Source: Callorhinchus milii
Lineage: Eukaryota
Direction: 5' to 3'
Assembly (NCBI RefSeq): GCF_018977255.1
Contig: NW_024704746.1
Location: 16,554,001 to 16,618,000, forward strand
Length of the DNA stretch: 64,000 bases
This document shows, piece after piece, positions 1 through 64,000 of this stretch. Positions within the stretch are counted from its first letter, which is position 1; every line of letters starts with the position of its first letter. The notes under the pieces are model-generated. The model was not told the origin of the DNA. It searched no databases and saw only the letters and a program-made list of their open reading frames with translations. The position numbers and the translations under genes are program-made.

Positions 1-2657
1 ATGAGACATCTTATTGTATTAATACTTCGTAGATGACTGATGATTTGTGACCATTTTATATCCCAAACACCTACTTTTCTCTGAACAAACATTAACCCAG
101 AATTGACACACGTGGGTGAGCCCGATCTTTTAAAGAATAGGCACAGGTTTTACGTGAACATGGATTTGAAGAGGTGTATTTTTCCATGAGAAAGAGGAGG
201 AGCTCATCAGTCACAAGACTCTGGATATAATTACCTAGGAAAAATAATTTGTAGGTATAGCAATAAATAAGCACAATTATACGCTGCGTATTCCCTGTTA
301 AGCAGTAAAAGCTTTGTTTTATTATTATGAGTGCATTGTATATATTTTCCTCATAAGTGAAATCAATAGAGTTTATCATAATTTTATGAATAGGAGAACC
401 GATTCCTCATGGAGCCTCTGGCAAATGGCCATTTCAAGCTATTCTTTCCAGTGCTTGTACAGCACACCAGGGCTCCTCTGTTGACAGCATAACTGACATA
501 AGCGCATGAAGCACATGAATAAAACTGCATCATTATACACTTATGACTTTGCACTCTTGACAGGTCATAGGAACATCAAAACGTCTTTTAGAAAGAGGTA
601 CCAACAACACAACAGTGAACGTGGACGGCCTCCAGTGCCCAAAATAACCTTCAGCTAAAGACAGACCAGCCCGAGATGCTATCTTGGTGGGCTACTGATA
701 TTTTGCTAAATAGTAATTTAATACAAAGAGTTCAGACTGGCAGACCTCATTAACTGAAAAGTGCCATTTTCATATGAGTTCTGCCAATTAAGCACTTGTT
801 ACTTAAGTGATGCCAGTATATCTCATGGGAACATGTACATGTCTCTCCTTTTGTATTTCACAGCAAGCGATGTCCCAGTTTTAAAGCCATCACCGACTGC
901 TGCTTAGACTGGGAATCTGAGTGAAATGTTGTGCACACATTTTCCATAAGGAAGAGATACAGGAATCATTAACCTCTAGCTGTACTTTAGGATATAATAA
1001 TAATATTTGCATTAGATGTAAAATCTTATCACGTCATCAAAACATTTCAAAGAGCTTCATCGGATTTAACAGCGAAGTGTGATTGTATATTTTGAGGTAA
1101 ACATATACATGCAACTGCCAAAGGATATTGTAGCACATTAGTTTTCTATCTTAGACACGCGATTTAGAATAACAAGTGATCCTACCCCCTTCTTCCTCCT
1201 CCCACCCATGCACACACATACTCTCGCATGTAAAGAGGATTGGAGGATTGATGATATGGCCATACATCATTCCAGGCTATAGGAAAGGCCCTTATCACGT
1301 TCCTCAAGATGTTGTCAATCTGAATTAAGTCCCTTCCTTTTTGCTGCATTGTATAAAATTATCTAGAGTTTAAACTAAGTCAGTCCCATGATCTAATCTT
1401 TAAGAATATTAAAAACAATCCCTTAAATGTTCTTGAGGTGTCCATTGCATTGTCCATTGTAGCTCCAAAGGGAATCGTAGGGAGAGAGCTGGTAATGATT
1501 CGCACCCACCACATTTGCACCGCAACAGGATGAAGCAAATTGCTCTTGAAGCAGTCTCCTCCAATATGTGATGTCTTCAACTTAACCTACACTGGATGTT
1601 TGGTGGTGAATACCTGACAAAATTGCAGCAATTCACTGCAAACCATGCAATATTAACGTGGGGTTAGAACGTTATTTCCCAAAGGGTTGGCGTGTTGCCA
1701 TTGTCAGTTCCTCTTGCAGTCTTTCAGATTGCTGAAATCGCAGCAAATGAAAATGTTGCTGTATCAGATATTGCAAACGGCAGTGTCTCTGCTAGTCTGT
1801 TGATCAGAATGCTGCTGGGAGGCAAATGTGAGTGCCCAAGCATCAAGATAGGATGTCCAGCTGTGCCTGAATTAATGGTGCACATTGAAGCTGTTAAATA
1901 TTATACAGACACCAGCCCTCACATCTGAAAGTAGCATTTTTGTTTTAAGGCTTTTGTTTTTGCAATGGGAGTTATTAATATTTTGTCTCAATGATGAGAA
2001 TTAATGATGACAGTGTTTAGGAATGGAACAATCTTGCACATATTGGGCTTTATTGGGGAAAAATTCCACCAGGGTCTAGATTGATTGTCCTAACATAACC
2101 TTTAAGAGCATGTGGAATTTGGCAAATTGTTGAATTGCGTCATGACTTAGAAGTCGTTTTTCTGCAGGTCTTTAAAAGAAACGTACAGAAACCTGACTTC
2201 AAAATTAAGAATGAATTTAAGAAGTTGCCTAAATCTGGATGCTCTAAAATGCTTTATAAATAGAGCAAATCTAGAGCCAGGTCAAATTTCTCCTCAAATG
2301 TATATAGCACCACTCTACTCCCAACAATATGCTTCAACCTCTGAAACGCACCCCCTCTTGTTTGTCACTTTCATTTAAACAGTAACTGGGACTTGAGCTG
2401 ATAACATGGGTGACGTTAAAAATCTTATAGCACTATTTAGAAGAGCAAGAAGTATCTTAGTATATTATATTAGTATTATTGACCAATATTACTTCCTCGT
2501 CCAAATTAACCAACCAAAAATTAGTCGTTTATCTATTAGGTTACTGACACAGATTAGCTGGCGCATTTCCGTACAGAACAGTCACTACGCTTTGAAAGTA
2601 ACTCATTTTGAGGCGATAGAGTTATATGAAATACACGTTTATTTTATTATTAATAGT

Positions 2658-2861
2658 ATCCACGACTGTTTGTGGGACACTGCTGTGTGCGATTGGCTGC
2701 CGAGTTTCACCCACAAAATACACAGTCAATACACTTATATCCTGTGAAGCGCTTGTATACCTAATACAGTATATCCTGTGAAGCGCTTTGAGACGCGTCA
2801 ACAACATGATAAGGTGCTGTATCAAATGCAAGGATTATTATTTTATTATTATTATTATTAT
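2658..2861 (+). mobile_element. SINE 3' half with an internal 19-nt duplication
   Basis: Shared SINE body and (ATT)n tail. Confidence 0.85.
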
Positions 2862-3617
2862 AATACTTGTTATACTGGGTCACGGGGAGGTTTCAAGCTT
2901 ACTGTGAACTGTTTAGAAACTAGGCAAACTCATTTCAAGGCAACGTCTCAGCCTGGCTGTCCCAAGACAAACTCTCAGATATGATGGCATTGGGAGTGAG
3001 TAAGTGCTGGCTTCTCAGCTTGACACTTGACTTGAAGATATTCTGCTCTACCTAAACCACTGATAGATCAATTGATGCTTGCAACAGAATGTTGTCATTA
3101 GACATTCTTAGTTGGTGTTCCTTTTATTTTTTCTAGCAAAACGATACATTGACACACAGCTGGAGCTCTGTCCCACTTCAAATTGGAAGGTCTTTCTTTA
3201 CTGCTGTGTCACGGCAGCAAAGAACCTGCCACAGAAGTGATTTCACTTTCAGGGCTCGGGATACATTCAGCTTCTAGCTGGTCTAGTCTTTGTCAATAGC
3301 AGCATTAAAAGAGAGCTCATCTTAGTCCCTCATGGGCCAAACAAAGACATAATCTCTCAAACTGAGAAGGGTGAGAGTTTATAGAAAATTTAGATTTGAC
3401 AACAATACACAGAACGTAGCTATTATGTAGAACAATTTGCCCCTAGAAGAGGGCTGCCACCGTATGGGTAGTGAAAGACATGAAGAAAGCATAGTCCTTA
3501 CACCAGTTACTAAAATATCATGTTTCTCATTGTTTTGTGAAGACATGGGATAGACTATTTTGATTTTAAAAGACTGGATTGTCGGAAACTATAGAAGATA
3601 TTGCTCCAACCAACTAG

Positions 3618-3913
3618 TGGAGGCCTGCAGTTTAGTGGTTAGAGCACTCGCCTCGCAAGCGAGAGCATCTGGGTTCGACTACCGGACGTTACAAAAGTTT
3701 TCTTTCTCCACAAGTTTCTGTTTTCCTAGTAGCAAGTAGGAACCCAGGTGTCACTCAATCCAGGGCTGTTTGTGGGACACTGCTGTGCGCAATTGACTGC
3801 CAGGTTTTGCCAACAAAATATAGTCAATTTACTTTACAATATATTCTGTGAAGCGCTTTGAGACGTCTCGAATACGTGTTAAGGCACTATATCAAATGCA
3901 AGGATTATTATTA
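3618..3913 (+). mobile_element. tRNA-derived SINE, same head and tail but a different middle segment
   Basis: TGGAGGCCTGCAGTTTAGTGG head, GGTTCGACT B box, shared tail. Confidence 0.88.
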
Positions 3914-6900
3914 AATTATAACAGTCTATTTTATAAATTGTGTATTTTTATATTCTGAACTTCTCAATTATTTGGTATTGATAATCACCCATGTTTTAAA
4001 ACAAAGCCTAACGGGCAATTTCCACCTTTTGGACACACTCTTCATTGGACCTGTACATTTTATTATCATTTTTGGCACATCGTTCGGTAGCAAGTGCTCA
4101 CAGTTTCCTCTGAATGGCCAATGTAATCAAATTCCCTTCAACATGGCCATAGCTGTCACTGCAGAAACTAGATAACTTATTTAGTGGTGATTTTATCGGG
4201 GCATGCTTCACTTTGAATGTTTCTCAACCGAAAACTACATCGTATCAAAGCTATTATTGTAATATTTGCTCTATAGGGGCAAAACGCTTTATATCATCAT
4301 AATGCCTGAATTCCGTGTCATTATGTTTACCAGTTTTTATGGTTTATATTTCAGAGGGCCGCAAATACAAATTCATTAGAAATCCATTTCTCAGGGCATG
4401 GGAAGCAATATGCTTCCTGCCACTAACTCCAGCAATGTTTGTCTCTATACACTTAAGCAACCAGTCGCTGCTTTCCACTGTGGCCTAATCTGAGGAATTC
4501 ATAAATACCGTCTAATTCGCAAATGTCACAAGATGTTAATCATGCATCAAAAAAAGACAGCAATTTAGGATAAAGGCTGGATAGCAAGACACCATTGATT
4601 CAATTCATGAATATCGCAATCCCATCCTGTATTGAATATCACATGCTAAACCCCGATATTGTTTATTTATTCTTTTTGACAGTCCAACATAAATTGGCAG
4701 TAACTTGAATCCACTGTACCATTTTTCCATATGGATCTGAACAGGGGAACATACAGTAATAGATCAAAATAACAAGTACTTTTTTTGAATGAGTTTCATC
4801 ATATTCATGTGGAAAAGGGGGTGGGGAGTCAGTGTTTCAAATACATGATGCTGAAACTCTCTTTTGCAATCAGTGTTGGTGAAAGGTTAGATTTCACTCA
4901 ACACTGAGCACTATCAATAGCTTTCTTTTCATTTTAATAATAACTTGCATTTATATAACATTTCCATGTAAACCTAAATGTGTTGAAGAGCTTCTCAACA
5001 GTGATTGATTAGAAATGAAGGGAATGTATTCTACAGGCAAACCCAGCAGCTAATCCATGCAAGCATTGTCCCATAAACAGCAATGAAAAGAGCAACCAAT
5101 TAATTAGGATTTCAGAGTAAATTTGGTTGAGACATTTATGAGTTTATAATGGGAAATCCCATCAGTATTTTTTATGATTTATGTATGGTAGGCTATCACT
5201 GTAGATAAAAGTCCACACTACTAAGGTACAGAAAATTGTGTAGTTTATTTGGGCTTTACTAATAAAGTTACTCTAGTCTAGAGGGGAAATAGCTTGATCG
5301 CATTCCTATATACATCATTATCGATATTTATAATCGCATAGCTTTCAAGACTGGATTGAAGACTTTTCTACAAATCTGCACAATCTTAAATTTTAATACA
5401 AATGGCTATAGAGGTTAAGACTAGCTATAATTTTGGACCTCTGATTTTTTTCCTGCTCAGTTATTCTGCCAGTTATCAACATGCTATTAAATAGGGTTTC
5501 TGGCATTCAGAATGTGAAAATCCGAGGCTTCCCTGATGGGCTTGTAACGGAAGCAAACTTTATTTTTGCTGCAAAAAAAAACTGACATAAACCAGTTTTT
5601 CCTCCAGTACGAATATTGCTAAGAATTCAATATGTTGGTTTAGTTGAGGGTGCTATTAACTTGTCCTGTGCTGCATTTTAAAGGGAGAGAACGCATATGA
5701 GCTGAAACATATCAGACAGAAACTGGCATTTCAATTTATTGAAATTGGCACAAAAGGCTCTCTGCGCCGTTTTTTATACAGCTGAAAAGTGGCTTCTGTA
5801 AGACCATTGCTATTCCACAAAAAGAAAATCATACAATTCTGTAAACTGTTTTTTGAATTTCCTGTTCCCAGAGGGATAACAGATCATTGTACCAGAGTGT
5901 TTCTGAATACAAGTGTTTGAATACACAGTATATTAAACAACTGGATTTCACGTTTTGTAGCTTAAGATGGGAGAATATCCACTCGACTAGGTGAATAGTT
6001 ACTTGGTGCCACACTGAAATTACACCAATGACGAGAAAGATTGCATTCAGGCCATTGCGTGCAACATAAAATGCTGCTCCCTTTATACAGACATTTTCTT
6101 ATTCATCATTTGAAACAGCCACAAAGCAGGAGATCTGTACTAGGTGGTTAGAAAAAAGGAAGAAACACACATGGATATCAGCAAACAAGAGACGCATTTG
6201 CAATGTCCACAATAGAGCCTGTTTACCATGTCCATTAGGAAAGAGGCTTTGAAGCCTATAAAGCCTGAAGTAGAGGATTAGATAGTAGGGCTGCATCTGT
6301 CAACATGTCCCAGAAATACCTCCAAACCTCTGCTTCTGCCAGAATTGCATAGCCAGGTGAGGCAGATAATGCTCACTTCATACCTGACTAATCCCAGGTT
6401 TGGAGGCTACCAGAGGACAAGTCAGAATGCAATCATACGTGTGATGTGTTTGTCTCCTCTCGGCTGGATACGTTTCATGTGTTCCACTCTTATTAACTTT
6501 CTAAAGACTGGACGGCTCTTGGCATTCATTTCCAGGAACCGCATATGTTTTCAGTATGGGTTCTCCACTAAAAAACACCTCTCTAAATAGCACAGCTTTT
6601 GAGTACGAGTCGTGCACAGGTGCAAACAATCTTGAGTTATGGTGCAGTCTGAGGTAACTGGAAACTGTTAAGCACAACTAAGTGAATACTGAGTTGAACC
6701 TTACTGAGTGTATTAAAAGTGGAGCTTGTGTCTGCAGAGAATAACATGTCTTCCAATTTCAGGAAGTCATTGCATTTGACTTTCATTGCATTTTCAGGCT
6801 TTGTTCCCTGCTAATGCTTTGGGATTGAATGTTGCCCAAATCAGAATACATCCAGCTAAATACTCCATAAGGCTGGCAGCCTAGTACCTCTATATTTGTA

Positions 6901-9900
6901 TGATGATGCCTACCATAGCCACGTTGATTCATCTAAAACTGATTCCATTAACCTGCGGTTTGCTGGAATCGTCTGAGACCCAGGCGCAGTGTGCAGATTA
7001 GTTAAATGATTAGAACAACAAACAAAAAGTTCAAGTTGTTGTTCACGATTCCACTGTTCAGGAGACGTAAACATATGTTCCACCACCTCGGCTGGAAATA
7101 AAAACACCCTCCAATTAAATGGTTCCAGTTCTACAGCTCACATTCTGCGATTGTAAGCTTAGTGTCTGACTGTCAAGCGTTGAAGAGACTCTCAAAACAT
7201 GAGGATTAAGCCAAAGGAGACAACATGTTTATGTGCCCCCTTCAGTTAAGGGGTTGCATCATTCTGTAGCACAGAACTGCCTCAAGCCAATTTAGGGCTT
7301 TGACAACATGGCAGGAGTGAGAGGTTTGACTGTTACACATTAGGGTAAAGTACAATAATTGTTAACCATGTACATTTCAGTATCAATAGTTCATAAAGTC
7401 ACACTGAGAAGGCAAAGGAAAGAGAAAATTTGCCCCCAAAGGACTATTATACTAAAATCCGGTTATGCTGGACACTTGATGAATGCACTCCATTGTTCTC
7501 TTTCCTATTCACGGTTTTTACAGTAGGAAAAGTTTTTCCATATTACACATTTTTCCGCCAGCAGGTGTTTGCTCAAAGGTTTCACCATGGGAAATATTGC
7601 ATTGTTGTGTGGAGTATCTCTTCCTTGATAACAGCTACTCATGTTCTTTCTCAAGTCTCTGGCATTAGCATTATCCTATCTCATTCTGTTGAGGGATTAT
7701 CGAACTCCTCTGTCCACAAGGCTTGACGTTCGAGTTCTGTTTAATACATCACATGATGTTTTCTATGCTACTGGGGCTGGAGGGGTAGGTGTCATCTGCA
7801 CAGGGCAGCTGGTCAAGGTTGAATGGTGGAGTTGTGGAGCTGGATAAATATTCTAGAGTTTCATTTGATTACCTTTGGGGATCAGGGAGTATTTATGCAA
7901 CACTTTCCTTCTGGAGATTAAATAGGTCGTCTACAAACCATGACAGGGCACATTGTACGTGGTCTGTGATGGAGTTGGACTGATGAGTTTAATGGAGCTT
8001 TTTAAAAAATCTATGCTTTCTTATATTTCTGATGCTATAATAATATTTTTGAAGAGTTTAAAGATGTAATCCAAATAGTGTCTTAGAATCGGTTCTACCA
8101 CATCATTATAACAAACCACTGGAGTAGGTTCCGTGACTACCTGTTGAATTGGCCCAGGAGAATTTCACAGAGGATTCCATTACAACTTGAACATACCTCC
8201 TTTTAGCACTTTTAAAGACTGTCTGAAATGTCAAAAGAATTGCATCAGCTGCTAACTAAAAATCCAAATGATAATATTAAAAAAGGAAGAAATGTACCAA
8301 AGCACATATAAAGGACTAAAATAGTCAGTTTTATTATATAATGCATTACATTAGTGGCATTCACTATTCTTCACAAAAGTACATTCAGAACATTAACTTA
8401 GAATTCACAAGTTACAGGCTAATTGCATTGTAAATGCAGTTTCTACACTTAGCCTAGTTTCTGTACAGAATACAAGTCCGAAGTGGCTGCATAATTTGAG
8501 CGGCAGTCGAAGTCATGCCAGTGCGTGCCAGTCGGTTTGCTTTCTCTATGGGCTGTACATGCCAGTAAGCAGCAAAAGCCATGTTTCATACCATTTGTAA
8601 AATATATTTCTCCGTTTGTACACACTGTTCCTCCTTGTTTGGCGGAGATTAAGGAACAGGAAATGAGAGCACAGCCTTGCTCAATATACAGTCATTTTAC
8701 ACTGTACAACCATTTGTAAGTTGCTAAGTGCAGCAAAAAGCATCACAATGCTCATGAATTCAGCCAAGGATTACTTTCATAGCCTAAAGCTGAACTGATT
8801 TTTTTTTAAAAATGGGCTTTATAGCATACATTAAAATCCATTGGTGTATACGGCGGACTGCAAAACACAACTGTCCATGTAGCACTAGTAATGTGTTGAA
8901 TTTTGCCACACTCAATTCAAGCTGAAGTATACAATTTAAATAATATTTTTAAATAGCATATCTAGTTTAGCTTTTTCTAGGCCTAACAAGATTTTTGTTC
9001 CCATTGATATTTAAAAAGGTTCAGGTATCATTTATGAACATTAACTACAAGAGATCCATATGAATTATTTTCATGTAGTTGAAATATTAACAATGCAAAG
9101 TGCAGCACTGAACTATACAGACTACACTATAACTATACAGTGTCCAGCTTTGATCCCTAGTTTGTGCTGTGTTAATGGGGCTGGTAGTTAGGTGTGCAAC
9201 AATTGAACTCTACATCCATGGAATAAGAGGGTACGTTAGATGGGGTTTCTGTCCTGATCGCTATCCAACAAAAATGCCTCCGCCGTTCTACTCCAAGGTC
9301 AAAGAGCCTGGCAACATTTGCTAGCAAGCCTCATATCCAAAAAGTGTGCCTTTGAACAAGTTTAAGAAAGCGACTTCAACCACAGGAACCATCACCCAGC
9401 ATTAGACTTCCGGGGCAATAAACAAAAGGAGAAAATTGGAAATATTACAATGATTTTACAGAACAATTGCACAAACAAAGGCATTTGACATGGCGGATAA
9501 GGGACTCAAATCCATTAACCCTTCCTGAAGATGGATCCAACAAATTTTGATCAATTTGCACAGGCAAATGAGGAATATATTATTGGCAGAAATCAAACAT
9601 TGTGTCTATTCCTTAAAGATGTTTTTCACTCCACAGTCAAGCATCAAGATTTCCGAAAACTTACAAACAAAATACTTTGAACAGAAGTGCTTTTCATTTT
9701 TGATTCACACAATACATTTCCATTAATTTGTCCGAATCACCTTTATCAAAATAACTGCATTGGAAACAATACCAAGAGGATGCTCTGAAACAAAGTACAT
9801 TATACAATGGTTCTAAAATGTTCCAATTTCCAGCACAGTACAAAAGGCCACCAGCAGCCTACATTGGTGTACCTTTTGCCTGTTAATCTAGTGTTACATT

Positions 9901-11733
9901 TGTTATCTTTAAACCCAATTGTGCATTTTGATTATCTATCAATCCATATTAGAGTGGCTTCATAACTGCTCTAATTATTTTTAAGCGCTCTAAATGGCCA
10001 GTGCATTTCATGTTGCCATGAAGCAGAGCACAAAGCTCTTGACTGGTCCATTTAGCAGCCCCAAAAAGCAATTATTTATAAGAACCGAGGCTTTGCATGG
10101 TGCTGCAGAAGCACAAGTACTTCAACGGCCCACTAATTATTCAAATTGGTCAGGTGAAGAGCAAAGTAATGTCCAGTTTCTCACGCCTCTTCAGTTTAAA
10201 AAAGGCCCTGTATCCTATTGTGTTTAATGGTATTTTTCTGATGTTGGTAGAATGATGGAGTAATCATTTTTATGCTTGATGTTTGAAAAGCATATATATC
10301 CTTAACCATGTTAAATAGCCGTCTAGATAGTGAATGAGGAGACATGGTTTAGGACATGTATAATTTTACGCTCCTAGACATTGCATTGAGTTTAGATCAG
10401 GATGACCTGAACCGAAAGCAAGTTCCCCCGGGGTTTAAACAGAGGGCTGCCCTGGAGTTGGTTCATGTGCCTGGAGGATTAAACTGCCTGCTCAAAGCAA
10501 ACCTCGAGTTTTGTTTTCAAACTGAAAATGATAGGAGATCTGCATTAAGGTAGTATAAACCACTTGATACAAACCTCCTGCTTCACAGCCCTGAAGAACT
10601 CAGAGGTCAAGCGAGGGGGGACTTTACACCGAATGGTTTATTCTTAATCAATTGTACTGCAAACTCACAATGAATGTGAATTAGTTACACCACGTAAGAA
10701 CATGGCTGATAGCATCCCTGCTACCCAAATAAAAATGTGAAGCTAGGAATTAATTTGCTCAGGTTAAAATCTCTGCATTATTCTGCATCATTTTGTAATT
10801 CCGATGCTCATTACCATTAAAAATTAGGACAATATATTGACTGATCTCTAGTTAAAGGCTATAAGACTGCACAGAATTAGATGTTATTGTTTCACTGTTA
10901 ACACGCCTGGAAGGCATTTGTAATATAATTTACTAGAAAGCCAATTAAGGATTTCTCTTTAAAAAAGAAAAAGCAAGCATGTATTACTCAACTAAAAGCA
11001 GTTTTTAAATATGTAGAAAGATTGGTTTATGTTGCTGGAATCTCCTGGGCATCTACTTTAGCAACCTCTATGCTGTGCTCTTAGTGTGGTTTCAGAACTG
11101 TGCTGAACCTGATCCCAGACATTTGTTCCTTATGGAAGCTGTTCTGGCAGCTTTCATCACATCATGGCAGGCTGCTGTTGTAATAGAGAAAACCGTCTGC
11201 AGCTGCTAGCAAGAGCTGACTTTTTGTTCCAACAGTTCTAGGAGCTGAAATATTCTTAACCTGAAAAGCCATTTCAAAATGGCATTAACTGTTTGACAGT
11301 TTAACAGCTTCCTGTGTGCTCAAGCTCTCGTGGGAAATGTAAAGAGGGTTTACAATCTAGATTTTCCTGCGAGGTATATAATCAGAAAAAACAGAGACGT
11401 TGATGCCAATCAGAGCTAGCAAGCACTGTAGAATGTCTATAGTCAAGGCCACAGGTCATGAACTACAGGGAAGTACTATTTATTGTTGCTGGTTTATTTC
11501 ACTAAAACAGAACATAACTCAGTGTTTAGGGCTTACGGAGCCCAATTTAAAGTCAAAATGCCCTTTATTGTGATAAGCCAAAACTTAAAGACATATTACA
11601 TCATGTCACAAACACCATCGGGAGATTAAAATGCAAAACAAAAATCATTTTATGCATCCACGAAAAATTGTTTTAATTTTCAGTGATGCGTGTGAACATT
11701 TAAATACTTTGAATTATATTAGAATGTGAAAGC

Positions 11734-14687
11734 TTTATTTAAAACACATCCTATCTACTTAGACCACAACATCGCGCGATGAAGAACTGTAAACATTTCT
11801 ATTCTTTGACAAAGAAGGGAGCACTCTATACAGCTTGTGCACTAGTTAATGTTTCCACTGCTGCCCAATCCATCTCCATCCACACGGGTAACTTTGCAGA
11901 CACTGTGCCCGGCGTTTGTGCATCCATGTTTGGTGTTTTGGGCATCAGGTATCAGAATACTGCACTATATGTCTTAATAAAAAATAAGCTCTGAACCAAA
12001 CATACACTGCTGGCTGTTACAAAGAGAAAATCTGACACCTGCTGGTAAGATGAAATATGTCATGCAAGGACAGAGTCAGAGTGCATCAGCAAACACAAGG
12101 ATATTCTGAATTCCATGAATTCTCACTCACGCCTAGGGTTTTTAAATCTATAGAAAGGGTAGCAATATGTAGAAGAACTTTTTTTTTTAAAACTTAACGG
12201 CACTGTATCTAAAGCTACGCTAGATTCAACTTCAATTCATTGAAAATTTAATCTGTTCAACGTACATATATGAATCTATGTTAAATATAAAACTTTTTTT
12301 TCCTTCCAAATTACTCTACAATTCTTAAGAAGCTTCTAAATAAAGATACTTTCATCTAGTAGAACCAATACTTAATCAAATTACATTTTATTGAAATGTA
12401 CCTGAAATGCCTCAAGCTTTTCGACTGGTCTAAAATGCCTACAATTTGATTGTCTTTTTCAACAACAGAAGCTGACAAAAGAAAAACAGTCTTTGGAATT
12501 TGACTTTGGCTTTCCACACTGTTCCTTGGTGCGTATGTTGCATTGAATGGTACAGTGACCACACACATACAATCGGCCTGGGTGGTTTGAAGGATAAGGA
12601 ACCTGAAAACTTTGTGCCACATATAGAGCTGGGTGAGCAGATGTCCCTTCAGAACAAATCAAATCAGATGTTCTGCCTCAGTCAAGTCCTTGTCTTCTGC
12701 AACAAGAATCATAAGTAGTGACAAGCTGTCAACTGTTACAGCTGTAAATTGTATGGATGACTAAGCTCAGAGCTACAAATATCTTCATTTACTGTAGAAA
12801 GTCTAGTCTTCTTGTATCACCTTCATGTCCCATTTAATGTGTACTATTGCTATGAAGCAGGGCATTTTTCACTATAGCTAGGACTATTACTTCCCCATCT
12901 GAGGAAAACAATCAGTGATCTCAACATTTTCAAAGAAATTACCATTATTGATGGAAGGAGCAGATCGATGGTTCAGAGTTCCAAGAAACCTGGCCAGCTC
13001 GCTGAAGGGAGAAATTGACAGATGTGATGAGGCACTCTGCAATGCATGGCACTTTCTATGGCATATATACTTCAATGGTCAGAGACACTTTATATGGGCT
13101 AGTCTGCAGGGATATCTTTTAAGTCATTCATCAATATAATTGGCATTTTGTTCCACAACGGACAAATACCATTCACGTCTTAAAAAATGGTATTTGTCTT
13201 GAGACGGTGAAATAGCATTCATACCCACTGTTCAAACCGTCAGTCTGTGACATAATGGAGGAAAAGACATCATTTGAAATGTCAAGGTGCTTCATAACGG
13301 CATTAGATTTTCTATTAGAAAGGCAGCTTGCATCAATGAATGTCTTCTGTATTATTATAATGTTGTGATTTGCAAAAAAACACCAGTTCACCTCCGACAA
13401 GTCCATACACTACTTTGCTCTTACAATTTTTTTTAATTTTAAGGAACAAAATCATTCATTTGCAGAAACACTCTTTCATTTCATGATAATGAAACAGCAT
13501 TTACTTGTAACCACTGAATGCCATTATAATGTTGTCCTTGGAGAACTTTGACCTATGTTGCAAAACTATTTGATGCTCAAATCTACCAGTTCAATGAAGC
13601 CTGGGTTTCACTGCCTATTGGTTTTGATTTGTGCTGGCAGCGATAGAGAGGGTGTGACCCATGATCCTACCAAACACAAAGTGGAAAGAATCCCTGAGAT
13701 GCTTTCAGCTCAAAGACCCAAGCGTCTCAATTGAAACAAACTGCATTGAGAGACACTGCATTGCAAGCAAAAACAGTCTGGCTTGTCCTGCAATAAAAGA
13801 AAAATAAGCTACTAGCAATAAACCTGCAGCAATGAATGAGTTAAGATTCCAACTAGAAATCATTAACATGCAAAGACAGAATGATGAACGACTGCTATAT
13901 TTTGCTTTGAAAATACCAGAAACCAGTTTTTAAAAAAAACGAATCTTGAACTCTTAAACCTGGCTGGATTCACATTAATTGCAGCATAATTGAATTTAAA
14001 TTGATTAAGTCAAAGTGCCAAAGATGTCAACAAGCTGTATTTTTCTTGTCAGCTCCCACTCTTACAAATTACTGTTCAAATAAGATAAATAATAGGGTCT
14101 GATCTCTTCACTTCATGACAAATTCACTGAGTAGTGATTCAAATTGAGGAGGCGATTCTCTTTATCCTGGATACATTTACCCGTCTTGGTGGATAAGAGC
14201 ATCTGATTCTCTGTTGATCGATAAATCTTCTGACCTTGGGAACTGGATCAAATGCAAGGAATATTATTATTATAAGGGGAAAATCAACTTGGCAAAATTT
14301 GCCAATGATCTGAAAGTCAGCCCCACACACATATATATATATATTTCAAACAATTAGAATGGAGCACCAAATAAATAAGTCAAGCAATTGCAAAAATTAG
14401 CAGCAAAAAAAAAGAAAAACTACAGATCTTAAAACAGCTAGTTCTGAATGACAACAAAACTTCCCCCAAATTCCTGTAAACACTTGCCAATTCATAACCA
14501 TACTGAAATTCAATTCAGCTTGCTTTCTCCTGCAAAATTATGTTGTTGCTATGCATGGGGGGAGGGGGGGGGGGGGGGGGGGAGGCGAGCAAATCGAGTT
14601 ACATTCCAAGGCAAGGAATGTCACAAAAGTTTACAGACATTGGCTTGCGACATGCCGGTATTTACAGAGCATTAGAAAATGTGCAGC
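11734..14687 (-). other. TTLL7: Probable TTLL7 3'UTR with candidate AATAAA signals at 12387-12392 and 11734-11739
   Basis: Repeat-poor AT-rich sequence after the stop, with minus-strand AATAAA hexamers. The true end cannot be fixed from sequence. Confidence 0.5.
14557..14585 (+). repeat. Poly-G tract (poly-C in the TTLL7 3'UTR)
   Basis: Directly visible, ~100 nt after the stop codon. Confidence 0.9.
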
Positions 14688-14808
14688 TCAGAACTGGTTA
14701 AGCCTGGCTGTGTACAAACTCCGAGACCGAGGCAATCCTGCTGGGCTGCGGGTGAAGCCTGTAGGTAGTGTTTTCATGCTGAACTGGAATCCTGTCAGTG
14801 GTAAATAC
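14688..14808 (-). CDS. TTLL7: TTLL7 last coding exon (YLPLTGFQFSMKTLPTGFTRSPAGLPRSRSLYTARLNQF*)
   Basis: Acceptor ttccag, phase fits the previous exon, and length and ending resemble the human TTLL7 C-terminus (SRYL...G..RS..L.T.R). TGA at 14688-14690. Confidence 0.88.
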
Positions 14809-15069
14809 CTGGAATAAACATCAAAACAATCACATTTTGGCAAAACAATTATATGTCACGATCTAGTTAATCTGCTAGTCAAAGGCAAACTTGTGTTGTG
14901 TGGTTCTCTGGAGGAACCTTGGGTTCTGATTTCTCTATTTGTTGTAAAATATGGAAAGTTTGCCGTAATTCATCTTTGCACCTAATTTGAGGGCTTCACC
15001 GAAAGCTTAACACGCCCCACACTTTGCATAGCGAATCTTTGGAGTACAATGCATGTCTTGCTTAATCTT

Positions 15070-15242
15070 ATAACACTAGGCTGACACTCACTCCACTGCA
15101 GTGCTGCATCGTTGCCAGAGGTGTATTCCATCAGATGATGTTTCGCCCACAAAATACACATTTACATTATATCCTATGAAGCACTTTGAGACATCTTAAC
15201 GATGTAATAAGACACTATATCAAATGCAAGGATTATTATTAT
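15070..15242 (+). mobile_element. Deu-core fragment joined to a SINE 3' tail
   Basis: GGGCTGACACT..CAGTGCTGCA..CAGATGA followed by GTTTCGCCCAC..GCAAGGATTATT. Confidence 0.65.
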
Positions 15243-15639
15243 GAAACTTACTGCACCACAATTGTCCCAGTTGAGCTAGCTAACTGAGCTCAGAACTGGG
15301 CTGAACTTAGGATCCTTGTAGTCTATATGGCTCAGCCCCGCATTTGCCAGTACCATTATCAACTGAGCTATCAGCGGAGCTTCAATCAAAGATTTTTTAC
15401 CACTAATTCCCATCTTTTGTACCATTCCCCACCGGAAAGAATGGCACAGTCAGAGTGAAATTGTTAATCGAAATCTAAGCAGCTTATAATCAGAAAGTGT
15501 GCACGGTATGAATGGCTGAAGATTAATAAAATTCAACAGTAAAATAAACATATCATATAAATTCATTAGTCACTCAAAACGCTAATTCTGGATTGCTGAA
15601 ATCTGTGTGATCTCTCTGTTTATTGGTTTGAATACCAGA

Positions 15640-15900
15640 AAAAACAAAAGCTGTCTGTCTTGTGTGGATGTGACTTGTCACCTGTCCAGCAACAAAGGGA
15701 TTGTGTAAAATTACTGCTGAACTGACAATGAACGTATGGCATACCACAAGTACAAATGTCCTCTCTTTCACAATGACCTCATGAGAACTGTGAGCATCAA
15801 CTTGGATACCCTGGATTTGTATAAAGGAGAATGGGAATGTTGCAGTACTAATCGGCAAATCTCTTTCCAAAGGAATAATTGTGAGATTGGGTGTAGCCTT
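15640..15900 (+). mobile_element. Decayed RTE-like LINE 3' fragment
   Basis: Peptide ...F.NDL.R.V..NL.TLD....WE....NR resembles the RTE ORF end (R.KD..KRDLK.LDI...WE..A.DR). Confidence 0.4.
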
Positions 15901-17156
15901 TCACCCAGCAACCACAAGGGAAATGGATAATTGTCGCACCTCTAATTTGCTGCTAGCTTGCGCTGAACGTTTATGAATTAGTTTTGGCAGAAATGCTTCA
16001 CTGCGCAGTTTTTGCTGGTTTTAAAAAAGGGGCATCATTAATTTCAAACAGCAGGTAACTACTGGCTTGTCACATGAAATGATACATGAAAAATGTCGTA
16101 GCTGCCAATCAGAAAGAGACAACGGGGGGGAAACCATTTTACTCAAACATCTGTTCAACGGCCACAGCACGCAAATTGTGAAAAATGAACTTTTTTTTAG
16201 CAAGATTAATAAAAATGTAGTTTAGTCGCAAAAATTCACAACGGTCACATTCTGCCATGATTAATAAGGCTGATACTGCCAGCTTGAAAATTCCTTTGAT
16301 TGTTCATATTGCTGCCTAACAACCAACAGAAATTGGGAGTGCAACATGATTTTGTAAAGTTATAATGAATACGTCTTTGTACAGACACCAACATAGAGCA
16401 AGAATTTTGCAGCAGGTCAGTCAACATCTGAAAGAGAAAGATAGATTCTTTTGAAGAATAACACCCTAAAACTATCCTCAATTTCTCTTTCAGATGCTGT
16501 TCGACACGCTGTGCATTTACAATATTTTCTGCTATTTTCAATCGTCAGCTTTTTTTTAAAAAAAATTCCAATGGATAGATTTGAGTTGGAATCAGTCTGT
16601 GGATTTTTTTTTACTTTTGCTTAATAGAAGCTCAAAATCAGCAAGGTTTATTTCCTACCTCCAATTTCCCTTTTTTTTACGAAGTGGAAGCTTAACACTA
16701 AACATAGTAATGATTACAGTGAAGATTTTGTGACTGATGAGGAAGATCTTAAACTTCAAGGGGTGGGGGGGGGGGGGAGAGCAGAAAAAATTGCGATGCA
16801 AGTCTGAGAATGAATATAAAGAACACCAAATGGAAATTCAAACTAAATGAAGAAATTCAACTCTTATCGGTCTCTCATCTTATAAGATTTCTGCACCGGC
16901 GTGTAGTTTAGGGACCACAAAATCCTGGTGCAAGTAATGATACATTCACTATTCCACCTGGAAAGTTATAAGTTGTTGCCAACAATGCATTACATTATAA
17001 ATCCAGTACTGTTTTAGTGCAAGGTGTAGGCTGGAGGAGTTAAAAGGAGCTTGGATGTACATTGGGCTCAAAATGAAACTCAGATAAGTTAAAACATTTC
17101 TCACGAAGAGGATAAATAGTACCGTGTAAGCAATTGAAAGTACATAGACATATTGA

Positions 17157-17465
17157 TAATAATCCTTGCATTTGATACAGTGGCTTATAATGTCATGATA
17201 TCTCAAGCTTCATAGAGCACAGCAATATCTCACAAACAGCCATGAAGTGAATGACTAATTTTTAAATTGGGGGGGGGGGGTTGCTAGCCAGGAAAGCAAA
17301 AAAAAACTCCTTTCTCTTTTTGAATCATTGCCATGGGATTTTTATCGTCCACCTGAACAGGAAGGCAGGAGCTTGGATTCATTTTTCACTCAATGACAGC
17401 CGTTCATATAATGCAGCACTTCCCCCAGTACTGTATTGGAATGTCAACCTTGGCTGTGAACTTCA
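17157..17465 (-). mobile_element. Degenerate DeuSINE-type fragment
   Basis: Tail ATAATCCTTGCATTTGATA plus Deu-like core. Confidence 0.65.
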
Positions 17466-17559
17466 CAGTTCAAAACTGGTCTTAAATATAAGGTAAATTG
17501 TAAATGAGCTCTGCTTCCACAATTCAATGTTTGCTCTTTCTTACACCTCATTATATTCA

Positions 17560-18620
17560 CAAACAGGATGAGTTTAAGATGGTAATTTTAGGTATTATTA
17601 AAGATTGGTGTGACGAGGAGAACCAAGTAAAACAGCATGGTAAAGCAAAAGGAGCTCTCCTAGACAGTGAGAAAGATGAAAGAAATACCTTATCTCAGCA
17701 AGATGTGCAAGAATTGAATAAAATAGCAAACCAAGCCAGCGGGGAAGAATAGTACAGAAGGGGTCGAGAAAGTAAATTTGATGCATGCAAAGAACAATAG
17801 ATTTTTCTGAGCTGCAGTACAAACAGGAATCCCAACAATGTTCATTGAACGGGTACTTTTGCTCTCTTTGAATGCCTAGGCAGGCAGGCGAAACAGGTGA
17901 AATGTCTGTCATTGAAACGATGACAATTAGGCAAAAGTTCTGCAGTGATGCAATTCAACATGATTTGCATAATGTGTAATAAAGCAAATTTTAAAAATGA
18001 TGTACGAAACACTGTCTTCCTGAAAATTATGGCTTTTTTTCCACAGGTAAACGGCTGATATTCCAAATAACTGGATGGGGTGGTGGGGGGGGGGTAGAGA
18101 TATATTATGTTAAATGTTCCAATACTTCAAAAGGATGAGAGAGATTTCGAAACATGGGAATGTACAGGACTGGAAAGGAGTACTGCAGTGCATCTGGACG
18201 GTCGGCACTACCAGTTACTAGAAAGAGTGGTTGTGAGACATGCAGGTTTAGGTGGGTTAGGAACAATAATAAAAAAAAGGCTTGATAGGCCTATGGTTTA
18301 GGCTGTCCTAAAAAAAATATTTTTGTGATTTTAAATGAAGTTTGCCGACTGAATAAACACAAATACTGCACCACCAAAAAGAGTTGGATTCCAGCGGATA
18401 TAACTCAACAATAAGGATTGAGCTGTAGAAGTGATAACCTTTGCAGGAATCCAATAAATTATAGGCAGCTTCAAAAAATGGCAAACATCCAGGAAGAGAT
18501 GAGCTTGAGCCAATATATTTGAGATTACGCAGTGAGAACAAACTCTACTCAGTACATAAAATTAGGAAAAACTCAAATTCAGAGTAAATGCCCACTCACT
18601 GCTCAAGCGTGATCATGGCT
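17560..18620 (+). mobile_element. Highly decayed CR1-like RT region
   Basis: Purine-rich patches with weak resemblance to CR1 ORF2 C-terminal coding; no intact motif. Confidence 0.35.
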
Positions 18621-20419
18621 TCATTACTTGAAATAAACCCTCCCAAGTTAACTGAAAGGTAACAATTATAAGGGATCAGTTTTCTTAGTGAACTAAGGAA
18701 AGTGTGTGGTAGCAATTTAGAAATACAAGTCCAAGCAAAATTACACAAGATAAGCTACGGAGGGAACAGTGTGGATTTAGGAGTAGCAAGGGATATGAAG
18801 AAGTGAGATTCCTCTTAAACAGGATATAGAAAAACATTTAAAATACGTACAGTTCAGCTAAGAGGAGTTAGGAAAAGCTTTCGATAGAGCCACTGGGATA
18901 AATATTTTTACTCTTTCATCAAATTACAGAATGAAAGGCTAATCACTAACTGGAACATAAATGGTCTCAATCAAAACACTATAATTATTCACTGTCCACT
19001 AGTTTGATACTAGCATATGTTTTTCTTCATTGATGTTCATTGTGCATGTATATATGCATGTATTTAGATGTGCATCTATGTTTTTATGAATCTACATTTG
19101 AGGAATCCCCTAAATCAGATGGAGAAGATTGAAACAAAGAATGCATTGCTGAATAAGAAATGAAGATTAGTGGACTTTGAAAAGTTTCAAACCTCACTCA
19201 GAAATGTTTAAAATTAATGAGCATTTCAGTGGAACACATGAGATCTCAGACCAGGCTTCAAGTGGCCTTGTGGGAGAGACAGCCCAGTGTAACTCATAAT
19301 CGTGCATTTGCACTGCAAATTACACTACTCCTCACAACACTTCCTGTAGAAGCAGGGCTCCAGTCACTGGCTCAATTTCCATTTATACTGCACATTTGGA
19401 AGTGAAGCACCACCATTACAGTAGTTTATCATCATGGTCACAGTGTAAATGTAGTATTCATACAAAGTAAACTAATGGGTCAGAATGCAATAGGTGAGAA
19501 TGAATCTAAAATGTCTCAACATTTAGGACTATGATATTCATGGGAAAGGGGGGAGGCATGTATCTACAGCTCTTGTTTGTCTAATGATTTGGAATAGATC
19601 CATAATCCTTAGTGGTCTCTGAAACCTCTGTGCATTACAATATTTGTTCCCAAATGTCTGCTTTTACGATGCATTTGTTGAATTCATTTAAATAGCCATC
19701 TCTGATGCCATTCCACTCTATCAATTGTCGTGCACAATAGACCAAAAAACTTTGGCAAAGGCTGAAATCAGCTATGAAAGTTCTACACATTGTGTGCAGT
19801 GAAAGCTGGCAAGGAACATTGTAATGTAAGTATTAATAATGAGGATATCAGGAAAGAATTTCACTTCAATTTAGTCAATGTTAAAGACTGAATTTTCAGT
19901 GGTAGGGTGATGTAAAGGATTTATTAATGAGCTATTGCTGAAAAGAAACGGGAAGGCTAATAAGTCAAGGAACAGATACTGAGAAGGGCCACATAAAAGA
20001 TTTATAGATTGTGCAGGTACAAATAGCCTGGCAAGTACGAAGATGTGGAGGCAATAACAAAACATCAAACACATACGCTTACCAGAGCTCTGCTAATGCT
20101 CTTATCTTGTCATCGGGTCAAGCATCTGATGTGAAGGAGGGCTTTTTTGAGCTCAGGACAAGCTACCCATGCTATATATTATCTTTAAATGTAAAATTAG
20201 TTTTATGTGATTTTCCTGTGTTTATTTTGGATATCAAATTTGATTTAATTTGTATCCCAACTCCCAAATATTTAGATGCAAAACAACCACAAGTCAGCGC
20301 AGACCAGTAAAGATAGGCTGATTTTCCATCTCGAAGCTATTTTTGCAGAAGTCTGCCAAACCTATGATGAATACTCTGTGCATGCCTCGTAAAACAAGAG
20401 TAGGGTAAAATAGTCTAAC

Positions 20420-20590
20420 CTGCTCTCTTCCCACTCATTGAGAGTGGGGAAGGTACCCCTGGAATCTGCTGCAAATCTGTAAACCACTAGCAGGCAGTCT
20501 TTGCAAAGCTGCACCAGTCTGTGACAACACTGTAGTTCCTGAGAAGTGATCACCTCTGTGCTTTTGCTGAAAATTGTTTCCCAGGAGGTC
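20420..20590 (-). CDS. TTLL7: TTLL7 exon 16/17 (TSWETIFSKSTEVITSQELQCCHRLVQLCKDCLLVVYRFA...EWEESR)
   Basis: LQCC.RLV.LCK.CLLVVY motif. Acceptor caacag, donor AG|gttaga, 171 nt. Confidence 0.96.
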
Positions 20591-22710
20591 CTGTTGGCAT
20601 AGAAACAGACATAGCCTCATGTATTATCTGTTAAATGTCACAGTGTTACAGACTAGCACTTTAATAGCATTGCAAAAATAACACAGTCATAACAATGGCA
20701 CTTATGGCAAAACAGCACATGGCTTTAAGCTATTAAAAGCAGTTCAGATAATCCAACTCCACAGCATGTGACCTGAGTTTACAATGCAATGCTGACAAAT
20801 GGAAGGGATAAAAGTCTGAAAAAAGTTAAGCCTGATTCATATCCATGGAAAATGCTTTTTATGAGCAATTTTTCTGAACTTTCTTTTATTAAAGGATGGA
20901 GAATAATAATTCTGAACGTGACTTCCAGCCAATCACCAGCCAACATTTATATCATCAAGACTGCACAGCCAAAGGTCCTTCCTGCCCCCTGAAAATAACA
21001 CAAGAATGGACAGGACCGCAAAAGGGCATTATTATCCACCTGAATGATCCTGAAGTTTAAAAAGAATCATACCTTCATCTACCTGTAAGGACTATTGTTC
21101 TAGATATTCCCCAAATTTAACCTTTTTTGTGTTTAAAAACATGTTTCCTCTGATGTCTACCTTTTTCGGCAGAAAAAAATGGGACACTAAAAAAAATGGA
21201 AATATCCTGTTTTTTTATTTTGTGAACAAAAAACGATGGTTGTTATCGGTCTGTTATATTTCTTATTGATTTCGTTGTCAAATTGTTATCTAGTTCCTTC
21301 CTTTTTACTTAAGAGTTTGCACAGGTCTGAATTCACAGTATTTACACAGCCCACTAAGAATGCTTATGACTGCAATAAAATGTCACTTTTGTGCCTTTGT
21401 ACACACTTGCCTCTGAAGACACTAAGAATTGTAACATTTCATCCAATATCTGATTTGGTTGATCAATTGAACAATGGGGACACCTCAGAAATATCATGGT
21501 GAAGTTTAGTAGCTGAATTGGCACATAAGGGTTCTTTTGTTGAGACATTTAACAAAACAGTTGTAGAGAATTCAATGACAGTGGATAAGTGGAGGTAAAC
21601 AGGCCAATTGCTCATTTGCCAAATGCTCTTGTTTTGTATACTGTGGGATTCTTGCTCTTTACTGAAAATAAGCTTTTTTCAGAAGGAAAAGTTGGAGAGT
21701 GAATAGTGAAAAATTAATTTCTTCAAAGAGCATCTTCACTGGCACCCTTAAAATCCACATCCATTTGCTATATAAAAATATTAATACAATGCAGATGTCA
21801 GAAATGAAGACCCACATTTTCCAGGGAACTCTCCTAGATTTTGTCAGATAAAACAGAATTGAACATGTCTGAACATTTCTGTCACTCTGAGGAGTTTATT
21901 TTTAGGTAAAGATGTGCCAGAGTGCTGGCAATTATAAATTAAGGCATCCGATGCCAGATGAAATTCATTTGGAGGTTTCGGTGTCTGCTCTCAAGCTTTC
22001 AGTTAATGGATTTGTTTTAATCATCTTTTAGCTTTAAAAGACCGCAGTGTAATGTGATCTGGGTGTAATGGTGGAACGCCATGTAAATCAGAGGGCTGTG
22101 TGCAGCCTCTGGGTGAAATTTCTCCTCTCTCTCCCCTCCCCACTACACATAATAAGTCAATAGGAAATGCAGGTATTATTGCTCTGAACTCTCAGCTTAG
22201 TTGTCATGATGAGGCACAGAACTGTGCCCAGGTGACTCATACACAGTATTTGATGGAATAAATCCACAAACGAATAAGGAAAGGACCAAAAACAAAGTAT
22301 TTTGGGGTGACTTATCTACAGAGGAACACCAATATCCATGTCTTGATTACTTACCCTCCCGATTATTCCGATGGTCTAGGGGTGAGATGATGATTTCTCT
22401 GCTTTGGGCGAAAGTCTACCGAAAACCACACTAACTACTATCTCCGTCTCAAAAAATTGAATGGGAGAAAAAAACAGACTTCTACTCCAAAAATCCTGAA
22501 TATTGTGGTGTCTGTTTTATGTTTCCAAATTGCTAAACACAGCACTTACTAATGTAATAGCTAGTCCAAGCGGGATAATTAGCAGCTCTCCCCACTCTAT
22601 GGTCAACACAACAGAAGAAGTCAGAGGTTTTTCTAGGGAGTTAAGAGTTTAGGAATGCCAGATTTCAAAAGGTACATTGCAAAAGGATTTGGTTTTAAGC
22701 TTGTCCCCAC

Positions 22711-22716
<6 letters not shown>

Positions 22717-22742
<26 letters not shown>
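22717..22742. repeat. (CA)13 microsatellite
   Basis: Directly visible. Confidence 0.9.
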
Positions 22743-22954
22743 TTTTGTCCAATTTAATCCAAATAGTTTATCAAAACATGAGAAATTTCCACTCACTGAT
22801 TCCCGTCATCACATGTATTTGACCTTGAATGGGTTCTATTTTTCTAGTAAGTATACATACACCTCAATAATTTTCTCTGTCCAGACGGACTGCTTCATAT
22901 CAACACAATGTTTACATGAGACCCTTGGAACACTGCTATGCTGCTGACACCTAC

Positions 22955-23115
22955 CCTGAACTGGAGAAACAGTTCCATAGTCCTTGCCCGTGGCTCCAGA
23001 GCAAGCGGTTAAAAACCCGATTAAATATCCGATATAACCGTAAACTGTCCACATCGTGAATCTTCCACACTCGCTGCAGGATGGAGCGGACATTTGTTCT
23101 TACTATGTCCAAAAC
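22955..23115 (-). CDS. TTLL7: TTLL7 exon 15/17 (VLDIVRTNVRSILQRVWK...RIFNRVFNRLLWSHGQGLWNCFSSSG)
   Basis: Matches the TTLL7 C-terminal domain. Acceptor ggcag, donor GG|gtaggt, 161 nt. Confidence 0.96.
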
Positions 23116-23914
23116 CTGCCAAACAAGTTCAGAGAGACAGCAAAACAGTTTAATGCTTACAATTAGGTTTGATTATCCTCTCATTAGCTTCTCTTCAAGT
23201 CTGAGTAAGTATATCATTAACATTAAATAGAGGAATAACATGCCACTGCATTTAACCACTCATTTTCAGATTACACACTGCGTATCTAATTAAGTAATCT
23301 CACTCAGTTATACAAGCAAAAAGTGTTGATCTTGCTTTATTTTTGTGTGCTCATTTTCCCCTTCATTACTGCCATCCCAGTTCTGCATGGGAACAGATGG
23401 GGGCTGGAGAGAATTAATTTTCATACAGCCTCTCTCAGACACTCTCAATATTGTTCACATCAGCACAAGAAAGGGGTTGATTTTTTCTTTCAGAGGGACA
23501 GAATTCCTCCTAAAACTAAGCCTAGGTAGAAAGCAGGCAACTTGGTCATGGAGTCCGAAAATGTGAGGACACAGAGAAGGACAGAGCAAAAACATGACAA
23601 AACTGAATAGACCCAGCAATCGGTGTAGGCAAAGCTGGTAGGCTGTGGCAATAGAGTAGAGCAGAGAGATTACAAGGTCTCAACAGAAGCAGAAGTTATG
23701 ACAGATACTCAGATACTAAAAACAGATCAAATCACAGATAGAGGGGAGAGAATCATTTATGTGTATTTTTTGGTTATCGTAAGTTTTATAATTAAGAGTT
23801 ATCAAAAGACTAATAGCCATCACAAAAATAAGATGCAACTTTAGTGAATACTGTTGTCATTCTATAAACTTATAATTTATCAATGATTATACAGTAATCA
23901 CTGTTGTGTCTACG

Positions 23915-24170
23915 TAATAATAATAATAATAATCCTTGCATTTGATATAGCGCTTTTCACGTCGGGAGGACGTCCCAAAGCGCTTCACAGAACACACTGT
24001 AAAGTGAATTGACTGTATATTTGTGGGCGAACGCGGCAGCCAATTGCGCACAGCAATGTCCCACAAACAGTCGTAGACCGAAAATGACCAATTTATTATT
24101 GTTTTTGGTTTTGGAGGGATTATTATTAGGCTCTGTGTGGAGTAAGGAAACTTGCCCAAGGTTTCGCCCT
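23915..24170 (-). mobile_element. 5'-truncated SINE of the young family
   Basis: Nearly identical to the tail-to-middle part of the 53174 copy. Confidence 0.9.
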
Positions 24171-26432
24171 CTGCCACGTATACATGGAAAAGAGAAAAAC
24201 TTGCCATTGGCTTACTTAAATAATCAATCCTTGAGCACTGCTAATGCATGTACAGTAAATGCTAAATCCCTGTTATTATGTCCTATCAGTGATTCAGTAA
24301 TAGACTTCTTTTGTGAAGGGCGTTTGCTTCAAACGATCAAAGTTGCTTTTGGTGGCATTGCTGCAGTCCACGTAAGTATAGTGTTGTAGGATTTAACTCC
24401 ATGGCCTCCATGCTTGCAATGTTATTCTGAGCTACCTGTTGTGCTGAGAACTGAATTTTTTCTTGGTACTTGATATGGAATTGCACTCAACCAAATGGGA
24501 AAATGAATACCTTGTAATTAGAATCTGTTTGCTGTGAGTGGCTTCAGTTTTCAGTGACATATGTGCACAGGCAGAACTGTAATATTCTCTGCACACTTCC
24601 AGCTGCATGGCATATATACAATATATATATATTTGTTATTAATATTGAGGAACACTACAAAACTATAAAATACTCAAATCTTTGCTGGGTGACATTTCAA
24701 TGTCATATTATGGGCCGCCGAAAGACTTTACTGGAATCACCTAATCTAAGAATAAGTCCAGCCTTTGCCATACTGAAGAGAAGTCTTCAGACAACAAGTT
24801 TAGATTGTACAATGTACAATATTCTGAGGAATTATTTTTCCTGTGTTCACTGTTAAACAGCATGTGACATACAAACACTGAAATGTGAGTGCACTTTGTA
24901 AATGTTATGATACAGCCATAACCCTTCCATAACAGTGGTGATGCAGTCAAGTATTTGAATAGGCTTCACTCCTTCTGCTTTTAAGAGTTGGATTTGCTGC
25001 ACCAGACCTTGGTGATGCAAAGTTTTCTGCTACTAGTGCACTACAGTACATGATCCTCAGATGTACTGGTATTCCCAGAAATCGCCTATAAACTTGCACC
25101 CTAATGTCACACTTATTAATGTTTCAGCGTGAATGTCAGCACACAGCCAGCGCAAAGAATCAACAGCAGTGAGCCCAAAACAATAAAAAAACGGCCCATA
25201 ACACAAACAATATTAAAAAGCAACAGATACCCCGGGTGATTTCAAGGCAGTAATCAAATCTTGGGAGTTCAAATGATGGTTATAAAATACTCAAGCTTCG
25301 CTCTGGTGGTTTATGATGTAACCTGATAGTCTTTTGATTAGATTACAATCTTGTGGTCACTCCCAGCTATCCATTATTCCTTCCTTTATGTGGCACAGGT
25401 AACGTTATGCGTCTTGGTGGTCATTTTACAACCTCAGTATATCAGTGTAAAATGAACACAGGCCAGGGAAGTGGGCTATCACATTAGTTTTGCTTTCTCT
25501 ATCCCTTTGAAGGGGAGACAGGAGGGGAAATCAGGTGGCAATGTAATCGCACCTGTTTTGCTTTGGAGAGAAACCAGTTTTGACTTTGCTTCATAAAATT
25601 AAGATTTGAAATAGTATCACGGAAGGAAAAATTGGAAAGTGTGTGCTTGAAACACCCTACTTCATTAAACTGCATCAGTTCCCCCAGTTCACATTCTGGA
25701 CCCCCTAAGCCTTGGCTCTTGCCAACCTGTAACTAAATGACGTAATTGGAGTGCCTCTGTTCTGAAGAGAAAAAGTGCATTCCAAACCAGACACATGGAA
25801 ACTCTAGATATCTGGAACTCTCAGTAGTTTTGTTTGCAGATTCTTAAGTATTGTGTGATAAGTTTCCAAGCGTGCAGGGTACCTAGCTGCCAAAATAGAG
25901 GAAAAACCTGGAAGTTGTTCACTTAAAAGTGCTACTTCTGGTGATATTCAATGGCCCCACTGTTAATCAGCCAGGATGCAATGTGCCACGAAACATTATA
26001 CTGTACATTTGAAGCAGCATTGTGCTTTTTATTCTCAATTTATATTCAACATTGCAGGACTGATCACTTCACTCTATGAACAGCTGTTCTTCCAAGATAT
26101 TTCACAAGATGATAAAAGCCCTTTGACTTCACACAACTCAAAAATGGACCAGGCACTCTGCAAGCAGTGTCCATTAAATATATACAGTCCTTACTGCTAC
26201 AGGAGTTTCAGCTAGCTGTGGAAATCAAGAGTTCTACTTGCACAATCTTCCGTGCTCTTGATACCATTTCAACAGCATATTAAACTTTACTAGCTCCTAT
26301 ACAGCTTCCAGATGTTGCACTCAGGAAGCTAAGCAACTTGTGCACAGACCCTGTCTGCTTTGCAGTGAACCAGAACTGATGCCTGGTTAATATCCTCATA
26401 AAAATGTGCCCCATGGCCTTTATCTTTGTTTA

Positions 26433-26512
26433 ACTGTAATTGTTCACCTCCCCACCCACTCCAGCGGCATTGTCATCCCGGTGGAGTAGGTGGGGAGGTG
26501 AACAATTACAGT
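26433..26512. repeat. Inverted repeat, 31-bp arms (30/31 match), 18-nt loop
   Basis: ACTGTAATTGTTCACCTCCCCACCCACTCCA ... TGGAGTAGGTGGGGAGGTGAACAATTACAGT. Confidence 0.95.
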
Positions 26513-27934
26513 AACGTTTTAAAACATCCTAACCTCTTACCAATACTGGGGAGACAATGCCCTTAGGCAGCAGACAGAGAAGGGAATTTGTTGCATATTT
26601 TTGCATGATAACAATTTCAACATGTGTGATCTTACAATGTCTTAGATCTTAGAAAATACAGCTTTTGTGTTCGTCAGGCTGTTGAGTCCACCAAGAAGGT
26701 AATTTCTTCACACTGAGCTTCCAATATCCATCAAGAGTGTTTCTTTACTCCCAACAGGGGCTCAAAAGTATGGACAGTGTTTTATTATTGCCATGTACTG
26801 ATCTACCAAAATGTAAATTAGGTAATAAGAGCGTCTAAAGTGCAGGTTGGACTAAAATATGGGATGGGCTGAAACATGGATTGCCTTTTTATAAGGATTA
26901 CAGAATCATCTTTTTACTGGTGGTTAATTTCATAATTGAGGGCACTATCTGCAATTAGATAAGGTTACTCTGTGAGCTGTCCGCCCGACCAGCACGGGTT
27001 ATAAAAGTATGTGGTCACATCAAAGTGGTTATTCTGCAAATACTGCACTGTCCACAAGATGTGGTCAGCACCCTGGGACGTCTTCCCGACGTAAAAGGCG
27101 CTATACTAATGTAAAATTTGTATTGTATTGTCTGACCCAAAGAAGCAATAAGAAGTTGAGTGACCTTTAATTTTACAGAAAGCTGATTAATGCAAGATGG
27201 TAAATATTTCGTATACTCCAGTACTGTATTCCTATTGACACACTGCAATAAAAGCAGAAATCCACAAATGTCAATTTTCATCTGCTGACTAGCAAACAAA
27301 ATGAAAGGTTGATCTGCAGAAAGCAAGGCAAACAGGGGGGAAAAAAAATGGTGAGCCCTGGGTAGACTTTATCCGGTGCGGGAGAGATTCACGAAGCAAT
27401 GACTCCATGGCTGTGACATATGACGTAAATTTACCTTGGCAAATGTTGCCCAGCAGGGCTGGCAGGAGCCTGATATTCCAGCAGTGCGTGAAGGATGGTG
27501 AACAAAGAATGGATTTTATCTTTCATTTGGCTGGCTAGTTCTATTGTCAACGGGAATTGATGAATGGGCCAGCAGCGCTCAACCCCGGCTCAATTACTGT
27601 ACTGAACAGACTCTCTGACTCCAGTAACACAGAATGCTATGAAATGGGTTCCTAGAAATTAACCCTTCCCTGGAAGTTATAGAGCATAATACAAATCGTC
27701 TTGTCCTAAAATAGGCAACCACGATGCCAGCCAGACTCGCAAAAGCACTGAGGCAAGATGCTATCACTATAAATAATAGTGATGTGTGGGACAGCAGAGA
27801 GCGTGTGAACTGCTTCCGAACTGTCCTTACATTTAAAAAAAAGACAAACCTGGAGTCCGAGGTGATAATTTCCAAGGTTTCATGCTGTTCTGATCAATAC
27901 AGAAGACTTGCATAACTTCCTTTGACTTTCACTG

Positions 27935-28140
27935 AGAATTAATGGGGAATTTCAGGGCAGATACCAGGAAGTTTTCTTTACCCAGAGGATAAGTAACGGC
28001 AGGTTGCCAGGAAGGTAGGTTTAGGCCAGGACACTGGACTCGTTTAAAAAAAACAACTTGATGTTGTGATGGGAGAACAGTAGGGTGGGTATTCTGGAAG
28101 AATAAGATCAGATGGACCAAAGAGCCTTCTTCAGCCGAAC
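27935..28140 (+). mobile_element. Old CR1 3' end
   Basis: Decayed FR.D.RKF.FTQR...TLDSFKKQLD coding and GATGGACCAAAGAGCCTTCT 3'UTR motif. Confidence 0.65.
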
Positions 28141-29569
28141 TAATCCAAGCATTCCGGATGCTACCCCGAGCGAAGGGCGCTATATAAATGCAAGTTGTTG
28201 ATCTTAATCTGAAAAGGAATTCATCTTAAATAACAAAGGATGTTCTCCTGGCTTAACCGCAGAAATTTCGTTCACTGCTTCAGTGAACCAACTTATTTAG
28301 CATGCAAAACTGGGGGAGGTTAAACTGGTTGCTTTTGGTGAGTGGCAGAATTCACCATAAGGGTTAAAAGCATTAAAACAATTTGGTGTCTACCGCCTCC
28401 TGTTAAGAGGACAGTCAAGACAAAACTGACTTGCACTTCAAATGAACCATTAGCTCATTATAAAGAAAACTGACATTAACCATTAAAAAATAAATTATGA
28501 AATGTAAAAGAATCGATATCCAGGCTGTTGGTTATAACATTATAAGTACTTCAATGTTTAAGTATTCCCTCTGCACTCCTCCACTCTGACCATGGTCATT
28601 TTGTGTTTTCTAACTACAGAAAGAACAGATTTCCACTATTGATCCCAAAGTGAAAGGCGCTATATATATGCAATTTGTTGTTGTTGTACAGTGTTACTCC
28701 CTAGCATGTTGGATGGCACTATCAATCCTCTGAACTGCCTCACGTAAGAAACTGTTCTTTAAAAACGGATTAATGGCGTCCACCACAAATAGAGAAAACT
28801 TACCATCAATAACTGCCTGACTGGGAATCAATTACTTTAAGCCAAAGAATACTTGTGACACCAAGGGACTTAATTTGACTGCACTTCGGCATTCCATACC
28901 CTGATGTCGGTCACTGGGTTGCTTATTTTTATAAACTTTTTCTGCACACGTTGTCTGTATTTATTCTACAGACAGACTGGTGATCTCACCGCCTGCAGGC
29001 ACACATGTGAAAATCCAACCTCATCATTCACACATGTAAAGGGCTGGCAGGCTTCCAGAATCCTTTTAAAGACATGCTTATGGCTCTACATGAAGCTTAA
29101 TCTTACAGACAAACAGAGCATCTTTCTAACCACAGCCGGTTCCAGGTGTTTTCTCAGTCACACGAAAAAAATGTCATAACTCACTCTCTCCAGCGCACTC
29201 CTGGGTTGCACATTACGTGCGAGTCTTTCACACATAAGCAGAAGCTGCTGGAAGTTTGTGTCCCTGGGGAGATAACCTGTTTTTTTTTGTGTGTGAATAC
29301 ACTGTGCAGCAGGGGATAATGAATCGACAAATTAACCCCAATGTCAAGCTCACAGAGCATGCCGGTGTTTTCTAACAAAAGCAAGTATAAAAATAATTTG
29401 CATCTATTTACCGATGGTTAAAAGTAGAATCGCAGGAATCTACAGAGGAAATTGAATATTTTTGCATTTGCAACATTAACTGAACAGACTATTTCATATA
29501 AAATCCTGTGTCGGACCCTCAGTTAAAATGACATCTGTGGCAATCAACAGTGCCAGTATTATTGATCTA

Positions 29570-29916
29570 CAGGGTGTTCACAAAGTCCTGTTACCCACTT
29601 GTTTTTTCTCTTACAATTAATTTTTATTTTCTGTTGCAGATGAGTTAAGTGTAACATTGTCTGATACCAGTTTCTTCCTCGTCCCTCACTCCGTATCATA
29701 GCCGATGTCGCACCGTACATGGTGATGGATCACTATCTGCCATGAAAACAACGGTGCTCACACCGAACCTCTGGACGTCTAAATAAAAGTTAAACTTGTA
29801 CTGAATACAATTAAATACTTCTAAATACAATTCTCATCATTCTTCCACACGTTTCAGTTGTTGGTCAGTGTACTATGTGAAAAAAAATAAGGTAACAAGA
29901 CTTTGCAACCACCCTG
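29570..29916 (+). mobile_element. Non-autonomous Tc1/mariner element (MITE) with TA target duplications
   Basis: TA|CAGGGTGTTCACAAAGTCCTGTTACC ... GGTAACAAGACTTTGCAACCACCCTG|TA. Internal remnant ICHENNGAHTEPLDV* (29735-29782) resembles a mariner transposase C-terminus. Confidence 0.85.
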
Positions 29917-29938
29917 TAAAAGGAAAATAGTCACTTAC

Positions 29939-30019
29939 CTTACGCTGCTTGATGGAATCCAGTTTGACCAGCCAGTACGAAGCTACTTTTGATTTGTGAT
30001 ACTTCCAGTTGTCCAATAT
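29939..30019 (-). CDS. TTLL7: TTLL7 exon 14/17 (ILDNWKYHKSKVASYWLVKLDSIKQRK)
   Basis: Near identity to TTLL7. Acceptor ctacag, donor AAG|gtaagt, 81 nt. Confidence 0.96.
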
Positions 30020-31478
30020 CTGTAGAGAGAATAAGGAAAGTTACAGGCAAGAATAATTTGCAACAAACCAAAAACTGTTAACCATTAAAATAATGATTAG
30101 GAAAAGTTGCAAAAGTGTACCAAATGCTCTTATAACTTAAAAATCAAACTTTCATCTTGTTTGTAGGGTAATCAAAACTTTATTTTCCTTTTTTTTAAAA
30201 AAGTCAGCATTGAGGATAGCCTTGGGCATTTATTTGCACATGTTTTTATCACCATGATCACTATAAAAATCTCCCAGAGTACAGTCAAGCTGTTCTGACT
30301 AGCCATAAAATACACCGCAAAAGTGCTCCTGCTAAAATAAAGTACCACTCGATTAAATCAATGTCCGAGGAATAATGTACAGGCTCTAATCTCCCAGCCA
30401 CCTAATTATTGTGTGTGCACAGCAGTCAAATTTGAGGTGGTAAAGTCAATGTTTAATTCCAACCGCTTCCTCCCTGCACATCCACACTCTCGTCCTTCAC
30501 TGACCCTCTGAGGAGACATGATTGAGCTGGAACCCCTCTGATTAGAATCTCCACACACAACCAGACAATTCAGCCGAGAGAAGAAGCCTGAGGATAATTT
30601 TAAATGGCCGTTCTATTCTTATTTAAAAGGTAATTTAAGAATTGATAGTTTAAGAGTGCAGAGAGGAATTTGCAACAGAGTCCTCCTAATAAATTTCAAT
30701 TTGCTACGCAACCTGCCTTTTACTGCAGCGCAATGCAAAACAAATCAAATGGCACATTTCGCTGAACAGCAGGGGTTATTTAGCCATCAGGTGTATTTCT
30801 CCTACACATATACAATTTGCAAACATTGCCATTGCCTGCCTGCTTGCCTGCCTGCAAGTGTGTTATTAAGAAACATTACCACAAGGTGGTGTTATTTCAG
30901 GGATAATGGACACAGAATTACAGACCATTAACAAAATGGTGTTCACATAAATAACTATGTTTGGAGATTTTATTTACTATGTCATTAGTAAGGTGATTAT
31001 TTTATTTTTTCCCCTTCTTTGTTTCCGCTCAGTCAAGCAGTATCCTTTGCTAAGAGATGGGCAACCGCCTATTCCCAGGGCTCTGAAAATAATTCAATTC
31101 TCCAGATAACTGTACGGTGGAGACGTTCTGCCAATTTTCTTTCCCTCACTGACTACTGAGAGTGGGATCACACTGTGTTCAGAAGCCGGGAGTATAAATC
31201 CACATGTTACCACTTAATATATGGTGGTTCGCTGCAGCATGCTGCTCTGTTATATGCACTTTGAGTTACCCATATACCAAAGTTCGGTTGGCAAAAGCAT
31301 TGGAATTAATGCAAAGTTAACCCAGCTCGATTGTTCTTTTGCTAAACTATAAATCACACTGTTCGAAGTCTGACATTATCAAGCAAGTAAACATTCCAGA
31401 CCAGTAAAGAATGCTTTTCCTTCTTAATGAAACCCAGAACAAAGACCACAGATACATTACTTGAGCTGAAGGGCAAAG

Positions 31479-31793
31479 TGGAGTCCTGTAGCTCAGTGGT
31501 TAGAGCACTCGCCTTGTAAGCAAGACACCTGGGTTCAATTCCAGGTAGGGCGAAACCTTGGGCAAGTTTCCTTACTCCACACGCCTAATAATAATCCCTC
31601 CAAAAACAAAATAATAATAAATTGGTCATTTTCAATCCACGACTGTTTGTAGAACATTGCTGTGCGCAATAGGCTGCCGCATTTCGCCCACAAATACACA
31701 GTCAATTCACTTTACAGTATATTCTGTGAAGCGCTTTGAGACATCTAGAAGACGTGAAAAGCGCTATATCAAATGCAAGGATTATTATTATTA
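31479..31793 (+). mobile_element. Full-length young tRNA-derived SINE (A/B boxes, Deu-type 3' region, L2-like tail, (ATT)n)
   Basis: TAGCTCAGTGG A box, GGTTCAATTCC B box, tail GCGCTATATCAAATGCAAGGATTATTATT. Highly similar to copies at 53174 and 23915. Confidence 0.92.
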
Positions 31794-32101
31794 AATGCTT
31801 AATAGGACAGTTAACAAAAAAATTTTGTCCATTCAATCACTTTACATTTAAAACACTCCAATATACCGGCAGTTTGAAAAGTGAGTTGATGTGAAGTATA
31901 ACTAGCAGGAGTGAGCTTTTTAAATGTTATTGTTTAAGATTAGTATCAGGCAGTCCTGCTGAATCAGCCTTTCAGCAGCATTTTTAAAAATTCACAGGAC
32001 AAGCTTAATGTCCTCAACAACAGAAAACACACTCTCGTACATTCCTTGGAAGAGACATTGAGCAGTACACTACAGAACTGCAGAAGCTGGAAGATCGTGT
32101 A

Positions 32102-32745
32102 ACAGCAACGACAATAAATTACATTTATATAGCGCCTTTCACATCAGGCGGACGTCCCAAGGCGCTGGACAGTAAAGGGTTTGCACCTGAGCTAGGGGTT
32201 GGAATCAAGAAGGGTGAAGGACAAAGGTGGTGGGGATGGGAAGATGACTAAAGGCATGGTCGAACAGGAAGGTCTTGAGACAGGCCTTGAAGGAGGCAAG
32301 GGAGGGAGCGACATGGAAGGGTTCTGGGAAGGAGTTCCAGAAAGTGCGGGGCAGGAAGCAAAGGGCTGAATGCTGATGGTGGAGCGGGCAGGGCAGGATA
32401 CGTGGAGCAGGCAAGTGCCTGCTGAGCAGAGGGAGCGGAGAGGTTGATAAAGGTATGGAGAAGACCATGGAGGCTTTTAAAATTGAGGTCAAGGATTTTG
32501 AACTTGATCCTCTGGGGGATGGGGAGCCAGTGAAGCCAGGCGAGGGTGATTGTTTAGTGCAGAAGAGGGCATGAGCTGCAGAGTTCTGAATAATCTGCAG
32601 CTTGTGGAGGGAAGTGTTGGGAAGTCTGGCGAGCAGGGAGTTAGCATAGTCAAGTGTGGAAGTAATAAAGGCATGGACGAGAGTCTCAGCAGCCTGAAGG
32701 GAGAGATAGCGGAGTGATCATGTAGAATTGCAAGGATTTTGTAAA
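32102..32745 (-). mobile_element. L2-clade LINE 3' fragment
   Basis: Minus-strand peptides LDYANSLL, LHKLQIIQNSAA, LHWLPI..RIKFKIL, WNSFP and SFKACLKTFLF, followed by tail GGCGCTATATAAATGTAATTTATTGT. Confidence 0.85.
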
Positions 32746-33499
32746 GCAAGATGTTTCCCAAACTGAAAGCTTTTTTTCTAAAGGAGGAACATACCAGCTG
32801 TAGTGTTGATTCCTTGAAGAAAATGCTGTCCCTTCAACCTTTTCACTAACAGTGTTTCAAACATACCCCTGAAAATAGTAGGTATTCTGTCCAAGAGTCA
32901 ATCGGGTGACGAAAAGATTGAACATATTCATAAGTGCATTAAAAAACCTACTTGTCCTTATACTATGCTACTTTAAGAATTACAGGAAGAAAGACAGAAA
33001 ATAATTGAATGGTGTTTTAAGACATAAGCCCTTTGATATCAATGCTTTGATCTTGCCAATCCTTTTGAGTTCATCCGAATAGAATTGTTATGTGAAAAAT
33101 TCTTCACTCTTCTTTGTTTCTTCAGAGGAAGGTATGATAAAAGGTTTAATTTCAAAGCGCTTGGCCTTTACATCAAATTGGAATTTTCCACAATGTTTTA
33201 CTCATCATTACTGCTAATTAAAGTGGTTGTCTCTCAGATAGTTGCATTCAGTTCAAAAAGCTACAAAAGGACTGAATTAAAATCAGATACATTGAAGGAC
33301 AGGACCCTCTACAAAGAAAGTCCAACAATATTCCGAAGGTTCATTATCTGCACAGGCGGACATTTAAAAGTGCAATTATGTTATATATCTCAACACTGAC
33401 ATAAACAAGGAGGCAACGACATCTAATATGATTGCCTTTTTTTTCTTTCCCCCTCCTCTCCTGAAGCACTGATTCATACTTGGGCATAATTCCATAGTT

Positions 33500-33812
33500 G
33501 ATAATAACCCTCTGGTACCTCACCCAATTGGCCATTCTTTACCTTTGAGAGTATTTAGTGAATGCCTGCAGGCTGCTCAGCAGTGGGAGCATCATATCTC
33601 AGCCCTATTGTGTTTCTCTCACACACACACACCAGCAAAAGTTACTGTCTAGTGATCATAATTAAATCCTCAGCTGATTTATCCTTTCTAGCCCAGAGAT
33701 ACTAGTATTTCCTGCAGTGACCGTAACACTCTCAACTGAGATCAGCTAATTCAGCACAGACTTGGTATCATATCAAATGGTGCCTTTACTCACCCAGCCA
33801 TCAGGAGCCCCA
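33500..33812 (-). mobile_element. Ancient tRNA-derived SINE of a second family (related pieces at ~9140-9440 +, 15260-15382 -, 40838-40922 -, 55050-55200 +)
   Basis: Recurrent motifs GTCTGTGCTGAATTAGCTGATCTCAG and AGAATGGCCA.TTGGG..AGGTACC are shared among these loci. Confidence 0.6.
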
Positions 33813-34104
33813 GGTATTTATTTTTAAACAAGCATAAAATGTCTCTAAATGGGCACACTCTTCCCATTCATCCTGATTAAAGGAACATTTGTTTTTTAAC
33901 ATTTTTAATGTGATGCCGAACTATTCTTTTGAACGAAGACAAGTTTTGGTGGAATAGTTTCCTTGATGTGTTTGCTATCAGGCAAGCTGCCTTTGGAATG
34001 AAAGAATGAATGAATGATGGATTTGAATAGTGCTCCCAGCACTTTGCTTCCCCAGAGTTAGGACAGTGAGACTCAACCTGAATCAACATGCATTGAACAC
34101 TAAC

Positions 34105-34239
34105 ATCATCCAGCAGCAGTTCAGACTCTTCGACTGTTTTTCCAGGGAACCTGATTGTCAGCTCGTTGAGGGAAATCAGACTCTGTTTTGTCAGCTCTTC
34201 TTCCTGCTCATTTGTTCTGAAATTCAAAAAGGAAACTCC
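34105..34239 (-). CDS. TTLL7: TTLL7 exon 13/17 (GVSFLNFRTNEQEEELTKQSLISLNELTIRFPGKTVEESELLLDD)
   Basis: EQE..LT.Q.L and IRFPGK match TTLL7. Acceptor ctttag, donor GAT|gttagt, 135 nt. Confidence 0.94.
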
Positions 34240-35766
34240 CTAAAGGAAAAATATGGAAGAATAAAAATACATTAATTTGAGTTTATGGATCATAACCTAA
34301 ACAGCCAACAAAAACATTCAGATCAGAGACATGCTGAGCACTGGTGATTGGGGATTTCATGATATTTAACTTTTAAAAACTTTAAGAACATTAATAAGTG
34401 TTTTATGAGGTGTGAATGACAAACATTTTCCAGCCCTATTAATAAAGCCCTTTTTAGTCGCAGCAGCGCATGGCCAGAGCTGAGTGAATAAACTGTGTGT
34501 TATTTTGTACAATACAAATACTATTGTATTCCATTGAAAACGTGTTCTATGGACTTCAGTCTCCGTAGTTATTTAAAACTAGTTTGAGTGGTTTAACTGC
34601 ATTTGCCCACCACAACTCACAATTAGAAGGAAAGCAAATTTAGACGAGTCCACAATGGCGCTATTGTTTATATTTATACTTATATTTATGAACAACTTTT
34701 AAAAACAAGATAAGAATGGATCCAGTCAGCATTCTTCCTCAGGAGGAGGATCAGGCTGGGTACGAACGCTTAGAAATTTATCCAAATGAACAATTAAAAG
34801 GTACACATTCAGGGGTGTAACTAGATATCTGGTCAATGGTAAAGGACTACATGTAGAATCTAGTCTCGTATATTAGTAATTTTCAAAGAACAGCCACATA
34901 CAATTTAACCGTATTGTGACCCAATATGCTCATTCCTGAACTATAGGAAAATACAGGTGTTGAGGTTAAAGTGGAATATACTTTGCTGATATGCGTACAG
35001 AGTTTATGTAAAGAAAAAGCACCATGTTATTTCTTTATATAAGATGTAATAAAGGTGAGAACATGCCATTAGCTTTTTGTTGACTGGTACAGTATCACAT
35101 ACAGATTAGTCAATGAGTAGTAGTGGCTTTCGTGATGTGCCTATTTGTGAGAGGAAATCAATATCTGAAGACGGGGATGCATTTAGTAACTTTAGTTAAA
35201 TTCATTTCAAGGTCTTTGAATTAGGATACTAAGTCAGCTTTTACGAGCATGCTTATTCAAGCATACATAATTTACAGATTGCCAAGAGCAAAGAAGAAAA
35301 TGTTTGGTAGATTTAGCAAACAGGAAATGTATAATCCCTTGCATTTGATATTGCACTTTACCACATTGTCAAAATGTCTCAAAGCACTTCAAAGATTTAC
35401 TGTAGTGTTCTGTCGATTTAGTCTAGCGACTACATATCTTGCAGGCAATTTTTCACACAGCAATGTCTCACAAATAGACCCCTTTTCTTTGTAGGGGGGA
35501 TAATTCCAACATGTAAAATTTTAGAAAGCAAAACACTCGTTCTGCAACATATCAGCCTTGAAACAATGAGTAGGTTTTTGCTCATGTTTTACACATTCTA
35601 AAATGGTACACATACAAGCTGTATCAACCACTTGTTTCTTTTATTAAAAAAACTGTACTGAGATAGACAAGAGACATCTAAATTAAGCACATGACAGGAC
35701 ATAGTCTTTGATTCTAGTTAGCTGTATTCATGGGCTATTTAGCATTTTACGAAGGCTACTACTTAC

Positions 35767-36044
35767 CGCTACAGAATGGACAGTGCCCAGGCTGCTACTC
35801 TGAAGCACTCGCTGTGCGGTTGTGTTACGATTGAGAGACTGAGACCTCACGCCGGAAGGGGTTCTGGACGTGAGGGCTGTGAATTTGGCAGAAAATGCCC
35901 GAGGCTCTGGTAAGGCGGATTGTCCTCCCAAGGTAGCGAATGAACGAGGGCAGGAGATGGAGCGTCTGATAGGCATAGTTGCAGATGGTGATACTGTAGG
36001 GAGTGTTTTGGGGATCCTTGGTGGAGGTTTCCACTGCATCCTGC
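35767..36044 (-). CDS. TTLL7: TTLL7 exon 12/17 (RMQWKPPPRIPK...IRRSISCPRS...VRSQSLNR...HSVA)
   Basis: RRS.SCPRS and RS.SLNR motifs of the TTLL7 linker. Acceptor ttttcag, donor GCG|gtaagt, 278 nt. Confidence 0.92.
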
Positions 36045-38559
36045 CTGAAAATAAAAATCGGAAAAAATATCATTTGGAAAATAGGAAACATTTGAATTTT
36101 TTCTTAATTTGTATTTTTTTTGTGTATTATCTTTACTCTATTTCTTATTAGTAAAAAATTTCCTATAGGCGAGAGATTAGACATAGGAAATCATAGACTT
36201 TTCCCAACATCCTTTATCACTCTGCAAATCATAGAAATTAATTTCAGCATTTGAAAACGAAGAGTTGCAGTTGTCATGAGATGTCTTCAAAAGCATTCAT
36301 AAAAGTCATGCCACTTTGACTTGGCCACTTTAAGGTTTGTGCTCTGAATGCTTAAGTCCTTCAAACGTAATGTTTTGTGGAATAGTCAATAGGCTCCAAC
36401 TCATGGGCCAGAGATGGCCTGTTTCTGTGCTACAATTCCATGACTCACTTCTGACCCAATCTGTCAACTGGTAACACTGAGTAAAATTATCACAGTACAT
36501 CAAACCAGCCTTCTTTTTACCCTCACGGTGCCTTTTCTCCTGATTTTTCTCCAATTCATGGTCTCCTCAAGCCATGTATTTCCAAGAGAGCAAGATCTTC
36601 TGGGATAGGACCACACTCTCTGATAATTGACCATCAGAAGATCAGTTGGGGACTTCCAAGTCCAATTTCCCTCCAGCACAGGAGGGTACATGGTCTCTGC
36701 TAAGGGTGTCTCATGGCAGCATGTCCGAGATAGAGTTTTCAATAGAGCAGGACCCTTTATTCCTCGAGTCAATGGTTTTACTGTTGGTGCTTCAATAGAC
36801 ACCAGCAAACCACAACCATAGCAATGTTCATGTTACAAGGAGACATTTCAAAGTGAGTGACAATGCTGAGCTCTCGAAATATACACAAGCTGTCTTACTT
36901 CAGCCTTAAATCAGGGGAAAGCGGGTAGTTTTGCACGCTAGTCCAATTGTTCTCTCAATGCAGCATCACAGGCAGCACAGAGGCTAGTAATGGAAGCATC
37001 TCACTGAGGGCCTCCAGTGTAAATGGGCTGAAACCACCTAACTAACATATGTGGAAAGAATCATCATAAGGCAACGGTCACACAGGAGTCCAGACATAGC
37101 ACAACAAGGAGATCAAATGCACTTGGTTAAGGTTAATATAGGAATTGTTGGAAGTTAGTCATTCTTAAACATTATAAATGGATAACCATGTGCTCCCAAA
37201 AATTGAATGAAACGTTAAGTGAAGAGTTGTTAAAACTGCTTGTTAAATCAAGAAACTGGGACTTCACATGAGCTGGTCAACAAAGGAAATACCATCTGCT
37301 TGATTCAGAATAGTGATTTAACAGCTAACATTATCACAGTGGCCAGGACTTAAACAGGGTGCACCAATGTAACAAAAGAAGACATATACACACAGGCACA
37401 CAAAGAGCATTACAAATACATTGCCATCCTTTGCTACATTCTGTGCATTGCCATAGAATAGCACAGTCCAACTTTGTGCAAAAATCAATGTACCTTTTTG
37501 CATTCGAAAAGAGCTTTAATCTATCAACGTGCAAACAATTTCTGACAGTTATTGAAACATTTTACATGTAAATACACAGTATTTAAAAATATGTCACAAT
37601 GAATTCACTTCAAAGGCCTCTGGGGCGGAACATTTATTTACTAGAGAAAATGTGTTGGATGGATGGGCGGTCGGTGGGTGGCTCGGAGGTCCTGGCATTT
37701 TCTTTAAGTCCACGGTTACTGATGCCGTTAAAAAAACATTCCATACAGATCAGCGACTCATTGCAATGCTGCTCATGCCTCAACCATGTCATGGTGGAGA
37801 ACCCCCTCCAAATATTAAAAGGATAGGTCTGTCTATCTAGTAAAGTATGCTACAATAATCTTATCTTGTTACATTCTGCACAGTGTAGTTGAGGGGAGAT
37901 GCATGCAGTTGGAGGAGCATGCTAACTTCCAAACCAGCTAGGTTGTAGTTGGTGAGATGAGAAGCATGCAGAAGACTGACACCAGCAGAACCTCCCACAA
38001 GGAGAACAAGGCGTATTTCTTTTCCAATTTGATGTCGATTGCCCTGCAAAGGGGAGGTGCGGGAGGGAAACAGGGAAGAAAAAAATATTATTCATAAAAT
38101 TTGACTGCCTATTTTCCTCCAATTCTTTCACACTATTGAAATGAATTAATATCATGCTTTAATTTTAAAACATTTAAAAAACACATGAATAGCAGTAGAG
38201 TGCAAATGAATGAAATATTTTATTTCTTGAAATCAGAAGCAAAAGTTGTGAATGTATTCTTTGCTGTACTTATGTGCCCTTTTACCTCTGGCAGTGCCAC
38301 TGCTTATTCTCAAGTATGTGGATGTATTGGTGACATTATCAGCAATGGAGATACTAACCTACTGGGGAGTTACTTTACATGCTGACCTGGTCCTTAAGAG
38401 TTAATGTAAGATAATCTCTGCTGACTCATAAAATTTTAAAACATTTTATAGATTTAGAGGATAAAACTAGGTGGAACGTCAGGTTTTAGATGCAGATGTG
38501 CACAGCCCAGGTAAACCTGAGAGCTGGCATGTTCGATCATGTAGCTGGAATTGCAACTT

Positions 38560-38895
38560 CAACAACAACAACAAATTACATTTGTATAGCGCCTCTCACG
38601 TCGGGAGAACATACCAAGCCGCTGGACAGTCGGGATTTGGATGCAAGCAGGGGGTTGGGATCAGGGTGTGTGGAAGGCAGGGAGGGTAGGGATAGGAGGG
38701 TGGGTTGAAGGCACGGTTGAAGAGGAGGGTTTTGAGATGTGCCTTGAAGAAGGCAAGCGTGGGAGCAAGGCGAAGAGACTGTGGGATGGAGTTCCAAAGA
38801 ATGGCGACAGAGAAGCTGAAGGCCCGACTGTTGATAGTGGGGTAGGCCGGGTGGGAGACTTGGAGCAGGCCGGAGCATTACAATGATAAGCCCAT
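38560..38895 (-). mobile_element. L2-clade LINE 3' fragment
   Basis: LASFKAHLKTLLFNRAF-type end plus (TTG)n tail, similar to the 32102 copy. Confidence 0.8.
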
Positions 38896-40704
38896 GGATT
38901 GAATGGTGGGTATTGTTTGACCATTTCTCAGCTTGTTGTACAGTTAATTCTAATACTGCTTCCATCCTTGGTCAACGCACCAGTAACTTAGTTAGTGCAC
39001 TCCTGCACTGTAGCTTTATTTCTCTGTAAAGGGGAATGGATGTCCCTAGCTTGTGGCCAATGGCACCCTGATCCATCATTCTACTTCTGAACGGAGGTCT
39101 GATGAGCTGCTTAGCCTAAAAAGGCCATCCATAATGACCTAATTTGCATGGCCCTCGGACCAGCCTGGTATCATGAAATCTTAAGACAAGATGTAATGTC
39201 CTCTTCCATCTCTCCCTCATCATTCTCCACTGCTTCTTTATCACTCTGTGGTCCATCATTTGCTTTTCCCATCCTCACAGCTACCCACAGTGCTTGTATC
39301 TGTGCTGAAACATAATACTGCTTATTGTGACACTGGTTGTAGAGGTGCCTGGAACTGCCTCTCTGGTGTCTTTCCCTGCACTGTGACTCCCCCTGTGGCT
39401 CCAGGCCAGGCTCTGCTGCTTCTGCTAATGAAACACATAAATCTTTCATATAGCTCCTGACGTTTTGCAATGTTGTGTGTCGGTCATTGCTGACAGTGCA
39501 CGAGTTAACAATCCTGCACTATATTTGGCATATGATTGCTCCACTGCACTCTCATTGGCAATTTAATATGTAAACGTATCCTTACTTACCCCTGGCTCCA
39601 ATACTGTGAGGAACACAGCCACTGAGGCCCATTACAGACTATAAATGTTTGGATCATCCATTTTTCACGTGGTGCCAAAATCTTTTACGGAGGAAATTCC
39701 ATTGCCCATTCTCTTCTCTTGTACATTATTGTATTTTAGCTTTTCCCTGTAAGTTCCAAAATAGAATAGCTTAAAAATCACAAGTATTCTAACAATTAAA
39801 AAAAATGCCTTGCAAATGCATGGAAAGATTCTCAATTTCAGCATAATATTAGGTGTATCTACAGACACCTGGAACATTATTCAGCAGAATAAATGCAAAG
39901 CGTACATTAACTTACCCCTGCACTTTTCCTCAGGTCACGTCATTTCTTGCAGACTTTCCAGGTCCACTTTGTTATCTCCGATATATTTTCTCAAACCTTC
40001 ACCTCTTGGTAGGCTGGAAGTACAGTTGGCATTCCTCTTACACAAACAGATGGTTTCTGCATCTCAGGATCCCTTCCAGTGAGACTGCAGGGGCTGTTTC
40101 TCTCAACTTACACTCGCCACAGTTACCATTAAAGACCAATTTACGATACTGCTTCACATCATGATTTAATATATTCTTTCATTGCTCCATGGCTTTCTTT
40201 AAAGGTTACGCATACATTATCCTTTAGTCACTCAAAGCTGTTTCACAGGTTACTGGGTATGTTCCCTCCATGAGTCGTTGCTTTCCATTTCAGATGTAAC
40301 TGTGCCTGTTAAAGCTTTGCAGCTCCTGGACATGGTCTATCAATATGCAACACACCAACACCCTTGTCAGTCTCAGACCAAGATTCCTCATCTGCCTCGT
40401 CTCTTATTTCCACCTATTGAAGTAATTTTGTCCTCTGTACAAGGGGGTTGACTCCCTTTTTTCCTTCTATAGGGAAATGGTTGCAAGATCCATTGCAAGA
40501 GCCATTATTCATGTTTCGACAATGAGTGTCAGCAGGTTACCAGATCACAGGAGGAGAGGCAAGCTCAATCCCGTTCTTATTCATCATACACACACGTGTT
40601 TCAATCAGAACCTTGATCCTTGGTTGATATTCTGCTCCCTAACCCAGGCCACTTGTAGTGCGCCAACCAGCCCGCACAGAGATTACGATAATAATATATA
40701 ATAG

Positions 40705-40821
40705 AATAATAATAATAATTCTTGCATTTGATATAAGCGTTTTTTCACGTCTTCTAGACGTCTCAAAGCGCTTCACAGAATATGCTGTAAAGTGAATTGA
40801 CTGTATATTTGTGGGCGAAAC
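40705..40821 (-). mobile_element. SINE 3' fragment
   Basis: Tail and body identity to the young family. Confidence 0.85.
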
Positions 40822-43226
40822 AATTACTAATATTATTAACTGGGGATCGAACCTGGGACCTTCCCAGTCTGTATAGCTCAGCTACTTACTAGATATACTC
40901 ACTGAGCCATTGGGGGAGCTCCTGTCCACCCTGTCATATGGAAAGGTGCATGCTATGGGGAGACACAAGAAAAAGGAAGGAAAAAATATCTTAAAAATAG
41001 TGAGTCTCACAATCCTCAAAATAAAAGCGAACCACTTTAAAGCAAAATGAATGATTATCCGAAGGTCTGTAAAGTTACAGACCTCGAAATATCAACATCT
41101 TATTTACTGCTTGTTGGTGGACTATGGACCTTTTGAGGTGTGAGTTTATTATAAGAAAGTTGCATAATAAGATGACGCAGCCAAGTTCCGCAAATGTACC
41201 TGCCTTCCAAAAATCACCCCTGCAATCGGTTAAAACTCCTATTTATAAACCATTTGCACAATTTCAAGGTTTTCGCTTCTAAAACAATTGTCAGCTAAGT
41301 TCAACCTTTTCAAGCAAGTAAATTTGATTTTTCGAATGAAACAAGAGGCTTCATCAAGTGGTCTCAAGCTCCAGCCTTGACTCCCAGGGCTTCAATTGCT
41401 CCTCATGACCTTCTGTCCTCCCAATTTAAATTGGATCAAGGCTCCCTTCTTCATCACTATCAATTGTAGAAGCTTTAAAACCTCGGTTTTATTCCCTTAG
41501 TGAGGACTCCAACATTCCTGTGAGGGACAAAGTGTACAGATTGAGTCTGCGTGCAGACAATATTCTGCTTCTTACACAGGAAGAAACTTTCTTTAAAATA
41601 TTGAGGTAAGCTTATGGTGACGGGTGAATTCTAGAATTATAGAGATTTATTGCACAGAATGAGGCCATTTGGCTCATCAAGTCTGCGCCAGCTCTCAGAG
41701 CAAGGTGTTGATTCAGAGTAAGGTGCTCACTGTTATTCTGCTTGATGTCAAAAAGCTTTAGGTGAGTAGACCTGTGCACATGGTCAAGTTCAGTTTTGGT
41801 CCTAACTGGAAAAAGATGGTCTATGTACTCCAAAGCCTCTTATTACAAAAGTAGGTATCTGCCAAGGCAAATGTAGTGGTCTTCCCAATTGTCCAATCAG
41901 GTTATTCCATCAGAGCTCCTGAAATGTCTTTAGCCAGGCTGAGCTTCAGTAAGCTATAGGCCCACTGATAGTCCACTGGACTCCTAGGTTCACGAATATA
42001 CAATTTAGCCTTTTATCTCAGGGATGTCGTATTACAGGGAATATCTATTAAGGTTAGTTAGCTGTGGCTGAGATTGGATGAGGAGGATGAAGAGGAGACT
42101 TTTGAATTTTCACTAAATACATTATTTTTGTTTAAAATCAATCTCTTGCATAGAGGACCTTGTAATCGCTCCATTTTCCAAATGTTTATCCTAGATTCAA
42201 GCGTTTTATCGTTCTGAACTGGTTTGCTCACAGGAAGTTCTTCTGGGATAACCCAAACTGAAAATAAACAATGACATACCCAAATTGGTACTCTTTAAAT
42301 CTACAAATATAAGCAAACTTGGGGATCTAAATGTGGACAGAAATATACATACATTTGAGATTCTGAGGGGCATTTATGTCCTCCTCCAATGGAGCTCATA
42401 AATTATCTACATGTTAGGCAGATGATCAATGAGTATTCAAGTGGCAGACAGAAGAATTTCTAGTCACTAAATAGGTATTGCAAAAGATACCAAAAGTCTT
42501 GGAGTTGATACTGTCCCTTGTGGATACTGTAATGTTAACTAGAGATTCAGGCACCTCTAATGACACAGAAATAGTGCATTATGATAGCTTTTTCATTTCT
42601 GGAGTCTGATTCAAATCCACCTGGAGAGGTGGAATTAAAATCTTTTTTTCTAAAGACTCAAAATGAAGTAAGGTTGTGCTTGCTGACCTAATTGCCAGTG
42701 AATGCAAGAAAATAAGACAAAATTAGAAATTTGTGTCAACTGTAACATCTAGAAGGAAGTTCATATTGCTGACTTAGGTGCCAGTTTATCTGGGAGTAAC
42801 CGATACAGGAAAAGCGCTTGTGTTGAGTTTGTCAAATTGTGTTATGATGGGTGAGCAAAAACTCCCACTTCCGGGTTATCAGGTTGCCACAAAAGTCACC
42901 TTCGAATTTCTAACACTAGAGATGCTCTCGAGAGCAAAGCTCCCTGCGGGCTGTCGGCCTGTGCAGGAAGCTGGTCAGACCACACCAGAAGCCAGACTTG
43001 CACTGCGCCAGTAGATAGAATACCCAGGTTACAAGAGGACCCACTTAGTGAGACTAATTAGAATGCAGTTGCCATGCAGTGCTGAAGCAGATTCCACAGC
43101 GGGCTGGTATAATTACCAGTCTTAGAAAGCAGATCAAAATTGAAGTAGAAGGCAGAACGCTAAATTAGTAGAATGGAATGGAATATATATATATATATAT
43201 GACTTACTCTCTACAATCAGACTTAC

Positions 43227-43407
43227 TAGATCGTTCTGGTGATTTAAACTTTTCCTCTGCACCATAAGTCACTTTTTTCTCTCTTTTCTCCTCTTCATCA
43301 GATTCTGAATAAGAGCTGCTGTTACAGCTACTGCTTCTGCTGCTGCTTTCGTCACCCTTCTGCTTCCGTGTAGAGGGCTGGGTACTCTCTGGCATAGAGA
43401 ACAACGG
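43227..43407 (-). CDS. TTLL7: TTLL7 exon 11/17 (PLFSMPESTQ...Ser-rich...KREKKVTY...ERS)
   Basis: PL.SMPES, SESDE and KREK.VTY match TTLL7. The donor A|gtaagt at 43227 gives phase 1, as needed for the acceptor at 36044. A second donor exists at 43208. Confidence 0.9.
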
Positions 43408-43466
43408 CTGCAAAATGCAGAAAGAAAAAAAAACTCTTATCATTTCTAACTAGTGCGGTTTGCAAA

Positions 43467-43815
43467 AATAATAAGAATAGGATGCCTTTCATATCAGGAG
43501 GACATCTCAAAGCCCTCCACAGGATTTTTACTGTAGTATGACCGTATTTTTTGGGGAGAATGTGGCAATGAATAACCAATTTTATTTAGGGGATTGTAGG
43601 CCAAGACAACAGGAGAACCTCCTTCTCTTTTCCAATAGTGCTATGGGATCTTCAATATCCAACTGAACGTCTCATCCGAAGGATAGCATCTTTATAATGC
43701 AACATATCCTGAAGTGTCAGCCTAAAGTATATGCATTTCAAATCCCAACGTAGGGCTTGAACCTACAACCTTCTGACTTAGAGAAGAGAGTGCTACCAAC
43801 TGAGCCAGGCTGCCA
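43467..43815 (-). mobile_element. Older DeuSINE-type element (tRNA head + Deu core + L2-like tail)
   Basis: Minus strand reads TGGCTCAGTTGGTAGCACTCT..GGTTCAAGCCC..AGGCTGACACTTCAG..CGGATGAGACG..GATCCCATAGCACTATT, resembling recalled SacSINE1/AmnSINE Deu domain. Confidence 0.8.
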
Positions 43816-43911
43816 TTTAATAATCTTTACTGACGTTTTCCCCCATTAATACATTAAAAAGATACTGAAAGTAATAGCCCAAAGGTGTTGTTCCAGGATG
43901 AATTAATTTAC

Positions 43912-43998
43912 CTTCGGCCCTCTCTGTCGAGGAGATTTTCCCAGAAGCTTTTCATCGTCCATCTCACACTGCTCCAGCAGATCTAGAATATCTTCTTC
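43912..43998 (-). CDS. TTLL7: TTLL7 exon 10/17 (EEDILDLLEQCEMDDEKLLGKSPRQRGPK)
   Basis: Matches TTLL7. Acceptor ttaaag, donor AAG|gtaaat, 87 nt. Confidence 0.95.
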
Positions 43999-46340
43999 CT
44001 TTAAAAAAATATAGTATGTATCGACAAGCCAAGACCTCAGAACCTCTCTCTTTCAGGAAGCAGTAACACTTCACATTTTTGCAAACAAAGGTGGGTTGTT
44101 GATATAAACAAATTCAAGATAAGTGAGTAGGTCTGTAATTGAATGCTTCTGGTGAAATATAGGGAAACACAAGACCTCCAGGAGAAGAGTGAGCTTACTG
44201 AATCAACAAAATAATTAACCAACTGCAACAATCACATTGTAAGAAATTTGTCTTATTTGACATCTTAAGTAGGTTGGATTTTAGAAACAAATCCATCCCT
44301 GTCACCTTTGTCTCAAAACTTCTTTCAGACCATTTGAATAAGTGAGCGAACTTTGTCCAAGAACATTCTATGAGACTTATGAGCAGGATATTTCAGCAGG
44401 GCATGGATTTTGAGGTATGTGAGCGCTGACAGACATCAACCACTTCTAGTATAAACTCCTTACTTTGTTTGATGTCAGAGTGACAAGGATTCCATGAAAA
44501 AGCATTCTGAAACCCTTTGATTGTTTAAGAAGAAGAAAAGGAAAACCTATTAACCTACATGTCATGTTTTGCATTGCTGTCATGTGCAAATAACACGACA
44601 ATACATTTTGGCGCGATTTATATCTTTGCGTTCTTGTATTCACAAACAAAGCAAAGCAACATTTCCCAAACATGAAAAGTGTAGCCTTTTAAATACACTC
44701 AATTTCTAGGTGGTGTATGAAATCCTGCAATTTAACACACTCCTCCAGCTGAAAGACATGTCAAGTTCAGATTGATGAAACATATACCTCACATGGCACG
44801 CTTCATGTTTTCCATATGTTTCTTTCACTTCATTTTTGAATGAATGTCTAATAAAATTCAACATTCTAAATTATACCAAAGCTATTCAAAGCAGCCTTTT
44901 TATCTGAAAAAGCAGCAGGCAATGTCTTGATTGATTGATTACCCTTCTATGCAGAAAGTCCCCAGTTCAGTGTCCCAGAGCTGCCAATCATTCAGACTCG
45001 CTTGCCTGGGCTTAGTAATGTTTGCTAGTTCTCAGCGGTTGCACTATTGCAGAAGTGAAATTCAATCTGAGGGAAAGAGGACTTGACAAAGGAACCGGTC
45101 ATTGCAAGGCTCTAACAACACAGGCCCAGTTCTCCTTCTAGCTGAAAAAAGTAGCCACTAAACCAGCACAACCAGAAAAGAAAGAATATTTAAGAGTCAG
45201 CTGCCTCAAACACTAAGTCAATCCTGCTCCCAAGAATACAGGGAAAGTGGATATCTCCCTTTCTTAAACCTCCACACACAATATCCATGAATGCCATAAA
45301 TGCATAATTCTTAAGACGTCCAAAGATAGGAATGGCTCAAACACACCGTGTCAACATAACAATGTAAAACACATATGCTTCTCTCTTGTCTCCATGTGAT
45401 GATACCAGACATCCAGGGAAAATATTCCAAATTCTTACAAACTGGTGCAATTTTTAAAGGACTCAGAACATTAGATTTAACTAGAGACATCACGGGAAGC
45501 AACTCTTGTTTGTCCACAGAACAGATGTTCATTTTTCATCTTAAAAACATAAAAAGTTTGCGAAAAATCTAGTTTCTTGCTAGTACATTGTAGAATATAC
45601 GCATGTACTTTTAAGCTTGGGAAGAGCTTTCACTACTCAGAGGGAAGATGATATCATTTGTAACCAACGTGCAGGATAATAAGATTCCCGTTTGACCTAT
45701 TTAGCTGCTTCTGTAGCCTGACCAACAAGCCAGGACATGTAGAACAGAAAGGATTAGCGCTGAAGGTGCTTTTCTTGCTTTTTAAATAAAGCTACAAAGG
45801 GGAACGGAGATCAAGAGTGCGCGTCTCTTGGGAAAAGTCTTTTCACATTGCTCCATTGGTGACGAGATTTTACAGCTCTGGTGTGGAGTGCTGGCTTGTT
45901 CCTCTTTTCCCCCCTTCAAGCTCCGTACATCACAGCATCCAGCCCATCAGTTCTTAGCCAGACCACTAGATGGACAGCATGACAATAGCGGAGGGCACCA
46001 CCTGCAGGCAGAGGTTGGAACAGCAGGCCCCCCCCCCCCCCCACGACTTTTTCGATCAGTTGCCCACTGTCAACCAACCCACCCTCACAGATGGTGCTGC
46101 TCAGAAAATTCCCACTGACATCCCTGTCCTCCTCAGCTGCTACGAATACTTCTACAAGGAGAATACGTGCTGAATGGAGGAAGGGAAAATTGAGGGGGGG
46201 GGGGCGGGGGAAGAAATGTAAAGAACATTTTGGCAACTCATTTTAATGAAATCTGTATCTTAAAAGCAATGCCGTCGAAACCTGCCCGGATGTGTAATTT
46301 TGCTAATGAATATGTTAGGCTGGGCTTCCTGGCCCATTAC

Positions 46341-46476
46341 CTTCATGTGCTTCAGGGGATTGTTCAGTTCCCTTTGCAGTGATGCTGCCCTTCCAGCCAG
46401 GAATGTCTGAAAGGCAATAGCCAGCAGATTCTCATACTTCTCCAGCAACTGCTTGTCATCAGGTGGATAAATCCGT
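46341..46476 (-). CDS. TTLL7: TTLL7 exon 9/17 (RIYPPDDKQLLEKYENLLAIAFQTFLAGRAASLQRELNNPLKHMK)
   Basis: Matches TTLL7. Acceptor aactag, donor AAG|gtaatg, 136 nt. Confidence 0.96.
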
Positions 46477-46808
46477 CTAGTTTGACAGAAAAGGAACAGT
46501 CTGTTATTGAGGTCAATAATGTCATCCACTAAATGAACCGTTGATAGGTGTAATATATATAAATACATATGTATTGTGGATCACTTCTAACTGAGCAAAG
46601 AGGATGAAAAACTTTTTCATTTTTTACAATAATTTAGCTGTATGAAGTATATAATGAAACAATCAGTTGAGAGCCCAGAGTGAGCTACATCCGGAGTGAG
46701 GCGAGGCCAGAGTGAGAAGGAATTGGGTGAGAGTGGGAATTAGGTGCAGAGGGGAAGTATATCTTCTAAACGACAATAATACAGGGATAAATAGAGTGAG
46801 AGGAGAGA

Positions 46809-47749
46809 ATGACCTGGCAGGTGATGTGTGAGGAATGTGGTATGTGGGAGTTGATGGAGGCAACCTGAGCCCGGGTGACTTCATCTGCAGCAAATGTCTG
46901 CAACTGAGGAAGCTCCAGCTTAGAATAGCTGAGCTGGAGCCTCAGGTGGAGACACTGCGCAGCATTAGAGATGGTGAGAGCTTCCTGGACAGTTTCATCC
47001 TGGAGCCAGACACTCCCACGAGTCCCAGGGAACATTTCCGTTGCCAGCCACGGACAGGACTGGGTGACGGTCAGACAGGCGCGTAAGGAGACCCGAAAGA
47101 GAGGGGCAGAGGAACCCCAGGCTTTAACCTTGTCCAAAAGGTATGAAATACTTGCAACCTGCATGGACAAGGAAGTCTGTGAGGAAGATGGGCAAACTTA
47201 CCCCAACACCTCCCCACACTGGTAATAGTCAGAAGGAATATAGTGGTAATTGGGGATGAGACAGTCAGGAAGACTGACGCACTTTTCTGCAGCCGTAGCA
47301 AGGAGACAAGAAGACTCTGTTGCCTTCCTGGGGCCAGGGTGAAGGATGTCACTTCTGGTCTGGAGAAAAATTTGAAGCAAGAGGGAGTGGATCCAATAGT
47401 TGTGATTCACATAGGGACCAATGATGTAGGTAGGACAGGTAGGGACGAGTTGAGGAGCAAGTTCCGGGAATTGGAAGTTAAGCTTAAGAGTAGAATTTCG
47501 AAGGTGTTAATATCGGGATTATTACCTGAGCCAGGGGCAAATTGGTACAAGCAAAAAAAAATTAAAGAACTGAATACCTGGCTAAAAGAATGGTGCGGAG
47601 GGCAGGGGTTTCACTTTACAGGCCACTGGCACCAGTATTGGGGGAGACAGGAGCTATTCCAAAGGAATGGACTCCACCTAAACAGCGCCGGGACAAATGT
47701 CCTGGCAATACGAATAAATAGGGAGGTAGACAGGGCTTTAAACTACTAA
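46809..47749 (+). pseudogene. CR1 ORF1 (CxxC..CxxC zinc finger + leucine zipper + SGNH/GDSL-like esterase), frameshifted
   Basis: MTWQVMCEECGMWE..., FICSKCLQLRKLQLRIAELE, VVIGDE.VR, CCLPGA, HIGTND, GLHLN..GT, ending RALNY*. Split over several frames. Confidence 0.9.
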
Positions 47750-50713
47750 GGGGGGGGGGAAATTCAATCACATGTAATCTGTCACAATTAAAATTAGGAC
47801 CGATGAAAGTGGGAGAGCAGATTAACCAGGGTGACGAGCAATGTGTGTCAAGCGGGGAAAGGAAGCCCAAGGATAGGGTACTGGTGAAAAGGACTAATAG
47901 CCCGAAGTCAGAATTAAAGGTGCTAGTTCCGAATGTGCGAAGCATTCGAAACAAGATAGATGAGTTAAATGCATAAATAGAAACAAACGGGTATAATCTG
48001 GTAGCCATCACCGAGACATGGTTACAGGGAGATCAAGGGTGGGAGCTAAATATTCCAGGGTATGTGGCGTATAGAAAAGATAGGCAATGTGGTAAACGAG
48101 GAGGGGGTGTGGCCCTGCTAATAAAGGATGGGATAAAAACAGTAGAGAGGAAAGATTTTAAAATCAGAAAAGCAGGAAGTAGAGTCAGTATGGGTAAAGG
48201 TACGTAACAACAAGGGGCAGAAAACTCTAGTGGGAGTAGTTTATAGACCCCCGAACAGCAGTCATGGTATCTCTCAAGGTATAAATCAGGAAATTAGCAG
48301 AGCATGCAGTAAAGGAAAATCATTAATTGTGGGTGATTTTAATCTGCACATAGATTTGGGCAACCAAATTGGGAAAAGTATGATAGAGGAAGAGTTTATA
48401 GCATGTATTAGGGATAATTACCTAGATCAGTGTGCCGAGGAGCCAAGCAGGGAACAGGCCTTGTTTTGTGCAATGAAGCAGGGCTGATCAGCAAACTGGA
48501 AATTAAGGCTCCTCTAGGGCAAAGTGATCATAATATGATGGAATTTAGCATTAAGTTAGAGAGATAAGTAGTTAAGTCCGAAGCAAAGGTTTTAAATTTA
48601 AGTAGAGCCAATTTTGCTGGTATGAGAGAGGATTTAGCCAAAATAAACTGGGAAATTAGACTTAAGGATTTGACAGTAGACCAGCAATGGCAGACGTTTA
48701 AGGAGATAGTGCAAAATTCCCAGCGAGCACGTATTCCTTTGAGGAATAAGAATGCCACGGGAAAGGTGGCCCAACCGTGGCTAACTAGAGCAGTTAGGGA
48801 AAGTATAAAGTTAAAGGAAGAAGCCTATAAAACAGCTAAGATGAGTAGTAAACCTGAGGATTGGGAGAACTTTAGGGATCAACAAAGGAGAACCAAAAAA
48901 GTGATTAAGAGGGAGAAAATGGAATATGAGGGCAAACTAGCAAAGAACATAAAGACAGACTGCAAGAGTTTTTATAAATATATAAAGAGGAAGAGGCTGT
49001 CAAAGGTAAATGTGGGTCCGCTACAGGCAGAGACGGGGGAATTATAGTAGGGGACAAAGACATGGCAGAGTCATTAAACAAGTACTTTGCCACTGTCTTC
49101 ACCTTAGAAGACACTGAAAACCTACCAAGAATAGAGGGGAACCAAGAAGACAAATGTTAGCGAGCAACTTGGGGGAATTAATATTAGTAAAGAAATGGTT
49201 TTAGGTAAATTGTCAGGTCTTAAAACTGATAAATCTCCTGGACCTGATGGCCTACATCCTAGGGTTTTAAAAGAGGTGGCTACTGAGATAGTGGATGGCT
49301 TGTCTTTGATCTTCCAAAATTCTCTGGATTCTGGAACGGTTCCCATTGATTGGAAGATTGCAAACGTAACACCACTATTTAAGAAGGGTGGGAGAGAAAA
49401 GATGGGGAACTATAGACCAGTTAGTCTGACATCAGTGGTAGGGAAAATTCTTGAGTCCTTAATTAAAGATGTTGTTATGGGATTCCTGGAAGACCATAAC
49501 AAGATTAGGCAGAGTCAACATGGCTTTACAAAAGGGAAGTCATGCTTAACTAATCTTTTAGAGTTTTTTGAAGATGTATCTAGCAGGTTAGATAGGGGGG
49601 AACCAGTAGATGTAGTATATTTAGATTTTAAAAAGGCATTTGACAAAGTGTCACGCAAAAGGCTATTGCACAAGGTTAAGGCCCACGGGATTAATGGGAA
49701 CATGGATCGAAGAGTGGCTAACAGGTAGAAAACAGAGAGTAGGGATAAACGGGTCATTCTCGAATTGGCAGGATGTGACTAGTGGAGTGCCACAAGGATC
49801 AGTGCTTGGGCCTCAGCTATTTACAATTTACATCAATGATCTAGACGAGGACATTGAATGTAACGTATCTAAATCCGCGGATGACACTAAACTAGGTGGG
49901 AGAGTAAGCTCTGAGGATGATGCAAAAAGATTGCAACGGGATATAGATAGGCTAGCGGAGTGGACGAGAAGGTGGCAGATGGAATTTAATGTGGGGAAGT
50001 GTGAAGTTATTCACCTAGGTAGAAAAAATATAAAAACAGATTCTTTTCTAGAGGGGGAGACATTAGATAGTGTTAGTGTTCAGAGGGATTTGGGTGTCCT
50101 TGTACACCAGTCTCAAAAAGTTAGTTTGCAGGTGCAGCAAGCAACTAAGAAGGCGAACGGCATGTTAGCGTTCATTGCAAAAGGTTTAGAGTACAAGAGT
50201 AGGGAAGTCTTGCTGCAACTGTATAGGGCCTTGGTGAGACCGCACCTAGAGTATTGTGTGCAGTTTTGGTCTCCTTATTTAAAAAAGGACATACTTGCCC
50301 TAGAGGGGGTGCAGCGTAGATTCACTCGGTTAGTTCCTGGGATGAGGGGACTGACCTATGAGGATAGGCTGAATAAACTAAGGCTATATTCTCTAGAGTA
50401 CAGAAGAATTAGGGGAGATCTTATTGAAACATGTAAGATTCTTAAAGGGCTGGATAAAGTAGACACTGAGGGTCTGTTTCCCCTGGTAGGAGAATCTATA
50501 ACCAGGGGTCACAGTCTTAAAATTAAGGGTCAGCCTTTTAGAACAGAGTTGAGGAAACATTTCTTCACTCAGAGGGTAGTGAATTTATGGAATTCACTAC
50601 CTCAGAAGGCTGTAGGTGCTCAGTCCTTGAACATCTTCAAGGCTGAGACTGATAGATTTTTTAAAAATAGAGGGATTAGGGGATATGGGGATAGGGCAGG
50701 TAATTCGAGTTAG
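47737..50713 (+). pseudogene. CR1 ORF2 (AP endonuclease + reverse transcriptase), disrupted
   Basis: N.RS..NK, AITETWL, GVVYRPP, GDFN, SDH, KSPGPDG, NYRPVSLTS, YLDF.KAFD, GVPQGSVLGP, SADDTKL. Premature TAA at 47974-47976 and several frameshifts. Confidence 0.93.
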
Positions 50714-51235
50714 GTCTGAAGATCAGTCATGATCTTATCAAATGGCGGGGCAGGCTCGAGGGGTGGAATGGTCAACTCCTGCTCCTAATTCTTATGTTCT
50801 TATGTTGGTACAATAAAACTAACTTCTGCAGCTAATAGAGGTAAGCTACTACAATCTGGGTGTCAGTTTAGATTGCTGGCATTGAAGTACAATCTGTAAA
50901 CTTCAGATCAAATTCTCAGCTGCCTTCTACAATACAAGTAGATGATACCTAGAAGTTACAGAAGGGCGAATAGACTACTGTGTTTATAAACCTATTCATG
51001 GTGTACGTTCTGTTTATTGTTTTAACAGTGTAAAATGTACAGAAAGTGGATTTAGATGTGAAATTGTAATATTGAAATACAATTTCTCAAAAAAAATCCA
51101 CAAGATTTGTCATCAAAAGTATCTCTACAACACCATAACACTGATGTTTTCATTACAAACATTTTTCATTGTGTTATTGTACTTAAAGGGTTACTATACC
51201 TTGTTTCAATCACAATATATAAGCAAAGTCGTTAC

Positions 51236-51309
51236 CTGTAGTTCCCCAAATGTCTGTTTTCATGCTCTTCCCTTGAAATCTGCTTGCGAACCTGAGAAAG
51301 CCTTTCCTT
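51236..51309 (-). CDS. TTLL7: TTLL7 exon 8/17 (KERLSQVRKQISREEHENRHLGNYR)
   Basis: Near identity to recalled TTLL7. Acceptor ttgcag, donor AG|gtaacg, 74 nt. Confidence 0.96.
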
Positions 51310-51580
51310 CTGCAAACAGTGGGAGAAAAAAGTGATTTCTAAATATTACGTTACTATAATAATCATCCTTACATTTGATATAGCGCCTTATCATGTCTTT
51401 GAGACTTCTCAAAGTGCTACACAGAATATACTGTAAAGTGAATTTTGACTGTGTATTTTGTAAGCAAAACTATATATTGTAATCTTAAATTGGGACGTTC
51501 TCCTGACGTGAAAGGCGCTAAACAAATATAATTTGTTGTTGTAGTTAAATCTTAAGAGGAAAAAGTAATTGAATTCCTAC

Positions 51581-51728
51581 CAGCTCCTCTCTTCTCATCT
51601 CTAGTGAATAGCGCTGTTTCTCCCACTCAGAGGAACCTGCCAACAGACGCTTCATACAGCCTTGCCCGTAAAGTCTCTTTTGAGCCTCAGCTTTCTGCTG
51701 GGCGAGGTTCTTACTTTTATCACTTGCT
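51581..51728 (-). CDS. TTLL7: TTLL7 exon 7/17 (ASDKSKNLAQQKAEAQKRLYGQ...RREEL), cationic microtubule-binding region
   Basis: Matches TTLL7 SDK..NLA.QKAEAQ.RLYGQ. Acceptor tttcag, donor CTG|gtagga, 148 nt. Confidence 0.96.
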
Positions 51729-52234
51729 CTGAAACAGAAACCAAACTTGACTGAGAAACACCAAAAATGTAGTTCATAACACAGAATCTGCTCTGCATCT
51801 CCCCTATACACTCTCGTCATCAATTCTCAGCTCAACTCTACAAATAATAATCCTTGCATTTGATATTATTCAACAAAGTGACTTTCCAGTCTTTCAGCTC
51901 AAGAATATCACCACTTTGTTGAATGAGCTGACAGTGCCTAAATACTAACAAATATGTGCTTACTGACAGTACCATTGCCACTAGGTAAAACACTCGAAAC
52001 CCAGCCACCAAATGTACCACCAAAACAAAGCTTTAGCACAGATTTAGACAATTTTAAAATGAATCTAAATCTTGAGGTTGCTGTATCAATGTGCTGATAA
52101 TTGTTTCAAACACAATCCTCTGGCAAACAATAGCGCACTATATTAATCAAGCTGCAACACCAACTCCACTTACTGCTTAATCACAGACTGGAATTAACTA
52201 CATATTATTTATTGTTCTCATTTGCACACATTCT

Positions 52235-52594
52235 ATCTCTTACAGAATAGACTGTAAAGTGAATTGACTGTATATTTTGTGGGCGAAATATGGCAGCCAA
52301 TTACACCCAGAAATTGAGCGACAAAATTATTATTATTATTTTATTTTTACTTTTTTTTGAACTGATTATTTTTCCCGGAAAAGCGATCCGCCAATCAACT
52401 AACAACCAGGTTCCTACGTACTCCTAGGTGAACAGAGGCATGTGGAGTGAGGAAACTTGCTCGATGTTTCGCCCTGCCCGGGAAAAGAACTCAGGTCCTC
52501 TCACTTGCAAGGTGAGTTCTCATCTGCTAGACGTCTCAAAGCGCTTCACAGAATAGACTGTAAAGTGAATTGGCTGTATATTTGTGGGCGAAAC
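52235..52594 (-). mobile_element. Composite of two SINE pieces (head + middle + body, plus a second body fragment)
   Basis: ACAGAATAGACTGTAAAGTGAATTG..GTGGGCGAAA occurs twice, with a tRNA-like head at ~52460-52520. Confidence 0.8.
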
Positions 52595-52615
52595 ACTTAC
52601 TGAATGTTAACTTAC

Positions 52616-52710
52616 CGAATGTTAAGCAGCTTCATTGTATGGATCAAGACACCTTTCTTCACATCGAAGTCTATCTTTTGATCAGTTCCAAAGCTAGGAG
52701 CACGGTTAAT
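52616..52710 (-). CDS. TTLL7: TTLL7 exon 6/17 (INRAPSFGTDQKIDFDVKKGVLIHTMKLLNIR)
   Basis: Completes the LLE-INRAPS motif. Acceptor cacag, donor CG|gtaagt, 95 nt. Confidence 0.96.
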
Positions 52711-53173
52711 CTGTGTGTGGAGAGAAAAAAAANCAGTATTTCTGAACACTTCCACAAAACAATATTTTAGTCTTCCTGAGGAAAGATCAGTTTTCCTAAG
52801 GGAAAGATGGCTATTGCAACATCTCTGCCCGTAAGGTCACATCAGAAATATAGCAATTTGTACAGTACGTGTGATGGGTTTTCTGAAAACCTGGTCCCAT
52901 TCTCAGCAGAAGGGCAAATTAAACAGATTTTTTTTAAAGTCAGTGGATGTAAAAGATACCGCTACCACAGGGGGGCAGCATTACATCAATCACAGTCACA
53001 AGGAGAACGAGAGAGGAGTCAGGACACTGTGTGAAAACTTAACGGGCGGACATACCAACATCCAGCAGAGAAAACTTACACACCCAGAGTCACAAAAAAA
53101 TAACTAAGGTTTGCAATCTGTCCTAAATGTTTTGTCACAAAATCTTAGTCTGTAGGACATCAAGGGCTACAAC

Positions 53174-53489
53174 ATAATAATAATAATCCTTGCATTCGAT
53201 ACAGCGCTTTTCACGTCGGGAGGATGTCCCAAAGCGCTTCACAGAACACACTGTAAAGTGAATTGACTGTATATTAGTGGGCGAACGCGGCAGCCAATTG
53301 CGCACAGCAATGTCCCACAAACAGTCATAGATTGAAAATGACCAATTTATTATTGTTTTTGGTTTTGGAGGGATTATTATTAGGTGTGTGGAGTAAGGAA
53401 ACTTGCCCTAGGTTTCGCCCTGCCTGGAATTGAACTCAGGTCTCTCGCTTGCAAAGCGAGTGGTCTAACCACTGAGCTACAGGACTCCA
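53174..53489 (-). mobile_element. Full-length young tRNA-derived SINE, same family
   Basis: Reverse complement aligns over its whole length with the 31479-31793 copy. Head has a CTTGCAA (Ala-TGC-like) anticodon loop. Confidence 0.92.
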
Positions 53490-53923
53490 GACATAGGGGC
53501 TGGGGATGCTGCTTCTTTGATCTCAATGTAATTTCACGACAGATTGGGTCCTCCACAAAAGACAGTTTAAAAATAATCAACAGGGACATGGCCTAAATCA
53601 TCTCAAAAATATGTAAACAGGAGCAAAACGCAGCACATTGGTTTCATCCTAGACGTGAAAAGCACTACATCAAATGCAAGGATTATTATTATTATTATTA
53701 TTATATCATCCTCAAAGTGCCCTGTGATTGTCCAACTAAAAATTCAGCCCAATAAAAGGTTTCATGGACAAATGATGAAAGGCCAGGAGCTGATCGGCCT
53801 GCAGAGACTTTCACTCTGAAATGATTCATGTTCATACATATATGCTGATGAATACGTATTTTATCTCCTTATGTATATGCACTAAATACAACAACACAAG
53901 TTTCACGTGAAAGTACACTTCAC

Positions 53924-54082
53924 CTCCAAAAGCCAGGGTTTCAGTTTCCTGTCCAGAAGGATGTCAAACCCGAGCACTTCGAAGCAGACGCTGCTGCTGC
54001 CTGTAGGCTGGCCAGGCCGGCACATACGGTAAGCGTGCAAGACGTGAGGCTCCGCCACGATCAAAGTCTTCACAACTAAATC
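53924..54082 (-). CDS. TTLL7: TTLL7 exon 5/17 (DLVVKTLIVAEPHVLHAYRMCRPGQPTGSSSVCFEVLGFDILLDRKLKPWLLE)
   Basis: CFEVLGFDILLD..LKPWLLE catalytic-region motif. Acceptor caacag, donor GAG|gtgaag, 159 nt. Confidence 0.97.
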
Positions 54083-54781
54083 CTGTTGATAAGAGACATA
54101 TTATCATAAACATGAAAATGAATTAGTAAGCCATATCCTGACCAGAAACGGCAGCCTAACACAACTGGTCAATATCAAGGGCTTTTGTTTCTAAATTTTA
54201 AAAAATACAACTTTTGGCCATCCTCTGCCACCTACTCCTTTAGATAGGTAAGGCAATGTCAAGCTGGATCATGGCTCACCAATGTACCTCCACCGTAAGC
54301 CTGTGCAAGGCCTTGTACAGCTTGCCTGATGAGGGCAGGTCAGCTAGGGTTTCAGTGAAGGGTGACATGCCATCCTTATGGCTTGTCCTTCTCTCTCCAA
54401 AGTACTGCTGCTAAAGTTTCCCAGCCAACCCAAATGCTTACAGAGCGAGCACCTGATTTATTCTTAATCTTCGTCATTAATCCGGCAATCACTAGTACTG
54501 GGCTGAAGTTTCAAAATGTGAAACACAACAAATCTTTCTTAGCCTCTTTGTAATAATCAATCATTTCCATTTGACTAACCCAATGTGCTGTATAAGGCTA
54601 TCTGGACTGTACAATGTGTTTGGGCAATAATAACTCCTCCTTAAAAAGACCAAGTTAAATTCCTCACAACTCCCAAATCTGTCAATTGCGATGTTACTGA
54701 ACTAGCAAATCATATTCCACAATTCTATTCACCATACTGAATCCAGCAAAGATTCATCTGCTGTAATATTGCACTGCACCT

Positions 54782-54854
54782 TATAATCAATCTCCACTTG
54801 ATGTCTGCTCCATTCATCCCATATAATCAATCTCCACTTGATGTCTGCTCCATT
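54782..54854. repeat. Direct duplication of 33 nt (period 40)
   Basis: TATAATCAATCTCCACTTGATGTCTGCTCCATT at 54782 and 54822. Confidence 0.97.
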
Positions 54855-54912
54855 GTTGATGGAAAGACTATGTCTTGGAGTCACTCCAAGACATAGTCTT
54901 TCCATCAACAAT
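54852..54912. repeat. Perfect palindrome, 30-bp arms with 1-nt centre
   Basis: ATTGTTGATGGAAAGACTATGTCTTGGAGT-C-ACTCCAAGACATAGTCTTTCCATCAACAAT. Confidence 0.97.
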
Positions 54913-55718
54913 CAAAAATAATAGAATAAAGCGCATCACGTGCTGATAATTCTCTTGTGAATTTACAGACCATTCACACCAGCTAAATAACAGGGATCCT
55001 GATGCTGCAGGAGAACATGAACACACCCAGAGCATCGCTGGCCCACGTACATCAACTAAAGGTTTTGGCTGAGCTCTGATGCCCTCCATGGTTGACTAAC
55101 CTGCCAATACTCACTCTCTCCACTCACCCATAAAGAATAGCCACTTGGGCAACATACCAGAACATTCTCTACACATGTGAAATTGTACCTTAAGGATTGT
55201 ACCTTGAGTGAAGGAGGTGGGGAGCAATTTACAAAAGAGCCTTAACTTCTCCCTTGCCCATTACTGTAATTTAACCTGCAGACACTTACAAGAAGGGAGT
55301 TCTAAAAATGAAAAGTATGAGTATGAAGGTAAAGGGTTATAAGATATTCCATTAGACTATAAGGTGTGGTGGTCCATTGGTGACCAATGTCGTAAATGCA
55401 AATTCCTATTATTCCTGGCTATATAACGTATGAAAGACCTGCCAATTCAGATGTCATGGCTGATGTTAGCAATGGGCTGTGTTAGGGCTCCATTAACACA
55501 ATGGGGACCAGCAATTAACAAACCTATTAGCAAACCTCAGGAGAAGACACTGTGTGTTGATATAACTGTCAGGTTTCTTAGCGTATAGGGAATTTTTCAT
55601 AAATTACATGGCTGAGACATAAAAGGGGGAAGCTCTTTGTAATAAGAGCATTTTTGTATCTTGGATTACATTTAATTCCTAGGACGAAATCCATTTCAGA
55701 AAGAAAATCAATACGTAC

Positions 55719-55883
55719 GGAAACATCATTCCAAAATTTGGTTACATCATATTCGTTGCTTTGAAGGAATTCAGTGAACCACCTGATAGAGCGTTTGCTG
55801 CCTCGGTCTGCATTCTCATCCCGCTCAAAGTTCTCATTGTGCTTGTTCACTGAGTAGTTGGTCAAGTGCATAAACAACTGACT
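55719..55883 (-). CDS. TTLL7: TTLL7 exon 4/17 (SQLFMHLTNYSVNKHNENF...KFWNDVS)
   Basis: HLTNYSVNK motif. Acceptor cacag, donor TCC|gtacgt, 165 nt. Confidence 0.97.
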
Positions 55884-57010
55884 CTGTGTGAGTTGGAAAG
55901 AAAGGACTGTTAAGTGAACTCCTGTGCCATGTCCTCTCAATCACTGGGGTGGTCACAACAACAACAACAAAATTTCATTTGTATAGCGCCTTTCACATCG
56001 GGTGGAAATCCCAAGACGCTGGACAGACAGAGTTTCGGACTCTGCCTGAAACCCTGTTACATATAAATGCCGTGATCTCCTACAAGCTGAAACCAATTAA
56101 ATATTGATGTTCTGGTAATCGTACAAGTTATGGGGAGCTGGTTATTACCACTACACATGTTGCAATTTATAGCATGCTAGAGACTTGGTGTCAGATTAAA
56201 CAAGCAACCAACCCTCGCTTTTTAATTCACTCATCTCCTATTTATAATAATCCTCGCATTTCACAAAGCTCCTTGTTGTGTTATCAAAACATCTTCAAAG
56301 CTCTTCACCGGACTTTACTGTAAAGTGAAGTGTAGTGACTGTATTTTATTTGAGGCAGCCGCTTTTCTCTACGATCAGTCATCAACAACAACAACAATAA
56401 AATTACATTTATAGAGCGCCTTTCACGTCAGGAGGCCGTCCCAAATTGCTGAAAGTGAAGTGAATGAGTGAATGAGCAAATTTAATTCCTGTTCATGCTG
56501 CACTGGCTGGATGCGCAATTTTACATTCAGTCCATTTAAGGTTCTTGTTTATCTGACACACTGTTCTCCTGTTCTAATCTAACATCTTTTCATACTGTAA
56601 ATACTGTATAATTAAATAGTGATATGAACTGCGGTAAATTAAGGGGAGCCTTTCCCTCACAGTCACTGAACTGTACAATTTAAATAGAACAGGTTTGAAT
56701 TCCCAGAGGCAGCTGTTAGAGCAACAATACTTCTTGTATTTAAAAACTTAGTGGGTTATTGCAAGTGACAGACAAACATATGAGGGCAGCAATCTGTTGT
56801 AAATGGCGCTGACCAAAATAGCTACGGAGGAACTGCTACCTGCAAAGCAATGGGAGTTGTCCCATCAAGTGTCACATCATCTGCAGAACCAGTGGGGCAT
56901 TCATCATGTGACAAGAACTTTGAATCAAAATTAACCTGCTCCCAGCAAACCTACTATTACTGAAAAAAATTACAATTATCACTTGATCTAAGGCCCGGCC
57001 AATACTAATG

Positions 57011-57312
57011 AATAATAATAAAATTCCTTGCATTTGATAAAGCGTCTTATCACGTCACTGAGACATCTCAAAGCATTTCGCGAGATATACTGCAAAGCGG
57101 ATCGAGTATGTATTCTGTGGGTTAAACATGGCAGCCAGTTACGCACAGCAATGTCTCACAAGCATCCAGGGAGTGAGTGACCTATTTTTTGGGGGGGACT
57201 GTTGGCCAGGGCACCGGGAGCAAACCCCATCTCTTTTCGCATATTTCCATGGGATCTTTGACGCGCGCCTGAACAGGCAGATGTGTCCTCGGTTTATGTC
57301 TCGTCCAAAGGA
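57011..57312 (-). mobile_element. DeuSINE-type fragment
   Basis: Deu-like core (GATCCCATGG..GAAAAGAG..CCCGGTGCCCTGGCCAAC) plus shared tail. Confidence 0.75.
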
Positions 57313-57747
57313 ATATTAAACAGTATTAACCAGGTGAACCTGAAAATATTTTCCGAGGCCTATTTGCTGTTTTCAAGAATGGAAAATGTCCCCATGTGCT
57401 GATTGACAAGATTCAGTTAGGCCAGTATCCCCTGATTAAGCTTGAAGAGGTCAGTTTGGGCTTAGGAAGAGAATCCCTGCCCATTTGGAATATAAAATAG
57501 CATTGCCCTGGGCTTTGCAGCCTGGTTTGAGCACTGCCATTATTCAGAAATCAAGTAAACATAGTTTAGCATTGTTCCTCAAACAAGGAATAGATTTAGC
57601 AAGCGGCAATGTTAACCCCGTTGATATAATTGGAAATGGAGCTACGCTAGAGCCAGTCTATGAAACTGTCCAGCCAATCCACCCACTTGCGGCACTTATA
57701 ATTGTTACATTTTAATGAATTGCTCATCGGAGCCAAAATCAGCTTAC

Positions 57748-57964
57748 CAAGTTGGAGTCATTGGGAGCATGATACTTCTCAGTGCCCATCCGCACCAGTC
57801 CATCATTATATAAAAATATTCGTAAAGGATCACAAGACGTCACCAGAATGTATATCCTCAAGTCAAACTTGTAGCCCTCCATAAGGAATGGCTTATCGAG
57901 ATATTCCTGTACTATTAAGTGTTCGTTAGCTTGGAGCTTCTCACCGCTTCTGATCAGTGAGATC
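57748..57964 (-). CDS. TTLL7: TTLL7 exon 3/17 (ISLIRSGEKLQANEHLIVQEYLDKPFLMEGYKFDLRIYILVTSCDPLRIFLYNDGLVRMGTEKYHAPNDSNL)
   Basis: Hand translation gives the TTL core motifs VQEY, KFDLR and GLVR. Acceptor ttttag, donor TTG|gtaagc, 217 nt. Confidence 0.97.
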
Positions 57965-60900
57965 CTAAAATAGAAACAAATATAACAAAGCTATCAATTT
58001 CAACTGAGCAAAGCAAAGGAAGGATTTTCCCACTCCTACATAAAACAGCACTGAAATAGCTGCACATAATAATAAAACAATAATAATAACATCCACTCAA
58101 ACTGTGTCCTGAGAAGATTGAGGAGGAGGGCTGATGTGTTGTTGGTGCTTTTGCAAGGGAAGCACAAATATCAGAAGGCAAAGCAGCCCAAGATACTCTC
58201 ACACACATTGATTGCAGTGCTGGGTTACACAGCAACAATGGAGGAACTCTCAGAACAGCCATGCACACAGCTGGACAATGATGCTTGGTAAAAGCTGCAG
58301 GAAACAAAACCAAACACCCAACTAATAATAATAATCCTTGTATTTTTATATAATAATCCTTGCAAATAAACGAACACTGCAGGACTCTTTTGAAAGAAAG
58401 AGCAAGGCTGTGAAAGAGTGGAATGTTGCTATTTATTGTTTTCTATTCTTTTGCCTTATGTCAATTTATAAATCTGTTTTTCCAACCTCACTTCTCCCTT
58501 TGCCATTATTCCTCAGGAGTGGAGATGACCTTCCAATGCAACTCTGCAAATGGGTAAGTGAGAGCCACTCCCCGAAAGGTTGCAGGAACTCATCCCAGTT
58601 GCCTTCCAAATGTTTACGGTGTAACCAATATTTGCTGCACCAGATGGCACTATATTCCATACGTTGACTGCGCACAAGGCAGCTACTTGGTTAAGTTCCA
58701 TGGCTCCTTCAGCTTACAATCACATCCTGTCCTTTATTAAATACTCATGCTGCATGGTTATGTAATCGTGATTTCCAGTTTAAGGAAGCAAGTTGGCCAA
58801 AGATTTGAATGAGTTCTCTTCAAATTAATCATCCTTGACTGCAGCAGGGAAACATGGAGTAGGGAGCAAAATAACCCTACATTTAAAATAGAACAGTCTG
58901 CCGCACAATCTCTGAAGAATTAACCAAAGACTTTGAGAACTAGAGATTTGTTGCAGATATTCAGAGTTGAACATATCGGAGCTATTTACACGTCATTGTC
59001 CATGTCACTGAAACTCATTCAAATCTTAACAACAAAGTACATCAGCTGTTTAAACGTTGGATTCAGAAATATAGGCAATTTTTATAATACTTATATTCTT
59101 AAAGAACTCTTCACTTAGAATCTGCATAGAGCCGTCAAACCCTTGTCTGCCACAAAGGTAATCTGTCACCCAATACAGCTAGTGGTTTCTGGTTATTTGT
59201 TCTCACGTAAACACCAAGTAAATGAGAGATGTTTCAAACATTTGGACCAACTCTCAGTAAACTGTCAGTACATCCAGGTGGTTTTCTATGCAGACTGCTG
59301 CAACTGCAATGGCACAGCTCTTTACCACAAGACGACAGCTCTCTGTGAGAATCATTATGTCCTATTGAAACCGCAATCCTTGATAAATAAGTCATGCAGT
59401 GTCAAATGGAACATAATGAGTAAGACTTGCATCATGTGATACATTTCCCATAAATGAATGTAAATATTTAAACACCATTGATTCATCATGCACAGATGTA
59501 TCTATACAAAGCCAATTCAAGCGTAACTCCAGAAAATGTTTCATATTAGCCTTTTCCTGGTATGCGTGTTATCATTACCAGTAAGAAGCAACCTTTTATC
59601 AGACCCTGATAGCTGGTCTACAACCCTGTCAGGCCAGAGTCTCGGCATTAGCAACAGGACTTTGTCACTAATGCACCTCGCTTTAAAGATATTACAGCTG
59701 CTTGATGCCTATGATTCTCCAGATGGTGATTCAGCAGGACATTAATATCCGTAGAATTACTTGAAGGGACAGGTTACTGCGCAGTGTGCACCAGCAACTT
59801 TCAAGGACGTTGTCCTCTTGTCCTTCCTCACATTTTTGGCAAAGATCCCAATAAATAAATTGGAATTAAAGCAAAGATAGTCAAGTGACTAATAAAAACA
59901 CAGATTTTGAAAATGACTGGAGTGTGTTGAAAATGTTATTACTATAGCTATGAATTTTTGTTTTTGTGATATATATCGCAATAATTGTTCATTCAGGTGT
60001 TTTTTCATGCAGAATGGAGTTTAATTTGTATTATTCACTTACAATGAGTGATGAGAAGACTTATGATAAGTGGAATAGGGAAGGTACATTAGTGTTACCA
60101 AGCAGCCTCTGTTTGGCCGAAGTGCTCCCTCAGATTAAATGTTCTCGTTAGACTATTTTGTGAAGTCAATGTTGGCCTCTTGATAGTCAATGTCAGTAGC
60201 GATTTGTATTAATGTCAGAAATTATTAAATTAATTACAAATATTTCTGGAAGATTTAATGACAAAGGAAATAAAACGCCTGAAGTAACTCTTGCGTTGAA
60301 TTTAATAAACCCTCAGCTGCCCACTACTGTCGCTCAGAGGGAACAGATGGGACAGGCACATTCAGCTCGCTGCAAGGAGGAAAGGGTGAGAATCATGAGA
60401 AAGGATTGGACAGTGTGACAAAATCAAGACAAACGTTGAGAAGAGGGATGAGAAAGGCAAGAGGACAAAGTGAACACTGCCATCATGTGAAGCTCCATAA
60501 CGTTTACATCTCTGTCTCATTTCTCCTGTATTTTTCTAGAAGACTAGAACTGTAACCTATGGCAGTTACAAATTTATAACTGGGAAGATAGGAGATGCAG
60601 TGGATTTTTAAGCTTGGGATGACCAGATGGACTACAATGGTCCCCTCCAGCCTGGTAGATTTCTTACATTCCTACACAAGGACATTATAATCACTTCAAT
60701 ATGATACCTAACTCTGTTGACATAACACAAGCACAGCAAGTCTAGAATACCGGTCGGTCTCCACTTCTATTTTAACTCAACTGCACTTCAGGAGGTTGAA
60801 GTCAATAATAATGATGCGCTTGTGCTATATGTGGCATCGTACAGCATTTCTGCTCATACATCTAACGCCAATATATAAAAGCAGGATGACTAGATAACTG

Positions 60901-61014
60901 GTCACCTTCCCATTTGGAAGTGATGGAATTTATCAGTACGACCAGCTTCTAAAGGAATATTCTTCCTAATGAAGATCAGCAGAACTGGTGAAAAAATTTA
61001 GGAGCTGTATTTAT

Positions 61015-61285
61015 CGGAGAGCTGATTATGGGGTTAAACGCTGCCTTTTAGTGCAGTGTGAAGCAGCAATAAACAAGACAACCAGAATGCTGGACTGCAT
61101 TGCCAGATCGGTTGAGTTCAGTTGAGTTCAGATCCCCAGACGTCATACTCAAGCTATATAATGCTTTGGTCAGGCTGAACCTGGAATACTGCGTACAGTT
61201 CTCGTCACTGGGACACAAGGCAGCTGCCCAGGGCCTCGGGGCAATGCAAAGGAAGATCACAGGGGACATAACAGGGATGAAATAG
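61015..61285 (+). mobile_element. Old CR1 RT fragment
   Basis: VILKLYNALVRLNLEYCVQF..QRKIT..I.GM parallels LYRALVRPHLEYCVQFWSP in the large CR1. Confidence 0.8.
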
Positions 61286-62787
61286 AGCTACATATTAATA
61301 AATAAATGTGATGGCTGTGGCAAAAGCGCAGGAGAAATGTTCATGCAGCACAGCCATGAAATGAAATTGTTTCCTTTTACAGTAATTGATTTCTAACATG
61401 ATCATGAAGTAACTTTTTAGTGATTGACAAGTCCTTACAAGTAGCTAGATTAAATCTCTTTAATGTTATACTAGACAAGAGCGGCACAGACACCAAACAC
61501 TCTGAACAATTAATTTATTTCCTTTATTCACAGTCCTATTCAATTTCTAAGACTGGAATTGTATGATTAATGGTTGAAAATAGCTAGAATCTCCATCCCT
61601 AATAAAAAAATGCAGCAAGTATTATTGTGATCAGTTTTGTTTCACAATAGCCAGACTGAACCTGCACATTACCTGCACATAACCTTTAATGATACCTTCA
61701 GGTAATATTTATTTCTACTGTAATATCTTGTCACAGATTTCATCAGATTTTGCTGTAGATTTAAAGCAATCAATGACCTTATAAAGGAGAATAGTTTTGT
61801 GGTTCTGGCTAACTGAGTAAAACAAGCTACAGTCTAACATTCCCAATAAATGGGTACAACTCACGAGAGTTACAGTCTAATAATTAGATAAACTGATTAT
61901 TGCTTTTACATAAAATAATATTTGACATAAATTGAGTAGTACACAGATGTTTGTAGCCTTTACTTGTCCGTCAGTTGGCATTAAAGTGATTAATAATAAC
62001 AATAATCCTTGCATTTAATATAGGGCCTTCAAATCAGGAAGATGTCTCAAAGAGATTCACAGGAATTATTGTAAAATGTAGCCCACAATTTAGTCCTTCC
62101 TTAAAAATGTTTCTCTCTCTCTAAAAAAATGAATGTCTCATGTATTTTAGCGACACACTGACAAGCTTTCCTCTTCATTTTTGTATGCTTCGGTGCCTGA
62201 GAAATCAACATTAGAAATGACATAATATAACAAATATAAAAGCAGCATATTGAGGGGAGAATTTAAGATTAGAAAATCTTAAACATGATTGTTTTGGCTT
62301 TTACATAAAACTATATCTGTGCCACTGTTTAAATAGTTTATTCTAACTAATGCCAGCTCATGCCCAATGCTATCAAATGGAAGGTTATTTTGAATGTCAT
62401 CTGATGAAGTAAGCTCAGGTCTGTGCCGGTATTACTACAAAATACCAAACTGTAGTAAGTCTGCAACGTCCCTTAAAAAGACAGTTGAAGGATGCAACTG
62501 AAATTGTGATGGCATCTTACACACATACCCAAGAAATTGCAATTCATCGCAATGATGAGACTGCAAACTGCAGATGGCTGGGTATGCCAATGTAGATCCA
62601 ATGTGAACTGTGCAAACAAACAGTGTCCCATCAGGTTTGTCAGAAGGATTCTCCACCACCAATAAAACTGACATGTTCAAAATCACACTCCACTTTCCAA
62701 TTATTTGACTTGTTCGGACAAAATGAAAATGGTAGGGTCTTCCTGCTATCCCGTGCCCACAAGCTTCAGATTAAAGATTTGACATAC

Positions 62788-62946
62788 CCATGACCCATTG
62801 CTCCGTTAGATGGTTTTACTATAAATGTCTTCTGTCTTCGTTTCTTTTTTAGTTCCTTTATACAATTCTGGAACTGGGAGTATTCTGCAGGGAAGATCCA
62901 CGTTCTAGGTGTGAAGCTGTATTCCTGAGCCTGGGATTTGATCATT
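62788..62946 (-). CDS. TTLL7: TTLL7 exon 2/17 (MIKSQAQEYSFTPRTWIFPAEY...FIVKPSNGAMGHG)
   Basis: TTL ATP-grasp motifs PRTW and IVKP.NGAMG.G. Acceptor ttcag, donor GG|gtatgt, 159 nt, phase matches neighbours. Confidence 0.97.
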
Positions 62947-63611
62947 CTGAAAAACAATAAAGGTAATAGTTTTACGATGACTTCAGTTTCTGAAATGTGC
63001 ATTGTTTAAATATAATATATTATGTTTGTCATTTATTTTCCCCAGTCCTGTCACATTCAGCTGAGAATAACAGAATGGAACCATCTCAGCTTGCTATTTC
63101 TCCACAGCTAAAATCCCACCACTCTTTATTCTGCCAGCAGTAGGGTAAGCTGATCTGTGGCACATTTTCTCCTCCAACCTCCCCTGAGATGGAATGTCTT
63201 GTTTCCACAGCCAACTCAAGAATCAACAAAACTCATCCAACTGAAGCAAGTGAGTTACAGGAACACACAGCTCTAGGACTTGAACTCATTAACTTCTGAT
63301 TGGAAGCCAATCAATCATTTATACCGCTTGAGCTTCCAGGCTAACCTATGGATTTTTTTTTAACTGCTGGACATTATTGAGACACACAGCACATCTGAAT
63401 AAAATGTCAGTTAAGGCTATCAACCCAAAGCATTGGAGTCTTAGACATTTCACTGCCAACTAAATGTTGAGAAATTCAGTGTGAGGTATTGGTTTACCAT
63501 TTCCAATAGCAGACAAAACGGCTCAATAATACTATGGTAGACCAGTAAATCCCAGATATTCTAATGATTTTCATCAGTATCAAAACTACTCTTGCAACAC
63601 AGATCACTTAC

Positions 63612-63679
63612 TTGGCCATGTTTCTTGCCAGACAATCCTTGCGACAGATCTCCCCCATTCCTGGAAAATGGTTGATCCT
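63612..63679 (-). CDS. TTLL7: TTLL7 coding exon 1 of 17 in window (RINHFPGMGEICRKDCLARNMAK); gene continues upstream of window
   Basis: Translation closely matches recalled vertebrate TTLL7 (RINHFPGMGEICRKD.LARNM.K). Acceptor tttttatag, donor AA|gtaagt, 68 nt. Confidence 0.96.
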
Positions 63680-64000
63680 CTATAAAAACAGACAAAAGAA
63701 CCCTATTCCATATAATAGTTGACAGAGGTAATGGGATTACTATGGTAGATAGTTATATGTGCAGTTTTATTCAATAACATAGTAGATAGTAGATACATAA
63801 ATATATATTCAATGAGTAAATAAAACTAGTTATACAGTTGAATTCATATTTTTATTCAATTCTTCTCTCCCAACCTCTTTGAAGGCATTTTGACTCTTTC
63901 TCCCTCTACTGAGAAATGGTGAGACGTCCTCCTGATGTGAAAGGCGCTATACAAATGTAATTTGTTGTTATTGTTCCACTGCCACCTGAACCTCACTGAA

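Follow-up and report, generated by a model that had tools for sequence, protein, structure and literature searches.

CR1 is the dominant repeat in birds, reptiles, and cartilaginous fish. Vertebrate CR1 elements of type IV combine an ORF1 carrying a zinc finger/leucine zipper plus an esterase, and an ORF2 with an APE endonuclease and a reverse transcriptase (RT) (PMC4120745, in part). The element described here has the same architecture, and the available part of that survey has no occurrence of either 'frameshift' or 'overlap'. In the Dictyostelium LINEs TRE5-A and TRE3-A, ORF2 is stated to require a -1 frameshift (PMC5911963, in part), so LINE frameshifting is not without precedent. These are also APE-type LINEs with a -1 shift for ORF2 (PMC5911963, in part); however, they are L1-related and amoebal, whereas here a vertebrate CR1 is concerned, with an esterase ORF1, a stop codon adjoining the heptamer, and a G run. 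In L1 (63-nt spacer) and SART1 (overlapping stop-start), ORF2 is made as a separate protein by termination-reinitiation (PMC5972666, in part); these elements share with CR1 a bicistronic LINE RNA and a low output of ORF2. The retroviral gag-pol and coronavirus 1a/1b cassettes resemble the CR1 junction in the X-XXY-YYZ heptamer, a structural protein in the first ORF, and a polymerase in the -1 frame. They differ from it in that the CR1 junction lacks a conserved stem-loop or pseudoknot past the spacer. U_UUA_AAC is one of the heptamers at which mammalian ribosomes shift most readily, and natural G-quadruplex stimulators were not known as of 2016 (PMC5009743, in part). CR1 is absent from the available part of that recoding review, and a CR1 frameshift is not mentioned in the available parts of PMC4120745, PMC11835228, PMC4255032, PMC5633606, and PMC12846837. 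No report of one was found by literature search over such partial texts; an older remark in the primary CR1, SART1, L1, or DRE papers is possible.

The junction considered here lies in a stretch of 64,000 nucleotides of Callorhinchus milii (assembly GCF_018977255.1, contig NW_024704746.1, positions 16,554,001 to 16,618,000 of the forward strand), called the window below. Its features, numbered from the first letter of the window, are as follows.

46669..50806, + strand: CR1-type LINE copy of family A, near full-length and decayed (blastn against other natural copies, 46662/46669-50806; Pfam esterase, endonuclease, and RT)
46809..47749, + strand: ORF1 (zinc finger/coiled coil plus SGNH esterase, PF13472), broken here, with the C-terminus ...RALNY*
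47719..47721, + strand: TAG closing the -1 frame five codons 5' of the heptamer, with no intervening ATG (five-codon spacing in 40/43 family-A copies, an ATG in none)
47737..47743, + strand: U-UUA-AAC, a heptamer of the slippery type that is in phase with ORF1 (X-XXY-YYZ)
47747..47749, + strand: ORF1 stop TAA, one codon past the heptamer (immediately after it in most other families)
47750..47759, + strand: G run, G10 in this copy, a candidate stimulator
47760..47913, + strand: linker, stop-free in the ORF2 frame, with no amino-acid constraint detected
47803..47805, + strand: in-frame ATG peculiar to family A (sister family B has ACA here, and 7/43 A copies have ATA)
47914..50713, + strand: ORF2 endonuclease and RT, broken in this copy (first stop at 47974)
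50788..50806, + strand: short tandem repeat at the 3' terminus of the element

The CR1 LINE copy in the window is dead. Its ORF1 is spread over two frames when compared with the protein P0012, and its ORF2 has seven stops and several frame changes. All the features of the class are present, namely an esterase ORF1, an ORF2 with APE endonuclease and RT, a short tandem 3' end, and many dispersed copies. The ORF1 esterase gives a profile match to the ORF1 esterase of PDB 4C1B (E 1e-37). Placement in CR1 is indicated by ORF1 relatives from sharks, rays, turtles, a snake, and a swallow; the named ORF1 proteins nearest to the families of this genome come from cartilaginous fish.

The original prediction proposed, from the window alone, that a programmed -1 frameshift joins ORF1 to ORF2 at this heptamer. 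The letters on which it was based are all in place: the TAG at 47719-47721, TTTAAAC at 47737-47743 within GCT TTA AAC TAC TAA, the stop at 47747-47749, the 6-nt spacer, the G10 run, and the ATG at 47803. The -1 frame (47722-47976) reaches the start of the endonuclease and terminates at the TAA at 47974. TTTAAAC by itself is common in the window (9 + 13 matches). What goes beyond chance is the position of the heptamer and its conservation across families, not its mere occurrence. Since a mechanism cannot be demonstrated from a single dead copy, the families of the genome were compared.

Genome searches gave 210 loci, 207 of them with the end of ORF1 and 168 remaining after a duplicate filter; 159 of the copies fall into 11 clusters, treated as ten families, A to J. 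The filter removed 39 loci whose 120-nt junctions were identical; some of these were probably distinct family-B loci, and family B was therefore recounted from 53 places, among the matches listed (100 of 118). The exact T-TTA-AAC is found in 133/159 clustered copies and is the commonest state at the ORF1 end in nine of the ten families (A 39/44, B 16/16, C 13/20 plus 2/2, D 3/7, E 23/25, G 9/10, H 24/28, I 2/2, J 2/2, F 0/3). Family F comprises only three decayed copies, each with its own one or two changes in the heptamer. On recounting, 52 of the 53 family-B copies among the matches listed keep it. TCTAAAC occurs in 4/159 copies, and among the listed contigs from four sequencing runs that span the junction no variant inside the heptamer was found. 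A heptamer-less subfamily is not supported, as two of the copies (L093 and L097) are one duplicated 837-nt piece, 97% identical.

The codon ahead of TTA is GCT, AAT, GAT, GGT, CGT, TGT, or GTT; it specifies five or more amino acids across families, with T always last. The heptamer is followed by TAG, TAA, TGA, or TAC TAA, depending upon the family. The last 57 ORF1 codons of seven families served as a control: of 13 invariant degenerate codons one is identically spelled, and of 40 variable codons three have a third base in common, while the three heptamer codons all pass. With family F included the AAC test fails, on the decayed copies of that family. The nucleotides rather than Leu-Asn are under constraint. 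The nucleotide-level conservation that a slippery site would call for is thus found, the synonymous positions being fixed across families. The junction signal is, as judged by comparing copies, real and conserved across families.

The ends of related ORF1 proteins extend the comparison. Among those with an intact end, 73/110 finish in a dipeptide compatible with X-XXY-YYZ (LN 60, GN 9, KN 3, GF 1). The residue before LN is one lacking a T-ending codon in 1/60 cases, against a background of 56/360 nearby. Q stands before GN in 8/9 ends, which is compatible with G-GGA-AAC. The distant ends in Q-GN, KN, and FF/GF, known from protein alone, would fit other slippery heptamers. The LN-ending proteins are from turtles, a snake, a swallow, an eel, and a ray; those ending in GN, KN, or FF carry no taxon. 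The covariation at the ORF1 end is clumped by clade, and the protein rows are related to each other.

A fixed -1 offset of ORF2 from ORF1 was one of the checks named in the original prediction. Measured across the G run, the register is -1 in 20/21 copies of family C, 6/7 of D, 21/25 of E, and 9/10 of G, at modal distances from heptamer to endonuclease of 173, 173, 119, and 110 nt, respectively. In all four of these families the G run is short and interrupted. The register is random, on the other hand, in A, B, and H. It is -1 in 16/43 copies of A (16/45 among the listed pattern matches) and in 12/27 of H, and in B, among the matches listed, 18 copies are in -1, 18 in 0, and 17 in +1 (n=53). 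The younger half of B, among the same matches, has 9/24 copies in -1, and of its copies with ORF2 open for at least 900 codons 1/5 is in -1, the sole full-length one being in 0. All three contigs that bridge the B junction are out of the -1 register (+7, +5, and +5); their source runs are guessed to be RNA. Thus the fixed offset stands for C, D, E, and G and does not for A, B, and H. The register of the window copy itself is weak evidence, since the G run varies among copies of its family and its being -1 is a matter of one-in-three luck.

The length of the G run varies widely in A, B, and H and is fixed, with interruptions, in C, D, E, G, and the bird-like copies described below. The modal length, 12 in A and 7 in B, gives the -1 register in both, an enrichment that is not significant. 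Such length noise is to be expected, since homopolymers within the coding parts of these elements are unstable as well: an A9 in ORF1 is off its mode in 16/36 copies, and a G7 and a G6 in 9/23 (endonuclease) and 6/25, respectively. Past the G run, a span of 32-57 codons in the ORF2 frame is free of shared stops in families A, B, C, D, E, H, and I, and each of the other two frames has 1-10 of them over the same stretch; the chance of such an open linker is 0.005-0.08 per family. Family G was left out of this count, as the copies chosen for it carry an indel. A pN/pS of about 1 for the linker favors none of the frames, and no amino-acid constraint was detected in it.

Outside this genome, a metagenome scan with an alignment of amniote-type ORF1 gave 53 loci. 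Sixteen bird-like copies, with a swallow ORF1 as best match, extend to the end of ORF1, and 12/16 have the exact heptamer, usually followed by TAG and a G-rich run resembling that of families C and G. The endonuclease could be located in 12 of the bird-like copies, and in half of these (L113, L114, L115, L117, L120, and L130) the path from heptamer to endonuclease is open in the -1 frame only, over linkers of 92, 134, 245, 92, 92, and 125 nt. The first five of these copies are 57-73% identical among themselves. The remaining six are in other registers, all with stops or deletions. As families share ancestry (C and D have the same length), the independent trials of the register number about three in this genome plus three or four bird-like lengths. 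Scans of viral sequences, bacterial genomes, and plasmids gave nothing usable.

Start codons for ORF2 are scarce. Families B and I have no ATG ahead of the endonuclease, and in C, D, and E a Met lies only three codons ahead of the first conserved Asn. A single B copy keeps the ORF2 frame open throughout, and it has no Met until codon 264, beyond the endonuclease. Family A has one in-frame ATG and family H several. The ATG at 47803, noted originally as an alternative entry to ORF2, is thus present in family A but specific to it, a Thr codon (ACA) taking its place in the young sister family B, and a usable ATG is lacking altogether from several families. An ATA-for-ATG subfamily within A was not supported, the seven copies being scattered on a poorly resolved tree. 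No AUG overlaps or adjoins the ORF1 stop, as in coupling of the SART1/UAAUG type, in families A-E, G, H, I, and J. An ATG near the stop is found only in some bird-like copies. Because the linker is stop-free and an ATG is lacking, ribosomes appear to enter ORF2 close to the ORF1 stop and without the use of an AUG.

Such entry could also be of the L1 type, by AUG-independent termination-reinitiation. Ribosomes would restart near the ORF1 stop, TTTAAAC, the stop, and the G run would together be the restart signal, and ORF2p would be a separate protein. There is precedent for such tolerance, since the AUG of human L1 ORF2 can be replaced by any sense codon (PMC1965478, in part) and caliciviral restart also tolerates changes of the start codon (PMC5972666, in part). 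A restart would account for the stop-free linker without ATG, for the free length of the G run in A, B, and H, and for the ATG 2 nt past the stop in L113, L114, L115, and L117. However, the position of that ATG is taken by TCG or TTG in L120, L129, and families C, D, E, and G, and the codons overlapping the stop vary between families. Reinitiation also leaves unexplained the exact X-XXY-YYZ spelling in phase with ORF1, the covariation of the heptamer at distant ORF1 ends, and the -1 register over linkers of differing length. We regard it as unlikely, though as the likeliest of the rivals.

The random register in A, B, and H bears on a second rival, in which the -1 shift is ancestral and used by the families with a short G run, while the register has been relaxed in the clade of A, B, F, H, and I. 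The relaxation would come from polymerase slippage on the pure G run, giving mRNAs of all frames, or from reinitiation (in A, at the ATG at 47803). This mixed state agrees with the randomness of G-run length among near-identical B copies and with the lack of bias to -1 in copies with an intact ORF2, as well as with the in-frame ATG in A and the several in H. Against it, the heptamer is still present in A, B, H, and I, there is no ATG in B and I, and the modal G-run lengths in A and B are the -1 lengths, with the reservation on significance given above. We consider it improbable. The frameshift reading is less secure for the window's own family than for CR1 generally. Near-identical B copies already differ in register, so that roughly two in three new copies would be left without ORF2 if frameshifting were the route.

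A role of Leu-Asn in ORF1p, with the DNA motif acting in the packaging of RNA, the binding of ORF1p, splicing, or as an internal promoter, would suit a G run conserved past a stop codon without a conserved fold, as a protein-binding site might be, but is very improbable given the fixed synonymous positions, an LN that need not stand last (A and B have LNY; CAG takes the place of the stop in 6/25 E copies) and that gives way to GN, KN, or FF in relatives, and, for a splice acceptor, an AG that is not conserved (TAA, TGA, or TAC after the heptamer).

The best explanation of the junction is, in our view, that active elements of this CR1 group probably make an ORF1-ORF2 fusion by programmed -1 frameshifting at U-UUA-AAC, a reading drawn from comparison of natural copies. 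Ribosomes would slip one base back at the heptamer just ahead of the ORF1 stop, presumably by tandem slippage of tRNA-Leu and tRNA-Asn, and the predicted junction in the window copy would read ...RALN-LLRGG... The product would be a rare fusion of ORF1, linker, endonuclease, and RT alongside abundant ORF1p. The G run of families A, B, and H is now a pure, hypermutable homopolymer, which would leave only about one third of genomic copies in register. The heptamer is kept letter for letter from cartilaginous fish to birds, which argues that the RT gene, often without a start codon, is likely made via a -1 slip. The original prediction is partly supported. Its main proposal, the -1 shift, gains strong comparative support from the heptamer, the register in four families and several bird-like lineages, a linker free of stops, and the absence of a usable ATG from several families; the register of the single copy was weak evidence, the G-quadruplex is a candidate stimulator, and the fusion protein is a prediction.

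What would stimulate the slip is a separate matter. A G-quadruplex had been suggested for the window copy, but its G10 is not folded as one by ViennaRNA, which finds a quadruplex in 4/21 folded copies. Neither is there a conserved hairpin. A conserved Watson-Crick stimulator is absent, with z between +1.2 and +2.1 for families A and B and scattered values elsewhere, in predictions that did not explicitly include pseudoknots. The sole downstream feature shared by all families is the G run, which begins 7-11 nt past the heptamer. The pause would probably come from the adjacent stop codon and/or the G run (as a quadruplex or by way of a G-run-binding protein) rather than from a hairpin or pseudoknot.

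How CR1 ORF2 is translated is not addressed in the available parts of the literature found, and a conserved -1 site makes the question testable. If frameshifting is the answer, the reverse transcriptase would be born fused to the esterase/coiled-coil ORF1p, with a bearing on RNP assembly and cis preference, and also on the annotation of CR1 ORF2, since many families lack a real start codon. The junction may also be a natural case of a hairpin-free stimulator consisting of a G run or a stop codon. A wider reading, which we offer only tentatively, is that esterase-ORF1 LINEs are Gag-Pol-like, with ORF1 and ORF2 fused by recoding in vertebrates and distant relatives. CR1 would then use the -1 slip, with covarying heptamers and a structure-free stop-plus-G-run stimulator more than 400 million years old, and its sister groups UGA-C readthrough, a division comparable to that between frameshift and readthrough in retroviruses.

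In the searched genome (G000), the young sister family B of the window's own CR1 family (family A) is very recent, its copies (L268-L320) being only 0.4-3% apart and some nearly identical. The G run downstream of the heptamer (T-TTA-AAC, the proposed -1 frameshift site beside the ORF1 stop) varies greatly in length among these copies, and T, A or C interruptions accumulate in it far faster than in the flanks. The ORF2 frame ends at codon 903-906 in four family B copies and extends to codon 976 in one.

Of the 43 family A copies, 7 have ATA in place of the ATG that lies in the ORF2 frame between the heptamer and the endonuclease (window 47803-47805). These 7 do not group together on the tree, and their share is high for a non-CpG site. 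Because family B has ACA at this position, the ATG may have been derived from ACG through CpG decay. Elsewhere in the window, positions 16001-20000 and 32001-34000 have a strong G and A skew, resembling the LINE at 46-50 kb, and are probably additional LINE copies.

In family E, CAG replaces the ORF1 stop after the heptamer in six of 25 copies in G000 (including L095, L096 and L107), which possibly form a subfamily. This ORF1 would gain about 10 codons, with the -1 frame still open. In a distant clade of ORF1 proteins (P0075, P0104, P0108, P0109, P0118, P0128, P0130, P0135 and P0145), Lys-Asn occupies the position of the heptamer-encoded Leu-Asn, and 2-12 further residues precede the stop, an arrangement consistent with an A-AAA-AAC site and a longer overlap.

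The heptamer is absent at the ORF1 end of more distant esterase-ORF1 LINE loci (L161, L162, L150, L151 and L160). There, ORF1 terminates with TGA followed by C (CTC, CTG, CTA or CCT), and the same reading frame is still open past the TGA; in L161 it reaches the endonuclease without any Met. TGA-C with a continued open frame was not seen in locus L158. The pattern at the five loci resembles UGA-C readthrough, which would be a second route to ORF1-ORF2 fusion.
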